DNA from: Clostridia bacterium | Lineage (GTDB): Bacteria; Bacillota; Clostridia; Oscillospirales; CAG-272 | Reading direction: 5' to 3' | Assembly (NCBI GenBank): GCA_017501545.1 | Contig: JAFVWS010000044.1 | Coordinates: 10,240 to 74,239 of the forward strand | Length of the DNA: 64,000 bases | Shown: one piece after another, positions 1 to 64,000 of the stretch | Position numbering within the stretch: position 1 is the first letter of the stretch | Layout: every line of letters begins with the position of its first letter | Translations under genes and position numbers: made by a program | Notes under the pieces: model-generated | Told to the model about the DNA's origin: nothing | Seen by the model: only the letters and a program-made list of their open reading frames with translations | Databases searched by the model: none

Positions 1-1
1 A

Positions 2-1507
2 TGTAATAAAGAGGTTAGTGATGGCGTAAAGGTATGTCCTTACTGTGGCGCCTCTATGGTTGAGGCTGAGAGCGAGATAATTTCGCTAAGCTTTGAGGAC
101 ACCGAGCCAAAAAAGGGAGCCCCTAAAAGAAAAAGAGGAATTTCAAAAAAGAATTTAATAGACGAAACCCCTATTAAGGTTGTTGGCTCAAAGCCAAAGG
201 TGGCACCAGCGCCTGAAAAGGGTGACCAAAACGAGGTTGTTTCACTTTCATTCAAGGAGGAGGATAATGACCCAACTCCAATTAAGGTGACAGAGGACGA
301 AACCACCCCTGAAACTCAAAGACCAATTCCAGTGGCAAAGAAAAAGCAGCCAAAAAAGGTTGGCAAGCTTACCCCTAACCCACTTGATGAGCCAGAGGAG
401 GAATTTGACGAGGCTGAGCAGATAAACGAGCCTGCGCCTGCCCCTGCAAAGAAAGAGGTGCCAGCTCCAGTAGTGGCTGAAGCACCTGCCGAGGAGCCAG
501 TGGCTGAAGAACCAGTTGAGGAGCCAGTAGCTGAAGAACCAGTTGAGGAGCCAGTGGCTGAAGAACCAGTTGAGGAGCCAGTGGCTGAAGAACCAGTGGC
601 TGAAGAACCAGTTGAGGAGCCAGTAGCTGAGGAGCCTGTATATGAAGAGGCTGTATATGAGGAGCCAACCGAGGAACCAGTATACGAAGAGGCTGTATAT
701 GAGGAGCTTTACGAGGAAGTAGTTGAGGAATACTATGAGGCGCCAGCCGAGGAGCCTGTATATGAAGAGGCTGTATATGAGGAGCCAACCGAGGAACCAG
801 TATACGAAGAGGCTGTATATGAGGAACCAACCGAGGAACCAGTATACGAAGAGCCTGTTCTCTATTCTGAGCCAGTATATGAGGAGGCAGTGGTTGAGCC
901 AGTATATGAGGCGCCAGTAGCCGAGGAAATACCTGAGGAAATTGTCGAGGAATATTATGAGGCACCAGTAGCCGAGGAGCCAACCGAGGAACCAATATAC
1001 GAGGCTGTGCCAGTTGTATACGAGGAACCGGTAGAAGAGCCTGTTTACGAGGAGCCAGTTGAGGAACCGGTAGAAGAGCCAGTAGCTGAGGAACCAGTCG
1101 AGGAACCAGTTGAAGAGCCAGTAGCTGAAGAACCAGTCGAGGAACCGGTAGAAGAGGTAGCTTATGAGGAGCCGGTGTACGAGGCGCCTGTATATTACGA
1201 GGAGCCAGTCGTAGTTCCAGCTTCTGAAAAGCCAGTAAAGGATAAGGCAAACTTCTTCCTTGCGTTCTTATCGTTTATCTTCCCACCATACCTTGGTATT
1301 TTACTATGGGTAAATGGCTACGACAAAAAGCCAAAAGCATCATCACAATATGGTGCGTGCGCATTTATAGGCTGTATTTTAAAGCAAATCGCCGTTCTTG
1401 TTATAGGAATAGCAGTAGTTGTTGCATATGCACTTTTTGTAGCTTGGTTTATTGTTGACTCACTACAAAAGGCTGGATATACAATAGTTTTCCCATGGCA
1501 AATGTAA
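2..1507 (+). CDS. Zinc-ribbon / Glu-Pro-Tyr low-complexity membrane protein, 5'-partial (runs off the window edge)
   Basis: The frame is open from base 2 (CNKEVSDGVKVCPYCGASM), i.e. the second half of a zinc ribbon lies upstream of the ORF-track ATG at 56. Long EEPV/EPVYEE repeats follow, with two hydrophobic helices near the C-terminus. Confidence 0.8.
   Translation, partial: CNKEVSDGVKVCPYCGASMVEAESEIISLSFEDTEPKKGAPKRKRGISKKNLIDETPIKVVGSKPKVAPAPEKGDQNEVVSLSFKEEDNDPTPIKVTEDETTPETQRPIPVAKKKQPKKVGKLTPNPLDEPEEEFDEAEQINEPAPAPAKKEVPAPVVAEAPAEEPVAEEPVEEPVAEEPVEEPVAEEPVEEPVAEEPVAEEPVEEPVAEEPVYEEAVYEEPTEEPVYEEAVYEELYEEVVEEYYEAPAEEPVYEEAVYEEPTEEPVYEEAVYEEPTEEPVYEEPVLYSEPVYEEAVVEPVYEAPVAEEIPEEIVEEYYEAPVAEEPTEEPIYEAVPVVYEEPVEEPVYEEPVEEPVEEPVAEEPVEEPVEEPVAEEPVEEPVEEVAYEEPVYEAPVYYEEPVVVPASEKPVKDKANFFLAFLSFIFPPYLGILLWVNGYDKKPKASSQYGACAFIGCILKQIAVLVIGIAVVVAYALFVAWFIVDSLQKAGYTIVFPWQM
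491..830 (+). repeat. Intragenic tandem repeats (27-bp EEPVAEEPV units and a ~75-bp block repeated at 120-bp offset)
   Basis: GAGGAGCCAGTRGCTGAAGAACCAGTT at 491, 518 and 545; the block starting at 629 recurs at 749. Confidence 0.9.
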
Positions 1508-1511
1508 AATG

Positions 1512-1537
1512 AAAGGAGCATCAAGCGATGCTCCTTT
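1512..1537. terminator. Bidirectional intrinsic terminator
   Basis: AAAGGAGCATC-aagc-GATGCTCCTTT between convergent genes, with a T-tract. Confidence 0.85.
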
Positions 1538-1549
1538 TTGTTTTTATTA

Positions 1550-3214
1550 TTAAGTTGGCTGTGTGCAATTCATTGCGATGAGTTCTGAAAGAACTATAAT
1601 AACTATCTTTCCTTCCTCGTTTACAGCCTTGATAACTGCATATGAATCGTAGTCAAAGGTGACTAATCTTTCACTAAGTGAAAGGGTTGCGTCACAAATA
1701 GTGTTTCCTTGTGGGTCATATACTGTTAGCACCTTGTGCACTGGTATAGATGCCTCGTTTCTTACGGTTTCAAGCGTGTAAATGTATCCCTCATGGAAGA
1801 ATATTTCGATATCGTCTGTGTCGATTGCAAGCACGCTTGGCTCACTACCCACCTTGATTACAAGATATTTTGTATTAAGAGTCTCGGTGTCCTCAAGGGA
1901 AACAACAGCGGCACTTGAAGAAATATATTCAAGATTTGCGTCGTTATCCTTAAGTGAGTAAACAACGTTTAGGCCGTGGTCGTAAATTGTGGTAGGAGTT
2001 ACAATTAGCTTCTCGTTTGCATAGGAAACGTAATCAAGAGTGCCGATTAGGTTGTCGTCCTTGTCGTAAACCTGGGTTGTAAAGGTGTCTCTTACAATAT
2101 ATGTATTGTCGCTTAATACATTAAATACCTTTGATTCGTTTGCAAATGGCAAATCTCTGTATGTGCCGTCATTATAAAGAAGGATTGTAGCCCTTGATGA
2201 ATTGCCAGAGTAAACAAGCTCCTTGTTGTTGATTAACGTACCAACAGCAACGTTTTGCGCACCGTAAGGAAGCTTTTCGCTTGAGGTTACGCTGGAAAGA
2301 AGATAAGGCATTGTAATTTCCTTATATGTAAGCGTTGCAAGGTCATAGAAGAATGTGTCAAGCTTGTAGCAAGTGCCGTTTAATACGTAGTCATAGTTGC
2401 GCTTTTCAACGTCTGGTGAATAGTCGCAAACCTTACCACTTACTTGGAAAATAACGTTTCCGTTTTCAAGCGTGTATTTTGAGTAATTTGTGTTAGCAAG
2501 TGGGCTTAATGCGTTTGGCGCAAGCTGTTGCGTTGCCAAAAGCTTGTATGTGCTACCAAATACGTAAAGTGTGTTTGATTCGTAGAATACGTATAAGCCA
2601 TCGTAGCAAGTAAGGTCCTTTATAATAGCAGAAACAATAGAGTCTGAAAGGTCCTTAACTAAAGACATTTCGCCGTTTTTGTATTCATAAACCTTGTCGT
2701 CGGTAAGAATTCTACCATCGTTAAGATATGTAATTTCATAGTCGCTCTTTAAAAGCTCCTTGCCCTCGGTTGAGCGTACGATATATTCAGTTGTGCCACT
2801 TGCCTTTGTGCCAGCAACTGTGAAAACGTTATCGCCAAATGAAACGCTAACACTCTTATAGAGTGATGAATAAGCCTTTTCCTCAATAGAATATTCAATG
2901 CTTACTGAGTAAACGGCCTGCTTTGTGTGAACGTTATAAACTGTGTGTGTTGAGGTGAGGTGTGTTTTTGCCTCGTTTAATGACTCTTGAGTTGCTACGT
3001 AAACAAATGATTCATCTGCGCTTTTGTAGCCTGAGTCAATTACGAAGCTGTCAAAGGTGTCAAATTCATTGTAATCAGCCTTTGTGTCCTTGATTTCATC
3101 AAAGAAGGAAGGGGTGTCCTCTTTTTCGCCATTATTTGGGAAAAGACAAGAGGTTAAAACAAAGGGAATACATAAAGCAAATACTAAAAGAATTGCTAAA
3201 GCTTTCTTTTTCAT
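1550..3214 (-). CDS. Lipoprotein of unknown function
   Basis: Likely start is the ATG at 3214 with AAGGAG RBS (the track start at 3277 is too long). Signal MKKKALAILLVFALCIPFVLTSC carries a lipobox. No family recognised. Confidence 0.8.
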   Translation of the reverse strand: MKKKALAILLVFALCIPFVLTSCLFPNNGEKEDTPSFFDEIKDTKADYNEFDTFDSFVIDSGYKSADESFVYVATQESLNEAKTHLTSTHTVYNVHTKQAVYSVSIEYSIEEKAYSSLYKSVSVSFGDNVFTVAGTKASGTTEYIVRSTEGKELLKSDYEITYLNDGRILTDDKVYEYKNGEMSLVKDLSDSIVSAIIKDLTCYDGLYVFYESNTLYVFGSTYKLLATQQLAPNALSPLANTNYSKYTLENGNVIFQVSGKVCDYSPDVEKRNYDYVLNGTCYKLDTFFYDLATLTYKEITMPYLLSSVTSSEKLPYGAQNVAVGTLINNKELVYSGNSSRATILLYNDGTYRDLPFANESKVFNVLSDNTYIVRDTFTTQVYDKDDNLIGTLDYVSYANEKLIVTPTTIYDHGLNVVYSLKDNDANLEYISSSAAVVSLEDTETLNTKYLVIKVGSEPSVLAIDTDDIEIFFHEGYIYTLETVRNEASIPVHKVLTVYDPQGNTICDATLSLSERLVTFDYDSYAVIKAVNEEGKIVIIVLSELIAMNCTQPT

Positions 3215-3331
3215 AGTAAACTCCTTAAGAATTATTATTTGTATTAACATTATATCAAATAATGCGCGTTTTGTCAATTCGCTTCACAAAAAGTTAAATT
3301 TTACAAGCGGGAAATAAAGGGTGCACCGAAA

Positions 3332-3696
3332 GCGTGTTATCCTTAACGGAAAACTTGAAAGCTCTTTCAAATCTTGTTGAGAGCCAGCATCACATTTGTA
3401 TACACAATTCAGTTGGGCAGAAGCCCAAGCAACCCCACTAACAACAGAAAAGAGAAGATTCGTTTTTAAGCGAGTATTCCTTTCCCTTTGTCTGTTAAGT
3501 GATATGCTGACTAAAGCCAGCGTGATATTTTCGCTTTGCGAAAGTGATATTGAAGCCTTATGGCTTCAGTGATATTCTTTTCGCCATAAACTTGCGAAGC
3601 AAATATCACTCGGCACAAGCCGAATAACACTGCGTAGCAATATAGTTCGCCGTGTGCGAATAGAACTGGCGTGATACTCCGTTAAGAGTATCACGC
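3332..3696 (+). repeat. 'Comb' repeat element copy 1 (core AGTGATAT(T)/(A)ATATCACT), MITE/REP-like
   Basis: Four forward and several inverted core words separated by mini-hairpins. Ends in the perfect hairpin GCGTGATACTC-CGTTAA-GAGTATCACGC (3669-3696). The left end 3332-3350 is a 16/19 inverted match to it. Confidence 0.8.
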
Positions 3697-3722
3697 CGAA
3701 CGCACCCTGTGTTTATTTTGGT

Positions 3723-5771
3723 TTATTTTACCTCGTTTGGCTTAACCTTTGATGCAAGCTGGGCTGGAACCTCCTCGTATCTTACGAAGTGGAACGTAAA
3801 GTTTCCTCTGCCCTGTGTCATTGCACGAAGAGCGATAACGTAGTCTGTCATCTCAGATTTAGGAACCTCAGCCTCAACAATTGAATACTTAGGACGCTTT
3901 GCATCTGGCTCCATACCAAGCACACGGCCACGACGCTTGTTAAGGTCGCCCATTACGTCGCCAACCATAGACTCAGGCACGGAAACCTTAAGCGTTCCAA
4001 TTGGCTCAAGCAAAACTGGTCCTGCCGCAGTTAATTCCTTATATGCAAGGCGTGCAGCAAGCTTAAACGAAAGCTCGTTTGAGTCAACGTCGTGGTATGA
4101 GCCACCAGTTAAATCGGCACCAAGGTTAACCATAGGATAACCAAGAAGCACGCCACTTTCCATGGCTTCTACCAAGCCCTTTTCAACAGCTGGGAAGTAA
4201 TTCTTTGGAACCTCACCACCAACAACGCTTGTTGTAAACGTAAGTCCCTCGTTGTCCTCGCAGTGTGAGAATGTAATTTTAACGTGTCCGTATTGACCAG
4301 CACCACCGGATTGCTTCTTGTGCTTGCCCTCTACGCTGATTGTCTTTTTAATTGTTTCTCTGTATGCAATCTTAGGCTGAACAAGTGAAATTGATACACC
4401 ATATCTGTTCTTTAGCTTGCAAACAACGGTATCAAGGTGAACGTCACCAATACCCTTAAGAAGCAATTCTCCAGTTTCAACAAAGTTTTCATACTTAACG
4501 GTCTTATCCTCGTCAAGCACCTTTGCAATTGCGTTAGCAACCTTGTCCTCGTCCTTGCCGTCGGTCTTGATTGCCATGGTCATATTTGCCTCTGGGAATT
4601 CGATTTTTGCGTACTCTGTGTCTGATTTTTCGCATAGAGTGTCACAAGTATTAGTGTTAGTAAGCTTAGCGATAACACCGATATCACCACAAGCAAGTGA
4701 GTCAACCTCGGTTTGCTTTTTACCACAGATTGTGTAAATCTTAGAAAACTTTTCGCTTGCTCCCGTGGAAACGTTTTTAAGAACCATATCCTTCTTTAAT
4801 TCGCCATTCATAACCTTGAAGAAGGAGAAGCGACCTACAAATGGGTCTGAAATTGTTTTGAATACAAACAGCCTGCACTCACCCTCGCGCTCGATTGCAA
4901 CGTCGTTGCCATTTACGTCCTTCTCAACCTTTTTGGCTGTGTGACGTGGGAAGGATTGTGAAATTGAGGAAAGAATTGAGTAAATACCTCTCATGCTCTC
5001 TGATGAGCCACACCATACTGGAACGATAGAGCCAGTAATCATACCCTCGTGAAGCGCGTTTGCACACTCATCCTCGCTAAATCTCTCGCCCTCGAAGAAC
5101 TTTTCAAGCATTTCCTCGTTGGTTTGTGCGCAAGCCTCCATAAATATCTCTTGGTATTTTTCAGCTATTTCAAGACGAGATGGGGTCATTTCCTCCTCTT
5201 GTCTTTCACCGTTAGGAAGATAACGGAAGCACTTCATTGTCTTTAAATCAACCATCATTGTACCATTAGGCTCCTTGATAGGAATGAAAACAGGACAAAG
5301 CGCGTTTCCAAATTCCTCTCTTAGCTGGTTGAATACTCTGTCAAAGTCAGCATCTGGGTCGTCACATTTATTAATAAAGAAGGCTCTTGGAAGTCCTGCC
5401 TCAAGGGCGTTATACCAGCCTATTTCAGTGCCAACCTCCAAGCCTGATTTAGCATCGATATTGATTAGCGCTGCATCAGCAACTCTAAGTGCGCTTGCAA
5501 CCTCGCCTGCAAAGCCAAGAAAGCCAGGACAGTCAATAAGGTTAATCTTACAGCCCTGCCACTCAAGGTTAACGACGGACAAGCCTATTGAAATACCTCT
5601 TTTGATTTCCTCTTGGTCGTAGTCAGAAACTGTGTTACCGTCGCAAATTCTACCTAAGCGGTCAGTTGCCTTAGCTCTGAATAGCATAGACTCGATAGTT
5701 GCAGTCTTACCACTTCCGCTGTGACCTATTAAGCACACGTTTCTAATTTCATTTGTTGCAAATTTTGCCAT
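3723..5771 (-). CDS. fusA: Elongation factor G paralog (EF-G2/EF-G II type)
   Basis: GHSGSGKT, EEIKRGISI, DCPGF, NKCD and KKQSGGAGQYG; 682 aa. The G-motifs deviate from canonical EF-G, so this is a paralog. Confidence 0.9.
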   Translation of the reverse strand: MAKFATNEIRNVCLIGHSGSGKTATIESMLFRAKATDRLGRICDGNTVSDYDQEEIKRGISIGLSVVNLEWQGCKINLIDCPGFLGFAGEVASALRVADAALINIDAKSGLEVGTEIGWYNALEAGLPRAFFINKCDDPDADFDRVFNQLREEFGNALCPVFIPIKEPNGTMMVDLKTMKCFRYLPNGERQEEEMTPSRLEIAEKYQEIFMEACAQTNEEMLEKFFEGERFSEDECANALHEGMITGSIVPVWCGSSESMRGIYSILSSISQSFPRHTAKKVEKDVNGNDVAIEREGECRLFVFKTISDPFVGRFSFFKVMNGELKKDMVLKNVSTGASEKFSKIYTICGKKQTEVDSLACGDIGVIAKLTNTNTCDTLCEKSDTEYAKIEFPEANMTMAIKTDGKDEDKVANAIAKVLDEDKTVKYENFVETGELLLKGIGDVHLDTVVCKLKNRYGVSISLVQPKIAYRETIKKTISVEGKHKKQSGGAGQYGHVKITFSHCEDNEGLTFTTSVVGGEVPKNYFPAVEKGLVEAMESGVLLGYPMVNLGADLTGGSYHDVDSNELSFKLAARLAYKELTAAGPVLLEPIGTLKVSVPESMVGDVMGDLNKRRGRVLGMEPDAKRPKYSIVEAEVPKSEMTDYVIALRAMTQGRGNFTFHFVRYEEVPAQLASKVKPNEVK

Positions 5772-6010
5772 TTTGTTTTTCCTCGATTCGTATTAATAAA
5801 AAGTAGATATTATATATTTAACATCAACCATAAATTAATTGTAGCACACTTTATTTCTACTTGCAATGTTTTTTGTGCAAATTGTTGCGTTTTTTTGAAA
5901 AAAATAACAAATTTTGTGCATTTTGACTAATAAATTATTCTGTTGTATTTTATCTGTACGTGTGATAAAATATATTTGTGGTTAAAAATATTAACCTAAA
6001 AGGAGAATTT

Positions 6011-6670
6011 ATGATAACTTACAAGGAAATAAAAGCCAACGAGGCGATAAAGGCTTATATTAAAAAGGCAGATGAGTCGCTTAACGCCCTTGGCTTTACC
6101 GAGCATTCCTTTGCACACGTTGGCTTGGTTGCCAATCGCGCTGAATATATTCTTACTACCCTTGGATATGACGAGCATACGGTTGAGCTTGTAAAAATTG
6201 CATCTCACCTACACGATATTGGTAATATTGTAAACAGGCGTGAGCATTCTCAAAGTGGTGCTGTAATGGCGTTTCGAATACTTGATAAGCTTGATATGAC
6301 GCCAGATGACATTGCAACCGTTGTAACTGCCATAGGCAACCATGACGAGGGCGAGGGAGAGGCAGTAAACGAGGTTGCTGCGGCATTAATTCTTGCTGAC
6401 AAGAGTGACGTTAGACGTACAAGAGTAAGAAACACCGATATGACCAAGTTTGATATTCATGACCGTGTTAACTACTCTGTTTATGAGTCCGACATTTCAA
6501 TAAACAGCGAAAAAACAAAAATAATTCTAAAGCTTAAGATTGATACTGAAATTAGCTCGGTTATGAACTATTTTGAGATTTTTCTTGGTAGAATGCTTAT
6601 GTGTAAAAGGGCGGCTACTAAGCTTGGGCTTGAATTTAGACTTATAATTAACGAGCAGGAGATAATATAA
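6011..6670 (+). CDS. HD-domain phosphohydrolase
   Basis: EHSFAH...LHDIGN...H...NHD...LADKSD metal-binding pattern. ATG at 6011 with AAGGAG RBS. Confidence 0.85.
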   Translation: MITYKEIKANEAIKAYIKKADESLNALGFTEHSFAHVGLVANRAEYILTTLGYDEHTVELVKIASHLHDIGNIVNRREHSQSGAVMAFRILDKLDMTPDDIATVVTAIGNHDEGEGEAVNEVAAALILADKSDVRRTRVRNTDMTKFDIHDRVNYSVYESDISINSEKTKIILKLKIDTEISSVMNYFEIFLGRMLMCKRAATKLGLEFRLIINEQEII

Positions 6671-8283
6671 TGCCAGAAATCTATACAGTATCAAGCCTTG
6701 AAAAGGTCCTATTACACAAGAAGCCAAAAACCGAAAAGCGAGGCTCAATGGCGAAAAACGAGACCTTTGCGTTTCAGGTTGCGTACAAGTATAATCGCTT
6801 TGCTAACGATATAAAGGTAGAAATAGAAAGTCCTATAAAGGACTTTATCACATATCGTCAGGTGGAATATGTTGCTTGCACAAGCGTTAATTTGTGGGAG
6901 GGTGACGGCTTTTATTTCTCAGATAAAGCATATGCCTGCCCTGACGTTTTAAGACCTCTTAAGGGTGGGCTTGCCAAGGCGAGGGCATGCGAATACAGCA
7001 CGCTTTGGTTTACAGTTAAGGGTGATTTGCCAGCTGGTAAGCACAAAATTAAGGTGACCCTTTACGCACCGTGGTGTGAGCCGTTAAGCGTGGAATACAC
7101 CCTTGAGGTTATGGATTTTGAGCTTGAAAGGACTAATTTTATCTACACAAACTGGTTCCACTATGATGGGATAGCAAGCTACTATGGCGTAAAAATGTTT
7201 TCGCCAAAATACAATAAAATAATGGAAAGCTACATAAAAACGGCAGTTAATCACGGTGTAAATATGCTACTTATTCCTATGTTTACCCCACCACTTGACA
7301 CGCGCGTGGGTAGTGAGCGCATAACTGCACAGCTAATTGACGTATATAAAAACGATGGTATATATAGCTTCGATTTTGATAGACTTATTTCGTTTATGAG
7401 GCGCGTATCTGAGCTTGGAATTGAGTATTTTGAGATGAGCCATCTCTTTACACAGTGGGGCGCTAAGTGCGCACCGAAGGTTGAAGCGTACGTTGACGGC
7501 AGAAAAAAGAAAATTTTCGGCTGGAAAAACGGTGCAACCTCACCTGAATATAGTGAATTTTTGAGTGAGCTTTTGCCAAGACTAAGACAAAGACTGATTG
7601 ACGAGGGACTATATTCTCGCTGTCGCTTCCATCTTTCTGATGAGCCAAACGATGGCTGTATTGAAAACTACAAGGAGGCGTGGGCGCTATTTAAAAAATA
7701 TATGCCTGATGCACCAGTTACTGACGCACTAAGCCACTATGATTTTTACAAAATGGGGCTTGTTGACGTGGCTGTTTGCTCAACTAAGGCAATTGATACC
7801 TTCCTTGAAAATAAGGTTGAAAACCTTTTTGCATACTACTGCTGTGCCGAAAGTGGCGATATGCTATCAAACAGATATATGTCGTACACCTCGCTAAGAA
7901 ATCGCGTTATTGGAATACAGCTTTATCTAAATAATATCAGTGGATTTTTGCACTGGGGCTACAATTTTTACAATACTGTCCTTTCTGACGAGGCAATTGA
8001 CCCGTATCAAATTAATGACGGCGCGGGGGGCTTCCAAAGCGGAGATGCGTTTATTGTTTACCCAGGCAAGGACGGCGCGCTTGACTCGCTACGCCACGAG
8101 GTTTTCTATGATGGACTTCAGGATATGCGTCTTTTCTATACTTTAGAGAAAAAAATTGGCAGAGAAAAGACACTTGAGCTTTTAAATAGCTATGGCTACA
8201 AATCAGGCTTCAGAGTATATCCACACGATGAGGAGTCGCTTCTTAAGGTAAGATACGAGGCGCAAAAAATCCTTGCAATGTAA
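6670..8283 (+). CDS. DUF4091-domain putative glycoside hydrolase
   Basis: SDEP in the core; C-terminal GFLHWGYNFY...GDAFIVYPG...SLRHEVFYDGLQD motif typical of DUF4091. Start overlaps the upstream stop (TAATG). Confidence 0.75.
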   Translation: MPEIYTVSSLEKVLLHKKPKTEKRGSMAKNETFAFQVAYKYNRFANDIKVEIESPIKDFITYRQVEYVACTSVNLWEGDGFYFSDKAYACPDVLRPLKGGLAKARACEYSTLWFTVKGDLPAGKHKIKVTLYAPWCEPLSVEYTLEVMDFELERTNFIYTNWFHYDGIASYYGVKMFSPKYNKIMESYIKTAVNHGVNMLLIPMFTPPLDTRVGSERITAQLIDVYKNDGIYSFDFDRLISFMRRVSELGIEYFEMSHLFTQWGAKCAPKVEAYVDGRKKKIFGWKNGATSPEYSEFLSELLPRLRQRLIDEGLYSRCRFHLSDEPNDGCIENYKEAWALFKKYMPDAPVTDALSHYDFYKMGLVDVAVCSTKAIDTFLENKVENLFAYYCCAESGDMLSNRYMSYTSLRNRVIGIQLYLNNISGFLHWGYNFYNTVLSDEAIDPYQINDGAGGFQSGDAFIVYPGKDGALDSLRHEVFYDGLQDMRLFYTLEKKIGREKTLELLNSYGYKSGFRVYPHDEESLLKVRYEAQKILAM

Positions 8284-8386
8284 GGGATAATATGCCAAAA
8301 AGCGCGAAAATAGTTGATTTTTGTTTATTTTCGCTTTATAATTAAAATGTAAAATAGCTTCGAAAAAACAAAAAAGGAAGAAAGTT

Positions 8387-9268
8387 ATGAGCTACTATAT
8401 TCTTTACAACAAATACGCAGGCAATGGCATCGCAAGAGAAAAGGCTGAGGAGCTTGCAAGCAAGCTTGGCGCAAATGAGGACTCAATCTATGATATGACC
8501 TCCGCTGACTACTCTACACTATTTACTGATAAAGAAGCAGACATCATTATTCTCGGTGGCGACGGCACACTAAACAGATTTATAAACGATACTGCTGGCT
8601 TAAATCTTGAAAACAAGGTTTTCATTTTCCCACTCGGTACAGGAAATGACTTTTTGAAGGACATTGAGGCGGAGCAAAATGGTGAGCCAATTGAGATAAC
8701 AAAATACATAAAACGCCTACCTGTGTGCGAAATTGCAGGTAAAAGGTCATATTTTATAAACGGCGTTGGCTTTGGAATTGACGGATACTGCTGTGAAGAG
8801 GGTGACCGTCAAAAGGCTGCCGGAAAAAAGAATATTAACTATACAGGCATTGCAATTAAGGGTCTTCTTGGCAAGTTTAAGCCAAGAAGGGTTACTATTA
8901 CAGTTGACGGCGTGGAGCATTCCTATGACTATGCGTGGCTTGCACCAGTTATGTGGGGCAGGCATTATGGCGGAGGTATGATTGCAACGCCAGACCAAAT
9001 AAGAGATAATGAGGATGGCACGCTTTCAGTTATGCTATTCCACGGCAAAAGCAAGCTTGCTACTCTTATTTTGTTCCCATCTATCTTTAAGGGCGCACAC
9101 CTGAAGAATCAAAAAAGAACAGCGGTGTTTACTGGTAAGGAGATTATAGTTGAATTTGAGGAGCCATGCTCAGCACAAATTGATGGCGAAACTGTACTAA
9201 ACGTAAAACGCGCAAAATATACTGCGGCACAACCAGTTGTAAAGCTTGAAAACGAGGCAAACGTATAA
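8387..9268 (+). CDS. Diacylglycerol-kinase family lipid kinase (YegS/BmrU-like)
   Basis: GGDGTLN, GTGNDF, FINGVGFGIDG, YGGGM and QIDGE motifs. Confidence 0.88.
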   Translation: MSYYILYNKYAGNGIAREKAEELASKLGANEDSIYDMTSADYSTLFTDKEADIIILGGDGTLNRFINDTAGLNLENKVFIFPLGTGNDFLKDIEAEQNGEPIEITKYIKRLPVCEIAGKRSYFINGVGFGIDGYCCEEGDRQKAAGKKNINYTGIAIKGLLGKFKPRRVTITVDGVEHSYDYAWLAPVMWGRHYGGGMIATPDQIRDNEDGTLSVMLFHGKSKLATLILFPSIFKGAHLKNQKRTAVFTGKEIIVEFEEPCSAQIDGETVLNVKRAKYTAAQPVVKLENEANV

Positions 9269-9276
9269 AAATAAAC

Positions 9277-9309
9277 AAAATCCGCGAGAGGGCTTTCTTG
9301 CGGATTTTT
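9277..9309 (+). terminator. Intrinsic terminator
   Basis: AAAATCCGCGAGA...TCTTGCGGATTTT hairpin plus T-run, just after the kinase stop. Confidence 0.75.
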
Positions 9310-9335
9310 CTATTAAATTAAAATGGTAAAAACAT

Positions 9336-9386
9336 CGAATTTTAGACACTGGGTGGGGCGTTTTAGCGCAAAATACGCACACAGGG
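9336..9386 (-). repeat. 51-bp dispersed repeat (copy A)
   Basis: The reverse complement matches 12178-12228 at 47/51 positions. Confidence 0.85.
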
Positions 9387-9429
9387 TTCGCTTTTCTTAA
9401 CAAGCACTGTATCTGTGAGTGCGAGTCTT

Positions 9430-9600
9430 AATGTATGGTTATAAGCTATGAAGCTCGCATTTGCTCGCCGCTGTGAGTTTGCTTCTCAAACGTTATGATA
9501 TGATCGCTCTGTTTCTTGAAACTGTGCCTAAGGCACATCATAACTTGGTGTAGCCAATCATAACTCTAAACTCGCTGAAGGCGACCATAACTGCGCGCCC
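9430..9600. repeat. Degenerate 'comb' element with core GTTATGA(T)/(A)TCATAAC
   Basis: GTTATAAG 9438, GCTATGAA 9445 and GTTATGAT 9492, versus ATCATAAC 9537, ATCATAAC 9557 and ACCATAAC 9584. Separated by mini-hairpins (TGTGCC-taa-GGCACA, TTGG-tgtag-CCAA, TCGC-tgaag-GCGA). Confidence 0.65.
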
Positions 9601-9651
9601 GCTCTATGGCAGAAGCGCCACAGGTCGGCACTTTTTGAAAACAAGAATAAG

Positions 9652-9677
9652 AAAAACGCACCAAGTGGTGCGTTTTT
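9652..9677 (-). terminator. Intrinsic terminator after pncC
   Basis: AAAAACGCACCA-ag-TGGTGCGTTTTT. Confidence 0.75.
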
Positions 9678-10178
9678 TCACTCTTCTCTGCTAAACAAAT
9701 AAACAAGCGCCTTGAAGATGTACTGCGCTGCTGCCTCTCTAACTGCATTTCTGCCCATATTTCCGAAATTGATGGTTTTTGAATCAAGCATACCGTTTAG
9801 ATATACGCCAAAGCAAACCATACCAACAGGCTTAGCCTCTGTGCCACCGCTTGGACCTGCAACGCCAGTTATACCAACGCTTATTTGCGCACCACTTTTT
9901 TCTGCTGCGCCCTTTGCCATTTGGCGTGCAACCTCCTTGCTTACAACTCCGTATTCTGAAATTGCCACAGGGGAAACGCCAAGCAGGTCGATTTTTGACT
10001 CGTTTGCATATGTGACGTAGGACTCCTTTAGCACAGCCGATGCATCCGGCACTGAAACAAGACGTGCGCAAGCAAGGCCACCCGTGCAGGACTCAGCAAA
10101 GGAAATTTTAAAGCCCTTCTCCTTTAAATATGAAACAACCTGCTCCTCATATGACGGAACTGCTTGTAAATTATCCAT
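9678..10178 (-). CDS. pncC: Nicotinamide-nucleotide amidohydrolase (CinA C-terminal domain)
   Basis: AESCTGGL, YANESK, GVVSKEVARQMA and GITGVAGPSGG motifs. Confidence 0.9.
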   Translation of the reverse strand: MDNLQAVPSYEEQVVSYLKEKGFKISFAESCTGGLACARLVSVPDASAVLKESYVTYANESKIDLLGVSPVAISEYGVVSKEVARQMAKGAAEKSGAQISVGITGVAGPSGGTEAKPVGMVCFGVYLNGMLDSKTINFGNMGRNAVREAAAQYIFKALVYLFSREE

Positions 10179-10376
10179 AAATATTCCTCCTTGGGTATAT
10201 CCAAAAGTAAATTAGATTTTTTTCTTAATAATAAATATATTATAGCATAAAGATATATCATTGTCAAATTTTGATTGAAATTGAAAAAATTGTGTGCTAT
10301 ACTATTGACTGTAACGTCGCATCTTGCGCGTAAAATCTGTTTAAAATAAAAAATCGACAAGACGCGCTTGCCGATT

Positions 10377-10451
10377 TGGAGCTGGTGATGAGATTTGAAC
10401 TCATGACCTGCTGATTACGAATCAGCTGCACTGCCACTGTGCTACACCAGC
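10377..10451 (-). tRNA. tRNA-Thr (anticodon CGT), CCA encoded
   Basis: Cloverleaf on the minus strand: acceptor GCTGGTG/CACCAGC, D arm GCAC/GTGC, anticodon arm GCTGA-TTCGTAA-TCAGC, T arm ATGAG-TTCAAAT-CTCAT, then T-CCA. Confidence 0.96.
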
Positions 10452-10464
10452 TTATAACATAGAT

Positions 10465-10493
10465 ATTTTACTATAATTAATAAATCTTGTCAA
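10465..10493 (-). promoter_or_regulatory. Sigma-A promoter for tRNA-Thr
   Basis: TTGACA (10493-10488), 17-nt spacer, TAAAAT (10470-10465), just upstream of the tRNA. Confidence 0.75.
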
Positions 10494-10505
10494 GGGGGTA
10501 AAGAA

Positions 10506-11411
10506 ATGAATTTGTGTGATGTATCAACCGTCAAAAAAATTATGGCGCGTTTTAATACCGGTACTAAAAAGTCGTTTGGACAAAACTTTTTAATAAATCA
10601 AGAAATTCCTTATGGTATAGCAAGAGAAAGCATTTCTTACCACTCGTCAGTGCATAAGGGCAAAAAAAGCGCAGTTATTGAAATTGGTCCTGGCATTGGC
10701 TCCTTAACCAGTGAGCTTTGTCAAGTCTACGACAAGGTAATTGCCGTTGAAATTGACAAAACCTTAATTCCAGTTTTGGAATACACCCTTGGCGAGCATC
10801 AAAACGTCAAGATTATTAACGAGGACTTTTTAAAAATAGACCTTGAAGGGCTATTCAAAAAAGAGCTTGACGGCTATGAGGTTAGCGTTTGCGCAAATTT
10901 ACCTTACTATATAACGACCCCTATCATTATGGCGCTTCTTGAAAATGCAAGGCGCGAAAATGGCACCTCAAGATTTACCTCAATTACAGTTATGGTGCAA
11001 AAGGAGGTTGCCCAGCGTCTTTGCGCAACGTGCAAAAAGGGTGATTACGGCGCAATTACTGCCTCGATTAACTATTATGGCGAGGTGAAAAAGCTGTTTG
11101 ACGTCTCCCCTGACAACTTTTTGCCAGCCCCAAAGGTTACCTCAAGTGTGGTAAGGATTGAGCTTTATTCTGAGCCAAAATATAAGGTAATAGACGAAAA
11201 AATGCTATTTGACGTGATTGGTGGTGCATTTTTGCAGAGAAGAAAGACGCTTTTAAATTCACTTTCCAGTGCATTTCCTCATATTTCAAAGGAAAAAATA
11301 TCAAATATAATAGAAAATTCAGGCTTTGACGTATCAATTCGTGGCGAGAAGCTCTCAATTGAGGATTTTTGTCGCCTCAGCGATGAATTTTCAAGGGAGA
11401 ATAATAAATAA
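10506..11411 (+). CDS. rsmA: 16S rRNA m6,2A dimethyltransferase
   Basis: KKSFGQNFL, EIGPGIGSLT, ANLPYYITTPI, MVQKEVAQR and RGEKLS. Confidence 0.95.
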   Translation: MNLCDVSTVKKIMARFNTGTKKSFGQNFLINQEIPYGIARESISYHSSVHKGKKSAVIEIGPGIGSLTSELCQVYDKVIAVEIDKTLIPVLEYTLGEHQNVKIINEDFLKIDLEGLFKKELDGYEVSVCANLPYYITTPIIMALLENARRENGTSRFTSITVMVQKEVAQRLCATCKKGDYGAITASINYYGEVKKLFDVSPDNFLPAPKVTSSVVRIELYSEPKYKVIDEKMLFDVIGGAFLQRRKTLLNSLSSAFPHISKEKISNIIENSGFDVSIRGEKLSIEDFCRLSDEFSRENNK

Positions 11412-12151
11412 TGCTACTTGGAACGTTAGTAAATACCGCTACCGTAATTCTTGGCTCACTTTTTGGTGTTTTGCTTGCTAAATTTTTTAACAAAAGCAAA
11501 AGGCTAAGGAAATTACCGGATGCGCTAATGAAGGCGATTTCCGTTTTCGTTGTGTTTATAGGAATAAAGGGTGCGTTTGAAACGGATAAGTTTTTAGTTG
11601 TCCTAATTTCGCTCGTTTTGGGCACCTTGATAGGCTCACTACTAAAAATAGACGAGGGAATTAAAAAATTTGGTGATTTTGTTGAAAGAAAGCTAACCAA
11701 AAAGAAAAAGGAAGCACCCGTTCAGACTGAGGATGGAGAAGAGGTAAGCCAAAAAAGCTTTTCTCGTGCATTTGTTTCAACCTCACTTACGTGCTGTGTG
11801 GGCGCAATGTCAATTACAGGCGCCTTGAAGGCAGGCATGGAGGGAGACCACAGCATACTCTTTGCTAAAAGCGTGCTTGACTTTATAACTGCATTTGTAT
11901 ATTCATCAGCCTTTGGAATAGGCTCAATTTTATCATCAGTAGTCGTATTTTTATACCAAGGACTAATTGAGCTTGGTGCAGGCGCCCTTGCAGGCATTTT
12001 AGAGTCCTCGGTTAATGAAATTTCAGCAGTTGGCTCATTAGTCGTAATGGCACTTGGCTTTAATATGCTTGGCGCAACAAAAATAAAAATTGCTAATATG
12101 CTACCAGCTATATTTTTACCTGTTTTCCTTTGCTTGTTGCCTTGCTTCTAA
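11411..12151 (+). CDS. DUF554 family membrane protein
   Basis: GTLVN...GS.FG start, FVSTSLTCCVGAM and AKSVLDF motifs; multiple TM helices. Confidence 0.85.
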   Translation: MLLGTLVNTATVILGSLFGVLLAKFFNKSKRLRKLPDALMKAISVFVVFIGIKGAFETDKFLVVLISLVLGTLIGSLLKIDEGIKKFGDFVERKLTKKKKEAPVQTEDGEEVSQKSFSRAFVSTSLTCCVGAMSITGALKAGMEGDHSILFAKSVLDFITAFVYSSAFGIGSILSSVVVFLYQGLIELGAGALAGILESSVNEISAVGSLVVMALGFNMLGATKIKIANMLPAIFLPVFLCLLPCF

Positions 12152-12177
12152 GCTAATAAAAATGCAAAAAAGTGTCA

Positions 12178-12228
12178 CCCTGTGTGCGTGTTTTGCACTA
12201 AAACACCCCACCCTGTGTCTAAAATTCG
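12178..12228 (+). repeat. 51-bp dispersed repeat (copy B)
   Basis: 47/51 identical to the reverse complement of 9336-9386. Confidence 0.85.
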
Positions 12229-12269
12229 CACTTTTAAGCCTTGAAAAACAGACACTCCCCACGCCTTTA

Positions 12270-12590
12270 GCGTGATACTCTTAACGGAGTATCACGCAAT
12301 CAAATCCGTCTTCGACGGGTGAAATCCACCTTAGGCGGATGAAATCGCTTTCGCGATGAAATCCTGCTTCGCAGGGCTGCAACCTGACGGATTTGATTTC
12401 ATCCAAGGGCTTGACCTTGGATTTCATCTGAGCAAAGCGAAGATTTCATCGTGGTGTAACCACGATTTCATTAAACCAACAAAAAAGAGAGAACGTTTCG
12501 GATAGACCGATTTGTTCTCTCTTTCTGCTTGTGTAGGGGTTCCCCGAAACGAATGTAATGAGCTTTGGGGGTTCACGTATATGGGCTTGA
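12270..12590 (-). repeat. 'Comb' repeat element copy 2 (core GATGAAATC/GATTTCATC), left end missing
   Basis: Same 28-nt hairpin (reverse complement at 12270-12297). Shares CAAGCAGAAAGAGAGAACAAA with copy 3. Abuts the GH95 stop codon. Confidence 0.8.
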
Positions 12591-12592
12591 GC

Positions 12593-14962
12593 TTATTTTG
12601 TGAAATCAAGCGTCTCGTTTTTGCCACCCTTAAGCGCTATTTTGTAAGAGCCTTCGCCACAAGGCACAGCCTCTACACTTGATTTTAAAAGGGTCGAGTA
12701 ATCACGAGATGAAAGGGTAATTTCAGTATCATTTTTTGCTAAAAGTGATACCTGCGCATGTGATTTATCCCATTTGATGGAAACAGAGGTGCCCACTTGA
12801 GTGTATAGATTTGTTACATTGCCACACTCAAGGCCATCTGGTAGTGCAGGTAAAATATCAAGCACACCCTTAGGTGTAGAATATAGCAGTGATTCGTAAA
12901 CGGCAGATGTAAAGCCCATATTCGCATCGATTTGATAAGGTGGCTTGCCACAATGGATATATTTCAGAGTTACACCCATATTGCGCCAGTCGTTATGGTA
13001 GGTGAATAGGTTTTGACCAGTGCAGAAGCGAAGAAGCAGGTCAAGACATTCCTTAACACCACGTCCGTCCTTTAATCTTGCGTAAATATTCGCCATATGG
13101 GCAAGTGACCAGCCAGTTTGCTCCTTTAAGCCAATTACAAGGCGCTTTTCAACTGCAACCCTCATTGCCTCAAACAGCTCACTGTTTTCATAGCCTACCT
13201 CATAGCCAGGGAATAGTGGATAAATATGAGATTGGTGTCTGTGGTGGTAGTTGTCAAGAAAGTCACCGTGTAGCCATTCCTTAATAGCACCGTCGGAGTT
13301 GATTTCATACTCTGGAATAGCACTAAGCATTTTTTTCCACTCCACCACCTTTTCTTGGTCGGTGTTAAGAAGCTCACTTGCTTCGATAAGGTTGGTCAAA
13401 AGCTCCTTTAGAAGTGCAAAATCCATGGTTGGGTTAATAGAGACGCTGATTTCTCCACCACCCTCGAAAATGCCGTTTGGTCTATTCTCTGGGGAGTTGG
13501 CAGGGTATGACTTTAGCTTGCCGTTTTCATCGTAAACGTAAAAGTCCTCGTAGAATTGCGCACATTCCTTCATAAATGGATATGCACGTTCTCTTAAAAA
13601 GTCTAAATCCTTGGTGTACTGGTAGTATTCGTAGTAGATTGCACTAATCCAAGCAGAGCTACCTGTCCAGTATAAGACGTGAGGCTGTAAATTTTTCTTT
13701 TTACCGCACCCGTTGTCCATAAATAGGGGTAAAAGTAGTCCACGACAGCCATATAGCTTGCGCGCATTTTCGCGATAATCCTCTTTAAATTTATCATAGA
13801 GGTTGAATAGTGGCAAAAGCGATTCGCTAAGTCCACCACGGCAAGCCTGCCAGTATGCCATTTGAATATTTTCGTTGTTGAAATATGTGCAAGCCCAGGC
13901 AGGAGAATAGTCACCATTCCACATTCCTTGTAGGTTTGCAGGATAATTACAGCCAACGGAGGAGGAAATTAACAGGTATCTACCGAAATCAGCCATTTTT
14001 TCAATTAGGCGAGGGTCAACCTTGCCGTTATAGCTGTCTAAAAGTAGCTCCTCACAGGAAGAGTTTTCACCCTCGCAAAGAGAGAGTCTGGTTCTGTTAA
14101 AAAGTGAAGAAAAAGCGACCCTGTGTGCGTTTTTTATCTCCTCATAGCCGTTTTCAAACGTCAATTTATCATATAAAGCCTCGCCACCGACATGGCACTG
14201 ATCAGCTGTGATTGCAATAACTATTTCGCAAGCATCCCTGATTCCGAGAAAGCCATCAAATGCGCTTGTGCCACACATATCAATTTTTCTTTGCTTACCC
14301 TTGGCAAGATAAATTTCACCATCTGTTTTTATAATTTTTATCATGCCCGAGTAGTGTAGCCCGCCCATTGTCTTAAACTCAGAGTAGATTGCGCCATTAT
14401 ACATCTCGGTCCTTTGCTCAGAGCTTCCACCAGCGTCGGGTAAATCATATAAATCATGCTTTTCAAGCGCAAGCTTTACGCCGAATTTTTTGTCAGCACT
14501 AAGCCTTACGAAAACTGCATTTTCCTTGCTGGATGCGAGGATTTCACGGCTTAATTTAGCACCATTTTCCTTATAGGAAACGCTTGCAATACCATTTTCT
14601 AAATCAAGGCATCTTTGGTAGTCGGTAAAAAAGCCCTCGTTATCAAAAAGAAGGTGCATATCAAAGGCAGGATAGAATTTTCCGCTTGATGGGCGATAGC
14701 CCTTTTCCTCAAGCCTTTTAGTGTAGTAGCTCTCAGCGGTTATATAATCCCCCTTGTCCATAAGGTCGCGTACTTCCTTTAGGGAGCTTGAAATATCAGG
14801 GATTTCCTTGTCCTCACACCAGTTAAACAGCGCCTCGTGATTTATTAAAATCCTCTCGTCATAGACTGCACCATAAATAAGAGCGCCAAGTGTGCCATTG
14901 CCGATAGGTGTTGCATCGTTCCACCTTGTTGCAGGGTATTTGTTAATAAGTATTTTTTCCAT
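12593..14962 (-). CDS. GH95 alpha-1,2-L-fucosidase-like glycoside hydrolase
   Basis: ATPIGNGTLGA, FGRYLLISSS, PANLQGMWN, NENIQMAYW, SPEN, HRHQSH and YQIDANMG motifs. Probable start is the ATG at 14962. Confidence 0.9.
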   Translation of the reverse strand: MEKILINKYPATRWNDATPIGNGTLGALIYGAVYDERILINHEALFNWCEDKEIPDISSSLKEVRDLMDKGDYITAESYYTKRLEEKGYRPSSGKFYPAFDMHLLFDNEGFFTDYQRCLDLENGIASVSYKENGAKLSREILASSKENAVFVRLSADKKFGVKLALEKHDLYDLPDAGGSSEQRTEMYNGAIYSEFKTMGGLHYSGMIKIIKTDGEIYLAKGKQRKIDMCGTSAFDGFLGIRDACEIVIAITADQCHVGGEALYDKLTFENGYEEIKNAHRVAFSSLFNRTRLSLCEGENSSCEELLLDSYNGKVDPRLIEKMADFGRYLLISSSVGCNYPANLQGMWNGDYSPAWACTYFNNENIQMAYWQACRGGLSESLLPLFNLYDKFKEDYRENARKLYGCRGLLLPLFMDNGCGKKKNLQPHVLYWTGSSAWISAIYYEYYQYTKDLDFLRERAYPFMKECAQFYEDFYVYDENGKLKSYPANSPENRPNGIFEGGGEISVSINPTMDFALLKELLTNLIEASELLNTDQEKVVEWKKMLSAIPEYEINSDGAIKEWLHGDFLDNYHHRHQSHIYPLFPGYEVGYENSELFEAMRVAVEKRLVIGLKEQTGWSLAHMANIYARLKDGRGVKECLDLLLRFCTGQNLFTYHNDWRNMGVTLKYIHCGKPPYQIDANMGFTSAVYESLLYSTPKGVLDILPALPDGLECGNVTNLYTQVGTSVSIKWDKSHAQVSLLAKNDTEITLSSRDYSTLLKSSVEAVPCGEGSYKIALKGGKNETLDFTK

Positions 14963-15001
14963 TTTTAATGCTTCCTTCTTGTCTTTAGGCTTCATAAAAA
15001 C

Positions 15002-15081
15002 AGTATATCATACCTTTACTTATGTGTCAATCGCTTTAAGCCTTAAATATGCTTGACATTTACATCTGTAAATGATACAAT
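15002..15081. promoter_or_regulatory. Back-to-back sigma-A promoters with an operator-like palindrome
   Basis: Minus strand: TTGACA 15030-15025, N17, TATACT 15007-15002. Plus strand: TTGACA 15053-15058, N17, TACAAT 15076-15081. Both have a TG extension. CATTTACA-tc-TGTAAATG at 15057-15074. Confidence 0.75.
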
Positions 15082-15120
15082 CAAAATAGCTGATTAAATT
15101 TACAGCCAAGGAGAAAAATT

Positions 15121-16413
15121 ATGAGTATTCAAAGTGAAAGAGCATTAAGAACAAAGGAGTATTGCCACGACCGCTTCGGTATGTTTATACACTGGGGTCT
15201 TTATTCAATCCCAGCAATCGGTGAGTGGATGCGCTCAACGGAAAGAGTTACAATTGAGGACTATCAAAAATATTTTGACACCTTTGACCCAGTAAATTAC
15301 GACCCAAAAAAGTGGGCTAAGCTTGCTAAACAGGCTGGTATGAAATATGCAGTGCTTACAACAAAGCACCACGACGGCTTTTGCCTTTTCGACAGCCAAT
15401 ATACAGACTATAAGGCAACCAACACTAAAGCAGGACGTGACCTTGTAAGAGAGTACGTTGATGCCTTCCGTGCAGAGGGAATTAAGATAGGCTTTTACTA
15501 TTCACTTCTTGATTGGCACCACCCAGATTATCCAGCTTATGAGGATGCACACCATCCAATGAGAGGCAACGAGGCATATAAGGAGCAAAGGGGACAACAC
15601 TTTGAGCGCTACGTTGAATATATGCATAATCAAGTAAGGGAGCTTCTTACTAACTATGGAAAAATTGATATAATTTGGTTTGACTTCTCGTATGACGATA
15701 TGACTGCTGAGAAGTGGGAGGCAACCAAGATGGTTAAAATGGCAAGGGAGCTTCAGCCTGGTATCATTATTGATAACCGTATGGGTGGCGACGTTTGCTC
15801 AGCCGAGCCGGAAATTTATTCAGGCGACTTCGCATCTCCCGAGCAAATGATTCCAGCCTGGGGCGTGCGTGATGTAAATGGCGACCCTGTTCCTTGGGAA
15901 ACCTGCATTACCTTGAACGGTCACTGGGGCTACTGCGCTAAGGATATGAACTACAAAAGCGCTAAAAACGTAATCAATATGCTTATGGAGTGCGTAAGCA
16001 AGGGTGGAAACCTACTATTAAACGTTGGTCCAGATGCAAAGGGAAATATTCCAGACAAGAGCATTGAAATTCTTACCGAGGTTGGTGAGTGGATGCGCTT
16101 AAACTCCGAGGCAGTTTACGGCTGTGGCATTGCCGACATTCCAAAGCACGACTGGGGCAGAATTACAAAGGGAGAGGATGCAATTTATCTTTACATTCAG
16201 GACACTTGCTGTGAGGATATTGCAATCTATGATTGCCCATATAAGACAAAGGGCGCTGTGTTGCTTGCTGACGGAAGCTACGTAAGAATGCACGAGCCAT
16301 GGAATGCGCACAGCTACAAAACAAACGGCAAGGTGCCAGTATTTGTTCAAACACCTGAGTTTAGAAACCTAAACGGAAACGCAAACGTAATTAAAATTTA
16401 CATTGAAAAATAA
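15121..16413 (+). CDS. GH29 alpha-L-fucosidase
   Basis: RFGMFIHWGLYS, TTKHHDGFCLFDS, YYSLLDWHHPDY, IIWFDF, WETC and LLLNVGP. Confidence 0.95.
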   Translation: MSIQSERALRTKEYCHDRFGMFIHWGLYSIPAIGEWMRSTERVTIEDYQKYFDTFDPVNYDPKKWAKLAKQAGMKYAVLTTKHHDGFCLFDSQYTDYKATNTKAGRDLVREYVDAFRAEGIKIGFYYSLLDWHHPDYPAYEDAHHPMRGNEAYKEQRGQHFERYVEYMHNQVRELLTNYGKIDIIWFDFSYDDMTAEKWEATKMVKMARELQPGIIIDNRMGGDVCSAEPEIYSGDFASPEQMIPAWGVRDVNGDPVPWETCITLNGHWGYCAKDMNYKSAKNVINMLMECVSKGGNLLLNVGPDAKGNIPDKSIEILTEVGEWMRLNSEAVYGCGIADIPKHDWGRITKGEDAIYLYIQDTCCEDIAIYDCPYKTKGAVLLADGSYVRMHEPWNAHSYKTNGKVPVFVQTPEFRNLNGNANVIKIYIEK

Positions 16414-16598
16414 CCTATAAGCAAAAGGGGCTCAAGTAATTTGAGCCTCATTTATTTTGCGCAAAATTATAAAAAATGTGTAAACTGTCGCATTTTGTAT
16501 TGACAAGAAAGAATTTATTTGTTAAACTAATTTTGTCTATTTTTTTATTTTTAAAATTTATATTTTATTATAGAAAGCTATAAGAAAGGACGGATACG

Positions 16599-18188
16599 AT
16601 GGACAAGGAACAAGAGGTTTTAATAGAACCTGTATCCGAAAAGCCAAGCAGTAGCCCCGGTGAGAATATGGAAAAATCCATATCCAGTGTGGGTAAGCGC
16701 TATGTTGGCTTTGACAGACTTAAGAAAAAGGTCACGTTAAATAGAATACTAAAAACAGTCTTTGTTGGTCTTGCCTCTTGCTATTTTGTAAGTGCAATTT
16801 TACTGCTTTTGGCAATAAGAATTCCAACACCACCAGAATTAAAAAGCCCGCTTATAGGAGTCTCAATATTACTCGGTATGGTGATAGGTGGCTTGGTGGG
16901 GGTAGGCGTTTACTTCATTCAGGCAAAAAGCGACATGGGCTTGGCAAAGAAATTCGACAGCGACTTTGCCTTAAAGGAGGGTATGCAAACCTCACTTGAA
17001 TTTTCCGGTGACACCTCAACAATGAAGGTTCTCTTGGACGAGGATTTAAGGGTTAGAGCGTCTAAGGTTGATACTAAGCAAATCAAAATCAAGAAGCTCC
17101 CGCTTTATATTGTGGCACTCGCACTTAGTGCTACTATGGTAATTTCAATGGTGTTTGTGCCGTTTAATGTCATAGTCAAAAAGCCAGAGCCCGAGACACC
17201 ATTTAAGCTTACTGAAATGCAGGAGGCACAGCTTGAGGCTATTGCCATAAGGGTTGAGTCATCGGCGATGGAGCAAGGCGCTAAGGAGCAGGTTGCAAGC
17301 GAGGTAAGGGCGCTTAAGGACGCACTTAAGGTAACAAGCCTTAAAAGCGATGCTGACCAGTTAATTACACTAAGCACTGAAAAAATCGACGAAATTACAA
17401 GAAAAACCGGTACAAGCTACCTAATTCACGATATTTTAATTGAGGACGACACAGCCTTCACAAGAGAAATTGCAAGGCTGATTACAATGCTTGACTGGGA
17501 AAAATACTCCTCAAAGCGCGAAAAAATAAGAGCGGGCTTTGAGCATAAGGAATTCGGCACTGAAATGGCTGATATCCAAAAGATAAATAAGGAAACTGCA
17601 AAGAAAATAAGTGAGGCGTCAAGTGGACTTAAAAGCGCGCTTGAGGTAAGCGGTCTTGACACTGCCGACCCACTTTATAGCGAGCTTTCAGAGTGCGCAA
17701 TAGAGCTTGAGCTTTTAGCCTCTGACCTTGAAAATGGCTACATAAACTATCTAAATACGGTTGGTAGCAAGGAGGGCAACGGTCAAATTATTGAAGCGAT
17801 AAGCAACGATATATTTGCCCAGCTTGACAAGCAAAATCAAAGCTACTCAGTTGGCTTTGGCGCATCAGACGAGATACGCAAAATGTTTGGTATGCCTATC
17901 CCACAAAGAGAGGATAACTCCTCTGAGGAAAAGCCTAAGGATGAGGGCGAGACAGAGGACGAGGACGAGGACAAAAAGGGCGACGGTGGATATGGCGAGG
18001 GCGACGTGTTTGGCTCAAACGACCTTATCTACGACAAGGATAAAAACGCACACATTAAGTATGGCGAGGTAATTGATATTTATTATCAGCTAATGGGTAG
18101 CGAAAACTATACAGACGAAGAAAAGCAGGTTATACAAGAGTATTTCGAGACATTATTCCGTGGACTCGAGGAAGAGAAAGGTGAGTAA
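16599..18188 (+). CDS. Membrane-anchored helical protein, first gene of the MoxR cluster
   Basis: Three N-terminal TM segments, a helical body, an acidic linker with GDGGYGEG, and a C-terminal QVIQEYFETL. Only 5 nt separate it from moxR. Confidence 0.7.
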   Translation: MDKEQEVLIEPVSEKPSSSPGENMEKSISSVGKRYVGFDRLKKKVTLNRILKTVFVGLASCYFVSAILLLLAIRIPTPPELKSPLIGVSILLGMVIGGLVGVGVYFIQAKSDMGLAKKFDSDFALKEGMQTSLEFSGDTSTMKVLLDEDLRVRASKVDTKQIKIKKLPLYIVALALSATMVISMVFVPFNVIVKKPEPETPFKLTEMQEAQLEAIAIRVESSAMEQGAKEQVASEVRALKDALKVTSLKSDADQLITLSTEKIDEITRKTGTSYLIHDILIEDDTAFTREIARLITMLDWEKYSSKREKIRAGFEHKEFGTEMADIQKINKETAKKISEASSGLKSALEVSGLDTADPLYSELSECAIELELLASDLENGYINYLNTVGSKEGNGQIIEAISNDIFAQLDKQNQSYSVGFGASDEIRKMFGMPIPQREDNSSEEKPKDEGETEDEDEDKKGDGGYGEGDVFGSNDLIYDKDKNAHIKYGEVIDIYYQLMGSENYTDEEKQVIQEYFETLFRGLEEEKGE

Positions 18189-18193
18189 TTAAA

Positions 18194-19198
18194 ATGAATA
18201 ACATAAATGTAAATAAGGACCTTGAAAAGGTATCAATGTTTAGCGAAAAGGTAGCTAAAATCAAGAATGAGCTTAAGAAGGACGTTGTTGGTCAGGGTGA
18301 GATTATCGACGGTGTTATTATTGCAATTGTTGCAGGAGGAAACGTTCTTTTAGAGGGTGTGCCTGGCGTTGGTAAGACGCGCTTGGTGCGTTCACTTGGC
18401 AGAGTATTATCTCTTCCATTCTCGCGTATTCAGTTCACCCCAGACCTTATGCCATCTGACGTAACTGGAGCAAACGTTGTTGAAAAGGACGAAAATGGCA
18501 AGTTAAATACCTCGTTTAGAAAGGGACCTATCTTTGCTAACCTTGTTCTTGCCGATGAAATCAACCGTGCAACACCAAAGACACAGTCCGCTATGCTTGA
18601 GGTAATGCAGGAGCATAAGGTTACAGTTGGTAATGACGTACATAAAATAAACGAGCCATTTTTCGTGCTTGCAACAGAAAACCCAATTGAGCAGGACGGT
18701 ACCTATCCACTTCCAGAGGCACAAATGGACCGTTTTATGTTCAAGCTTATAGTTAATTTCCCATCGGACGAGGACCTAATCGACATCGTTAAGATGACAC
18801 AAAAGACTATGGACGAGACAGCAAGCGCTGTAATTAACGGCGAGGAAATCTTGGAGATGAGAAGACTTGCCTCAGAAGTTCTTATCACAGACGAAATTTT
18901 GGCTTATGCAATCAGGCTTGTTTCAAATACCCACCCAGAGCTTTCTAAGTCCTGCCCAGTGACAAAGAAGTACGTAAAATATGGTGCTTCCCCTCGTGCA
19001 GCACAGGCACTTGTTACCTGCGCTAAGGTAAAGGCACTTATGGACGGAAGATACAACGTTGCATATGACGATATTGATGCTCTTGCATTCCCAGTTCTCC
19101 GTCATAGAATGAAGGTTAACTTCACAGCAGTAAATGACAAGCTTGGCGTTGACGACGTAATTTCAATGATAATAAAGGAAACAAAAAAGGTTCGTTAA
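18194..19198 (+). CDS. moxR: MoxR family AAA+ ATPase
   Basis: LEGVPGVGKT, RIQFTPDLMPSD, LADEINRATPKTQSA, ENPIEQDGTYPLPEAQMDRF and GASPRA. Confidence 0.93.
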   Translation: MNNINVNKDLEKVSMFSEKVAKIKNELKKDVVGQGEIIDGVIIAIVAGGNVLLEGVPGVGKTRLVRSLGRVLSLPFSRIQFTPDLMPSDVTGANVVEKDENGKLNTSFRKGPIFANLVLADEINRATPKTQSAMLEVMQEHKVTVGNDVHKINEPFFVLATENPIEQDGTYPLPEAQMDRFMFKLIVNFPSDEDLIDIVKMTQKTMDETASAVINGEEILEMRRLASEVLITDEILAYAIRLVSNTHPELSKSCPVTKKYVKYGASPRAAQALVTCAKVKALMDGRYNVAYDDIDALAFPVLRHRMKVNFTAVNDKLGVDDVISMIIKETKKVR

Positions 19199-19199
19199 A

Positions 19200-20084
19200 A
19201 TGAGTAAATTCACAATAGACGAGGAGCTTTTGGCGCAGATAGAGTCGCTACAAAGCCTTCTCAAAAACAACGTTGCCGGTATGTTTGGCGGAAACCGTCA
19301 ATCAAAAAGCTTCGGTTCATCGTGTGAATTTGCGGATTATCGTGACTATCTCCCAGGAGACGACATCAATAGAATAGACTGGAATGCGTATGCCCGCTTT
19401 GATAAGCTATACGAGAAGCTATATTACGACGAAAGGCAGATGCATACAAGAATTTATATTGATGCAAGCCGTTCAATGGTCCACGCAGACGACTCAAAGG
19501 CGCAGGCGTCACTAAGAATTGCCGCTTGCCTTGCTTATTTGTCCGTTTGCGAAATGGATAAGGTTTCAATTTACGCAATCCACGGTGATAAAATTGAGGA
19601 AATAATCTCCTCTATGGTTGGTAAGGAATCCTACATTAGCGCAATTAACAAGCTAAACGACGTAGAATTCTATGGTGACAGCCGTATAAGTGAGGCTATT
19701 TTGCCAGCCAAGGTAGGCAGGGGAGATGGCTATTCAGTAATTATTTCCGACTTTTTAACCGATGATAATTATGAAAATGCGATTGACCACCTCGTGTCAA
19801 AAAAGAGGGACGTTTTGTGCGTTCAGGTGCTTTCAGCAGATGAAATCAACCCTCAAATGAGAGGAAAGATGCATCTTTTTGACTCCGAGGACACAAATAA
19901 AACATACCGTAAAAAGATTGACAGGGACATTGTAAGGGCCTATAAGGAGGCCTTGCGCTTTGTCATCGAAAGAATCAAAAATTATTGCCAAGCGCGTGAG
20001 GCTACCTATCTTTTAGCCCCTGCAAACGCAAGCCTTTTTGATATCTTCTTTGGTACAATGATAGATTTGGGGGTGCTTAAATGA
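19200..20084 (+). CDS. DUF58-domain (vWA-like) protein
   Basis: GSSCEFADYRDYLPGDD...IDWNAYAR, IDASRSM and IISDF. Confidence 0.92.
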   Translation: MSKFTIDEELLAQIESLQSLLKNNVAGMFGGNRQSKSFGSSCEFADYRDYLPGDDINRIDWNAYARFDKLYEKLYYDERQMHTRIYIDASRSMVHADDSKAQASLRIAACLAYLSVCEMDKVSIYAIHGDKIEEIISSMVGKESYISAINKLNDVEFYGDSRISEAILPAKVGRGDGYSVIISDFLTDDNYENAIDHLVSKKRDVLCVQVLSADEINPQMRGKMHLFDSEDTNKTYRKKIDRDIVRAYKEALRFVIERIKNYCQAREATYLLAPANASLFDIFFGTMIDLGVLK

Positions 20085-21961
20085 GCTTTATGTATCCTCT
20101 ATGCCTTCTTGCCCTTTTGGGTATTCCGGCAGTAATAATAATCTACATTTTAAGAAGCCAATATACTGAGCAAACAGTAAACTCAACCTATATATGGACA
20201 CTTAGCGAGAAGTTTTTGAAGAGAAGAAACCCACTTAGTGGACTAACAGGAATTATTGCGCTTATTTTACAGCTTCTTATGGTTCTTTTAATCACGCTTG
20301 CCTTAGTAAAGCCGATTATTACGCTTAAGGACGCGGCAAACGAGTATTGCTTTATTCTTGACGCATCAGCCTCAATGAATATGTCTGACGGCGAAAAAAC
20401 ACGCTTTGAAAAGGGCAAGGACGAGATTGAGGACGTAATATCCTCATCCAAGAGAGGAAGCGAGTACACCCTTATTTACGTAAATGACGAGGCAACAACC
20501 ATTTACGAGGGGGTTTCAAGCAAAAAAACAGCACTAAAGCTTCTTTCAGAGCTTGAGCCATCATATGCAGGCTCTAATATAGACTCTGCTAAAATGATAG
20601 CACAGGAGTTCTTTAATAAAAGCCCATCAACCGAGACCTATTTAGTGACGGATAAAAGCTATAATATGCATCAAAACGTTACTATAATTGACGTTTCTGG
20701 CGATGAAAATAACTATGGAATAACAGACGTTATATGTCAGGTTAACACCGAGATTGACGGCACAAGCGTGCTTACAGTCGGTGGCAAGCTAAATTCCTAC
20801 AAAAAGCCAACCTCTTTAAGGGTTGAGGCTTACGTTGACGGGGCAGATGCGCCAAGTGGCAGTGGGGAATTTATGATTTTACCAACCACCGACGGCACAG
20901 AATTTGAGCTAGGAAAAATCAAGCTTGACAAGCCAAGCTATTCAAGCGTTAGAGTCGTAATAGCAAACGAGGACGCGCTTTTTTCTGACAACGAGGTAAT
21001 AATTTATAATGCAAAGAACGAAAAGCAGTATAAAACTATTATTGTAAGCGAGGCGCCATTCTTCCTTGAGGCATCAATTGATGCAGTTGGTGACTACGAC
21101 GTTATATCTGTAAGCCCAGAGGAATTTGAGGCTAAATACAAAAATAGTAGCTTTGGTCTATATATCTTTGATTCCTACGTGCCAGCAGAGCTACCACAAA
21201 GTGGCACTGTTTGGATGATTAATGCAAATCAAAGCGTTAGTGGCGCAGGATTTAGCTATCGCTCTGAGGTTGTACTTAAGGAGCCTTGTGATATGGAAAA
21301 ATCAACCTCGTCACAAAGCACGATAAGGGCGCTTCTTAAGGGCGTTAACGCAAAGGACTTATACCTAATTAAGTATCTAAGATACAGCACAAGTGGCGAT
21401 TATATGACGCTTCTTTCAACAGATGGTATTCCACTTGTGATGGCAGGTGAAAACGACTTCGGCAATCGTATGGTTTTGTTTGCCTTCGATATTCACGACT
21501 CAAACATCGCCCTAACAGGTGATTTTGTAAGCCTTGTTGACAATTTAATTAACTATTCCTTCCCATCAGTGCTTGATAGCACAAGCTACATAGCTGGCGA
21601 GGAAATAATAATTAACACAGTTGCAAACTGTGAAAGCGTTAAGGTAATTTCCCCATCGGGTAAGACAAAATACCTTGACACACAAAAGACTATGAACACA
21701 TACGTGCTTGGCGAAAGTGGCACGTACACGGTTGAGGTTAATGCTGGCGGCTCGATAAGGACACACAGCTTCTTCTCGGAAACTCCATATGGTGAAAGGG
21801 CGCCTAAGACGGTTGAGCAAAACTTCTCAATAATAGGCACGCCAAGCCGTGACAGGCTCGATGGAGAATTTGACCCAACTATAATTATTTTTGTTTTGAT
21901 AGCACTTATTTTTGCGGCGGATTGGATGGTGTATATGTATGAGAAGCGTCAACTTCGATAA
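20081..21961 (+). CDS. BatA-like N-terminus plus vWA domain membrane protein
   Basis: N-terminal MYPLCLLALLGIPAVIIIYIL...NSTYIW, MIDAS-like LDASASM, C-terminal TM helix. ATGA overlap with DUF58. Confidence 0.85.
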   Translation: MSFMYPLCLLALLGIPAVIIIYILRSQYTEQTVNSTYIWTLSEKFLKRRNPLSGLTGIIALILQLLMVLLITLALVKPIITLKDAANEYCFILDASASMNMSDGEKTRFEKGKDEIEDVISSSKRGSEYTLIYVNDEATTIYEGVSSKKTALKLLSELEPSYAGSNIDSAKMIAQEFFNKSPSTETYLVTDKSYNMHQNVTIIDVSGDENNYGITDVICQVNTEIDGTSVLTVGGKLNSYKKPTSLRVEAYVDGADAPSGSGEFMILPTTDGTEFELGKIKLDKPSYSSVRVVIANEDALFSDNEVIIYNAKNEKQYKTIIVSEAPFFLEASIDAVGDYDVISVSPEEFEAKYKNSSFGLYIFDSYVPAELPQSGTVWMINANQSVSGAGFSYRSEVVLKEPCDMEKSTSSQSTIRALLKGVNAKDLYLIKYLRYSTSGDYMTLLSTDGIPLVMAGENDFGNRMVLFAFDIHDSNIALTGDFVSLVDNLINYSFPSVLDSTSYIAGEEIIINTVANCESVKVISPSGKTKYLDTQKTMNTYVLGESGTYTVEVNAGGSIRTHSFFSETPYGERAPKTVEQNFSIIGTPSRDRLDGEFDPTIIIFVLIALIFAADWMVYMYEKRQLR

Positions 21962-24602
21962 TCCATATTTACTCCTAATTGCCATTCCACTTTTGCTTCT
22001 TGTAATTATCCCATTTGTGATAGCTATAAGAAAGGAAAACAGGCAAAAAAGCGCAGTCATTTCGCTTGTAATTCACATTGCTATTGTTGTTTTGGTTACC
22101 CTTGCCGCAGCAGGTGCCAAGGTGACAACAGTGCTAACTGAAACTAACGTTTACGTAGTAGCAGACGTTTCATATTCATCGGAAAGAGAGCTTGATTTGG
22201 TTGATGAATATATCGACGAAATCAAGGACAACCTACCAAGAAATACCAAGCTTGGTGTGGTTTGCTTTGGTAAGGATTCTGTCGTTTTATATAAGCCGGG
22301 CGAGGAAGGAAGGAGCGTTAAGGAGGCTTTAGTTGATAATTCAGCTACTGATATTGTCTCAGCGCTTGAATATACCTCGGGACTATATAAGGACGACGTG
22401 ATTAAGAAAATGGTGCTTATTACCGATGGTAGAAGCACTGACCCAGATAGTAGAGGCAGGCTTGTTGCCCAAATGGAGGCGCTTGAGAGTAAGAATATAA
22501 CGCTTGACGCAATCTTCGTTGACAGCACAATCAGTGATGAGGAGATGGAGGTTCAAATTTCCGATTTACAAAGCGTTAAAAAGACTTATCTTTCACAAAG
22601 GAGCGAGGCTAAGCTTCTTTTGCAGTCAAACTATGAGGGACAGGCAAGGGTTACCTTGTCAGTAAAGGCGCCAAACAGCGATTCTTACGTTGAACAGCCA
22701 TATACTATTGAGGACATAACCTATGGTTATAATTTAATAAAGCTTCCACTTATCTCAGATGAGGCGGGCGTTTACGATTATCGCGTATCTGTTACAGCAG
22801 AAAGCGACATATGCGACAAAAATAACGTATATACCTTTACTCAAGAGGTTGATGAAAGCCTTGACGTGCTTCTTGTTACAGAAAAGCAAGAGGACATTGA
22901 CCAAATAACTAAGCTTCTTGGAGAAAGGGCGACTATAACCTCTGTGCTTGTTAAAATGGGCAAGCCGGTTACCAATTTGCCTTATACAGTAGAGGAGCTT
23001 TCAAAATACGACGAGATTATTCTTTCTAATATTGATATTAGAGAGCTACCTAACGTAACGTCGTTTATGTACGCAATTGAGCTTGCGGTTTCTCAGTACG
23101 GAAAGTCGCTTACAACAATTGGCAACCTTGAGCTTCAAAACAAGGATGACAGTATTCTTGGCGACCTTGGCGAAATGCTTTCTATTAACTACGGCAACTC
23201 AAATAGCGATGCTAAAATGTATACAATCGTGCTTGATACGTCACATAGTATGAACCAAGCATATAAGCTAAGGGCAAGTAAGGAGGCAGCAAAGGCGCTT
23301 CTTTCACTCCTTGGAGATGACGATATTGTTTGCCTTATTACATTCTCTGGCGATGTTGAAACAACACAGCCACCTGTAAGGCTTGGTGACAAGCGTAATC
23401 AGCTAAACCAAATGATTGACGATATAAAGCCATCACAGGGCACGTTCCTTGGTACGGCTCTTTCACGTGCAAATACAGTAATGAAGGGCTATAGCTACAA
23501 GGAAAAGCAGGTTATGCTTATCTCCGACGGTAAGACAAACTCCTATGACTTAAATCCACGCACCATTGCAAAGGATATGAAGTTTAATGAAATAGTTGTT
23601 TCAACTATTAACGTGGCAACCGCTGATGACGAGCCAAGGACGCTTCTTGAGGACATTGCAACCATAACTGGTGGTAATGCGTTCTTTATGGAGGACGTTG
23701 AGGCGGTTGAGGACCTAATCTTTGCCGAGATTGCCGATGAGGTGACTGAAGCAATTATCGAAAAGGAAAGCCCGGTTTACATTGAAAAAATGAAGGACGG
23801 CTTGATTTCTGGTGCTGACGGCGCAGAGGATGATATTATCTCAGTGCCAAGCATCTTTGGCTTTGTACAAACAAATGCAAAGCTTGACGCAAACGTGGTT
23901 TTAACAGTTGACTACGAAAGAGAAAGCTCAATAATTCGTGTTCCACTTTACGCATGGCGTGAGTACGGAGAGGGCAAGGTTTCAACCCTTACAACAAGCC
24001 TCTCTGGCGCTTGGACAGCAGGCTGGAGCGATGAATTTAAGACGCGTCTTCTTGAAAATATGCTAAGTAGCCATCTACCAGAGGAAAAAATTGACCATCC
24101 ATATAAAATCGAGGTAAGCCATAACGGCTCAAAGACTACAGTTTCACTTACCCCTGCATACCTACGTGCAGACGGCAGGGCAACAATTGCTTTAACCACC
24201 CCAAGTGGAGAGGTTATTGAAAACGAGCTTATCTTTGATATGCAAAAATATTACTACACCTTCAAAACCGAGGAAATAGGAAGATACGACATATCAGTAA
24301 ATTACTCGTATGACGAAAGCCCAGAGGGAATCAGCGAGGACTCCTTCTTTAATATCTCATACGCGCCAGAGTACGATATGTACGCAAGCTATTCAGCCTC
24401 AAGCCTACACGCATTTGTAAACGGCGAGGTAAAGGAGGGTGAGGCGATAAGGATTGAAAACGACAAAAACAAGCTTGCAACCTACGAGTATTCGTTTGTT
24501 ATTGCGTTCTTAATTATCGCTATGGTTCTCTTTATTGCCGATATTGCAATAAGAGTTCTTAAAATAAGAAAAAAGCCAAGGGTAAAGGGGGATAAGAAAT
24601 GA
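21939..24602 (+). CDS. Double vWA domain membrane protein
   Basis: Two MIDAS motifs (ADVSYS...T...LITDG and LDTSHS...GT...LISDG) with TM helices at both ends. Probable ATG start at 21939. Confidence 0.85.
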   Translation: MRSVNFDNPYLLLIAIPLLLLVIIPFVIAIRKENRQKSAVISLVIHIAIVVLVTLAAAGAKVTTVLTETNVYVVADVSYSSERELDLVDEYIDEIKDNLPRNTKLGVVCFGKDSVVLYKPGEEGRSVKEALVDNSATDIVSALEYTSGLYKDDVIKKMVLITDGRSTDPDSRGRLVAQMEALESKNITLDAIFVDSTISDEEMEVQISDLQSVKKTYLSQRSEAKLLLQSNYEGQARVTLSVKAPNSDSYVEQPYTIEDITYGYNLIKLPLISDEAGVYDYRVSVTAESDICDKNNVYTFTQEVDESLDVLLVTEKQEDIDQITKLLGERATITSVLVKMGKPVTNLPYTVEELSKYDEIILSNIDIRELPNVTSFMYAIELAVSQYGKSLTTIGNLELQNKDDSILGDLGEMLSINYGNSNSDAKMYTIVLDTSHSMNQAYKLRASKEAAKALLSLLGDDDIVCLITFSGDVETTQPPVRLGDKRNQLNQMIDDIKPSQGTFLGTALSRANTVMKGYSYKEKQVMLISDGKTNSYDLNPRTIAKDMKFNEIVVSTINVATADDEPRTLLEDIATITGGNAFFMEDVEAVEDLIFAEIADEVTEAIIEKESPVYIEKMKDGLISGADGAEDDIISVPSIFGFVQTNAKLDANVVLTVDYERESSIIRVPLYAWREYGEGKVSTLTTSLSGAWTAGWSDEFKTRLLENMLSSHLPEEKIDHPYKIEVSHNGSKTTVSLTPAYLRADGRATIALTTPSGEVIENELIFDMQKYYYTFKTEEIGRYDISVNYSYDESPEGISEDSFFNISYAPEYDMYASYSASSLHAFVNGEVKEGEAIRIENDKNKLATYEYSFVIAFLIIAMVLFIADIAIRVLKIRKKPRVKGDKK

Positions 24603-26203
24603 AAATGAAGAGAATTTTATCATTAATTTTCGCATTAATATTTATTCTTTCCCTTGTATCCTGTGGTACGTACACTCCACCTGCGACAACTGACACCGAG
24701 GGCACAAATGATACAAATACAGACACAGGTACGGGCGAAAAAGAGGACGTTACGTACTCGGACAGCGCATTTACAGTGTCACTTCGCTATCGTGGGAATA
24801 CATATATTCCAAGTGAGGATATATATGCAATCTGGACTGGCGAGGGCAAAATTGCCTCCTCTGAATTTAACAAGGAGGGCATAGCTGGCGTTGAGGGGCT
24901 TGACGGCGACTATCGCGTTACCTTGTCAAGCGTGCCAGAGGGAGTTGCCTACAACCCTAACGCTTACACATCAACAAATGATGAAAGAAATCTTGTAATT
25001 GACCTTTACGACATTCAAAAAACGACAGGCAAGGGCACGGACCTTTACAAGGCAATTTCTGTTACCAAGGCTGCTGTTTATCAGGTTAAATTAAATAGCC
25101 AAACACATATAGTTTACTATGAGTTCAGACCAACCGTTGCTGGAATGTACACAGTGGAAAGCTGGATGGATACAACAGCAGAGAGGTTCAACCCATATTG
25201 CGAATCATATAACGGAACCTTCGCAGCAAAGTTCTTTGATGAAACAATAGACGGTGGTGGTAAGGAAGGCATTTACACAAAAAACTTCAAGGACACAATT
25301 GACGTTTCTGAGGATATGCTTGGTAATGTTTTGACCTTCGGAATTCACGTTGATGCAAAAAATCAAGATAACTTCCCAGTTACAGTTACCTTTGCTATTC
25401 AGCTGAATGGTGGCTTCGATGGCTACGATTATGGTGAATACGATATGTACGTAATGCAAGAGGATGAAAAAACGTACCTTTCTGGTATGAAGGAGTACGG
25501 TGAGGATTACGAATTTGTCGAGGCAGTGGTTGAAATTCCAGGCAGAGAAAACGCATATCTCTACGATGAGCGCTATTATAGGCTTTGGGAAAAGGAAATG
25601 GGAGGCGACAACCTTTACCACGTTTACGACGAGGAGCTTTACCCCGAAACGGGTGGCTATGGCCCTATACTTTATGCCTATATTTCCTCACCCTGCAAAT
25701 ATATAGACAGGGCATTTACCTTTATAGAGCAGGAGTCAAAGCCTCTTTCTATCACCTATCCAAATGGCACAAAGATAAACTATAAGCACTTTATAGAGGG
25801 CTACACTGCCCTTGCTACAAGCAATGAGCCACTTTATAATGGCGGAAGCTATTATTGTGACGAATATTGTCCTTGCCATCCGGGTGGTGGCGCTGGAATG
25901 GCTTGCACAGCTGAGTGCGAAAAATGTATTCCTGATTGCAGACGCATAAAGCCTGAAAACATCGGCTTTGAGGGCATACAACAGTATGCAAACTCCGACG
26001 GAGTAGTTGCTGTAACGAAGGAAATCAAAGACTTTTTATACTATTTTAGTATAAACCAAAGATACTTTGCCGATGGCGAGGGCTGGGTTGAGCTTGTAGG
26101 CTTAACCGAGGTGGTTGACGGCGTTGAGGTTAGCTATACAGTTGACTCAAACGATGCATCACAATGGTTATTTGCATGCGGTTATTATAAAAAAATCAAC
26201 TAA
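24599..26203 (+). CDS. Lipoprotein of unknown function with a Cys-rich insert
   Basis: Lipobox LVSC, Thr/Asp linker and CDEYCPCH...CTAECEKCIPDC. Confidence 0.8.
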   Translation: MKMKRILSLIFALIFILSLVSCGTYTPPATTDTEGTNDTNTDTGTGEKEDVTYSDSAFTVSLRYRGNTYIPSEDIYAIWTGEGKIASSEFNKEGIAGVEGLDGDYRVTLSSVPEGVAYNPNAYTSTNDERNLVIDLYDIQKTTGKGTDLYKAISVTKAAVYQVKLNSQTHIVYYEFRPTVAGMYTVESWMDTTAERFNPYCESYNGTFAAKFFDETIDGGGKEGIYTKNFKDTIDVSEDMLGNVLTFGIHVDAKNQDNFPVTVTFAIQLNGGFDGYDYGEYDMYVMQEDEKTYLSGMKEYGEDYEFVEAVVEIPGRENAYLYDERYYRLWEKEMGGDNLYHVYDEELYPETGGYGPILYAYISSPCKYIDRAFTFIEQESKPLSITYPNGTKINYKHFIEGYTALATSNEPLYNGGSYYCDEYCPCHPGGGAGMACTAECEKCIPDCRRIKPENIGFEGIQQYANSDGVVAVTKEIKDFLYYFSINQRYFADGEGWVELVGLTEVVDGVEVSYTVDSNDASQWLFACGYYKKIN

Positions 26204-26339
26204 TTTTCACTAAATTTTCAAAAATATGTGGAAATTAGTAAAATCGTATGCTATAATATATTTTATCATAATATATTTTAAAATTATTTAGGTTTCGATT
26301 TTGAAATATATACAAAAATTTTAAGGAGGTCCTTTTAAT

Positions 26340-29300
26340 ATGAAAAGGAAACTTGCACTGATTTTGTGTGTTGTTGCAGCTATTGCAATGATATTTACTC
26401 TTGCATCATGTGGCGAAGAGAAATGTGAACACACATATTCAGCTGATTGGTCATCCGATGAAAATGGTCACTGGAATGCAGCAACCTGTGGCTGTGAGGG
26501 CGAAATCAGCAACTACGGCATTCACGCCGATGAAAAAACTCTTGGCGAGGACGGAAAGCTTACAGCTGGTAAGGATGGTCTTTGTGACACATGCTCTTAC
26601 AAGCTTTGTGAGGAGCACAAATACGCTACAGAGTGGTCAACAAACGAAACAAATCACTGGAACGCTGCTACATGCGGATGCGACGTTAAGGACAACGACG
26701 CTAAGCACGTTGACGAAAACAAGGACGGCAACTGCGACGAATGTAAGTACGTAATCTGTGATCACTCACCAGTTGATGCTTGGTCAAGCGACGAAACATA
26801 CCACTGGAAAGAGACAGATTGCGAGGATTGCAACGTTGACGTTGCTCTTAAGGGTGAGCACGCTGATGAAAACGAAGACGGTCGTTGCGACACCTGTGGC
26901 TACGTTACAAGCTTTGACTACGTTTTAAAGAGCGTAATTGAGGGTCTTGATAGCGAGGCTTGGTTTGGCGTTAACTCTTCAGTAGTTCTTGAAAATGGTG
27001 AAGAGACATTTACAAAGGTGTTCGATAACTACACAGTAGTTAAGGACGCATTTGGCAACACAAAGTACTACTCATATTATGGCGAAAACGATGCAAATCT
27101 ATTTGTAGTATATGAAACTGATTATGGTACATTCAGAAACCTCGACGCTGAGGAAATTGAAGGCGTTGCAGCATACGAAATCGTATTCTACAAGGTTGTT
27201 GCTACAAACCACGAGGATATGATTAAGGGTCTTTATAGACTCGCTATGAATGGTAGCGTTGATGGTGATGGAGAACAAGATGGTTACTCATACGGTCTTG
27301 TTAACACAATTGATGAGGAAGCAGGAAAGTACTCATTTAAGTTCCTCTTTACAATCTACGAATCAGCTTATGAGGTAAGCGTTGAATTCGAGGTTGATGC
27401 TGAGGCAAACGCTGTTAAGAGCGCTACAATTACAATTGACCTCTACGACTTAGCAGACGTTACAATTGATGAAGAAAACCTTACATACACAGTTAATGAG
27501 GATGCTGAGGCAATCTCAACAAAGTATGAAGCTACACAAACATTTGGTGACCCAATGTCTTCAGAGGAAGCACCAAACCCACATCCAGCAAGCAAGTATA
27601 TAATTGACGACCTTAAGTTTGTTAACGAAGACACAAACGAGGAAATCGAGGAAGGCGACGTAGTTGAAATTCTTGCTGGCTATGAAAACAAGCTCAATCT
27701 TGTTCTTTCAGAGGATCTACTTGATCTTGCTGACTTCCAGCTCTTTGAGGTAACAACAGAGCTTACAAAGGGTGGAATGAACTATCCATTCTCACTTTAT
27801 GGCAATACAGCTGGCGAGTTCGCAGTTGAAATTTCAAACGGTCTTGACACACTTTCATTCACAATTAAGGTTTCATATGTTGCTCCTCAAACAATGAGCA
27901 CATTTGCTATCAATGTTGACTCAGGAACAGGCACATCTGAAAGTGAAGTGACAATGTATAATGGTCAATCACTTATGGTAAATGCAGTTGTTTCACAAGG
28001 CTGTGACCCAACATTTACAGCTGAGGTTACAGTAGGTAAGGACGCAGCAGTCTTAGCAAAAAATGAAATCGGCACATACACATTCAAGCCATTAATGGCT
28101 GGCGATTATGAAATTGAGCTTACATCAAGCGTAGCAAGCGACGTTACAGCAACTCTTAAGGTTACTGTTATCGACCCACCTACAATTGAAGAGGTTTTAG
28201 ACGGCGAGTACGAGGGTACATCCGCCAACAACTGGATTGATATCAATGCTGAGTTTGGCGCAGAAAGCACAGTTGTTATCACACTTGATGGCGAGATAAG
28301 AAGCTGGGACAATGAAACCATGACACAGGTAACAACAGACGTATCTGGTACTGCAACATATACATATGTATACAATGAAGAAACAGGCGCGCTTGCTCTT
28401 ACAAAGACAGAGGGCGATGATCTTATCGTTGAAGAGGTTTACGTTGAAAACTATAAGGTAGTAGTTAAATTGACAAACGACTTCCCATGCAAGCTTGAAA
28501 AGGTTGTAGAAGAACCAGAAACACCAGCTGGTAGCGCTACAGAGAGCCCAATTAAGGTAACAATGACTAACGCATACACATACTGCTATGATTACGCATT
28601 TACATTTGTAGCAGGTGAGGCTGGCACATACACATTCACAGTTCCTGTAGGTTTCGGCGTTTTTAGCCAAAAGGAATATGATGCATATGGTAACCCATAT
28701 GTTGATTTCCAAATGGATCAAGGTGGAACATTTACACTTGACCTTGATGCAGGTGAAAGCGTAGCGCTTCTCTTTGGTTCAAAAGAGGCTAAGGAATATG
28801 AGCTTGCATTCACATACTCAGCATCACAAGGTGGTGGAGATGTTGACGAGCCAGATACACCAGCTTCAGGTAGCGGTACACAGGCTGACCCATTCATTAT
28901 TACAGAATCTGGTAACTACGTAGCAGACTATGTAGGTGGCGGCTGGACAGTATTCACATGGTACCAATATACAGCAACAGCTGATGGCAATGTAGTATTT
29001 ACATATACAGGAAACGGAACTTACTGGTTGAGCTATGGTACAAATCCTGATGCTTTAGATGGAGTAGGAAGCACGGCAGTTGGCGGAGTTTATACAATTC
29101 CTGTAACTGCAGGCGACGTTCTATTCCTTGCAGTTCAAGAATACAACGGTACAGCTTGTGAAATTCCATTCACAATTGAACTTCCTGGCGCAGGCGCTGG
29201 TGAAGACGAAGAGCCAGAAACAACAGGTACAGCTCTTACAATCGGTAATAATAATATCGAAGGCACAGACATAACATACACATACACAGCAGATGCAGAT

Positions 29301-30635
29301 GGTAAGCTTTCACTTTCTTGTGGAAATGCTGTTATGGGCCCTGTTTCAATCACATGCACAGTAAATGGCAATGACGCTGGAGAAGTAGTTCTCGGTGGTG
29401 AAGCACTTGTTCTTGACCTTAAGTCAGGCGATAAGGTTGTTATCACAGTAACAGCATCAGGCTATGCAACATTAAATGCAGCCTGGGCAGGTGAGTCCAG
29501 CACAGGCAATGCTACACTTAATATGGGTAACACCTCAATTGAGGCTGCTGACGCAACATACGAGTATACAGCAAGCGCTGATGAAACTCTTGTTCTTTCG
29601 GTAGGTACAGCTGTTATGGGCCCTGTTACTGTAACATATTCAGTTAACGGTGGCGATGCAGTTACACTTGAGGCTAACGTTCCTGCAAACGTTGCACTTA
29701 CAGCAGGTGATAAGCTTGTAGTATCAGTAACAGCTACTGGTTATGCTACACTTGCAGTAACAGTTGCAGGTGGTGAGGCTGAAGAAGAGAAGAATGTGCT
29801 TGTTGTAGGTGAAAACACAGTAGTTATTGGTGAAGACCAAATAACCGATGGTGTTGATTATGAATTTACAGCAGGCGTTGAAGGTAACTATACAGTAACA
29901 GGTGACCTTCTTGCTATCTTCTTTGATGAAAACGGAACAAGACTTGGTGCTGGCATGGTTTCTCTTTCTGCTAACCAAAAGGTAACAGTTAAATTTGTTA
30001 ATATGGCAGAAGAGGCTGGCACATTCACAGTAACAGTAGTTGCTCCTTCAGCTGAAGAGGAAGAGCCAGAAGAGCCAGAGGTTGTAGACCCACAAGCTGA
30101 GCTTAAGGGACTTCTTAGCAACTACACATACAAGATTGGCGATTATAGCGTAGGCTTAACACAAAACTGGGAAACAGGCGTTTACTACATTAACGTAACA
30201 GATGCCGACTGGACAATAGACCTTGGCTTTACATATGAGCTAACAGATAATGGAGATGGCACATTTACAATTATAAACCTTGCAAGTTACGATATGGGAT
30301 ATGCTAGCGGTGCTGATCAAGTGGACGCTGTAAAGGCAGCTGTTGAGGGACAAAAGATTTCTGCTAATCTTACAAACAATGCTGTAAGAGGTTCTTATCA
30401 ACTTAATGGCTATCAATTAGGCTTGTCACGTAATACAGAAACAGGTGCATATGAGGCTAACATTTCTGATGACAGCATGACAACAGACCTTTACTTCACA
30501 TATGTAGCAACAGAAAATGAAGATGGTACATTCACAATCGCTCTTACTTACACACAAGTAGATTGGGAAGTTGGTTCAGACAAGGTTGAATCACTCCTTG
30601 CTATGGATTGGGTAGTAACTTTAGCAGCTGAATAA
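26340..30635 (+). CDS. 1431-aa modular surface lipoprotein
   Basis: Lipobox LASC, three His/Cys/DxxxDG repeats at the N-terminus, duplicated beta-rich modules and acidic linkers. Confidence 0.82.
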   Translation: MKRKLALILCVVAAIAMIFTLASCGEEKCEHTYSADWSSDENGHWNAATCGCEGEISNYGIHADEKTLGEDGKLTAGKDGLCDTCSYKLCEEHKYATEWSTNETNHWNAATCGCDVKDNDAKHVDENKDGNCDECKYVICDHSPVDAWSSDETYHWKETDCEDCNVDVALKGEHADENEDGRCDTCGYVTSFDYVLKSVIEGLDSEAWFGVNSSVVLENGEETFTKVFDNYTVVKDAFGNTKYYSYYGENDANLFVVYETDYGTFRNLDAEEIEGVAAYEIVFYKVVATNHEDMIKGLYRLAMNGSVDGDGEQDGYSYGLVNTIDEEAGKYSFKFLFTIYESAYEVSVEFEVDAEANAVKSATITIDLYDLADVTIDEENLTYTVNEDAEAISTKYEATQTFGDPMSSEEAPNPHPASKYIIDDLKFVNEDTNEEIEEGDVVEILAGYENKLNLVLSEDLLDLADFQLFEVTTELTKGGMNYPFSLYGNTAGEFAVEISNGLDTLSFTIKVSYVAPQTMSTFAINVDSGTGTSESEVTMYNGQSLMVNAVVSQGCDPTFTAEVTVGKDAAVLAKNEIGTYTFKPLMAGDYEIELTSSVASDVTATLKVTVIDPPTIEEVLDGEYEGTSANNWIDINAEFGAESTVVITLDGEIRSWDNETMTQVTTDVSGTATYTYVYNEETGALALTKTEGDDLIVEEVYVENYKVVVKLTNDFPCKLEKVVEEPETPAGSATESPIKVTMTNAYTYCYDYAFTFVAGEAGTYTFTVPVGFGVFSQKEYDAYGNPYVDFQMDQGGTFTLDLDAGESVALLFGSKEAKEYELAFTYSASQGGGDVDEPDTPASGSGTQADPFIITESGNYVADYVGGGWTVFTWYQYTATADGNVVFTYTGNGTYWLSYGTNPDALDGVGSTAVGGVYTIPVTAGDVLFLAVQEYNGTACEIPFTIELPGAGAGEDEEPETTGTALTIGNNNIEGTDITYTYTADADGKLSLSCGNAVMGPVSITCTVNGNDAGEVVLGGEALVLDLKSGDKVVITVTASGYATLNAAWAGESSTGNATLNMGNTSIEAADATYEYTASADETLVLSVGTAVMGPVTVTYSVNGGDAVTLEANVPANVALTAGDKLVVSVTATGYATLAVTVAGGEAEEEKNVLVVGENTVVIGEDQITDGVDYEFTAGVEGNYTVTGDLLAIFFDENGTRLGAGMVSLSANQKVTVKFVNMAEEAGTFTVTVVAPSAEEEEPEEPEVVDPQAELKGLLSNYTYKIGDYSVGLTQNWETGVYYINVTDADWTIDLGFTYELTDNGDGTFTIINLASYDMGYASGADQVDAVKAAVEGQKISANLTNNAVRGSYQLNGYQLGLSRNTETGAYEANISDDSMTTDLYFTYVATENEDGTFTIALTYTQVDWEVGSDKVESLLAMDWVVTLAAE

Positions 30636-30689
30636 TCAGTCGTTTAAGGAAATATCCTAAAACAATAAAAAAAGACACACCGAGGCAAT

Positions 30690-31039
30690 GGGTGATGTTC
30701 TTAGCGGAGAATTTGAAAAATACCGCTAAGTGCGAGCATCGCATTTGACTAGTCAAATACTTTATGGGCTAAGCCCAAACCCATATTACAAGCAGAAAGA
30801 GAGAACAAAACGGGGTAATCCGTAATGTCCTCTCTTTTCTGTTAGTGAAGTTTTCGCTACCGCGAAAGTGAAGTTGCTATGCAGTGAAGTTTGTGCTACG
30901 CACAAGTGAAGTTAAGTTTGCCCGCTTTGCCGAAGGCAAAACTTCACTATCCGTAGGATAACTTCACTTACGTAGTAAACTTCACTTGCCCGTAAGGGCA
31001 AACTTAGTTATGCGTGATACTCCGTTAAGAGTATCACGC
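30690..31039 (+). repeat. 'Comb' repeat element copy 3 (core AGTGAAGTT/AACTTCACT)
   Basis: AGTGAAGTT at 30844, 30867, 30883 and 30905; AACTTCACT at 30940, 30960 and 30978. Identical 28-nt hairpin at 31012-31039. The left end is an 18/23 inverted match to the right end. Confidence 0.85.
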
Positions 31040-31109
31040 AAACTCGGTGTGTTTTTATTTTCCTTGAGGAAAAGCTGTCGCTGTGCGACTGATGAGAAAT
31101 CAGAAAGCA

Positions 31110-31185
31110 TGTCACTCTGGAGCCTTGCGATAGAGTCTATATAAAGAGATTCTATCACTGCGCCTTGCTTCGTTCCAGAATGACA
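31110..31185. repeat. REP-like palindromic element (TGTCACTCTGGA...TCCAGAATGACA)
   Basis: 11/12 inverted termini and an inner GATAGAGTCT/AGATTCTATC stem. Confidence 0.6.
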
Positions 31186-31200
31186 ATTAGTGAAATAAAA

Positions 31201-31223
31201 AGGGGAGGCATATTGCCTCCCCT
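31201..31223 (-). terminator. Intrinsic terminator following the displaced kinase 3' end
   Basis: AGGGGAGGCA-tat-TGCCTCCCCT with a TTTTATTT tail on the minus strand. Confidence 0.8.
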
Positions 31224-31228
31224 ATAAA

Positions 31229-31390
31229 TTATTTATCATTTTCATCCCTTTGGGTTTTAAACTCAAACCAGAAGGTAAAGCCCTTGCCAAGCTCGCTGGA
31301 AACTCCAAAGCGTGAGCCGTGAAGGAGAAGAATGTTTTTTACAATGGATAGACCCAGCCCAGTGCCAAGCACAGCACGCTTATGCACCTT
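31229..31390 (-). pseudogene. Orphan 3' fragment of the histidine kinase gene
   Basis: 31257-31390 matches 31950-32083 ungapped at 126/134. Encodes KVHKRAVLG...KGFTFWFEFKTQRDENDK* with its own stop. Confidence 0.85.
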
Positions 31391-31787
31391 TATAGCCTCC
31401 ATCTGTCGAGGGAGGTGTCAACGGAGTTGACGGAGGGAGAGTGCTTTTAATTAATGCGTCAATATATATGCAAACGCCGTTGAAATTTTTATCAATTAAA
31501 TAGTTTGGAATCCTAATAACGGATAAATCCAATTCTTCAAGATCTTTTGTTCTTTCAGCGTCTTTAAGTAATTGCATTTCAGTATAATGTCCACTTCCGT
31601 CAAGCTCAATAACAAGCTTGGCCTTTGCGCAGTAAAAGTCTACAATATAATTGCCTAAAGGTTTTTGTCTTTGAAATCGAATAGGGTAACTTCTTAAAAA
31701 ATCATACCAAAGATGCTTTTCGTGACGTGTCATATTTTTACGGAGCTCTTTGGCAAGCGGAATGTTTGCTTTATTATAAGTCTTCAT
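31380..31787 (-). CDS. DUF559 (Vsr-like) endonuclease
   Basis: AKELRKNMT..E..LW..LR...F.RQ.P.G.YIVDFYC..AKLVIELDGSGH signature. The RBS (GAGGGAG) lies within the upstream repeat. Confidence 0.9.
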   Translation of the reverse strand: MKTYNKANIPLAKELRKNMTRHEKHLWYDFLRSYPIRFQRQKPLGNYIVDFYCAKAKLVIELDGSGHYTEMQLLKDAERTKDLEELDLSVIRIPNYLIDKNFNGVCIYIDALIKSTLPPSTPLTPPSTDGGYKGA

Positions 31788-31920
31788 AATCTCTCCCTCA
31801 GTTTCACAGGTGAAACAGCTCCCTCGTCAGAGGGAGCCTTAATTATTCCTCAATCTTAAACTCAAACCGAACAGCCTCCATCTGTCGAGGGAGGTGTCAA
31901 CGGAGTTGACGGAGGGAGAG
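31395..31920. mobile_element. REP-bounded DUF559 cassette (three 47-48 bp repeats)
   Basis: 31395-31441 and 31874-31920 are identical; 31791-31838 is an inverted, diverged, structure-preserving copy. Mobility is inferred, not shown. Confidence 0.65.
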
Positions 31921-31924
31921 AAAA

Positions 31925-33352
31925 TCAAATCTTTTCAGTTCTCTCAATCTTAAACTCAAACCAGAAGGTAGAGCCCTTGCCAAGCTCACTGGAAACTCCA
32001 AAGCGTGAGCCGTGAAGGAGCAGAATGTTTTTTACAATAGAAAGTCCAAGACCAGTGCCAAGCACAGCACGCTTATGCACCTTGTCAACCTTGTAGTATC
32101 TATCCCAAATAAGAGGCAAATCCTCCTCGCTAATGCCCTCGCCAGTGTCGATGACTGACACCCTTACAACGTCGTCTAAAAGCTCCTCACGCACGGTTAT
32201 AAGCTTGTCATCGCCAGTATAGTTAATGGCATTATTAATTAGGTTGTAAATCACCTGCAAAAGCCTTGTTTCGTCGGCGTTTACAAATATTTCCTCGCCT
32301 GCTTTTTCAAATACAATGTTATATTCCTTATGCTCAAGTAGCTTTTCGTACCTTTTTACCGTGTCAGAAATTGCCCTTGTAAGAGAAATTGTCTTAGGCT
32401 CAATGGTATGTGCGCCGGATTGTAGCTTGGAAACGGTGAGCAGGTCGTTTACAAGGGAGTTTAGCCTTGCAGTTTCATCAATGATAACCTGCATATTTTC
32501 AGGAGTATTTTCCTCGGGGAAGTCACGCATAACCTCACTATATCCAGAAATTAGTGTAAGAGGCGTGCGCAAATCGTGCGAGATATTTGCAATAAGCTCC
32601 TTTTGCGTTGTATCAAGCTTTTTAAGCTCGGAAACGGCTGTGTTTAGTGCAGAGGCAAGCTCCTCAATTTCGCGTGGACCCTTCTCGTCAAATTTAACGT
32701 CGTAGTCGTAAAGGGAAAGTGACTTTGCCTTTTTGCCCATTGAAGAAATTGGGGCAGAGATGTTTCTTGCGATAACAAATGACATAAGCACCGAAATTAA
32801 AATGGCAAAAATTAGCATAAATATAAGCAGAGTGTTAAATGCCATTTTTGTAATTGGCGGTGGGTTAATGTTTGCATTTAAGACAATTAGGTGCGTTGGT
32901 GCACCCTCATCACCACTGCCAGCTAACATAACGTAAATTAGCTCGCTATCAAGCTTGGTTTTATAGGTTAAGTCCTCACTTTCCATAGCAAGGGCGCGCC
33001 ATTCGTTTAAGCGTGCGTCGTTTTCAAAATATCCGTCCGAAACAATAGATGGGTCGCTGATAAATATGTCCTTAGGCACCCCGTCTATATCAAAAACCGC
33101 AATAGCAATATCGTGTCTATACTCGTTTCCTAAGCCCTCAAGAAAGCCTTCAAGGTCATCTCTTTCAACATTGTGAGAAATTTCCTTGGCAAGCCTCTCA
33201 GATGAGGACGTCTTTACAATCTCGTAAACTGAGCGTAAAAGAAGTGATTCAAACGCCCAAATAAACACAATCAAAACAAGGCAAAGAGCAAGCATTGATA
33301 TAAAAATGCGAGTACGAATAGACGGACGGCGATTATCGTTTCTTTTTATCAT
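31925..33352 (-). CDS. HAMP-domain sensor histidine kinase
   Basis: ANISHDLRTPLT, NLINNAINYT, DTGEGI and GTGLGLSIVK; two TM helices. Confidence 0.95.
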   Translation of the reverse strand: MIKRNDNRRPSIRTRIFISMLALCLVLIVFIWAFESLLLRSVYEIVKTSSSERLAKEISHNVERDDLEGFLEGLGNEYRHDIAIAVFDIDGVPKDIFISDPSIVSDGYFENDARLNEWRALAMESEDLTYKTKLDSELIYVMLAGSGDEGAPTHLIVLNANINPPPITKMAFNTLLIFMLIFAILISVLMSFVIARNISAPISSMGKKAKSLSLYDYDVKFDEKGPREIEELASALNTAVSELKKLDTTQKELIANISHDLRTPLTLISGYSEVMRDFPEENTPENMQVIIDETARLNSLVNDLLTVSKLQSGAHTIEPKTISLTRAISDTVKRYEKLLEHKEYNIVFEKAGEEIFVNADETRLLQVIYNLINNAINYTGDDKLITVREELLDDVVRVSVIDTGEGISEEDLPLIWDRYYKVDKVHKRAVLGTGLGLSIVKNILLLHGSRFGVSSELGKGSTFWFEFKIERTEKI

Positions 33353-34038
33353 TTTTCCTCAAAGCGATAGCCCATACCGCGAATGGTAACAATAAAATTA
33401 CTGTATTTACCAAGGCTTTTTCTAAGAATTTTGATGTGGGTGTCAAGGGTACGGTCATCACCAAAGAAGTCGTAGCCCCAAACGTCAGAAAGAAGCTTAT
33501 CACGAGAAAGAGCAATGTTTTTGTTTTTAAGCATATAGAAAAACAGCTCATATTCCTTTGGTGACATATCAATTCTTTCACCATCAATATAAACAATACG
33601 TGCGGTTAAGTCGGCAACTAAGCCACCACCAGCAAGGGAGATAATCTCGTTTTTTTGCTCCTCGGTCTTTTGAGCCCCCCTTGTTCTTTTCATGATAGCC
33701 TCAACGCGAAGCATAAGCTCCTTTGGGGAAAATGGCTTAACAACGTAGTCGTCAATGCCGATTTCAAAGCCGTTTATCTTGTCGTATTCCTCACCGCGCG
33801 CAGATAGCATAATAATAGGAACGTCACTGTTTTCTCTTATCTTACGGCTGGCAGAAAAGCCATCAAGCTCTGGCATCATAATATCCATAATAACAATATC
33901 GAACTTATCCCTTGCAAACTTAGCCACTGCGTCCATGCCGTCAGTTGCCTCAGTAACAGTATGCCCCTCAAATTCAGCATACTTGCGAATGAGCTTTCTT
34001 ATCATTTCCTCATCGTCAACTATTAAAATATTGTACAT
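33349..34038 (-). CDS. OmpR/PhoB family response regulator
   Basis: LIVDDE, DIMMPELDG, DDYVVKPFS and RTLDTHIKILRK. Confidence 0.96.
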   Translation of the reverse strand: MYNILIVDDEEMIRKLIRKYAEFEGHTVTEATDGMDAVAKFARDKFDIVIMDIMMPELDGFSASRKIRENSDVPIIMLSARGEEYDKINGFEIGIDDYVVKPFSPKELMLRVEAIMKRTRGAQKTEEQKNEIISLAGGGLVADLTARIVYIDGERIDMSPKEYELFFYMLKNKNIALSRDKLLSDVWGYDFFGDDRTLDTHIKILRKSLGKYSNFIVTIRGMGYRFEEK

Positions 34039-34097
34039 AATATCACCTCATTTATAATTCTATCATAAACATAGTTTAAATGCAATCTAAAACTGAA

Positions 34098-34129
34098 AAC
34101 GCACCGTCTCCCGAAAGATTAGGTGCGTT
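34098..34129 (-). terminator. Probable terminator after htrA
   Basis: AACGCACC...GGTGCGTT stem with a TTTCAGTTTT tail on the minus strand. Confidence 0.6.
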
Positions 34130-34169
34130 ATCAGTTATTTTGAAGGAGAGTAGATAGAGTCTAAATTAA

Positions 34170-35357
34170 TTATTCCGTGTATTCAAAAACAGTCACGGTA
34201 ACTATTGTGCTAAAGCCACTTCTTGTAATTCTAAGCTGAAACTTTTCGCCTACCTCCATATTTCTTATATAGGAGGAGAGGGAAGCCTCGTCAACGTTTA
34301 CAAAAGCGTTTGAGTCCTCAAGCTTTATAGCACGAATAATATCGCCAGCCTTTAAAACAGAGCCAGGTTCAACATCGGTAACCTCTACGTAGCCACGTTG
34401 GTTTGTCGTAAAGGTAGCACCAATAGTAGGTCTGCCCTTAACGTAGCCGTAGTTAACAAGGTCGTTATATGACTTGTATGCGTCCTTATATGGGATGGCA
34501 AAGCCAAGACCTTCTATATTTTCATCTGCGATTTTTGCATTTACAATACCAATAAGCTCACCATGTGCGTTGAACAAGCCACCACCAGAGTTTCCTGGGT
34601 TAACTGCTGCGTCTGTTTGAAGAAGGTTCATTGTATTGCCCTCAACAGTAATTGCACGGTCAAGCGCGCTTAGGTGTCCAACTGTAATAGTGCCACCAAA
34701 TACGCCAAGTGGGTTTCCGATAGCTATCACGCTTTCACCAACGTTAAGCTGAGTTTTATCGTTTGCCCATGTTGCACATTTGAGCTCTTTTTCGTTTTCC
34801 TCAATTCTTAATACGGCAATATCGCTTCTTTCATCCTTGCCACAAAGGGTGGTCTTATACTTAGTGCCGTTTGTTAAGGTAACGTAGGTAGGAACTGACA
34901 TAAATGAGCTTTCTGACACAACTACGTGTGCGTTTGTTATAATAAGGTAGCCCTTATTACCCTTTTCGTCATCATATTTTCCAACAATAACGCCACTTCC
35001 TGCACTGCCAGCAGCAGTTGAAATTTCAACAACGCTGTCCTTGATATCGGCAATAACCTCAACAAGCGTGCCACCGGTTGAAGGTGTAACAGGTGCGCGC
35101 TCCTCCTCACTTACGTAAGTAGTTGTGTTGGTAATTTGTGGTGCATAGTCATTTTTAATAAGAGTAGCAGTTAAAATAAAAGCACCGCCGATTAAAAATA
35201 AAATGCCTGCCAAAACCATAATTCCAGTGCAGATAAATAAAGCAGGGCTTTTTTTCGGCTTAGCTGGGGCTGGCTCAGGTGTTTTATATAGAACAGTTAT
35301 AGGCTCTTGCCCATTTGGCTGTCCACCAAAATTATCATTGAATACAAAATTTGACAT
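34170..35357 (-). CDS. htrA: HtrA/DegP family serine protease
   Basis: GSGVI, ITNAHVV, SDIAVL and TDAAVNPGNSGGGL; N-terminal TM helix and degenerate C-terminal PDZ. Confidence 0.88.
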   Translation of the reverse strand: MSNFVFNDNFGGQPNGQEPITVLYKTPEPAPAKPKKSPALFICTGIMVLAGILFLIGGAFILTATLIKNDYAPQITNTTTYVSEEERAPVTPSTGGTLVEVIADIKDSVVEISTAAGSAGSGVIVGKYDDEKGNKGYLIITNAHVVVSESSFMSVPTYVTLTNGTKYKTTLCGKDERSDIAVLRIEENEKELKCATWANDKTQLNVGESVIAIGNPLGVFGGTITVGHLSALDRAITVEGNTMNLLQTDAAVNPGNSGGGLFNAHGELIGIVNAKIADENIEGLGFAIPYKDAYKSYNDLVNYGYVKGRPTIGATFTTNQRGYVEVTDVEPGSVLKAGDIIRAIKLEDSNAFVNVDEASLSSYIRNMEVGEKFQLRITRSGFSTIVTVTVFEYTE

Positions 35358-35569
35358 ATTAAACCTCTTTGTGATAAAATTTTAATGAAAAATCAAATAT
35401 GTGTACTGCCTTGTTATTTTATTTTACATTATAATTGTGAAAATTAAATGAATGGGGAAGAAAAAATAATTGAAAAAATAAAAAAATAATCTTGCTTTTA
35501 TTCTTAAAGTATGTTACAATGGCACATAAGAGAGCGAAAAGATAATATTTTATATATAGCTCTTATAAA

Positions 35570-35825
35570 TGCTATGATGAAGCTGGCATTTGTTCAATTT
35601 CCATTTACAGAGAGGGCGCACATAGGCTGGAAGGCGCTTAATGGACGGGCAAGGTGCATTTCCCTTCGGAGCAGATTTTCTGAAAGGATAGTAGGAAAAT
35701 TCGGGCAGTCCCGTTATAGACTAAGGAAGTAATCGCTTCTTAAGGAGCCGTTTTGACGGAATTTGGGTGGTACCGCGGACTTTTGTTCGTCCCTTGCATT
35801 TTGCAAAGGGGCGTTTTTTATTTTC
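35570..35825 (+). promoter_or_regulatory. T-box riboswitch (Phe)
   Basis: AGAGA and GGCTGGAAG in stem I, candidate TTC specifier near 35660-35670, AATTTGGGTGGTACCGCG at 35760-35777, terminator CCCTTGC...GCAAAGGGG-T tract. Lies directly upstream of pheS. Confidence 0.92.
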
Positions 35826-35877
35826 CACCCCTTAAATAATAATTAATGTAGAAAAATCCAAAATAGGAGATTTTAAA

Positions 35878-36891
35878 ATGAAAGAAACCTTACAAAGAAT
35901 TAAAAAGGAAGCATTTGAGGCTTTAATGGCTGAAAACTGCAACATTGAGGAATTAAGAATTAAGTACCTCGGCAAAAAGGGTGAGCTTACCTCTGTGCTT
36001 CGTATGATGGGACAGCTTTCCCCAGAGGAGCGCCCGGTTATGGGTCAGCTTGCAAACGAGGTTAGGGCTGAAATTGAAGCAAAAATTGCTACCCTTGCTG
36101 AGCAAAAGAAGGCGGACGAATTAAAGAAAAGCTTAGTAAGCGAAAAGCTTGACGTTACTGCCTACGGCAAGGAGCAAAAAATAGGCAAGCTACACCCACT
36201 TACACAGGTGCAAAGAAAGATGGAGGACATCTTTATCGGTATGGGCTTCTCAATTGCTGAGGGACCAGAGGTAGAGTATGACTACTATAACTTTCAGGCG
36301 CTTAATATTCCTGAAAATCACCCAGCAAGAGATACACAGGACACATTCTATATAACAGACAATATCTTGCTTCGCTCACAAACATCACCAGTGCAGGCAA
36401 GAGTTATGGAAAAGACACAGCCACCAATCAGAATTATCTCTCCAGGCAGAGTTTATCGTTCTGACGAGGTTGACGGCTCTCACTCACCGCTTTTCCACCA
36501 GCTTGAGGGACTTGTTGTTGATAAGGGCATCACAATGGGTAACCTTCGTGGTATGCTTGAGACATTTGCAAAGACAATGTTCGGTGAAAAGACAAAAATT
36601 CGTTTCCGTCCTCACCATTTCCCATTTACTGAGCCAAGTGCTGAGGTTGACGTTTCCTGCTTCGTTTGTGGTGGCAAGGGCTGTCGTCTATGCAAGGGCG
36701 AGGGCTGGATTGAAATTTTGGGCGCTGGTATGGTGCATCCAAACGTGCTTCGTACCTGTGGCATTGACCCAGAGGTATATAGTGGCTTTGCGTTTGGTAT
36801 GGGTATTGAAAGAATTACAATGTGCCAATACGGCATTGACGATATGCGTCTTCTTTACGAGAACAATATTAAGTTCTTAAAGCAGTTCTAA
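35878..36891 (+). CDS. pheS: Phenylalanine-tRNA ligase alpha subunit
   Basis: [31 protein letters not shown] and [10 protein letters not shown]. Confidence 0.98.
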
Positions 36892-36908
36892 GGGGGGAAG
36901 TTAGCGGT

Positions 36909-39314
36909 ATGAATTTATCAAGAAAATGGTTAACTGATTACGTTGACGTAACAGAAGTAAACAACAAGGACTACTGCGATAGAATGACTGACACAGGCTC
37001 TAAGGTAGAGGGCTTTGAGGCTTTGGCATCCGATATTGACAACGTAGTAGTTGGAAAAATTACAAAAATTACAAAGCACGAAAATTCTGACCACCTTCAA
37101 ATTTGTATGCTTGACGTTGGAGAAGGCAAGGATATTCAAATTGTAACAGGCGCTAGGAATGTATTTGAGGGCGCGATAGTTCCAGTTGCTAAGGCTCCAG
37201 CAAAATTGCCAGGTGACATTACAATTAAGGCAGGCAAGCTACGTGGAGTTGAGTCAAACGGAATGCTTTGCTCAATAACTGAGCTTGGGCTTACCACACA
37301 CGATATGCCAAGCGCAATTGAAAATGGAATTTTTATCTTGAACGAGCTTGAGGAGTCAAAGGACTATACCCTCGGTATGGATATTAAGGAGGCGCTTATG
37401 CTTTCTGACGACGTGGTTGAATTTGAAATCACACCAAACCGTCCTGATTGCTTGTCCGTTATCGGTCTTGCACGTGAAAGCGCTGCTTCCTTTGAAAAAG
37501 AACTGAAAATCCCTACCCCTGTGGTTAAAAATGCAGGTGACGGAGATAAAATAGACAACTATATTAAGGTTGATATTGAGTCCACGCTTTGCAAAAGATA
37601 CGCTGCAAGAGTAGTAAAGAATATCAAAATCGAGCCATCTCCACTTTGGCTAAGAATGCGCCTACGCGCTTCAGGCGTGCGCCCAATTAATAACATTGTT
37701 GACATTACAAACTACGTAATGCTTGAATATGGTCAGCCAATGCACGCATTTGACTATAAGTGCCTTGACGGCTCCCATATTATCGTAAGAGAGGCAGGGG
37801 AAAATGAGTCCTTTAAGTCCCTTGACGATATTGACCATACATTAAAGAGTGGCATGCTTGTAATTTCAGACGAGAAAAAGGCAGTTGCCTTGGCTGGAGT
37901 TATGGGTGGTGCTAACAGTGAAATTACAGAGGACACAAAGACAGTTGTTTTTGAAAGTGCTAACTTTGACGGACCAAGCGTGCGTGTTACCTCGCGCGCA
38001 CTCGGTATGAGAACTGAGTCAAGCTCTCGCTTTGAAAAGGGAATAGATGAAGAAACAGTTATTCCAGCAATTGAGCGCGCTTGTGAGCTTGTACAGATTC
38101 TTTCAGCCGGTGAGGTGGTTGACGGAATTATCGACGTTTATCCAAATCCAAAGAAGGTAAGAGAAATTCCTCTAAATGCTGAAAAAATTAACGCATTCCT
38201 TGGAACTAATATTTCCAAGGAAGAAATGGTAAGAATTTTAACCTCACTTACATTTAAGGTTGAAAACGATACAGTTTACGTTCCATCCTATCGTGACGAC
38301 GTCGAGGGTATGCAGGACGTAGCCGAGGAGATTGCAAGAATTTACGGCTATAACGAAATTGAAACAACAAACGTAGTTGCATCTCTTACTCAAGGTGAAA
38401 GAACACCACGTCAAGCATACGACGTGAAGGTAAAGGATACTCTTTGCGCAATGGGTCTTTATGAAATTAATACGTTTTCATTTATCAGCCCTAAGTATTA
38501 CGACAAAATCAATTTGCCAGAGGGTGATAAGAGAAGAAATTCAGTAGTGATTTCTAACCCACTTGGCGAGGATACAAGCGTAATGCGTACAACCTCTATC
38601 CCATCAATTTTGGAGGTGCTTGCAAAGAACCAAAACCTCAAAAATGAGGAAGCATCACTTTACGAGGTTGCTACAATTTATATTCCAAACGAGGACAAAG
38701 CAAAATTGCCAGAGGAGCCAAAGGAAATTTCCATTGGTATGTATGGCACAGCCGACTTCTATGATTTAAAGGGCGTAATTGAGGGACTCTTTAATGCTTG
38801 TGGAATTACAGAATTTTACGTTAAGGCAGAGGAAAATGACCCAACCTTCCACCCAGGCAGATGTGCAAAAATTTATGCAAATAACGACACGTGCCTCGGT
38901 ATTTTTGGTGAAATTCATCCACTTGTTGCTAAAAATTACTCATTTACAAAGAGGGTTTACGTTGCATCTCTTGACTTTGAGGCAATGTTTGAAAACCACG
39001 CAAGCGAGGCTAAGTATAAGCCACTTCCAAAGTTCCCAGCCCTCACCCGTGACTTCTCATTCGTATGCGATGAGTCACTTGAGGTTGGCACAATTGAGTC
39101 GGCTATTAAAAAGTCAGGCGTTAAGCTTCTTGAAGCCGTTAAGCTATTCGATATCTATCGTGGCGCACAGATAGGCGAAAACAAAAAGAGCGTATCGTTC
39201 TCAGTTTCCCTTCGCGCTTCTGATAGAACTTTAAACGATGAGGAAGCAGACACAGCAGTTAAGAAGATTCTTAAGACACTTGAAAAAGAGCTTGGTATCA
39301 CTTTAAGAGCATAA
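36909..39314 (+). CDS. pheT: Phenylalanine-tRNA ligase beta subunit
   Basis: KLRGVESNGMLCS, EITPNRPDCLS, RPINNIVDITNY, RFEKG and C-terminal FDIYRG...KKSV. Confidence 0.98.
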   Translation: MNLSRKWLTDYVDVTEVNNKDYCDRMTDTGSKVEGFEALASDIDNVVVGKITKITKHENSDHLQICMLDVGEGKDIQIVTGARNVFEGAIVPVAKAPAKLPGDITIKAGKLRGVESNGMLCSITELGLTTHDMPSAIENGIFILNELEESKDYTLGMDIKEALMLSDDVVEFEITPNRPDCLSVIGLARESAASFEKELKIPTPVVKNAGDGDKIDNYIKVDIESTLCKRYAARVVKNIKIEPSPLWLRMRLRASGVRPINNIVDITNYVMLEYGQPMHAFDYKCLDGSHIIVREAGENESFKSLDDIDHTLKSGMLVISDEKKAVALAGVMGGANSEITEDTKTVVFESANFDGPSVRVTSRALGMRTESSSRFEKGIDEETVIPAIERACELVQILSAGEVVDGIIDVYPNPKKVREIPLNAEKINAFLGTNISKEEMVRILTSLTFKVENDTVYVPSYRDDVEGMQDVAEEIARIYGYNEIETTNVVASLTQGERTPRQAYDVKVKDTLCAMGLYEINTFSFISPKYYDKINLPEGDKRRNSVVISNPLGEDTSVMRTTSIPSILEVLAKNQNLKNEEASLYEVATIYIPNEDKAKLPEEPKEISIGMYGTADFYDLKGVIEGLFNACGITEFYVKAEENDPTFHPGRCAKIYANNDTCLGIFGEIHPLVAKNYSFTKRVYVASLDFEAMFENHASEAKYKPLPKFPALTRDFSFVCDESLEVGTIESAIKKSGVKLLEAVKLFDIYRGAQIGENKKSVSFSVSLRASDRTLNDEEADTAVKKILKTLEKELGITLRA

Positions 39315-39384
39315 GAGTAGAGGGCGCGAGATAGGTGTGAAACCAAAATCGCATTAAACAATAAGAATGTCGATAATTATTATC

Positions 39385-39409
39385 GTAGGGGAGGGGCTTG
39401 CTCCTCCCG
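39385..39409 (+). repeat. GTAG-type REP-like palindrome
   Basis: GTAG followed by the GGGAGGGGC-TT-GCTCCTCCC hairpin. Confidence 0.55.
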
Positions 39410-39637
39410 TTTCTTTTGATAAAGAATTTATAAGGAAAAAACACGCTTTTGGCGAGTTTTCTTTTTGCGATTTTTATACACGATTGCTACTCTACCGTAC
39501 AAAGTACGCCGACGTGTACGCAATCGCGCATTTTCCCTACCTCCTCGTCCCTCTTTTGACAAGTTTTATCTAATATTTGTTGAAATATTTATAAAATAAT
39601 GCTAAAATTAATATATACTAAAATTTAGAGGTAACTT

Positions 39638-40171
39638 ATGGAAATCAAGGAATGTATTAAGGGAAGACGTAGCGTAAGAAAATACGCATATGAGAAAATA
39701 GAGCGTGAGGTAATTGAGGAGCTTATTAAGGCGGGACAATATGCACCGTCGTGGAAAAATTCACAAACTCCAAGATATTACGCAGCAATATCAGAGGGGG
39801 CAATAAGCGCAGTTAACTCCTGCCTGCCAGACTTTAACGCAGAAAGGACAATGGGCGTTGGTGCTTACATTGTTACAACGGCTAAAAAGGGACTAAGTGG
39901 CTGTAACAAAGATGGTGAGTATTTTAGCCATCTTGGCAACGGCTATGAGTGCTTTGATAATGGCTTGGCAGTTGAAAATATAGTGCTTTATGCACACTCC
40001 ATTGGCTATTCGACGTTAATTATGGGCCTTTTTGATGAGGGCGCGCTTCGTCAGCTTCTAAGTATACCAGATGACGAGGACATTGTCGTTGTGCTTGCAG
40101 TTGGCAGACGCGACGTTGAGCCACAAAGGCCAGAGCGTAAGTCGACTGAAGAAATATTAAAGATATTTTAA
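39638..40171 (+). CDS. Nitroreductase family protein
   Basis: IKGRRSVRKY, APSWKNSQ and GYSTLIMG...LAVG. Confidence 0.9.
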   Translation: MEIKECIKGRRSVRKYAYEKIEREVIEELIKAGQYAPSWKNSQTPRYYAAISEGAISAVNSCLPDFNAERTMGVGAYIVTTAKKGLSGCNKDGEYFSHLGNGYECFDNGLAVENIVLYAHSIGYSTLIMGLFDEGALRQLLSIPDDEDIVVVLAVGRRDVEPQRPERKSTEEILKIF

Positions 40172-40180
40172 GGAGCAAAT

Positions 40181-41134
40181 ATGAAAGCATCAAAGAAAAC
40201 GCTTAAGAAATTTATAAAGGGCGCATTGACAATAAGAGAAGAGGGTGCTTATCTTTGTCCACTTCGCTATGAGGAGGGACAAATTGAGGAGTTTAAAAGG
40301 GCTGACTCTGGCTGGCACTGGCGCTCACAATTTAGCTCAACTACACGAATTGAGCTAATTACCGATGCAACTGAGCTTCGTTTAGACTACTATGCAACCG
40401 ATTTTTCCTCGTCCGACTGCTATTTTGATTTGTATATTGACGGCTTTGCACACGAGGTTTGGAGGGTTAGAAAGTTCAATTTTGACAGGGTCACATTTAC
40501 TATGCCCGAGGGTGAGAAGCACGTGTGCGTTTACTTGCCAACCGATTGCCATATAGGAATTAAGAATTTCAACATAAATGGTAGATATAAATCGGTAAAG
40601 GACAAGGGAGAAAAGCTACTTATTATTGGTGACTCAATTACGCAGGGCTATGGTCCATATATGTCGGGCGCAACCTACGTAAGCTCACTGCAAAGAAAAA
40701 CTGGCTACGACATTGTTGCGCAGGGAATAGGTGGCCTTCCATTTAAGGAGTGCGCCGTTTATCGTGGTGAATATGAGCCCGATAAGATTATGGTTTTTCT
40801 TGGCACAAACTACTACAATGCTGTTGACAGATACGACTACGAAAAGGAAGCAAGACTTTTCTTTGAAAAGCTAAATAAAACTTGGGGCGAAAAGGAAATA
40901 ATTTATATTTCCCCACTTTGGCGCGATAACGACGTTGACTGGGAGCGCTTTTTGTGGTGTCGTGAGGTTGCCACAAGCGAGGCATTAAAGTATGACAACA
41001 TAACAGTTATTGACGGCTTTGACCTTGTACCACATATTGAGCAGTGCTTTTACGATAAAATCCACCCAAATGCTTACGGCTGTGAGCTTCTTGCCTCAGC
41101 CCTTGCTTACATAATGAAGGAAATAGACTTTTAA
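40181..41134 (+). CDS. SGNH/GDSL hydrolase
   Basis: IGDSITQG, GIGG, LGTN and DKIHPN blocks. Confidence 0.88.
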   Translation: MKASKKTLKKFIKGALTIREEGAYLCPLRYEEGQIEEFKRADSGWHWRSQFSSTTRIELITDATELRLDYYATDFSSSDCYFDLYIDGFAHEVWRVRKFNFDRVTFTMPEGEKHVCVYLPTDCHIGIKNFNINGRYKSVKDKGEKLLIIGDSITQGYGPYMSGATYVSSLQRKTGYDIVAQGIGGLPFKECAVYRGEYEPDKIMVFLGTNYYNAVDRYDYEKEARLFFEKLNKTWGEKEIIYISPLWRDNDVDWERFLWCREVATSEALKYDNITVIDGFDLVPHIEQCFYDKIHPNAYGCELLASALAYIMKEIDF

Positions 41135-41136
41135 TA

Positions 41137-41166
41137 AAAAGGCTGTTGCTTATGCAATAGCCTTTT
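41137..41166 (+). terminator. Intrinsic terminator
   Basis: AAAAGGCTGTTGC...GCAATAGCCTTTT. Confidence 0.75.
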
Positions 41167-41220
41167 TCTTTGCCAAAAATTAAAAGGGCGCATAAGATAA
41201 TAGGTGAAGAGGTGATTTTG

Positions 41221-42242
41221 ATGAAAAAACCGACCCTGTGTCTAATTTTTGGCGGGAAAAGTCCAGAATATTACGTGTCACTTTCCTCAGCTTATTCGGT
41301 AATCAAGGCGCTTGAGGAAAAGGGATATGACTTAATTAAAATAGGAATAACAAGGGATGGAAAATGGTATCTTTATACGGGCGAAAACGAGAAAATTGCA
41401 AACGACACGTGGCATAATGGAAGCATAATGCCTGTTTTGCTTGATGTAAGCAATGGCTTACTTTTGGTAGGCAAGCGAAAAATCAAGCCTGATAAAATCT
41501 TCCCCATTTTACATGGAGAAAACGGTGAGGACGGGCACGCTTCGGCACTATGCGATATGGGGGGCTTGCCCTGCGCTGGTACGGGAATGATGCCAAGCGC
41601 CCTTTGTATGGATAAGCACCTAACAAAATTAGTCGCACGTGAGGCTGGCATTTTAGTTGCCGACTGGGTGTCTATTGCAAGAGGCGAGGACAAAGAAGGC
41701 AAAATAAGCGAAATAGAAGAAAAAATTAAGTATCCTGCTTTGTAAAGCCTGCCACCACTGGTTCAAGCGTGGGGGTGAAAATTGCCAAGAATAGACAGGA
41801 GCTTAATTTTGCCATTGAAGAAGCGCTTGCTTACTCGCAAAGGGTGCTTGTCGAGAAGAAAATCAACGCAAGGGAGCTTGAAATAGGTGTCATTGCGCGC
41901 GATGGCGCACCATACCTTTCACGCGTTGGCGAGGTAAAATATAAGGCTGAGTTTTACGACTACGATGCAAAATATAAATCAAGCGAAAATGAGTATCAAA
42001 TACCGGCTGAAATATCAGAAAAAACAGAAAAACACCTAAGGGAGTGTGCAAAAAAGCTGTTTTACGCACTTGGAATAGATGCCCTTTGCCGTATGGATTT
42101 CTTTCTTTCAGAGGGTGGGGAGTTAATATTAAACGAGGTAAACACAATGCCTGGATTTACAAAAAGCAGTATGTTTCCTATGCTATTTTCAGATATGGGT
42201 CATACTTTTTCTGAAATTCTTAATATTATATTAAATATATAA
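41221..42242 (+). pseudogene. ddl: D-alanine--D-alanine ligase split by a 1-nt frameshift at ~41736
   Basis: 5' part has GGKSPE, LHGENGEDG and CMDK; 3' part has (C)FVKPATTGSSVGV, YDYDAKY, NEVNTMPG. Restoring one T (CCT[T]GC) gives YPCFVKP. Confidence 0.8.
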
Positions 42243-42294
42243 TTTTCTATTGAAAATAAAAATATCTTATTGTATAATTATAAGGAGATAAAGG

Positions 42295-43605
42295 ATGCAG
42301 CTTTTCCCCATAGAGTCGCTTTTTGGCTCATCAATTTCGCTAATTGGATACGGTGTTTCAAACAAGGCACTACTACGCTATTTGTTGAAAATAGGTGCTT
42401 GTCCAGTGGTTAGAAGCCCTGTGCCAGTTGACTTGCCAAACGGAATTGAGGGGGTGTTTGGCAAGGATTATTTAGATGCAAGCGAGGACGTTATATTTCG
42501 CTCTCCCTCGGTGCGCCCTGATAAATTTCCTGCAAGCTCGCACGTTTTTACCGAGGCTGGCTTCACCCTTGAATCATCATGCGCACACAAAATAGGCATA
42601 ACCGGCTCAGATGGAAAAAGCACAACCTCAACCCTTATTCATAAAATGCTAAGTGGTGCAGGGCTTACCTCATATCTTGGTGGAAACATCGGCACTCCGC
42701 TTATAGACTATTTAGATGTAGCAGGCAGAGGCGACTATCTTGTTTGTGAGCTTTCGTCGTTTCAGCTTTATGATTATGAGCCACCTCTTGATGTATGCGT
42801 TATAACAAGCATAAGTGAAAATCACCTTGACTGGCACACCTCACTTGGCGAATACGTTTTTTCCAAGAGAAACATTCTAAAAAGGGCAAAGCGCGCCGTT
42901 GTAAATTACGACTGCGAGTATCGTGGCTTTTTTACCCATTCCAATACAACATATTATTCACTTTCTGATTGCCACGACAAATTAAACGCTGGCGAGGACT
43001 ACGTTTATCTGAGAAATGGCTACGTTTACTACAATGAAAAGAGGCTTTTTCCAAAGGATATAATTAAAATTAAGGGTAAATATAACCTATTAAATATGCT
43101 TGGCGCGATAGGGGCAGTATATAAGCTTGTGCCACTTGAAGAAATAATAGAGGTTGCTAAAAGCTTTTCGGGGCTTAGCCACAGGGCAGAGGGGATTTAT
43201 ACCCTAAACGGTGTAAAATTTATTGACTCCTCGGCTGATTCAACTCCTGCACGCACGCTTGCAACGCTTAGCGCCTTTCCAAAGGAGCGCGTGGCTTTAA
43301 TTATGGGTGGGTACGACAAAAACCTCTCCTACGATATTTTAAGGACAGAGTTAAGTGGCGTTAAGTGTGTTATTCTTTATGGCGCAAACAAGGAAAAAAT
43401 AAAAAACAGCATAAACGGTGCTGTGAAATCAATATACGCAAATGATATAAGCGAGGCTGTGCGCCTTGCGTATAATTTAGCGCGCGAGGGGGATTATGTG
43501 TTGCTCTCACCCGCCTCGGCAAGCTTTGATATGTTTAAGGACTATCGTGATAGGGCAGAAAAATATAAGGACGCAATAAGAGGTTTAGAAAATGGAAAAG
43601 ATTAA
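42295..43605 (+). CDS. murD: UDP-N-acetylmuramoyl-L-alanine--D-glutamate ligase
   Basis: GITGSDGKSTT, GGNIG, ELSSFQL, HLDWH, MGGYDK and LLSPASASFDMF. Confidence 0.93.
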   Translation: MQLFPIESLFGSSISLIGYGVSNKALLRYLLKIGACPVVRSPVPVDLPNGIEGVFGKDYLDASEDVIFRSPSVRPDKFPASSHVFTEAGFTLESSCAHKIGITGSDGKSTTSTLIHKMLSGAGLTSYLGGNIGTPLIDYLDVAGRGDYLVCELSSFQLYDYEPPLDVCVITSISENHLDWHTSLGEYVFSKRNILKRAKRAVVNYDCEYRGFFTHSNTTYYSLSDCHDKLNAGEDYVYLRNGYVYYNEKRLFPKDIIKIKGKYNLLNMLGAIGAVYKLVPLEEIIEVAKSFSGLSHRAEGIYTLNGVKFIDSSADSTPARTLATLSAFPKERVALIMGGYDKNLSYDILRTELSGVKCVILYGANKEKIKNSINGAVKSIYANDISEAVRLAYNLAREGDYVLLSPASASFDMFKDYRDRAEKYKDAIRGLENGKD

Positions 43606-44617
43606 GTCGATTTTAAATAGCCTTGTTGGTGGCTTTTCGGTTTCCGGACATGAGATTTATGGTAAGGAAGCAATAGAAGGGCTTGCAAGTGGCATCTTTG
43701 ATGAAATAAAGGTTGATAATTTAGGCACAATGCTCTTAATTAAGCGTTCGGGCAAGGTGGGCGCTAAGAAGCTTCTTATTGACGCACACTATGACACTGT
43801 TGGAATGATGATTAAGCAAATAAAGAAAAACGGCTTTTTGTCCTTTACAAGCGTTGGTGGCTTGGACACTGGCATTTTGCCGTCAACCGAGGTGGTTATT
43901 CACGGCAAGGAGGATGTTTATGGCATTATTACCTCAACGCCACCACACCTAAAGTCGGGCGCACAAAAGTCGCCTAAAATGGACGAGCTGTATATTGACA
44001 CAGGCTATTCAAAGGAAAAATTAGAGGAGCTTTTGTCGGTTGGTGACCCTATTAGCTACAAAAATGAAATTGAATATATAAATGGTGATTACGTAATTAG
44101 TGCGGGGCTTGATGACAAGGCTTGCCTTTGCGCAGTGATTGATGCCGTTTCAAGAATGGATAAAGAAAGTCTTGCCTTTGATATTTACGTTACCGCCTCA
44201 GCACAGGAGGAAACAGGCAAGTGTGGCGCAGCCAGAGTGTCTTTTGATATTGAACCCGATTTAGCAGTTGTAACAGACGTAAACTTTGCAAGGGACGAGG
44301 ACGATGACTCGTTTGAATGTATTGTCCCTGGCGGTGGCGCAAGCATTGACGTTTCGGCAGTGACAAATCGTCGTGCTACGAAAAATATAATGAAGCACTT
44401 AACCAAAGAGGGCATAGATTATCAGGTTGTTTGTGAGCCGTCATCTACCTCAACAAACGCAGATTTTGTGTCAATAAGCACAAGTGGCGTGCCAACCGTA
44501 CTTATGAGTATTCCGCTAAAATCAATGCACACACCAAGCGAAATTGTGAATTTAAGAGACATAAAGTCTCTTAGCGATATTTTACTTAGCATTTCATATG
44601 GAGGGGATATATTATGA
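43592..44617 (+). CDS. M42 family metallopeptidase 1
   Basis: AHYD, LDDKA, QEETG, DVN and MHTPSE. Confidence 0.88.
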   Translation: MEKIKSILNSLVGGFSVSGHEIYGKEAIEGLASGIFDEIKVDNLGTMLLIKRSGKVGAKKLLIDAHYDTVGMMIKQIKKNGFLSFTSVGGLDTGILPSTEVVIHGKEDVYGIITSTPPHLKSGAQKSPKMDELYIDTGYSKEKLEELLSVGDPISYKNEIEYINGDYVISAGLDDKACLCAVIDAVSRMDKESLAFDIYVTASAQEETGKCGAARVSFDIEPDLAVVTDVNFARDEDDDSFECIVPGGGASIDVSAVTNRRATKNIMKHLTKEGIDYQVVCEPSSTSTNADFVSISTSGVPTVLMSIPLKSMHTPSEIVNLRDIKSLSDILLSISYGGDIL

Positions 44618-45657
44618 AGGAAATTTTGAAAAGACTATCCCTTGCATTTGGTCCAAGTGGCTGTGAGGATGCAGTAAAGGAAGCAATTAAAAAGGAAATA
44701 GATGCTTTTTTGCCAAAGGCAAAGGACGTAACCGAGGACCAAATGGGCAATCTAATAATCCATATAGGTGGCAACGGACCCAAGCTAATGATAAGCGCGC
44801 ATATGGACGAGGTTGGCTTTATGGTCACTGGCATTACTAAGGGTGGTGCGCTAAAATTCGGCACTGTTGGTGGCATTGACCCACTTTGCTTGGGTGCTAA
44901 GCGTGTCGTTTCTGAGTCGGGTGTTAAGGGCGCAATCAAGGCAAAGCCAATCCATCTTCTTAGCAAGGAGGAAAGAGGACAAGCCCCCAAGATTAAGAAC
45001 CTTTTAATTGATATCGGCGCAAATAGCAAAAAAGAGGCAGAGGCGCTTACCTTTGTTGGTGATTATTTCACCTTTGACAGTGACTATATTGAGTATGGTG
45101 AGGGACTTATTAAGTGCAAGGCGCTTGATGACCGTCTTGGCTGTGCAATTATGTGTCAGCTTATCAAGGATATTTACGAAAATAATATCGTCCCATGCTA
45201 TGATTTATATTTTGCCTTCACCACGCGTGAGGAGATAGGCTATTCGGGTGCTTATGGCGCAAGCATGAGGGTGCGCCCAGAGTACGCAGTAATTATTGAA
45301 TCCAAGGCTGTGGCTGATATTGAGGGCGTTAGTGAGGACAAGGAGGTTTGTCGCTTAGGTGACGGAGTTATTATCTCCTTTGCTGACCGTGGCACAATTT
45401 ACGACCGTGATTTTGTGCGCCACATTAAATCCCTTGCTGACAAAAACGAAATTAAAAACCAAACAAACAGATATATCTCTGGTGGAAACGACTCAATGCA
45501 TATTCAAAAGAATGCCGAGGGCGCTAAGGTTTCAACGCTTTCGTGCGCATCAAGATATATTCACTCGCAAAGTGACGTAATTCACGTAGATGATTTTTAC
45601 GCAACCTACAAAACGGTGCTTGAAATAATTAAAAGCGAAGCACCAGTAAAGGAGTAA
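44614..45657 (+). CDS. M42 family metallopeptidase 2
   Basis: AHMDEVG, ALDDRLG, REEIG and YIHSQSD. Confidence 0.9.
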   Translation: MKEILKRLSLAFGPSGCEDAVKEAIKKEIDAFLPKAKDVTEDQMGNLIIHIGGNGPKLMISAHMDEVGFMVTGITKGGALKFGTVGGIDPLCLGAKRVVSESGVKGAIKAKPIHLLSKEERGQAPKIKNLLIDIGANSKKEAEALTFVGDYFTFDSDYIEYGEGLIKCKALDDRLGCAIMCQLIKDIYENNIVPCYDLYFAFTTREEIGYSGAYGASMRVRPEYAVIIESKAVADIEGVSEDKEVCRLGDGVIISFADRGTIYDRDFVRHIKSLADKNEIKNQTNRYISGGNDSMHIQKNAEGAKVSTLSCASRYIHSQSDVIHVDDFYATYKTVLEIIKSEAPVKE

Positions 45658-45660
45658 GAA

Positions 45661-46632
45661 ATGACTGAGCTACTAAAAAAACTTATGTTTACCCCATCTG
45701 TTTCTGGCAGAGAGGATAAAATAAGAGAGGTTATAAGAAAAGAGATTGAGCCATACGCTACCGAAATAACCGTAGATAGAATGGGCAATCTTATTGCAAG
45801 AAAAAAGGGCAATGGCAAGAAAATTATGTTTTGCGCCCACATGGACGAAATCGGCTTTTTTGTAACACATATTTCCTCAAATGGTGATATTAAGGTAAGC
45901 CCTGTTGGTGGGATAAACGCTATAAGCGCAGCATATAGCGAGGTAATAAGCGAAAAGGGCGTAGGCGGAATTATCGTACCAAGCACTAAGGACGCACCAA
46001 AATGCGAGGATTTATATATTGATATCGGTGCTAAGACGAAAAAACAGGCAGAAAAGAAGGTGGAGATTGGTGACTTCTTTGTTTGCGCACCAAAATTCAA
46101 GCGCCTTCTAAACAATAGATATATCGGTCGCCCATTTGATGACAGAGTTGGCTGTCTTGCGTTAATTGAGGCAATCAAAAGCGTAAGTAGCGAAAACGAC
46201 CTATACTTTGTATTCTCCGTGCAGGAGGAGGTTGGTGGCAGGGGCGCAAAGCCAGCTACCTTTGGTATTGAGCCAGAAATCGGAATTGCGCTTGACGTAA
46301 CTGCTGTTGGCGAAAAGGGCGGACCTAACGATATGGACGTTTTAATTGGCAAGGGCTGTACAGTTAAAATTAAGGACCCAAGCACAATTTGCAACCCAGC
46401 ACTCGTTAAGGAAATGAGGGCTATTGCAGACAAGGAGGGAATAAAATACCAAAACGAAATGCTTCCATTCGGTGGCACAGACGCATCTCCTATGCAAATT
46501 GCAGGCAAGGGCGTGCGCGTTGGCGTTATTTCTATTCCGTCAGCACATATTCACTCAAGCTGTGAGATGATAGACATAAACGATTTAAAGGAGGCAGTTA
46601 AGCTTACAATTGCATTAGCAAGCAAGCTTTAA
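45661..46632 (+). CDS. M42 family metallopeptidase 3
   Basis: AHMDEIG, FDDRVG, QEEVG, LDVT, GGTDA and HIHSSCE. Confidence 0.9.
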   Translation: MTELLKKLMFTPSVSGREDKIREVIRKEIEPYATEITVDRMGNLIARKKGNGKKIMFCAHMDEIGFFVTHISSNGDIKVSPVGGINAISAAYSEVISEKGVGGIIVPSTKDAPKCEDLYIDIGAKTKKQAEKKVEIGDFFVCAPKFKRLLNNRYIGRPFDDRVGCLALIEAIKSVSSENDLYFVFSVQEEVGGRGAKPATFGIEPEIGIALDVTAVGEKGGPNDMDVLIGKGCTVKIKDPSTICNPALVKEMRAIADKEGIKYQNEMLPFGGTDASPMQIAGKGVRVGVISIPSAHIHSSCEMIDINDLKEAVKLTIALASKL

Positions 46633-46638
46633 GATAAA

Positions 46639-47289
46639 ATGAAAAGAAAAATTGCTTTTATAATTTGTTCAATTTTAATCCTTGCAGTCTTTATGGTTGG
46701 CTGTGGTAAGGAAACTGACGTGCCAGACGGTATGAAGCTTGCCTCTAATGAGGAAAACAAGTTTTATACAATGTACGTGCCAGAGGATTGGTATGTTATT
46801 GAAACGGGCTCAAACGTTACTCTTGCACAGGCGCAATCAAAGCAAATGGGTGGCACAACCTCCCTTGAGCCAGTTACTGTAAACGCAATGATTTTTGGAA
46901 TTAGCGACCCTGAGCTTGTAGGCAGTGAAAATATCGATAAGTCGTGCGCTGAGTATTATAAAACCTATCAGGAGCAAATGGCAGGCACCTTTAAGGAGTT
47001 TTACAACCTTACAAATTTAGACGAGGCGCATGCTTCTCCTTATCGTGAGGATGCAAGGGCTTATTCCTTTGTGGCGCTTTATAATAATATTTACTATAAA
47101 TACTATATGACAGTTATCGTGCGTGGCCAAACCTACTACGTAATCACATTTAACTTCCCACAGAATAACGTAGAAGCCGATAAGGACGGCAACCTTATAA
47201 AGACAGAATACGAAAAGGCAGAGTTTGATGACGGCGACTATAATGACGAAATTAAGGACGTAGTATCAAGCTTTAAGGCAAAATTATAA
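46639..47289 (+). CDS. Lipoprotein of unknown function
   Basis: Lipobox MVGC; 216 aa. No confident family. Confidence 0.75.
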   Translation: MKRKIAFIICSILILAVFMVGCGKETDVPDGMKLASNEENKFYTMYVPEDWYVIETGSNVTLAQAQSKQMGGTTSLEPVTVNAMIFGISDPELVGSENIDKSCAEYYKTYQEQMAGTFKEFYNLTNLDEAHASPYREDARAYSFVALYNNIYYKYYMTVIVRGQTYYVITFNFPQNNVEADKDGNLIKTEYEKAEFDDGDYNDEIKDVVSSFKAKL

Positions 47290-47290
47290 T

Positions 47291-48445
47291 ATGATTTATT
47301 TTGATAACAGCGCTACCACTAAAATGAGTGAGGGCGCACTTGCAAGGCTAAACGAGGTGGCGCTATACCATTTTGGAAATCCCTCGTCCCTACACAAGGT
47401 GGGGCTTGATGCAGAAAAGCTACTCAGCGCCTCACGTGAGGTGATTGCAAAAAGCCTCGGCATACAAAGAATGAGCCGTGGGGAAATTATTTTCACCTCA
47501 GGTGGGACTGAGTCAAACAATATTGCAATTTTAGGCAGTGCTTTTGCAAAAAAGAGAAGGGGCAATGAAAAAATTCTTGCCACAATGGGTGAGCATGCCT
47601 CGGTTGAAGCACCACTTAATTATCTTGAGTCCCTTGGCTACACGGTTTTGCGTGTGCCAACCAAGGGTGGCGCGCTTGATTTTGACTTTATTAGGCAAAA
47701 TAGTAGTGGCGTGATTTTAGCAACCTTTATGCACGTAAACAATGAAACAGGTGCATTATACGACGTAAAAACAGCATTTGAAATAGTCAAGGAAAACTCC
47801 CCGGAGGCTATTTTACATACTGACTGCGTGCAGTCCTACTTAAAGGTTAAATTTACAAAAAAATCCTTGGGCGCTGACCTAATTTCGATAAGTGGCCACA
47901 AGGTAAACGGCCCTAAGGGAATAGGCGCGCTATATATTAGTCCCGAAATAATCAAGCAGAAGAAGCTTTCACCACTTTTCTTAGGTGGTGGGCAAGAGGC
48001 AGGACTGCGCTCTGGCACTGAGAATTTATATTCCGCCTGTGCATTTGCCAAGGCAGTAGAGGAGCATTTAGCCTCATTTTCACAAAACGAGGAAATGGCT
48101 ACCTTGCGCGAATATATAGCAAGCGGGCTTGAAAAAATTGAGGGTGTTCGGGTGAATCGCCCTGCCGTGTGCGCCCCACACATTGTTAACGTAACAGTAA
48201 AGGGAATCAGAAGCGAAACGCTTTTACATTTCCTATCCTCAAAGGATATATACGTTTCAAGTGGCTCAGCGTGTGCCTCAAACGCGCAAAAGAAAAAGAG
48301 CATAGCACTCCTTGGCTTTGGTCTTAGTGATGACGATATAGACTCATCTATTAGAATTTCACTTTGCAAGGATAACACTAAGGATGAGGCAGATGCATTG
48401 TTTAGTGCAATAAAAGAAGCGACGGAAAAATTAGTAAGGAGATAA
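47291..48445 (+). CDS. Cysteine desulfurase (IscS/NifS-like, class V PLP enzyme)
   Basis: IYFDNSATT, FTSGGTESNN, HTDCVQ, SGHKVNGPKG and SSGSACAS. Confidence 0.92.
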   Translation: MIYFDNSATTKMSEGALARLNEVALYHFGNPSSLHKVGLDAEKLLSASREVIAKSLGIQRMSRGEIIFTSGGTESNNIAILGSAFAKKRRGNEKILATMGEHASVEAPLNYLESLGYTVLRVPTKGGALDFDFIRQNSSGVILATFMHVNNETGALYDVKTAFEIVKENSPEAILHTDCVQSYLKVKFTKKSLGADLISISGHKVNGPKGIGALYISPEIIKQKKLSPLFLGGGQEAGLRSGTENLYSACAFAKAVEEHLASFSQNEEMATLREYIASGLEKIEGVRVNRPAVCAPHIVNVTVKGIRSETLLHFLSSKDIYVSSGSACASNAQKKKSIALLGFGLSDDDIDSSIRISLCKDNTKDEADALFSAIKEATEKLVRR

Positions 48446-48447
48446 AA

Positions 48448-49575
48448 ATGAACTTTGATTTAAGCGTTTTATGGGAAAATATCGCTGAAATCTTCAAGGA
48501 CGGTGGCTGGAAAATGCCCGTTATGTGGATTATTGGCGGTGTGCTTATTTTCCTTGCAATTAAAAAGGAAATGGAGCCAACGCTCCTTTTGCCAATGGGC
48601 TTTGGTGCAATTTTGGTTAACCTACCAAACTCAGGCGCAAAAGACGTAATTGACCATTTATTTGATATAGGTATTGACTCACACGAGCTATTTCCACTTA
48701 TCCTATTTATAGGTATAGGTGCAATGATAGACTTTGAGCCATTACTAACTAACCCTAAATTAATGCTATTTGGTGCAGGTGCGCAGTTTGGTATATTCTT
48801 TACCCTTTGCATGGCATCACTTCTTGGCTTTGATTTAAAGGACGCAGCATCAATTGCAATTATCGGTGCAGCAGACGGCCCAACCTCAATCTTCGTTGCA
48901 AATATGCTTAATTCAAACTATACAGCGGCGATAATGGTGGCGGCGTATTCGTATATGGCACTTGTTCCTGTTATACAGCCACCGATTATCAAGCTTTGCA
49001 CGACCAAAAAGGAAAGAAAAATCCGTATGGAATATACAGGCAGAAAGGTATCAAAGCTTACAAAGATACTTTTCCCAATCGTAGTTACGGTTATAGTTGG
49101 TCTTGTTGCCCCAGATGCAGTGGCGCTCATAGGATTTTTAATGTTTGGTAACCTAATTCGTGAGTGTGGAGTATTAAATTCACTTTCTGAAACTGCCCAA
49201 AAGGTGCTTGCAAATCTAATTACAATCTTCCTTGGCATTACAATTGCATCACAAATGACAGCAAACGAGTTCTTGAAATTTGAAACACTTGTAATTATCG
49301 GTCTTGGCTTAGTGGCGTTCATATTCGACACCTTCGCAGGGGTTATGCTTGCAAAGATTATGAACCTATTTAGCAAGAAAAAGATTAACCCAATGATAGG
49401 CGCAGCCGGTATTTCAGCATTCCCAATGTCTGCGCGTGTTGTTCATAAGCTCGGCCTTGAGGCTGACAACCAAAACTTCCTACTTATGCACTCAATAGGT
49501 GTAAACGTTTCGGGTCAGGTTGCTTCAGTTATCGCAGGTGGCTTGCTCCTTGCCTTTGTGCAAGCATTAGTGTAA
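48448..49575 (+). CDS. oadB: Na+-translocating decarboxylase beta subunit (OadB/MmdB/GcdB family)
   Basis: EPTLLLPMGFGAILVNLP, IGAADGPT, AYSYMALVP and GISAFPMSAR. Confidence 0.92.
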   Translation: MNFDLSVLWENIAEIFKDGGWKMPVMWIIGGVLIFLAIKKEMEPTLLLPMGFGAILVNLPNSGAKDVIDHLFDIGIDSHELFPLILFIGIGAMIDFEPLLTNPKLMLFGAGAQFGIFFTLCMASLLGFDLKDAASIAIIGAADGPTSIFVANMLNSNYTAAIMVAAYSYMALVPVIQPPIIKLCTTKKERKIRMEYTGRKVSKLTKILFPIVVTVIVGLVAPDAVALIGFLMFGNLIRECGVLNSLSETAQKVLANLITIFLGITIASQMTANEFLKFETLVIIGLGLVAFIFDTFAGVMLAKIMNLFSKKKINPMIGAAGISAFPMSARVVHKLGLEADNQNFLLMHSIGVNVSGQVASVIAGGLLLAFVQALV

Positions 49576-49588
49576 GGGGGTGCTTGAA

Positions 49589-50029
49589 ATGAAAAAGAGA
49601 ATTTTATCAGTAGTAATTTTAGCACTTTGCTTAGCCTCACTATTTGCAGTAAGCGCCTTTGCAATTTCAGGTCCTGATGCGCCTTTAAAGGACTGCACAA
49701 ATGAGGAATGTGGCGCAAAGCTAAACGCATATGACAATTTCTGCTCTAAATGTGGCACTAAATATACTGAGCCAGAAGAAGAGGAAATTTGTCAGGTGTG
49801 CAAGGACGACAACATCGAAACAACCTACTGCCCAGAGTGTGGAAGACAGGTTGAAAAGGAAATGAAATTCAAGCTCGACTTTGAAGCCCTTGGAGAAAGC
49901 GCTATGATTCTTTGCAAGGGTATGCTTGGCATCTTCATCGTAACAGGCATAATAATTGCATTTATCCTAATTCTAAACACAACGGTTGAAAAGATAAAGC
50001 AAATAAAGGAAAACAAAGAGAATAAATAA
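49589..50029 (+). CDS. Signal peptide + double zinc ribbon + OadG-like membrane helix
   Basis: AFA signal end; CTNEEC...CSKC and CQVC...CPEC; C-terminal KGMLGIFIVTGIIIAFILILN. Located immediately after oadB. Confidence 0.65.
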   Translation: MKKRILSVVILALCLASLFAVSAFAISGPDAPLKDCTNEECGAKLNAYDNFCSKCGTKYTEPEEEEICQVCKDDNIETTYCPECGRQVEKEMKFKLDFEALGESAMILCKGMLGIFIVTGIIIAFILILNTTVEKIKQIKENKENK

Positions 50030-50032
50030 AAT

Positions 50033-50061
50033 AAAAGAGTCCGCGAAAAGCGGACTCTTTT
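50033..50061. terminator. Bidirectional intrinsic terminator
   Basis: AAAAGAGTCCGC-gaaaa-GCGGACTCTTTT between convergent genes. Confidence 0.85.
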
Positions 50062-51239
50062 TATAATATTAAATTCCATAGTAGGTTAAACCCAAGCAAG
50101 ATAGCAAGGAATGCAAAGTTGAATGCGCTGAATTTAAGTATGTATTTTAGTGCGCCCTTTGGCTTTTCCTTTAGGTACTCGCGCAGGGTAATTAAGCTGG
50201 CAAGAGAGGAGATAAGCGTGCCGACACCGCCAATGTTTACGCCAAGGAGCAAATCGCGATAATTACTTGTGAATTGTGAGAGCAAAATTGCACTTGGCAC
50301 GTTGCTTATAACCTGGCAGGAAAGGGTGGAGAACACAAGTGTGTTCTTTTCAAGCAAGAAGCCGAAAAACTCCTTTACTACGTCTATTCTTGCCATATTT
50401 CCAGAGAAAATAAAGAAGAACACGAAGGTTAAAAGCAATGGGTAGTCAACCTTTAAAAGCGCGCGCCTGTCCATAATTAAAAGCGCAATAAGAATGACAA
50501 TGGGGCCAATCCAGTATGGGATTAGCTTAAACACAATCACGATAGCTAATGCAAAAAGCACAAGATAGATAATTGTGCGCACCTTAGGTAGCTTAATAGG
50601 CTCATTTTCTACGTTTAATTTCTCGCCACGCACAAAGATAATGCACGCAAGGGTGATAAGCGCAATTGAAAGGATAAACGACGGAAGCATAATCCACATA
50701 AACTCAAGCGTGTTTATCTCAAATTTAGAGTAGAGATATAAATTTTGTGGGTTGCCAAATGGGGTTAGCATTCCACCTAAATTAGCAGAGATATTTTGCA
50801 TAATAAAGGTAAATGCCATATATTTTTCCTTACCCGTTGTCTTTAAAACGAGATAGCCAAGGGGTAAAAAGGTAAGCAGTGCCATATCGTTGGCTATTAG
50901 CATTGAGCCGATAAAGGTTATGTAAACAAGCGCCAAAACGCTTAGCCTTGCAGTTTTAAAAAGGGTAACTATTTTTTTGGCAAGCGTGTAGAAGAATTTA
51001 ATATTCTTAAGCGCGCAAACCACTGCCAAAACAGAGAAAAGACACGCAAGGGTTTTAAAGTCAAAATAGCCGAGGTAGCTTTTGTCTGGTGGGACAAAAA
51101 AGCACGTAACTACTGCAAGCGTTAGTGCAATAAGCATAACAATATTTTTCTTAATAAAGGACACGCTTCTCATTCTAATAGCAAGCATTAATTCCTTGAA
51201 CGATGCGTGCTTTTTAATATGCTCGTTTTTGCTTTTCAT
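50061..51239 (-). CDS. IT-superfamily permease (SLC13/ArsB/NhaD-like)
   Basis: ANDMALLTFLP, ANLGGMLTPFGNPQNLY, ISNVP and GVNIGGVGT. Confidence 0.85.
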   Translation of the reverse strand: MKSKNEHIKKHASFKELMLAIRMRSVSFIKKNIVMLIALTLAVVTCFFVPPDKSYLGYFDFKTLACLFSVLAVVCALKNIKFFYTLAKKIVTLFKTARLSVLALVYITFIGSMLIANDMALLTFLPLGYLVLKTTGKEKYMAFTFIMQNISANLGGMLTPFGNPQNLYLYSKFEINTLEFMWIMLPSFILSIALITLACIIFVRGEKLNVENEPIKLPKVRTIIYLVLFALAIVIVFKLIPYWIGPIVILIALLIMDRRALLKVDYPLLLTFVFFFIFSGNMARIDVVKEFFGFLLEKNTLVFSTLSCQVISNVPSAILLSQFTSNYRDLLLGVNIGGVGTLISSLASLITLREYLKEKPKGALKYILKFSAFNFAFLAILLGFNLLWNLIL

Positions 51240-51364
51240 AAAATCCCCCCTTTTTATTTTGCATATGAAAGTATAATCTTTTCACTATTATTTGTCAAGT
51301 AGTGCTTGCACAATTTTGCAAATTATTATATAATAATTTTAACAAAGCCTTTGGGGGACATTCT

Positions 51365-52243
51365 ATGAAAAAGATATTTATAGTTGGAAGCTTAAATTAT
51401 GACCTTGTAATAAACGCGCCGTATATGCCAGTTGGTGGGGAAACTATAAAGGGCAGTGACTTTATGACAAATGCAGGTGGCAAGGGCGCAAACCAAGCGT
51501 ATGCGTGTGGCAAGCTTGGTGGGCGCGCATATATGTGTGGTGTTGTCGGTGAGGACTCCTTTGGAAAAGCACTGATTGATAGCTTAAATGGCGTGGGCGT
51601 CGACACCACGTACGTAAGACGTCAAGAGGGTGTTTCAACGGGTGTTGCCGTAATTGTGGTTACCGAGGGTGAAAATCGTATAATAATAGACAGTGGCGCA
51701 AACGCATATCTAAGCGAGGCAGATATTGATTTGGCGCTTAGTGGGGCACAGGTGGGCGATATTTATCTAACCCAGCTTGAAAACCCGATTGATATAGTAG
51801 GCTATGGACTCAAAAAAGCTAAGGAAAAGGGCCTCACAGTTGTATTGAACCCAGCGCCAGCCTCACGCGAAATTATAAAATATCTTGAATATGTTGATAT
51901 AATCACCCCAAACGAAACAGAGCTTGAAATTTTAGGTGGCAAGGACGCATTATTTGAAGCTGGCATTAATATAGTTATTACCACCTTAGGTGGGGCAGGC
52001 TATGAAATTGCCACTAATGCGGGCGCAAAAATCTACCCATGCATTAAGGTAAGCGTTGTTGACACAACTGCCGCAGGCGATACTGCCACAGGGGGACTTT
52101 GCGTTAAGCTTGCCGAGGGAGAAAATATTGAAAATTCAATAGCCTTTGGCTCACTGTGTGCATCACTTGCATGCACTAAGCGTGGCGCACAAATGTCAGT
52201 GCCAAGCCTTGACGAGGTAAACGAATATCTAAATAACAACTAG
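51365..52243 (+). CDS. rbsK: Ribokinase (PfkB family)
   Basis: VGSLNYD, GGKGANQA, LNPAP, PNETE and VDTTAAGD. ATG at 51365. Confidence 0.88.
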   Translation: MKKIFIVGSLNYDLVINAPYMPVGGETIKGSDFMTNAGGKGANQAYACGKLGGRAYMCGVVGEDSFGKALIDSLNGVGVDTTYVRRQEGVSTGVAVIVVTEGENRIIIDSGANAYLSEADIDLALSGAQVGDIYLTQLENPIDIVGYGLKKAKEKGLTVVLNPAPASREIIKYLEYVDIITPNETELEILGGKDALFEAGINIVITTLGGAGYEIATNAGAKIYPCIKVSVVDTTAAGDTATGGLCVKLAEGENIENSIAFGSLCASLACTKRGAQMSVPSLDEVNEYLNNN

Positions 52244-52252
52244 GAGATTGAA

Positions 52253-53191
52253 ATGAAAAAAGTAGTATCACTCTTGTTTATATCTTTTGCATTGTGCTTT
52301 GTTTTAATTTCTTGTGGCAGTGATAAGGATGTTTACGAAAGCAACCAAAACACCGAAAACACAGATAATGCTGAAAACACAGATAATGCTGAAAACAAGG
52401 AAAACGAAAAATCACCACAGCCAACCACGGGTCTTGAATATACATTGCTTGACAATGGTACCTACGAAGTAAGTGGCATAGGCACAGCGACAAGGATTGC
52501 TAACATAGTAATTCCCTCAACCTATAACGGCAAGGCGGTTACAAAAATTGGAGGAGATGCTTTTCGTGGTTGCAAGGGGATTATAACAGTAACTCTACCA
52601 GAGGGGATAAGTGAAATTGGTAGAAACGCCTTTTCAAACTGTACAGCTCTTGCCTCAGTAAAATTGCCTAATGGACTTATAAATATTGGATCGTGGTCGT
52701 TTAGTTATTGCTATGCTATTGCCTCAATAGATTTGCCAGATAGCATAGAAAGCATTGGAGAGGGCGCATTTAATTCATGTAAAGCCCTTGAAAGCATTGA
52801 AATACCCGAAGGGGTAAGGGAAATATGTAGTGCAACATTTTCTTTTTGCTCGGCTCTTAGAAAAGTAGAGCTACCAGCGAGCTTAAAAGTGATTGAGCAA
52901 GAAGCGTTTGTTGATTGTGGCGCCCTTGAAAGCATAATAATCCCAGGTGGGGTAGAGAGTGTAGAAGAATATGCGTTTGCCTACAATACAGCATTAAAAA
53001 AAGTAGTCTTTGAGCATGGAGTGAAAAGAATATGTGGATATGCATTTACGAATTGTACAGCACTTACCAGCATAGAGCTTCCAGAAAGCTTAGAAAAAAT
53101 AGAGAGCTATGCATTTAACTATTGTACAGTGCTTACAAATGTGTATATTCCAAATGAAACAAGAGTAGAAGCAGACGCTTTTTATAATTAA
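52253..53191 (+). CDS. BspA-type leucine-rich repeat lipoprotein
   Basis: Lipobox LISC; repeated LPxxLxxIGxxAFxxCxxL units; 18-bp NTDNAE duplication in the linker. Confidence 0.92.
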   Translation: MKKVVSLLFISFALCFVLISCGSDKDVYESNQNTENTDNAENTDNAENKENEKSPQPTTGLEYTLLDNGTYEVSGIGTATRIANIVIPSTYNGKAVTKIGGDAFRGCKGIITVTLPEGISEIGRNAFSNCTALASVKLPNGLINIGSWSFSYCYAIASIDLPDSIESIGEGAFNSCKALESIEIPEGVREICSATFSFCSALRKVELPASLKVIEQEAFVDCGALESIIIPGGVESVEEYAFAYNTALKKVVFEHGVKRICGYAFTNCTALTSIELPESLEKIESYAFNYCTVLTNVYIPNETRVEADAFYN

Positions 53192-53245
53192 TTCAACAGG
53201 ATTCTTGTGAGTCGCAATGACAGAAGCAAAAATCATCTATAACTA

Positions 53246-53286
53246 AATAAGACCCTGTGTGCAAAAAACGCACACAGGGTCTTATT
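53246..53286. terminator. Bidirectional terminator with a perfect 17-bp stem
   Basis: AATAAGACCCTGTGTGC-aaaaaac-GCACACAGGGTCTTATT between convergent genes. Confidence 0.85.
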
Positions 53287-53301
53287 TTTACTTTAAAAAT
53301 C

Positions 53302-54984
53302 TTAAATCTTTAGCTTTTCCATAACCTCGCGGAATCTTTGCTCGTTTACCTTGCACACGCGCCTGTCGTAGGTTAAAAATCCGTTTGTTTCGTCCTCAAC
53401 GTCCGAAAGCTGTGTGTAAATGGCGCCACAAAGCCCGTTTTTAATGCTTGGGATTACCTCGTTTTCGTATAGTGAGATAAGCGCATCCTCAAACGCGCCC
53501 TGCTCCTTAAATAGCTTGTAGCCGTAGGTCTTTTTGTCGTTTGCGCAGTGGTCGCTTACCTTATAGCTATACCCGCCAAACTCGGAAAGGATAATGGGCT
53601 TTTTCGACTCCTTAATTTTTACCCTTTTAAAGTAAACGTGCAGGCTTTCAACGTCGCTTGTGTGTCCGCCAAACCAGCCAGAATTTGTGTCAACTATGCG
53701 TGATTGGTCAAGCTCCTTTAGTGTAAAATACATCTTGTCACTATCAAATTGTCCCCAGCCCTCATTGAAAATAGTGTAGTAGCAAACCGAGGGGTGGTTG
53801 TATAGCTGAGATACAGTCTTTTTTAGCGAGTCAACAAACGCATTTTTTTGCTTGTCCGTGCGCTTAAGTAGCTTTTCTGAAAGGCGCTTTATTCCTATGG
53901 TTGGCAGTGCAGTGTCGCGCAAAAATGAATATTTTCCATTGTTAACCATATCCTGAAAAACAACCATGCCAAGCCTATCGCACTGGTAGTAAAACTCCTC
54001 TGGCTCAATTTTAATATGCTTTCTTATGGTGTTGAAGCCAAGCGATTTCATTTTAAGAATATCATTTTCATACTCGCTTGGATCAGCGGGGGTGTAAATT
54101 CCGTCGCTAAAGTAGCCTTGGTCAAGCACGCCATTGAAGAAATACGGCTTGCCATTTAGTAAAATGCGCGCAATGCCACCAACCTTGTCAACCTCAATTT
54201 TGCGCAGTGCAAAATACGATTTAATTTCGTCTCTGGCATATTTTGCAGTGAAGTGGTATAGGTGCGGGCTTTCTGGTGACCATAAAATAGGGCTGTCGAA
54301 TTTTATTTTGCAATACTCGTTTATAATAGGATAGCACTTGTCTCCCTCTGGTAGGTGAAGGGTCACCTCGCCATTTGTTGCACCCTCTAAATAAATCTTG
54401 CAAAAGTCAAGCCCTGTGTCTATTTTTAGCGATTTTATGTAGTCACGTGGTACGCTTTCAAGCCATACGCTTTGCCAAATTCCTGAAATTGGGGTGTACC
54501 ACATACCGCCACGCTTGTAGGACTGCTTTCCGTAAGGGTAGGTGTGGTCCTTCAGGGCGTCAATCACCTCAATGGCGATGGTGTTTTCACGATTAATATA
54601 ATCAGTTACGTCAAAGGAAAATGAGTCATACCCACCCATATGAACGCCCAAAAGGTGGTCGTTTAAGTAAACGGAGCAAATGCCGTCAACTGCGCCAAAA
54701 TGCAAAATAACATTGTCCTTTATAAAGCCCTGGTGCAGTGTAAATTGCTTTTTATAGGTAAGAGGAGTAGCATCAGGGAAAACCTTATGCACCCTTGAAA
54801 GAAGTGACTCGGGGGAAAATGGCACAATAATTTCACCCGAAAAAAGCCCACTTACAGAAAAATCCCATGCGCCGTTTAGCGAAAAATAGGACTCACGCAC
54901 AAGCTGAGGTCTTGGGTATTTATTATGCTCACAGCCCGAAAAGCTTTCGCCAGCCTTAGTTAATAGATGCTTAATTTCCCTCAT
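53302..54984 (-). CDS. GH2 family glycoside hydrolase
   Basis: YPRPQLVR, LHFGAVD, SGIWQSVWLE, GVLDQG, RKHIKIE, HPSV...FNEGWGQ and SEFGG. ATG at 54984 with GGAGG RBS. Confidence 0.9.
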   Translation of the reverse strand: MREIKHLLTKAGESFSGCEHNKYPRPQLVRESYFSLNGAWDFSVSGLFSGEIIVPFSPESLLSRVHKVFPDATPLTYKKQFTLHQGFIKDNVILHFGAVDGICSVYLNDHLLGVHMGGYDSFSFDVTDYINRENTIAIEVIDALKDHTYPYGKQSYKRGGMWYTPISGIWQSVWLESVPRDYIKSLKIDTGLDFCKIYLEGATNGEVTLHLPEGDKCYPIINEYCKIKFDSPILWSPESPHLYHFTAKYARDEIKSYFALRKIEVDKVGGIARILLNGKPYFFNGVLDQGYFSDGIYTPADPSEYENDILKMKSLGFNTIRKHIKIEPEEFYYQCDRLGMVVFQDMVNNGKYSFLRDTALPTIGIKRLSEKLLKRTDKQKNAFVDSLKKTVSQLYNHPSVCYYTIFNEGWGQFDSDKMYFTLKELDQSRIVDTNSGWFGGHTSDVESLHVYFKRVKIKESKKPIILSEFGGYSYKVSDHCANDKKTYGYKLFKEQGAFEDALISLYENEVIPSIKNGLCGAIYTQLSDVEDETNGFLTYDRRVCKVNEQRFREVMEKLKI

Positions 54985-55107
54985 AAAAGCCTCCAAAGGT
55001 TACTTCTAAGTATATTTTAGCACTATTTTCCAGCTTTTTCAATACTTGACAAAGCATATTCATTATTATATAATAATGAGGGGAGATAAAAACGTCTTGG
55101 AGGTCTT

Positions 55108-56181
55108 ATGGAAGAAAAGAAAAATCTTGAGGCGCAAACTATGGAAAAGACAATAGAGGCGACAAGCGAGGCAACAGCCGAGGAAGCGCCTAAGAAGAAG
55201 GTAAAAAGATTTAATTTAAAATGGCTTGACGGAATTGAAGAAAAGCCAAAGAAAATTAAGGGAACACCTGATGTAAATATTGAGCCGACCTCGAAGCGAG
55301 TAAAATTTTTTAGAGGCGTTTGGTCGTATATACTAATCACCTTTGGCACAGCGCTAATCGCTGCTGGAATTTATTTCTTTAAATTCCCAAATCACTTCAC
55401 AATAGGTGGAGTTAGCTCAATGGCGGTTTTACTTGCGCCACTCTTTAAGTCAGTATGGGGTGGAATTATTACTGAGTCGGTGATAATGACCGTATTAAAC
55501 ACAGTGCTACTTGTCGTTGCACTGATTATATTTGGTAAGAAATTTGCAATTAAAACTATTTATTCCACAATGCTGTTAAACGTAATAATGCTCGTGCTTG
55601 AAAGGGTAGTGCCACTTAATGGACCCCTTACTACTGAGCCGTTTCTTGAAATGCTACTTACAATAGGTGGCATCGCAGTTGGAAGCGCAATTCTTTTCAG
55701 CCAAGGCGCATCCAGTGGTGGAACTGACATAATTGCAATGATATTCAAGCGCTTTACAAGGCTTAATATCGGTACAGCACTTATGGTTACGGATGCTGTA
55801 ATTGTTGCACTTTCGCCACTTGTGTTCCACGATATGGAAAACTATATGACAATCTTTTTATGCTCAGCGACGGGCCTTTTCTTAAAATCATTTATTGTTG
55901 ATAACGTAATGGACGGCATCAACCTAAATAGATGCTTTATCATAGTTACCTCGCACCACAAAGAGGTTTGTGCGTTTATTAATAACGAGCTACATCGTGG
56001 CGCAACAATCTCAAATGCCGAGGGCTCCTTCTCACACGAGGAGAAGAAAATGATAATAACCGTTTTAAACCGTACGCAGGCATCAATTTTGAAGCAGTAT
56101 CTAAAGCAAGAGGACCCACACGCCTTTACAATAATCACAAACTCAAGCGATATTCAAGGCAAGGGCTTTAGAATAGTTTAA
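55108..56181 (+). CDS. YitT family membrane protein (DUF161 + DUF2179)
   Basis: GGVSSMA, ASSGGTDIIA, HRGAT and DPHAF. Confidence 0.88.
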   Translation: MEEKKNLEAQTMEKTIEATSEATAEEAPKKKVKRFNLKWLDGIEEKPKKIKGTPDVNIEPTSKRVKFFRGVWSYILITFGTALIAAGIYFFKFPNHFTIGGVSSMAVLLAPLFKSVWGGIITESVIMTVLNTVLLVVALIIFGKKFAIKTIYSTMLLNVIMLVLERVVPLNGPLTTEPFLEMLLTIGGIAVGSAILFSQGASSGGTDIIAMIFKRFTRLNIGTALMVTDAVIVALSPLVFHDMENYMTIFLCSATGLFLKSFIVDNVMDGINLNRCFIIVTSHHKEVCAFINNELHRGATISNAEGSFSHEEKKMIITVLNRTQASILKQYLKQEDPHAFTIITNSSDIQGKGFRIV

Positions 56182-56197
56182 AAAATTAGTATATCTA

Positions 56198-56261
56198 AAA
56201 AAAGCAAGCCACACGGCTTGCTTTTTCTTTATAAAGAAAAGCCCTCAAACGAGGGCTTTTT
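56198..56261. terminator. Two tandem terminator hairpins between convergent genes
   Basis: AAAGCAAGCC-acac-GGCTTGCTTT and AAAAGCCCTC-aaac-GAGGGCTTTT. Confidence 0.75.
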
Positions 56262-56264
56262 TAC

Positions 56265-56966
56265 TTACGCTTCCTTTTTTGAAAATAAAAGCTTGAATAT
56301 TAGTGCTGCAAGTGCTGCGCCAGCAAGTGGGCCAACAATGAAAATCCAAACCTGTGCAAGTGCATCTGTATTTCCAGCAAATGCTTGTAAAAGTGCAGGG
56401 CCAAATGAGCGCGCAGGGTTTACGCTTGTACCTGTTAGTCTTATGCCAAGAAGGTGTACAAGTGTAAGTGAAAGACCGATAACAAGTCCGCTTACTCTGC
56501 CGTTTTCGTCCTTTGAGGTAACACCCAAGATAGCGAAAACAAAGATAAAGGTAAGAACAATTTCAACTGCAAGTGCAACAAAGAGAGAGCCAACCTCACC
56601 ATATCCTACGGTGAGAACAGCCTGTGCTTGGTTACCACCGAGGCTGTCAAAGCCCTTAAAGAATAGGGCAACGATTGAAGCACCGAGTGTTGCGCCAAGT
56701 GTTTGCGCAATTACGTAGCCAAGAAAATCAAGTGCTGAGATTTTCTTTGTAATAAGCATAGCGAGTGAAACTGCAGGGTTGATATGGCAACCAGAAATAC
56801 TACCGATGGTGTAGGCAAGTGCCACAATGGCAAGACCAAAGGCAAGTGCTGTTGCAACGATTCCACCATTGTCAGAGCATCCAGTTGCTACTGCAACGCC
56901 ACAGCCAACGATAACAAGAACCATTGTGCCAATAAATTCTGCAACGTATTTTTTAAAGCTTTTCAT
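56265..56966 (-). CDS. MIP family channel (aquaporin Z-like)
   Basis: AEFIGT, SGCHINPAVS and GTSVNPARS (two NPA motifs). ATG at 56966 with AGGAGG RBS. Confidence 0.92.
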   Translation of the reverse strand: MKSFKKYVAEFIGTMVLVIVGCGVAVATGCSDNGGIVATALAFGLAIVALAYTIGSISGCHINPAVSLAMLITKKISALDFLGYVIAQTLGATLGASIVALFFKGFDSLGGNQAQAVLTVGYGEVGSLFVALAVEIVLTFIFVFAILGVTSKDENGRVSGLVIGLSLTLVHLLGIRLTGTSVNPARSFGPALLQAFAGNTDALAQVWIFIVGPLAGAALAALIFKLLFSKKEA

Positions 56967-57146
56967 AAAATCCTCCTTTACGGCATCTCGCCGTTTTACA
57001 TAAATTATTATACCACTATTACATAAAAAATTCAAGATATGGTAAAAATTAAGCAAAAAATTGTCAAAATAGCCCTACTTGACTATTCTTTTGTATTATG
57101 ATAAAATAAAAGGTAATATATTATTTTTCTTTAAAGGAGAAGTAAA

Positions 57147-60100
57147 ATGAAAAAATTTATCGCGCTTACATTGACAGTTTTAGCATTAATCACTTTAGTG
57201 GTTGCTCTTTCAGCATGTAACACCTGCGAGCATGAGTATGGTGAGTGGACAGTCACCACCGAGGCAACGTGCAATAAGGCAGGACAAAGAGAAAGGGTGT
57301 GCCTAAGCTGTGGAGAAAAGGAAACACAGGAAATTAAGGTAACAAGCACCCACACCTATGGTGAGTGGGAGACTATCACTGCACCAAGCTGTGTAGCAAA
57401 GGGAGAGGAAAAAAGAGTATGCTCCGTTTGTGGCGACACAGAGAAAAAGGAGATAGCTATAAATGAAAATGGCCACAGCTTCGGTGAGTGGAACGTAATA
57501 AGAGAGGCAACATGCTCTCGTCAGGGTGAAAAGGAAAGGACCTGCTCACTTTGTGACACAACCGAAAAGGTTATTATAAAGAAGCCCACTGAGGGCGGAC
57601 ACACATATGGAGAATGGCAGATTAGCATAGAGCCAACCTGCTCAAAGGAAGGACAAAGAGTAAAGCTTTGTAAGGATTGTGAATCTCCGGTATATGAAAC
57701 GCTTTCACCACTTGATGAGGGAGGACACTCCTACGGAGAGGGCTACATCACAAAGGACCCAACGTGCGTTGGCGAGGGCGAAATGACCTACGACTGCGTA
57801 TATTGTGATGAAAAGAAAACAGAGGTAGTTGCTCCACTTGAGGACGGAGGACACTCTTTTGGCGAATGGACCGTTTCAGTTGAGCCTACCTGCTCAACAG
57901 AGGGTGAAAAGAAAAGACAATGCGGTCTTTGCCAAAGCTTTGAGATTGAGACTCTATCCCCACTTGACGAGGGTGGACACGCGTTTGGCGACTGGGTAAT
58001 TACCATACGTCCAACCTGCGACACTGAGGGCGAAGAAAAGCGTGAGTGTGGTCTTTGCGAGGAGTTTGAGACACAAGTGGTTGACAAGCTTCCGGTAGTA
58101 TATACAATTACAGTAAGCTCTGATGAAAGCACGTGGGTTGTTAATATACCAGAGGACGGAATTTATTCACTCTCTGCGCCAACAAAGCTTGGCTATACCT
58201 TTACCGGCTGGTTTGATGGCGAAAACAGCTTCCCAGCTGATGGTATGGTGACTGAAAGCAAGGAAATCACAGCAAGATTTGAACTAACTCCAACACTTAC
58301 CTTTAGTGAGCTTAAGGCAAGAATCGAGGGTGGAGTTGACAAGATTTTACTTGGCGATAATATCACCTTAACAGATACAATTTACGTAACTAAGGAAACA
58401 ACAATTACATCAAATGGTGATTATACACTTACAAGAAGCGCAGACTTCCTTGGCGACCTATTTATAATGGGTGAGGATGAGACAGGCAGAAACGTAATCC
58501 TTTCAGGCGACAAGGCTATAATCACAATTAAGCCAGAGGAAGGCAAGACAATTACAATTGACGGTAACAGAGATAACGTTACGGGAGCTGTAAAGGGCTC
58601 AGTATTCTTTATGCTCAATGGCTCTGTGCTTAATATCTACGACGGCGTAGCTATTAAAAACAACCTAAAGCTTGGCAATGAGAAGATTCTTGACCCAAGA
58701 TATGCAGTTGCAGACAACACACTAATCGGTGGTAGCGTTGCAATCATTGACGATGGTACTTTCAATATGTACGGTGGTGAGATTTCAAATAACGCAGTTA
58801 ACCTAAAATACGCATCATCTACTCCAGAGGAGGAAAGGGTAGAGGGCTATCGTGATTCAAGCTACGGTGGCGCTATTTACTCAGTAGGTGCAATCAACGT
58901 TTATGGTGGCTTATTTGACTCTAACGAGGCAAGCTATGGCGGTGCTATCTTCAGCACACGTACGCTAAATATCCAAGCTGGTACGATTAGCAACAACTAT
59001 GCATCCTCATATGGTGGTGCGATATTCGGTAGCAACAACGGAAGCATGATTAACTACATCGGCTCCGACGAGGGCGACAAGAAGGAAATCAAGGTTATCT
59101 TTAGTGGCAACAGCGCTAAGGGTGGCGGTGCGATTTATCAGCAATACAACAACGCAACAGTAATTTATGGTAACACCTTGTTTGAGGACAATAAGGCGCT
59201 TGGTAAAAACGGTGGCGCTATGTCAACTGGTGGCGAATTAATAATTTACTATGCAGAGTTTAAAAACAATATAGCAGCAGACCGTGGTGGCGCACTATAC
59301 GGCACATATTCTGAAGCTGAAAAGGCAGTACGCGTTATTGATATCAAGGAGGCGCTATTTGAGGGCAACTCTGCAGCACGTGGTGGTGCTCTTGGTGCAT
59401 CAGCTACAGCTGACGCTGAGGAGTCAGGCGCAATTATTGAGCTTGGTAACGTAACCTTTAAAAATAACACAGTATTTAAAACAGAATCCTCAACCCCAAC
59501 GTTTATCGACAACGTTGACAGAGAGGGAGTAGAAAGAAACTATAATGGTAATGGTGCAGTTGCGCACTTTACCGCAAAATGTGAGCTTCATCTATATGGC
59601 AACGTAGTGTTTGAGGGCAACGTGGCTCCATCTAAGGGTGGTGCGCTATACCTTACAAATCAAGCAAAGGTTAAGTCAATTGAGGGCGCACAAATCACCT
59701 TCATCAAAAATGAAAGTGGCTCATATGGTGGCGCAATTTACGCAACTAATAATTCCGAAGTTAACCTAAGCGATGCTACGTTTGAAGAAAACAGTGGCTA
59801 TCGTGGTGGTGCAATTACAGCACTTGGTGGCTCTGTTGTAACACTAAATAACGTTAACGCTATAGCTAATACATCAAGCAGTGCAGGTGGCTTTGCTTAC
59901 CTTGAGCTTTCAGAAATTAGCATAACTGGAGAAAGCAAGCTTGTAAATAACGAGGCAACAGGCTCAAGCGCTGGTGTATTCTACCTCGAGGGCTCAAAGC
60001 TTAGCCTAACAGGTAGTGAGGGCACGCCTATTGTAATTTCAGGCAATGCTTCAAAATCACAGGGTGGTGTAGTTTGCGCATACATTGCGACAGTTACAAC

Positions 60101-62345
60101 GACTACGACTGATGAATCAACCGGCGAAACAACAGAATCAACAGAAACAATTAGGTCAAATATTACTGTTAACTACGTAAGCTTTGATTCTAACAAGGCA
60201 AATGCTTCTACACAATATGGTGGTGGTGCAATTTATGCATCGAGCACAGATGTAACAATTGACAATTCAGTATTTAATGCAAATGAGGCTGTATATGGTG
60301 GTGCAATTTCGCTTTACTCAGGCGCAGTATTAACCGCATCTAACACTTCATTTACAAACAACACAGCAGATGCAAATGGTGGTGTTATGTACACCTCTAA
60401 GTCCACAGCGACCTTTGAAAATATAATAGTAAATGGCAATAAGGTAACTGGCTACGATACTGAAGAAACCGTGACCGACGAGGAAACAGGCGAAACAACA
60501 ACCACTACTGTTCACATAGACGGCAATGGTGGTGCGTTCTTCTTCAACTCAAGCTCAGAGGCAACCTTTAGTGGAGTAAGCGCAAATGGCAACACTGCTG
60601 AATATGGTGGATTCATTGTTATCGGAAACAAAGCAAGTGTGACTGTTAGTGGTGGCACAAACGAGTTTACTGAAAACACAGCAAGCAAAAATGGCGGTGC
60701 GTTCTTTGTAGGCGAGAATACAAGCTTGACACTAACTGGCATCAAGGCAAGTGGAAACACAGCAGAAAATGGTGGTGCAATTTATGTTAATGAGGCAACA
60801 CTATTTACAGTCAACGGTGATAAAAACGAATTTATAGAAAACATCGGTACATCTGAAAGTGACCAATATGGTGCAGGCGCAATTTATATCTACAAGACAC
60901 AAGCAACCATTTCAAATACAGTATTTGACAAAAATACAGGTAACTGTGGTGGCGCAGTAGGTATAAGGGCTACAAGCGCGGGCGTTGAGTTTAATAGCTG
61001 TACGTTTACAGATAACGAGGGCGCAGGCACAGGTGGTACGTTCTACCTTAACACCTCAACAGTTACAATTAATAATTCTATCGTAACTGGTAGCGTATCA
61101 GGCAAAAACGGTGGTGCAATCTACTCAACAACTGGTACAGTTAATACAAACAACTCTATTTTTAGGTCAAATAGTGCTGTTGGCAACTACGGTGGTACAT
61201 TCTATATGACAAAGACCACATATAACTCTAAGGGCGACACCTTTGAATCAAACACTGCAAAGAATGGTGGCGCGATTGCAATTAACTCAAATTCAGTTGC
61301 AACAGTAATTGGCTCTAACTTCAAGACCAATACGGCAACCGGCAACGGTGGTGCAATTTGGTTAGGTAGCAAGTCACTTGACATTACATCAAGCGAAATA
61401 AGTGGCAACACAGCTAACCTCGGTGGTGGTATCTTCGTAACAGGCGCATCTACAACCTTAGTAGGTAATGAGTTAACAGTTGCATCTAACGAGGCAACCG
61501 AAAATTCAGAAAATGGTTACGGTGGAGGTATCCATATTACAGCTGGCGCAACCGTTACAATTACTGACCTCACCTTAAATAATAATACTGCACCATATGG
61601 TGGTGGTATTGCCTTGCTTGAAGGTAGCACACTTACAATTAATGGTATTAGTGCAAAGGGCAATGAGGCAACAGGCTATACAACCACTGATGACGCTGGC
61701 ACTGTAACCATAAATAAAGGTAATGGTGGTGCTATCAACGCAGGAGAGGGCTCACTAACAATTGGTAAGGGCACAAAGATTTTATCTAACGTCTTTGAAG
61801 AAAACGTTGCAAACTCTGGTGGTGGCGCAATCTATATCTACAACACAGCAACCACGTTTGTAGCAAACGAAATTGTTGCAACCTCAAACGAGGCAACAAA
61901 TGACCGTGGTGGTGCGCTATATCTAAGAGGCGCAGACGTGAAAATTGATATTGGCACACTTACCTTGACAGACAACAGCGCTAAGGGCTATGCAGGTGGT
62001 GCTTACTTCTACGCCTTCAAGGGTGGCAAGGTTGGCACAATTGTGGCTAATGGCAACTCATCAAAGGCAAATGGTGGTGCAATTTATATTGCAGGTAGCG
62101 CAGAGCTAACTATTGATAGCCTAAGTGGTGAAGGTAATACTACAACAGCAAACGGTGGCTTGGCATATATCACAACAAGTACAACAACTATCAAGAGTGG
62201 TAATATAGGTGAAAATACAGACAAGAGTGGATATTCGTTATATCTTTTGGCTAATGTAACTGTTTATGATGGCAAATTCACTTATCTTGAGGGCACTGTA
62301 AACGACGAAGCAAAGCTAATTAAGGTTGCAGAGCCAACTGCTTAA
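57147..62345 (+). CDS. 1732-aa lipoprotein with His/Cys repeats and Pmp-like (GGAI/FxxN) beta-helix repeats
   Basis: Lipobox LSAC, seven HxxGEW...C...CxxC repeats, an InlB-B-repeat-like GYTFTGWF, then many FxxNxA...GGA(I/L/F) units. Confidence 0.85.
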   Translation: MKKFIALTLTVLALITLVVALSACNTCEHEYGEWTVTTEATCNKAGQRERVCLSCGEKETQEIKVTSTHTYGEWETITAPSCVAKGEEKRVCSVCGDTEKKEIAINENGHSFGEWNVIREATCSRQGEKERTCSLCDTTEKVIIKKPTEGGHTYGEWQISIEPTCSKEGQRVKLCKDCESPVYETLSPLDEGGHSYGEGYITKDPTCVGEGEMTYDCVYCDEKKTEVVAPLEDGGHSFGEWTVSVEPTCSTEGEKKRQCGLCQSFEIETLSPLDEGGHAFGDWVITIRPTCDTEGEEKRECGLCEEFETQVVDKLPVVYTITVSSDESTWVVNIPEDGIYSLSAPTKLGYTFTGWFDGENSFPADGMVTESKEITARFELTPTLTFSELKARIEGGVDKILLGDNITLTDTIYVTKETTITSNGDYTLTRSADFLGDLFIMGEDETGRNVILSGDKAIITIKPEEGKTITIDGNRDNVTGAVKGSVFFMLNGSVLNIYDGVAIKNNLKLGNEKILDPRYAVADNTLIGGSVAIIDDGTFNMYGGEISNNAVNLKYASSTPEEERVEGYRDSSYGGAIYSVGAINVYGGLFDSNEASYGGAIFSTRTLNIQAGTISNNYASSYGGAIFGSNNGSMINYIGSDEGDKKEIKVIFSGNSAKGGGAIYQQYNNATVIYGNTLFEDNKALGKNGGAMSTGGELIIYYAEFKNNIAADRGGALYGTYSEAEKAVRVIDIKEALFEGNSAARGGALGASATADAEESGAIIELGNVTFKNNTVFKTESSTPTFIDNVDREGVERNYNGNGAVAHFTAKCELHLYGNVVFEGNVAPSKGGALYLTNQAKVKSIEGAQITFIKNESGSYGGAIYATNNSEVNLSDATFEENSGYRGGAITALGGSVVTLNNVNAIANTSSSAGGFAYLELSEISITGESKLVNNEATGSSAGVFYLEGSKLSLTGSEGTPIVISGNASKSQGGVVCAYIATVTTTTTDESTGETTESTETIRSNITVNYVSFDSNKANASTQYGGGAIYASSTDVTIDNSVFNANEAVYGGAISLYSGAVLTASNTSFTNNTADANGGVMYTSKSTATFENIIVNGNKVTGYDTEETVTDEETGETTTTTVHIDGNGGAFFFNSSSEATFSGVSANGNTAEYGGFIVIGNKASVTVSGGTNEFTENTASKNGGAFFVGENTSLTLTGIKASGNTAENGGAIYVNEATLFTVNGDKNEFIENIGTSESDQYGAGAIYIYKTQATISNTVFDKNTGNCGGAVGIRATSAGVEFNSCTFTDNEGAGTGGTFYLNTSTVTINNSIVTGSVSGKNGGAIYSTTGTVNTNNSIFRSNSAVGNYGGTFYMTKTTYNSKGDTFESNTAKNGGAIAINSNSVATVIGSNFKTNTATGNGGAIWLGSKSLDITSSEISGNTANLGGGIFVTGASTTLVGNELTVASNEATENSENGYGGGIHITAGATVTITDLTLNNNTAPYGGGIALLEGSTLTINGISAKGNEATGYTTTDDAGTVTINKGNGGAINAGEGSLTIGKGTKILSNVFEENVANSGGGAIYIYNTATTFVANEIVATSNEATNDRGGALYLRGADVKIDIGTLTLTDNSAKGYAGGAYFYAFKGGKVGTIVANGNSSKANGGAIYIAGSAELTIDSLSGEGNTTTANGGLAYITTSTTTIKSGNIGENTDKSGYSLYLLANVTVYDGKFTYLEGTVNDEAKLIKVAEPTA

Positions 62346-62355
62346 AGGAGATTAA

Positions 62356-64000
62356 ATGAAAACGATAAACAAAAGAATCATATCCTTGCTTCTTTGCGCT
62401 TTCATTTTAATGGGAACTATTTTTACAGCATGTGCGTGTGGAAATAAGTCATCGGACACCTCGTCCGATGACACCTCCACAGGTGACACTAACATAGGGG
62501 ACAACACAAACAAGCCAGAGGGTGGAGAAAAGCCTGAGGGTGGCGAGGATAACACCAAGCCAGACGAGGGAGAAACAAAGCCTGAGGAGGACAAGCCCCT
62601 TTCAATTGATGAGCAAAACAAGCGCGACGAGGTTATTTCCGTAAAGGATAATAACTATTTAAGCCGTGGCGAGGTCGTTTATGAAGATATAAACGGCAAG
62701 GACGTTACAGTTTATACCTCGTTTCGTGTAAAGGGTGAGGTACAAAAGAACCCTAACTTTGCGCAAATTCAAATGGTGTGGCAGGCTATAAAATACAAGG
62801 ACAAGTATCCAGATAAGGACGTTTACGTAACCTTAACCTCATATCGTCTTTCAGGCACGCTTGCAGGCTGTCTTGACGAGGAAAGCCCCGAGTATGGCGA
62901 CTTAAAATGCCTATATTCCGGCGACTACGATGAGGAAACTGGCTACTATCGTCTTAGCTACCTTCTTTGTGAGGCAGCAAGAAAGGGCATTTACGTGACC
63001 GTAATCGGCCACGCAAACGCAAGCTCAGTTAAGATAAATGAAACAAAGAAAAAGGGCGACGAGCCATTTTATACATACTTCTCAAAGCACCTAAACGACC
63101 CATGCTACATTGAGGGCAAGGTTATTTCTGACTATATGGTTATGCAAAAGTCAAAGTGGACGCTTGACAAGGGTGGCACAGATATGATGCACCTTAAGTC
63201 CTGCACTGTTTCTAACTATATAGACAGGGACGGAAACGACAGGGGCACAGCAGTATGGCTTGGCTGTACAAACGTTGACGGCGTTGACTACCTTGGAAGA
63301 AATGGACTTGACTACGTCCAAAGTGGAGCTGTTATTTGCGACCACGATGAGATTTATAGGGTGACCTATAACTTTACTCAGCTAATGGCACAGTATGACG
63401 AGCAGGAGGAAATTTTAGTATTCCGTCGCTTGGCACAGTGCAGGGCAACTGACCAAATTAACCTAATCAAGGCGGGCAGAGGGGACGAAATCCCATATGA
63501 CGAGCAAATTGTTTATATCGGCACGGAAAGCGACAAGGTCTTTGAGCTTTACTTTACACCACTTGGTGGCGAGGCAAGCGTTTGGGACACGGAGTATAAC
63601 CCATACTGCAAGTATATAACAAAGCTTGTTAACTCCCCAGATGACGACGGCTATATTGAGTTCCTTTGGAACAATCCTAAATATGGCGTAAAGGGCTTTA
63701 GCGTTGGCAAGATTATTCTTGATATCTTAGCTGTAAAATTCCTTGAAAGTGGGAACCCTGAAAACAACCTACATATTCAAATTCCAGGCCCTGATTACTC
63801 AACCTTTGATGACTTGAAGGAAGGGGAAAATATAGGAGTCAAGGCGCTTAATAGATATAGGTCAAGAAACTATCACTCAAAGGATGTTCAAATGACCTAC
63901 GTTGAGGACGGCGTAAGATATTACGTAACACTCTTTAATTCCCTTAATATGCACGAGGGAGCAATGTTCTTCCAAACTAACTCAATTCTTGTGGTTAAGG
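62356..64000 (+). CDS. Phospholipase D-like lipoprotein, 3'-partial (absent from the ORF track)
   Basis: ATG at 62356 with AAGGAG RBS and lipobox FTAC. I translated it open to the window end: EAARKGIYV, HLK...LGCTN (63190 onward) and HSK...NSLN (63874 onward). Confidence 0.7.
   Translation, partial: MKTINKRIISLLLCAFILMGTIFTACACGNKSSDTSSDDTSTGDTNIGDNTNKPEGGEKPEGGEDNTKPDEGETKPEEDKPLSIDEQNKRDEVISVKDNNYLSRGEVVYEDINGKDVTVYTSFRVKGEVQKNPNFAQIQMVWQAIKYKDKYPDKDVYVTLTSYRLSGTLAGCLDEESPEYGDLKCLYSGDYDEETGYYRLSYLLCEAARKGIYVTVIGHANASSVKINETKKKGDEPFYTYFSKHLNDPCYIEGKVISDYMVMQKSKWTLDKGGTDMMHLKSCTVSNYIDRDGNDRGTAVWLGCTNVDGVDYLGRNGLDYVQSGAVICDHDEIYRVTYNFTQLMAQYDEQEEILVFRRLAQCRATDQINLIKAGRGDEIPYDEQIVYIGTESDKVFELYFTPLGGEASVWDTEYNPYCKYITKLVNSPDDDGYIEFLWNNPKYGVKGFSVGKIILDILAVKFLESGNPENNLHIQIPGPDYSTFDDLKEGENIGVKALNRYRSRNYHSKDVQMTYVEDGVRYYVTLFNSLNMHEGAMFFQTNSILVVK

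Follow-up and report, generated by a model that had tools for sequence, protein, structure and literature searches.

What is a gene for a small DUF559 nuclease doing between two inverted copies of a hairpin repeat, behind a histidine-kinase gene whose end is found a second time on the far side? The locus lies in a window of 64,000 nucleotides (the whole stretch of DNA analysed here) from the genome of a Clostridia bacterium. To our knowledge, DUF559 is a large protein family without a known role, and we likewise know of no source for repeats of the BoxC/PIT/TMECO type, which have been without one for decades. The initial annotation of the locus, made from the letters alone, described a minimal cassette in which the nuclease is wired into its flanking repeats, and it likened the arrangement to that of REP repeats and RAYT enzymes. 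Both ideas have gained good support: the same left and right units lie around nearly every DUF559 gene in relatives, repeats outnumber genes by about 12 to 1, the two co-occur, and nuclease clade and repeat type have diverged in step.

The stack at this locus is read from the minus strand (Table 1), and from 33352 down to 31190 it runs in the order kinase gene, solo repeat, 20-nt copy, left unit, open reading frame, right unit, displaced kinase end and terminator. The 3′ end that the kinase gene now uses (..FEFKIERTEKI*) is non-native; strains in which the site is empty end in ..FEFKTERVENDK*. The copy that serves as the coding end and the displaced one form a direct repeat of 89% identity (31932–32083 against 31239–31390), and because the empty-site strains carry the displaced fragment as their live end, it is the species' own. 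This fragment starts immediately behind the right unit (GGAGGCTATA, followed directly by AAGGTG), and the intrinsic terminator beyond it adjoins the kinase stop directly in empty-site strains.

Table 1. Features of the locus in window coordinates
Feature	Position	Strand	Remarks
Response-regulator gene	33349–34038		Upstream of the histidine-kinase gene
Histidine-kinase host gene, 475 aa	31925–33352	−	Pfam HAMP/HisKA/HATPase_c
Replacement for the kinase gene's final ~150 nt (copy v1), serving as coding 3′ end	31932–32083	−	Direct repeat D1
Solo right-end repeat unit (second layer)	31873–31920	−	48/48 identical to cassette right unit
Duplicated 20-nt kinase segment GGTTTGAGTTTAAGATTGAG plus GAATAA	31843–31868	−	Identical to 31943–31962
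Left terminal unit	31791–31839	−	Reads AGGCTCCCTCTGACGAGGGAGCTGTTTCACCTGTGAAACTGAGGGAGAG; then att and ATG at 31785–31787
DUF559 / Vsr-like PD-(D/E)xK nuclease gene, 135 aa	31380–31787	−	Pfam DUF559, E=1e-26
Right terminal unit, inverted relative to left unit	31394–31441	−	Translated as ..LPPSTPLTPPSTDGG
Displaced native kinase 3′ end, 162 nt (..KVHKRAV...FEFKTQRDENDK*)	31229–31390	−	Pfam HATPase_c on fragment
Native intrinsic terminator of kinase operon	31193–31223	−	Now 3′ of the entire stack

The left unit comprises an outer hairpin (GGCTCCCTC/GAGGGAGCT), an inner hairpin (GTTTCAC/GTGAAAC) and a G-rich tail (TGAGGGAGAG), and this tail is the Shine-Dalgarno sequence of the nuclease gene, lying 3 nt before its ATG (GAGGGAGAG-att-ATG). 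The right unit is of the flavour that we call beta (GCCTCC..GGAGGT, tail GGAGGG), with GTCAAC/GTTGAC as its inner hairpin. Thus everything that the initial annotation observed stands: the upstream repeat does supply the ribosome-binding site, the two repeats are inverted and differ by compensatory changes in an inner hairpin that pairs in both, and the reading frame does run through the downstream repeat, which its last ~20 codons cross, to a TAA stop (31380–31382) inside the displaced kinase fragment. Scored with the covariance model described below, the left unit reaches 43 bits and the right unit 68 bits.

A third copy of the repeat, which was missing from the initial annotation, lies at 31873–31920 and reads CTCTCCCTCCGTCAACTCCGTTGACACCTCCCTCGACAGATGGAGGCT; it is in direct orientation to the repeat downstream, and behind it come 20 nt duplicated from the end of the kinase (31849–31868). 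The segment at 31843–31868 is a former C-terminus of the kinase (..FEFKIEE*) displaced by the solo repeat, and in strains with a single layer it is the live kinase end, ..KIER*.

The reading frame between the units was assigned to DUF559 from the start, and rightly so: the protein passes the PF04480 profile with 93.4 bits against a curated cut-off of 20.6, and it matches NCBIfam PRK09767 at E=2e-17, which is below the equivalog cut-off. DUF559 is its only domain according to Pfam, NCBIfam and PADLOC, the last two of which brought nothing further. The nearest solved relative by sequence is PDB 3HRL (E=2e-12), and an AlphaFold model with a pLDDT of 75 is matched best by 3HRL and by the catalytic domain of I-Bth0305I (3R3P), more weakly by Vsr (1VSR). 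Together, the model and an alignment of 25 sequences indicate a restriction-endonuclease-like fold with a conserved acidic/His core, D50, E61, D63, H67, R79 and R92 being invariant in the alignment. The nuclease body corresponds to residues ~1–112, and the remainder is encoded by the repeat. At least 8000 homologues are found in metagenomes, of which the best 120 cover 77–100% of the query, most of them 96–100%; in all 24 of the aligned homologues drawn from these best 120, the repeat-encoded tail SLPQSAsLTAPSSEGA is present. Among the four species with the nuclease at the kinase locus dN/dS is 0.06–0.15, and the gene is under purifying selection.

For expression, the surroundings of the cassettes are informative, as 28 of 37 lie at most 260 nt behind the end of a co-oriented reading frame. 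We found no convincing promoter belonging to the window cassette itself, and one cassette sub-lineage possesses its own extended −10 promoter. In cassettes that are not flanked by a duplication a T-run follows the outer hairpin of the right unit, so that this hairpin should act as a terminator. We also considered the outer hairpin as a generic terminator throughout the genome, an idea that is unsupported given that a T-run follows only 1 of 15 such hairpins.

The repeats themselves form a sizeable family. A covariance model (R1), built from 14 copies of equal architecture with a hand-written structure, finds 42 copies in the 1.86-Mb genome, which has 2 DUF559 genes; in 61 genomes 1037 repeats stand against 83 genes. 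Across 84 copies, taken from the window genome and from relatives, 97.5% of the stem cells are paired, compared with 55–66% when the partners are slid, and 13 of the 14 stem pairs carry changes on both sides, with covariation in both hairpins. Since the genome holds 42 copies, and since their stems pair and covary, the repeat is not a product of chance. One stem position frequently has T:G or another non-standard pair. Furthermore, the G-rich tail behind the inner hairpin mirrors the G-rich arm of the outer hairpin: when purine-motif triads are scored (G with G.C, A or T with A.T, and T opposite a C.G inversion), 92.6% of the positions are compatible in the mirror register and 40–48% in slid registers. 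The mirror tail therefore has the potential to form an intrastrand triplex with the outer hairpin, although covariation in this putative triplex rests on few sub-lineages and could reflect descent rather than structure. Within the genome the copies mostly share 80% DNA identity or less (the best pairs reach 94% and 90%), and most of them are old. A search of Rfam matched no family to the repeats, its sole match being the neighbouring Gut-1 motif. Forms without a gene also exist, including a left-plus-right pair with 29 nt between its units (C18:118560–118690) and arrays (C34, C7, C11 and C21) in which each unit repeats a piece of the adjacent gene's end.

The arrangement seen in the window is the rule. 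In relatives, a left unit lies 3–12 nt before the start codon of ~26 of 29 DUF559 genes and an inverted right unit covers the last codons of ~27 of 29; the covariance model alone detects fewer of these ends, owing to insertions. An identical layout is found at 11 loci from other families of Clostridia. The two ends are usually unlike, with 19 of 23 cassettes combining an alpha with a beta flavour or differing in the type of their inner hairpins. The check put forward with the initial annotation, namely whether DUF559 genes are associated with this repeat across Clostridia, gave a positive answer at each scale. Among 61 relatives, at least 5 repeats occur in 31 of 31 DUF559-positive genomes versus 7 of 30 negative ones (Fisher p=5e-11, Spearman rho 0.83); with one genome per other family the corresponding counts are 6 of 6 versus 1 of 18 (p=5e-5). 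In an even sample of 150 Clostridia, all 20 positives have at least 3 repeats, whereas any repeat at all is found in only 13 of 130 negatives, the other 117 having zero.

DUF559 copies range from 0 to 9 per genome with a patchy distribution. A few genomes have many repeats but no DUF559 gene (G178, G196, G207, G005, G007 and G026), with 10 to more than 40 repeats in the first three, which indicates that repeats can persist, and perhaps spread, without the gene. On a tree of the nuclease body alone, there is a single switch between the repeat types CCTCCCT../GGAGGGA and CCTTCCCC../GGATGAGG, a number as low as which was reached in 0 of 500 shuffles; nuclease lineage and repeat type diverge together. 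Near-identical nucleases and cassettes are shared between families, a sign of horizontal transfer.

It is informative to examine how the kinase locus varies among conspecific strains. On the metagenome contigs with an identical response-regulator protein, four states of the locus occur, which we call E, S1, S2 and S3. In state E (L068, L071 and L073) the kinase is intact, ends in ..FEFKTERVENDK* and is directly followed by the terminator, and no repeat is found within 8.7 kb. In state S1 (L065, L067 and L070) the kinase ends in ..KIER*, followed by TTA, the left unit, DUF559 and the right unit, and 3′ of the latter come ATA, then the native end (152 nt, displaced) and finally the terminator. 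State S2, to which the window, L066 and L069 belong, is S1 with the addition of a solo right unit bracketed by the 20-nt duplication GGTTTGAGTTTAAGATTGAG. State S3 (L052) is S2 with a further solo unit, which lies within the displaced fragment and is bracketed by a 19-nt duplication, TTCTGGTTTGAGTTTAAAA. The solo unit at 31873–31920 is missing in all three S1 contigs and present in L066, L069 and L052.

The live end ..KIER* and the outer hairpin of the left unit match the kinase end and the hairpin that follows it in species G006 and G016, the outer hairpin of the window's left unit being identical to the one there. In addition, seven clustered synonymous differences define two alleles that are distributed differently among the states: in S1 the live copy has the resident allele and the displaced copy the foreign one, in S2 (the window) the live copy is foreign and the displaced copy a hybrid, and in S3 both copies are of the resident allele. 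This shuffling shows that sequence passes between the replacement copy v1 and the displaced kinase end, through recombination or conversion. Recombination between the duplicated ends would also delete the cassette cleanly, restoring an intact kinase. At this locus, a donor that already bears the duplication can yield the allele pattern through ordinary homologous recombination. Two other origins were considered and set aside. Integration of a circle by a Campbell-type event fits the alleles of the one-layer strains but is unneeded, as a duplication-bearing donor and a double crossover give the same result, and a diversity-generating retroelement was dropped as the source of the two kinase ends because the differences are at synonymous third positions and are not adenine-specific, and because the alleles swap between strains.

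The same site takes further forms in related species. A solo unit with a duplication of 24–52 nt is found in G016, G019 and G015, a cassette with a 66-nt duplication in G001, the S1 junction in G010 and the S2 architecture in G004. Two genomes, G000 and G004, each have a solo unit that exactly matches their own right unit, even though the units of these two species differ at four positions, which implies concerted evolution or repeated copying. The copy at the kinase locus is ancient, having diverged to a dS of ~1 across four species, so that movement of the cassette is rare.

Duplications of this kind are not confined to the kinase. With repeats masked and mismatched flanks used as controls, 13 of 36 cassettes have direct duplications between their upstream and downstream flanks that exceed the 99th percentile of the controls, where 0.4 would be expected. 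They measure 19–152 bp, and some are 100% identical and others allelic; for two thirds of the cassettes a long duplication was not detected. Comparison of the empty site in G006 with the filled one in G016 gives a duplication of 24 nt, and that of L052 with the window one of 19 nt; another locus (L021) has three synonymous versions of the end of a rubrerythrin gene. The boundaries of the duplications were found to share no common motif across cassettes, the junction at the left end being merely A-rich. A target-site duplication of fixed, short length, the classical mark of insertion sequences and MITEs, is not seen at the cassettes, and the 19–152 bp range together with the many cassettes that have no duplication led us to reject transposition of a pure fixed-TSD type. 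Because the duplications vary in length, a fixed staggered cut is less likely than copying during repair or replication.

We observe, then, a characteristic cassette anatomy, polymorphism within a species, co-occurrence and co-divergence of gene and repeat, and purifying selection. That the cassettes constitute a mobile family is, in our estimation, very probable. The reading that we prefer, to which we would assign a probability of roughly 0.6, is that of a class-wide family of selfish cassettes of ~0.5 kb in uncultured gut Clostridia, with the nuclease as its driver; that DUF559 is the enzyme mobilising the repeats, and how it does so, is what we infer from the features above. Each cassette consists of a bare Vsr/EDxHD-type PD-(D/E)xK nuclease gene between two differentiated inverted terminal units. 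Every unit combines an outer C-rich/G-rich hairpin with an inner hairpin that varies, and its G-rich tail is a mirror of the outer stem. The left unit gives the ribosome-binding site and the right unit the last codons and often a terminator stem. Sitting just behind a co-oriented host gene, or within its last codons, the cassette would be expressed by read-through. The window cassette would have brought a replacement kinase end, leaving the native 152-nt end displaced downstream, and a later event would have put a solo copy of the cassette's own right unit upstream, with the 20-nt duplication. Solo units, MITE-like left-plus-right pairs and tandem arrays would be derivatives of cassettes. The nuclease may nick or cut at the structured ends or at the target, and spread may proceed via repair or replication copying, whether by template switching, by homing-like gene conversion or by break-induced synthesis that halts at a hairpin; homologous recombination between lineages would then reshuffle the copies. 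Such copying would give rise to variable duplications of 19–152 bp, to hitch-hiking gene ends and to identical repeats within a locus. If true, this would show how small elements can occupy the termini of essential genes and leave these genes intact.

These cassettes can be compared with several known systems, one being that of REP/REPIN repeats and RAYTs (REP-associated tyrosine transposases). In both, one small enzyme gene lies between inverted copies of a hairpin repeat that is the genome's own and is abundant there, the repeats far outnumber the gene and co-occur with it, and the lineage of the enzyme matches the type of repeat. However, the RAYT enzyme is an HUH/Y1 transposase of the IS200/IS605 TnpA kind, whereas the sole domain in the cassette is DUF559, a Vsr-like PD-(D/E)xK nuclease. 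The cassettes further differ from REP/RAYT in that the ribosome-binding site and C-terminal codons of the gene lie inside the repeats, in that several diverged copies per genome are possible, and in their polymorphism within a species, their crossing between families and their long target duplications. We therefore read the cassette as a selfish system of an enzyme plus its own repeat, similar to REP/RAYT but with an unrelated enzyme.

The enzyme itself leads to a different comparison. DUF559 and the Vsr-like EDxHD homing endonucleases belong to the same Pfam clan (PMC3424549), the predicted catalytic fold is that of I-Bth0305I (PDB 3R3P; Taylor 2011, PMC3239194) with a TM-score of 0.80 on the target, and free-standing Vsr-like homing endonuclease genes are known from "fractured genes" (Dassa 2009, PMC2677866). 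As with homing genes, there is selfish presence or absence at a fixed site of a host gene, the empty allele being intact (L068, L071 and L073). Unlike Vsr-like homing endonucleases, the cassette is housed in neither an intron or intein nor a phage, its place being on a bacterial chromosome and after a stop codon; Rfam detects no intron at 30500–32500 of the window, and the protein is without the long N-terminal DNA-binding domain. Also unlike them, the cassettes have structured terminal repeats and many gene-less derivatives, and insertion leaves a duplicated, displaced gene end in place of clean co-conversion. There is a likeness as well to integrative elements that bring along a new 3′ end for their target gene (at att sites in tRNA or protein genes), since in both the incoming DNA keeps the host gene intact, pushes the old end aside and can be joined by later arrivals in a stack; in contrast to such elements, the cassette has no integrase and measures only 0.5 kb, and its duplications of 19–152 bp are absent in most cases.

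Although we favour a selfish cassette driven by its nuclease, the proximity of DUF559 to homing endonucleases also suits another history. The repeats might be an independent MITE- or REP-like family that owes its spread to a different enzyme or to recombination by the host, and DUF559 a free-standing homing gene that homes into their middle, the apparent ends then being a split target and no part of the element. Left-plus-right pairs only 29 nt apart exist without a gene, and the association is one-sided, as several genomes have repeats without DUF559 while DUF559 is never without repeats; yet 117 of 130 DUF559-negative Clostridia have no repeats, and in the window genome no other candidate enzyme gene lies between or beside them. 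A gene that had merely landed in the repeats would also have to be reconciled with a Shine-Dalgarno sequence and last codons that are made of repeat sequence in every lineage, and with the co-divergence of nuclease clade and repeat type, so that we regard this history as unlikely.

The strong purifying selection and the long residence at one locus in four species bear on a further possibility, in which DUF559 would be a Vsr-type housekeeping nickase acting on T:G mismatches or on the triplex or hairpin of the repeat, and its linkage to the repeats would reflect regulation or proximity to a substrate. A DUF559 protein of Caulobacter, VsrA, behaves as a chromosomal Vsr-like nuclease that is tied to cytosine methylation and acts on DNA in vivo (PMC12907096), and T:G or non-standard pairs are indeed common at one stem position. 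A methylation-linked role of this kind is weakened in the window genome because no C5-cytosine methyltransferase was detected there, and a housekeeping function accords poorly with presence or absence of the cassette within one species, a patchy 0–9 copies per genome, near-identical genes across families and cassettes that disrupt gene ends and leave debris behind. We consider it quite improbable, and we give just as little credence to the proposal that DUF559 is a hitch-hiking reading frame, the rearrangements all coming from replication stalling and recombination at structure-prone repeats. It is true that triplex repeats of the TMECO type have been tied to local genome instability with no mobility gene nearby (Holder 2015, PMC4666352), that tandem arrays with co-duplicated flanks occur without any gene (C34, C20, C7 and C11), and that homologous recombination suffices for the shuffling of alleles at the kinase locus. 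A neutral reading frame, however, would not hold a dN/dS of ~0.1 and invariant residues of catalytic type across thousands of homologues, nor would it track the type of repeat or the presence of repeats across the class.

The resemblance to BoxC/PIT/TMECO repeats invites speculation that reaches beyond Clostridia. As in those repeats, a single strand of the units contains a C-block and a G-block together with a mirror G-block, and they too are intergenic, have many copies, are patchy between close strains and are linked to local rearrangement (Holder 2015, PMC4666352). Differences exist: the second loop in the cassette units is a covarying hairpin of 15–17 nt and not 3 nt, the TMECO consensus (CCCTCNCCC N3-6 GGGNGAGGG N3 GGGNGAGGG) has 0 matches in the window genome, and no associated gene has been reported for TMECO (same reference), whereas the cassette has a nuclease gene between its units. 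In Escherichia coli K-12, the annotated DUF559 gene ycjD has a hairpin over its start codon and an exact TMECO motif 167 nt downstream, and a near-copy of its 3′ end lies displaced behind a C/G-block repeat. This context suggests that the partnership of DUF559 and repeats extends beyond Clostridia. We tentatively raise the idea, which at present seems doubtful, that DUF559 is the missing enzyme behind repeats of the BoxC/PIT/TMECO kind across phyla, a minimal PD-(D/E)xK nickase that would recognize the folded ends (triplex or cruciform) around its own gene and, by breaking DNA at these ends, drive repair-templated copying of cassettes and solo ends to sites behind host genes. Long duplications of variable length and stacked, displaced gene ends would result, and the lifestyle would be a transposition-like one that needs no transposase, integrase, intron or intein.

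A nuclease gene built into triplex-type repeats would give both DUF559 and the repeats a testable function. It would also account for oddities in the annotation of gut Clostridia, such as Pro/Ser/Gly-rich tails, fragmented assemblies and pseudo-duplicated gene ends. Among published work that mentions DUF559 we found no description of repeat-flanked cassettes. The nearest statement is a table row in PMC9881135, where DUF559 appears as one of the families over-represented at sites of predicted inversion, an enrichment that the inverted ends of the cassettes explain.

The genome carries a second DUF559 gene (locus L001), 56% identical to the DUF559 gene of the window, and tandem arrays lie on either side of it in which every repeat unit is accompanied by a piece of the DUF559 gene itself. 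Specifically, on one side the left unit together with the first 21 nt of the reading frame occurs three times, and on the other the frame's final 30 nt together with the right unit likewise occur three times; these 3′-end copies differ only by synonymous changes. A tandem array is also found on contig C34, where each unit pairs a variant form of the final ~49 nt of the adjacent gene (ending in RDILEEYKNR and the stop codon) with one right-type repeat, and the nuclease gene is absent from this array. The orthologous gene end in two related species (genomes G015 and G016) is the site of a full DUF559 cassette (L018 and L019).

A second hot spot is formed by the 3′ ends of rubrerythrin-like genes (terminating in ARHGKAFEGLLNRYFKK and the stop codon), on contig C18 and also at locus L021. 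On C18, MITE-like left-plus-right repeat pairs with a spacing of only 29 nt adjoin displaced fragments of the rubrerythrin end, and in the relative G020 a DUF559 cassette is surrounded by a stack of three synonymous versions of such a gene end.

Two copies in a single relative, G004, are a DUF559 sub-lineage of different organisation. They have in common a 611-nt block (92% identity) that lacks the left unit and is equipped with an extended -10 promoter of its own (TGTGATATAAT), and the 3′ end of their DUF559 gene is fused to a left-plus-right repeat pair; this is the youngest intragenomic pair seen. In E. coli K-12, the GTG start of the DUF559 gene ycjD is covered by a long hairpin that terminates in ATGAGGTG, a displaced near-copy of the last 38 nt of the gene is located behind a CCCTCTCCC..GAGGGGG repeat, and an exact TMECO/BoxC motif (an intrastrand-triplex repeat motif) lies 167 nt downstream of ycjD (L089 4206-4240).

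Within the outer hairpin of the repeat unit, columns 9/55 of the alignment of repeat copies (A4) hold T:G in 16 of the 76 and a non-standard pair in 10 of the 76, and all remaining stem positions are nearly always Watson-Crick. A Vsr-like enzyme might use such a T:G within its own hairpin as a recognition feature.

Near the kinase locus, the loop of a terminator hairpin, CACACCGAGTTGCCTCGGTGTG, holds a gene-less element that bears Gut-1. The element is present in strains L066 and L069, whereas the hairpin is uninterrupted in five others (L065, L067, L068, L070 and L052); hence this polymorphism is independent of the DUF559 cassette.

Locations of the features discussed
Feature	Location	Details
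Gut-1-bearing gene-less element	window 30675-31052	Rfam Gut-1 match 30936-31010, minus strand, 53 bits
Second DUF559 gene (L001)	C21:38500-39244 and C43:100-200, outside the window	type-2 repeats
Rubrerythrin-like gene ends	C18:114500-122200	
Four tandem 97-nt units	C34:131300-131700	neighbouring-gene end variant + right-type repeat
Two DUF559 copies (L084, L085)	G004:C3:77100-78700, G004:C9:135200-136800	
ycjD (DUF559; L089)	E. coli K-12 NC_000913 1351000-1351900

Follow-up and report, generated by a model that had tools for sequence, protein, structure and literature searches.

The minus strand of the 64,000-nt stretch of Clostridia DNA analysed here (the window, from genome G000) raises a simple question: why does the short spacer between two inverted hairpin repeats, directly upstream of a nuclease gene, contain an exact copy of the end of the neighbouring histidine kinase gene? 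A sequence-only reading had offered two answers, either two successive insertions that each left a target duplication of variable length, or a repeat-spacer-repeat unit that records its target or directs the nuclease there. The window contains exactly two copies of the 20-mer at issue, CTCAATCTTAAACTCAAACC (31849-31868 and 31943-31962), and no match turned up in 100 shuffles, even with three mismatches permitted. Taken along the minus strand, the spacer is GTTC-GGTTTGAGTTTAAGATTGAG-GAA-TAA-TTAA, which translates in frame as FEFKIEE followed by a stop, and it does hold a third C-terminus, as had been noticed. Both displaced kinase pieces adjoin a copy of repeat A on the minus strand, again as claimed, the 20-mer following A2 and the other piece following A1; the latter is 152 nt long (31239-31390), of which 134 nt are 94% identical to 31950-32083. 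The two A copies are indeed 100% identical, although each measures 48 nt rather than 47 nt, and the spacer, correctly placed between inverted repeats, is therefore 34 nt long and not 35 nt. The features of the locus are collected in Table 1.

Table 1. Features of the kinase-nuclease locus in the window, and other repeat loci of the same genome with copied adjacent sequence.
Feature	Position	Strand	Basis and remarks
Working histidine kinase gene	31925..33352	-	ORF list; Pfam HAMP, HisKA, HATPase_c; ends FEFKIERTEKI, stop
K2, working-kinase block repeated downstream as K1	31950..32083	-	134 nt, 94% identical to 31257-31390
New kinase tail ..IERTEKI, stop, and TTTT, directly ahead of A2	31921..31949	-	Stop 31925-31927; outside HATPase_c
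A2, extra gene-less right-end repeat, two hairpins	31873..31920	-	48/48 identical to A1
Spacer, stranded former kinase terminus (probable)	31839..31872	-	GTTC, 20-mer (31849-31868), GAA TAA (31843-31848), TTAA
B, cassette left-end repeat	31791..31838	-	Inverted partner of A
DUF559 (Vsr-like, PD-(D/E)XK) nuclease gene	31442..31787	-	Pfam; open frame continues through A1 to 31380
A1, cassette right-end repeat	31394..31441	-	Encodes ..LPPSTPLTPPSTDGG tail of nuclease ORF
Junction ATA(AAG), then K1, displaced original kinase 3' end	31239..31393	-	K1 ends FEFKTQRDENDK, stop 31229-31231
Kinase gene's original intrinsic terminator (hairpin + T run)	31194..31230	-	Inverted repeat; terminator-like Rfam matches
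Arrays [gene end-repeat]n in G000	C7 (two), C11, C34, C18:121838		
Single repeats with copied adjacent sequence in G000	C18:43605, C42		

Repeats A and B follow the same two-hairpin plan, the inner stem being different but compensated, and the B/A1 layout with both repeats present recurs in 47 of 80 further loci. The inner part of B, GAGGGAGAG, provides the nuclease gene (ATG at 31785-31787) with its ribosome-binding site, and A2, spacer and B together fold into one long hairpin (z = -6.5). K1 matches positions 67-110 of the Pfam HATPase_c domain.

What is the spacer then? In the relatives G010 and G001, which represent a one-insertion state, the kinase end, its stop codon and 4 nt run uninterrupted into the left repeat. 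Since relatives that lack the extra repeat join the equivalent of the spacer directly to the kinase, the spacer can be identified as an earlier kinase terminus cut off by a second repeat unit; it is chromosomal DNA lying between the outer ends of two elements. G004 carries a two-insertion composite like that of G000, with its own old terminus (EIEKQTKK, stop) forming the spacer, and its extra repeat is identical to its own A1 but differs from the G000 repeat at 4 positions. A1 and A2 are thus 100% identical within each of these two genomes and different between them, which requires gene conversion or recent copying. Three other species (G016, G015 and G019) have a different solo repeat at the same kinase end, in the order new tail, repeat, displaced native end of 27-47 nt and terminator. 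The tails ahead of the solo repeats in these three genomes and in G004 look natural, and the repeat-adjoining tails IEKAQDI and IEKSQDA, each with its stop, resemble the G010 tail IEKKQDNE. Two successive insertions with copies of variable length are therefore borne out in outline by the one-insertion state in G010 and G001 and the two-insertion state in G004.

Strain variation at the locus is visible in public gut metagenomes. A contig of run X13 has an empty site, in which the kinase is joined directly to a K1-type tail and the terminator, and it carries 5 of the 8 K1-specific bases. Occupied alleles are present in runs X1, X5, X6, X9, X10-X12 and X20, and in X16 the displaced copy adjoining A1 is the X13-type allele. 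An exact scan of metagenome contigs for the hypothetical junction that would have preceded A2 gave no match.

The differences between working and displaced copies are concentrated at third codon positions (29 of 34, with 28 synonymous; p = 6e-10). K2 and K1 differ at 8 sites, 7 of them synonymous, and the C18 copies are 75% identical in nucleotides, yet only a single residue differs. This pattern suggests that the displaced copies are fossils of working alleles. Because the working copy has a different, natural-looking tail and the copies differ almost only synonymously, the 'target duplication' part of the earlier proposal does not hold in its classical form, and the data favour the arrival of a donor gene end over a copy made on the spot. 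K2, which we read as the imported allele, differs from the X13 empty-site strain at 10 of 134 sites as against 4 of 173 just upstream (small numbers), and 8 of the 134 sites separate K1 from the X13 allele. When the donor of K2 was sought by comparison with 11 species, K1 and K2 proved equidistant from all of them. Plain in-place duplication explains equally well the near-identical copy pairs (99%) found at G010, L039 and L026, and the same synonymous pattern would arise if ordinary recombination had replaced the working allele at a later time. We favour the 22 nt ahead of A2 being a donor kinase tail; their origin as a remnant of the nuclease gene's 3' end was considered and dropped, since comparable tails in G016 and G019 look like those of natural kinases. 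A cluster of five wobble differences in a row (32039-32051) was also considered as protecting K2 from the nuclease, an idea that was rejected in view of the near-identical copies in G010 and of a cluster of X13's own nearby.

The repeat family extends well beyond this locus. G000 holds about 40 repeat copies in 24 loci against 2 nuclease genes, and at least 8 of its other repeat loci carry copies of adjacent sequence, mostly as same-orientation arrays (Table 1). Across the genus, flank copies of 30-134 nt are found at 14 of 30 cassette loci; a displaced copy is missing at about half of the genus loci, and the wider set has one at only ~19 of 72 loci. Duplication lengths span 8-134 nt and vary even at one target. 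The right junctions lie 0-6 nt past the repeat and show microhomology with the target, either AAG (G000, G010 and L039) or GGCT (G019 and G015). At a second target gene (L025/L026/L039) the flanks are mosaic between species. Insertion into terminator loops was rejected in view of the complete hairpins at both element ends.

The sole gene of the cassette encodes a 115-aa, single-domain nuclease of the Vsr fold, assigned to DUF559 by Pfam (1e-26). It matches the DUF559 structure PDB 3HRL at 1.8e-12 as a single sequence and at 4.5e-20 as a profile, and its profile also matches the nuclease domain of I-Bth0305I (3R3P, E = 1.3e-3). D50, E61, D63 and H67 are invariant among 12 homologues, in the context ..IELDGSGH... 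The nuclease is 73-80% identical across species whose kinases, the orthologues in relatives of the genus, are 59-64% identical, and thus exceeds its host gene in conservation. That the enzyme plays any role in movement is something we infer, and it may be irrelevant to the movement of the element.

We consider it likely that the spacer is the previous kinase 3' terminus (..FEFKIEE, stop, TTAA), trapped by two successive arrivals of hairpin repeats of the same family through import of donor gene ends. In the first event the cassette [B - DUF559 nuclease gene - A1] would have arrived together with a donor kinase end, and the native end K1 with its terminator would have been displaced downstream. 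In the second event a gene-less unit would have followed, made of a donor kinase end with the tail IERTEKI and its stop, TTTT and A2, leaving only the last 20 (to 24) nt and the stop codon of the event-1 terminus. In the donor lineage the element would be located a few nt past a stop codon. On transfer its left side could enter by homologous recombination within the conserved coding block, and its outer end would be a defined DNA end, which we propose that the DUF559 nuclease produces at the hairpin repeat. Through 3-4 nt of microhomology this end would be joined to the recipient gene at a point further upstream, and the recipient's own 3' end would therefore persist as a displaced fossil. Once founded, the arrangement may spread by ordinary two-sided recombination between strains and species, in a homing-like manner, the fossil copy then acting as the homology arm on the right, and arrays may grow by repeated events or by unequal crossing-over. 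The anatomy, the ancestral states in relatives, the empty site, the almost purely synonymous divergence, the mosaic flanks and the microhomologies are observations; the order of these strand events is what we infer. More tentatively, it is possible that hairpin-ended DUF559 cassettes and the gene-less repeats make up an undescribed class of nuclease-driven mobile DNA, in which the nuclease sets the outer ends at the two-hairpin repeats, homologous capture is one-sided, lineages systematically swap the 3' ends of conserved genes and ordered fossil arrays result. Our literature search on DUF559 and mobility, inverted repeats or homing returned nothing describing such cassettes, and the family appears undescribed in the literature searched.

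Could the elements have transposed in place instead? Two transpositions, each starting from nicks with a wide and variable stagger of 8-134 nt and completed by fill-in, with the copies diverging later, would agree with the sharply defined element ends and with clean, near-identical flank copies such as those of G001 (67 nt, 98.5%), L035 (59 nt, 100%) and L039 (111 nt, 99%). However, fill-in cannot make the extra kinase-like tail codons found between the repeated block and the repeat, and 85% of the differences fall at third positions, as against ~60% non-synonymous expected under free drift (our own estimate). The copy length also varies at the same target and no transposase was found at the locus with Pfam, so that we regard this course of events as unlikely. 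Traffic of the Campbell type dispenses with the nuclease: a circle of gene end and element would pop out and re-integrate by a single RecA crossover into a homologous gene end, regenerating the duplication and building arrays. Arrays of the form [gene end-repeat]n-gene end are found, copies are mosaic, and a contig from X14 has repeat A on either side of the kinase block. This contig was set aside as evidence for a circular form, as it may equally be a path through two identical copies, and neither a circle nor an excision joint was found in the four runs holding the strain. Copies of 8-27 nt are, moreover, too short for RecA crossovers and the first copy at a new gene is left unexplained, all of which makes such traffic quite improbable as the origin of the locus.

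The alternative that the A2-spacer-B unit is functional, with a spacer recording the target or guiding the nuclease, draws on the exact 20-nt match to the adjacent kinase end and on the position of this long-hairpin unit directly upstream of the nuclease gene. The sequence-only reading had suggested comparing the spacers of other inverted pairs with nearby sequence. When spacer-flank matches were scored against shuffled controls for 9 distinct inverted pairs elsewhere, 7 had no match and 2 had one, an outcome of the kind that the sequence-only reading itself had named as speaking against recording, and matches follow same-orientation duplications instead (12 of 19). In relatives the equivalent of the spacer is contiguous kinase DNA, and the small Vsr-fold nuclease has none of the domains known from RNA-guided enzymes (RuvC, HNH, PIWI), Pfam, NCBIfam and PADLOC giving only DUF559 or restriction-endonuclease-like matches. 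Rfam has no family match to the unit, with chance terminator-like matches only, and in metatranscriptome data a single run, from another habitat, contained 0.05 of the words. A recorder or guide is accordingly very improbable, and one can speak of 'recording' only trivially, inasmuch as old gene ends are retained as by-products. Nor is the locus structure an assembly artefact. Alleles of the kinase end from two strains might be stitched in tandem via the repeat, given that the genome is a metagenome bin, that K1 and K2 are allele-like and that repeat A, at 48 nt, exceeds common k-mer sizes. Contigs from four independent gut metagenome runs, however, contain every junction with 0-1 differences, K1-TAT-A1, A1..B-spacer-A2 and A2-K2 each lying within single contigs and coming from several studies, and k-mer overlap cannot yield the ATA junction, which leaves such stitching vanishingly improbable.

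A kinase terminus probably trapped by donor gene-end import can be compared with several known systems. Free-standing homing endonuclease genes such as that of I-Bth0305I (Vsr-fold EDxHD; Taylor et al. 2011, PMC3239194) likewise place a selfish nuclease at a conserved site of a conserved gene. The cassette resembles them (PMC3239194) in its presence or absence between strains, in its use of the same site across species and in a nuclease more conserved than the host gene; occupied and empty alleles of one site exist within the population, X13 being empty, and the 3R3P match relates the fold to that of a proven homing endonuclease. Co-transferred flanks, another feature of homing genes, have a putative counterpart in the mosaic flanks at the L025/L026/L039 target, in small numbers. 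In contrast to I-Bth0305I, the nuclease here is only ~115 aa long, is not multidomain and has no extra DNA-binding domains, and E-x-D-G-x-x-H takes the place of the EDxHD motif. Further differences from homing genes are that no intron or intein houses the cassette, that it has on either side a two-hairpin inverted repeat of a kind also present in many copies without a gene, and that the recipient's gene end is left behind.

The proposed joining step shares with homology-facilitated illegitimate recombination (PMC3240628) a one-sided homology in a conserved coding core and microhomology on the other side. In the displacement arrays of Vibrio cholerae T6SS effector-immunity genes (PMC5361080) and in rhs C-terminal displacement (PMC2935791) a 3' end is likewise replaced and older ends lie downstream in order as orphans; our locus, too, has ordered displaced 3' ends, apparently from functional alleles, and a one-sided microhomology joint. 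Here, however, the displaced pieces measure 8-150 nt and bring along neither cargo nor immunity gene, what travels is a defined hairpin repeat that may or may not be accompanied by a nuclease gene, and the illegitimate joint always lies 0-6 nt from the outer end of the repeat. As in REP/REPIN elements with their RAYT, a single small gene sits between inverted hairpin repeats and many gene-less copies are found just past genes, but the enzyme is a PD-(D/E)XK (Vsr-like) DUF559 protein and not a Y1 (HUH) transposase, and the repeats consist of two hairpins plus purine and pyrimidine blocks, with copies tied to displaced gene ends. The order of a pyrimidine block, a loop, a purine block and a second purine block (CCTCCC..GGGAGG..GGAGGGAGAG) is shared with the intrastrand-triplex repeats BoxC, PIT and TMECO (Holder et al. 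2015, PMC4666352), which are also intergenic, often pair two subtypes in inverted orientation and have been associated with local rearrangement (PMC4666352). The second loop is here a covarying hairpin of 14-20 nt instead of 3 nt, the blocks differ from the CCCTCNCCC and GGGNGAGGG of the TMECO/BoxC consensus (CCCTCNCCC N3-6 GGGNGAGGG N3 GGGNGAGGG), and the hosts are Clostridia rather than Proteobacteria. A classical transposon would duplicate a fixed length of the recipient's own sequence, whereas the copies vary between 8 and 134 nt, differ mostly at third positions (29/34) and have donor-like tails; and in contrast to a CRISPR-like repeat-spacer unit, spacers match their flanks in only 2 of 9 inverted pairs and there is no RNA-guided effector domain in the nuclease.

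DUF559 is a very common family without an assigned function, and here a repeat family has its gene as sole cargo, shows polymorphism between strains and recurs at the same gene in several species, with arrivals linked to visible and datable scars. Should the nuclease prove to generate the ends of the element or to cleave empty sites, the DUF559 family would gain a testable role. Short 'orphan' gene ends beside hairpin repeats should be treated with caution, as fossils and neither as pseudogene noise nor as CRISPR-like spacers. The proposed import of donor gene ends would account for the exchange of the ends of conserved genes among gut Clostridia, and, if it is true, the arrays of fossil alleles preserve past gene ends as a natural record that can be read.

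The kinase and cassette lie on the minus strand in the order given in the table, where the cassette comprises left repeat B, the DUF559 nuclease gene and right repeat A1, and A2 is an extra, gene-less copy of the right repeat. The coordinates of the sequence-only reading hold to within one base; its 47-nt repeat and 35-nt spacer are both present, with true lengths of 48 and 34 nt. The spacer reads GTTC-GGTTTGAGTTTAAGATTGAG-GAATAA-TTAA, and its 20-mer is, as that reading had it, an exact copy of the working kinase end, with no further occurrence in the window and none expected by chance. B and A share a common plan (CTCTCCCTC block, inner hairpin and outer hairpin), and the stem of the inner hairpin in B is unlike that of A in sequence, yet compensated. 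When folded, A2-spacer-B forms a single long hairpin (z = -6.5). Every junction was found again, with 0–1 differences, in contigs from four independent gut metagenome runs, so the locus is not an assembly artefact.

Features of the kinase-cassette locus (window positions, kinase direction) and further loci with copied flanks in the same genome, G000 (contig and position)
Feature	Position	Strand	Remarks
Histidine kinase gene	33352->31925	-	HAMP, HisKA, HATPase_c; C-terminus FEFKIERTEKI, stop
TTTT	between kinase stop and A2	-	
Repeat A2	31920->31873	-	48/48 identical to A1
Spacer, 34 nt	31872->31839	-	between A2 and B
Repeat B	31838->31791	-	inverted partner of A
DUF559 gene	ATG at 31787, core to about 31442	-	
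Repeat A1	31441->31394	-	
ATA junction	between A1 and K1	-	
K1, displaced kinase 3' end	31390->31239	-	C-terminus FEFKTQRDENDK, stop
Original terminator hairpin	31230-31194	-	downstream of K1
Array	C7:20175-20360		93-nt gene end, three copies
Array	C7:21888-22178		36 nt, four copies
Array	C34:131315-131651		about 50 nt, five copies
Flank copies	C18:43605		two copies of adjacent sequence, one repeat between
Flank copies	C18:121838-122108		three copies of adjacent sequence
Array	C11		93-nt intergenic segment
Flank copies	C42		two copies of adjacent sequence, one repeat between

The origin of the spacer can be read from the arrangements of kinase and repeat in relatives, which indicate a former kinase terminus. 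In three other species the closest nuclease homologues (73–80% identical) sit directly downstream of the kinase orthologue, and the kinases there are only 59–64% identical. In genomes G010 and G001 the kinase ends in FEFKIEKKQDNE and a stop (or in a longer tail), followed after 4 nt by the left repeat, without an extra repeat. G004 has the composite of G000, and its spacer AGAAATTGAGAAGCAAACAAAAAAGTAACAAGAA is the old kinase terminus (..EIEKQTKK, stop), matching the present G004 kinase over only 8–9 nt. Another solo repeat occupies the same kinase position in G016, G015 and G019, in the order new tail (IEKAQDI, VEKQ and IEKSQDA, respectively, each before the stop), repeat, displaced native end (27–47 nt, ..FWFEFKIEK, stop) and terminator. 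Since the outer ends of A2 and B face each other, the DNA between them is chromosomal and not part of the element. On these sequence comparisons the G000 spacer is a kinase terminus dating from after the arrival of the cassette, severed from the kinase by the arrival of a new kinase end with its tail, TTTT and A2. One of the possibilities raised initially, that elements arrived twice in succession at this end of the kinase, is thus borne out by the ancestral one-insertion state in G010 and G001 and the same composite in G004. At two loci, L006 (G006) and L005 (G016), a terminator hairpin GGCTCCCTCTGACGAGGGAGC and a T run just after the kinase stop are found; the hairpin exactly matches the outer one of G000 repeat B, the kinases being only about 60% identical, and may be the leftover of a lost cassette, now a terminator.

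The cassette protein belongs to DUF559 (Pfam 1e-26) and has a relative of solved structure within the family, 3HRL. A profile built from 12 sequences further matches the nuclease domain, of Vsr fold, in the homing endonuclease I-Bth0305I (E = 1.3e-3). D50, E61, D63 and H67 are invariant. Relatives in the genus carry 0–7 copies of the gene per genome in an almost constant shell, left repeat 5' and right repeat 3'. The GGAGGGA block in the inner part of the left repeat is the ribosome-binding site of the gene, and the right repeat codes for the final residues of the ORF. Of 80 further loci, all from gut MAGs of Clostridia, 47 have both repeats and 68 at least one. An inner-hairpin stem of at least 5 bp forms in 145 of 153 unique repeats versus 31 of 153 shuffled controls, with 44 different inner stems among those that fold, a pattern of covariation that evidently keeps the hairpin. 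G000 holds about 40 repeat copies at 24 loci versus only two nuclease genes. When window 31394-31838 is set beside loci L044-L121, two flavours of repeat end can be told apart, ..CAGTC..AGCTCCC..GGGAGCC and ..CCGTC..ACCTCCC..GGGAGGC; the CAGTC flavour sits at the 3' end of the nuclease gene in most cassettes, and in the kinase-associated clade the gene is reversed inside the same shell. At C20:60316-60580, outside the window, five tandem copies are separated by merely 7–8 nt (TTAAATAC), which shows how short the piece between repeats can be. Contigs from metagenome runs X6, X10 and X11 join 31924 to 31783, passing from repeat A to B via only 20 nt (GATACAAACTATATAAAGAA); the joint keeps the opening codons of the nuclease gene and is a gene-less derivative of the same cassette by internal deletion, from some organism in the samples.

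Displaced gene ends characterize the repeat family. Of 30 cassette loci in the genus, 14 have flank copies (30–134 nt), as do about 19 of 72 in a wider set; many loci have none. A second paralogue of the DUF559 gene (56% identical), outside the window at a contig end (C21:38528-39244), is followed by a tandem triplication of 30 nt of its 3' end plus the right repeat and preceded by one of the left repeat plus about 24 nt of its 5' end; here gene ends of the element itself are displaced. At C30:1-330, also outside, a solo A-like repeat whose outer hairpin carries a 30-nt insert adjoins a 5'-truncated rpsI copy at the extreme start of the contig, and this assembly break within rpsI suggests a further displaced gene piece.

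How the two copies of a gene end arose is indicated by their differences. Some pairs of working and displaced copies are 99% identical; of the 34 differences counted over ten cassette loci, 29 fall at third codon positions and 28 are synonymous (binomial p = 6e-10), while in-place copying followed by free drift would, by our own estimate, give about 60% non-synonymous changes. Between K1 and the corresponding 134-nt block of the working kinase (K2, 31950-32083) 7 of 8 differences are synonymous, and the copies at C18:43605 are 75% identical in DNA yet differ by a single residue. Both copies therefore evolved inside working genes and are alleles of different origin; either one copy was imported or the working allele was replaced later. 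Working copies beside repeats carry extra codons similar to the natural kinase tails of other lineages, and, since fill-in duplication cannot generate such codons, the tails favour import; on this reasoning the 22 nt that precede A2 (..RTEKI, stop and TTTT) are likewise a donor kinase tail. At 32039-32051, K2 and K1 differ at five consecutive third codon positions within a conserved motif of the ATPase domain, G-L-G-L-S, and the empty-site allele has a separate cluster of differences at 32054-32063; synonymous diversity has a local hot spot around 32039-32063.

Empty and occupied alleles coexist in the population. An empty-site contig from run X13 joins a K1-type tail and terminator straight to the kinase, with 35 nt between the two sides identical to 31223-31257; it carries 5 of the 8 K1-specific bases, and 10 of its 134 sites in the repeated block differ from G000, against 4 of 173 just upstream. 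In X16 the copy adjoining A1 is the X13-type allele, yet with another tail (IQRKEDI, stop), and X12 contains a relative whose kinase tail (IEKQVENDK, stop) passes directly into the left repeat. The element ends are sharply defined: the displaced copy begins 0–6 nt beyond the outer end of the repeat, with short microhomology (..ATAAAG/GTGCAT versus kinase GACAAG/GTGCAT in G000, neighbouring AAG/GTTGAC in G010, ATAAAG/CGCTCC versus TTTAAG/CGCTCC at the L039 target, GGCT in G019 and G015). Flanks are mosaic at the target common to loci L025, L026 and L039, where the displaced copy opens with 9–17 nt typical of another species and the TCC before the left repeat in L026 and L039 is native in L025 only, a pattern that suggests spread by interspecies homologous recombination. 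A1 equals A2 within G000 and within G004, while four positions differ between these genomes, which calls for gene conversion or recent copying.

Native kinase ends have been displaced, and we propose that the founding event would be a one-sided homologous capture, with a crossover in a conserved coding block and the outer end of the element joined illegitimately further upstream in the recipient gene; later spread would proceed by two-sided recombination, with the fossil copy as right arm. The joint always lies at the outer border of the repeat, which suggests that a DNA end is produced there; the obvious candidate for producing it would be the DUF559 nuclease. Alternatively or additionally, the nuclease may cut empty alleles, by analogy with homing endonucleases (PMC3239194). 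The more speculative suggestion of the sequence-only reading, that the spacer records or guides to a target, is not supported by neighbouring repeat pairs gathered from G000 and 110 loci and judged against shuffled controls: the spacer matches a flank in only 2 of 9 distinct inverted pairs with outer ends facing (G000 and an array member, L099), and in 12 of 19 same-orientation neighbours. The matches thus follow target duplication and not a repeat-spacer-repeat design. Domain searches of the cassette protein found no domain known from RNA-guided nucleases, and an Rfam search gave no matching family.

Of the processes described so far, the proposed capture comes closest to homology-facilitated illegitimate recombination (PMC3240628) and to the displacement arrays known for rhs genes (PMC2935791) and for Vibrio cholerae T6SS effector-immunity genes (PMC5361080). 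The block order of the repeat is similar to that of the BoxC/TMECO triplex motif, but the repeat fails the BoxC/TMECO consensus. Full-text literature searches returned no account of cassettes that pair DUF559 with hairpin repeats, nor of the gene ends displaced at them. We place the finding among kinds already known, namely selfish nuclease genes of the homing type, REP-like repeats and displacement through one-sided recombination. As for the spacer, it is an ordinary by-product, and the interest lies in the repeat and nuclease family behind it.
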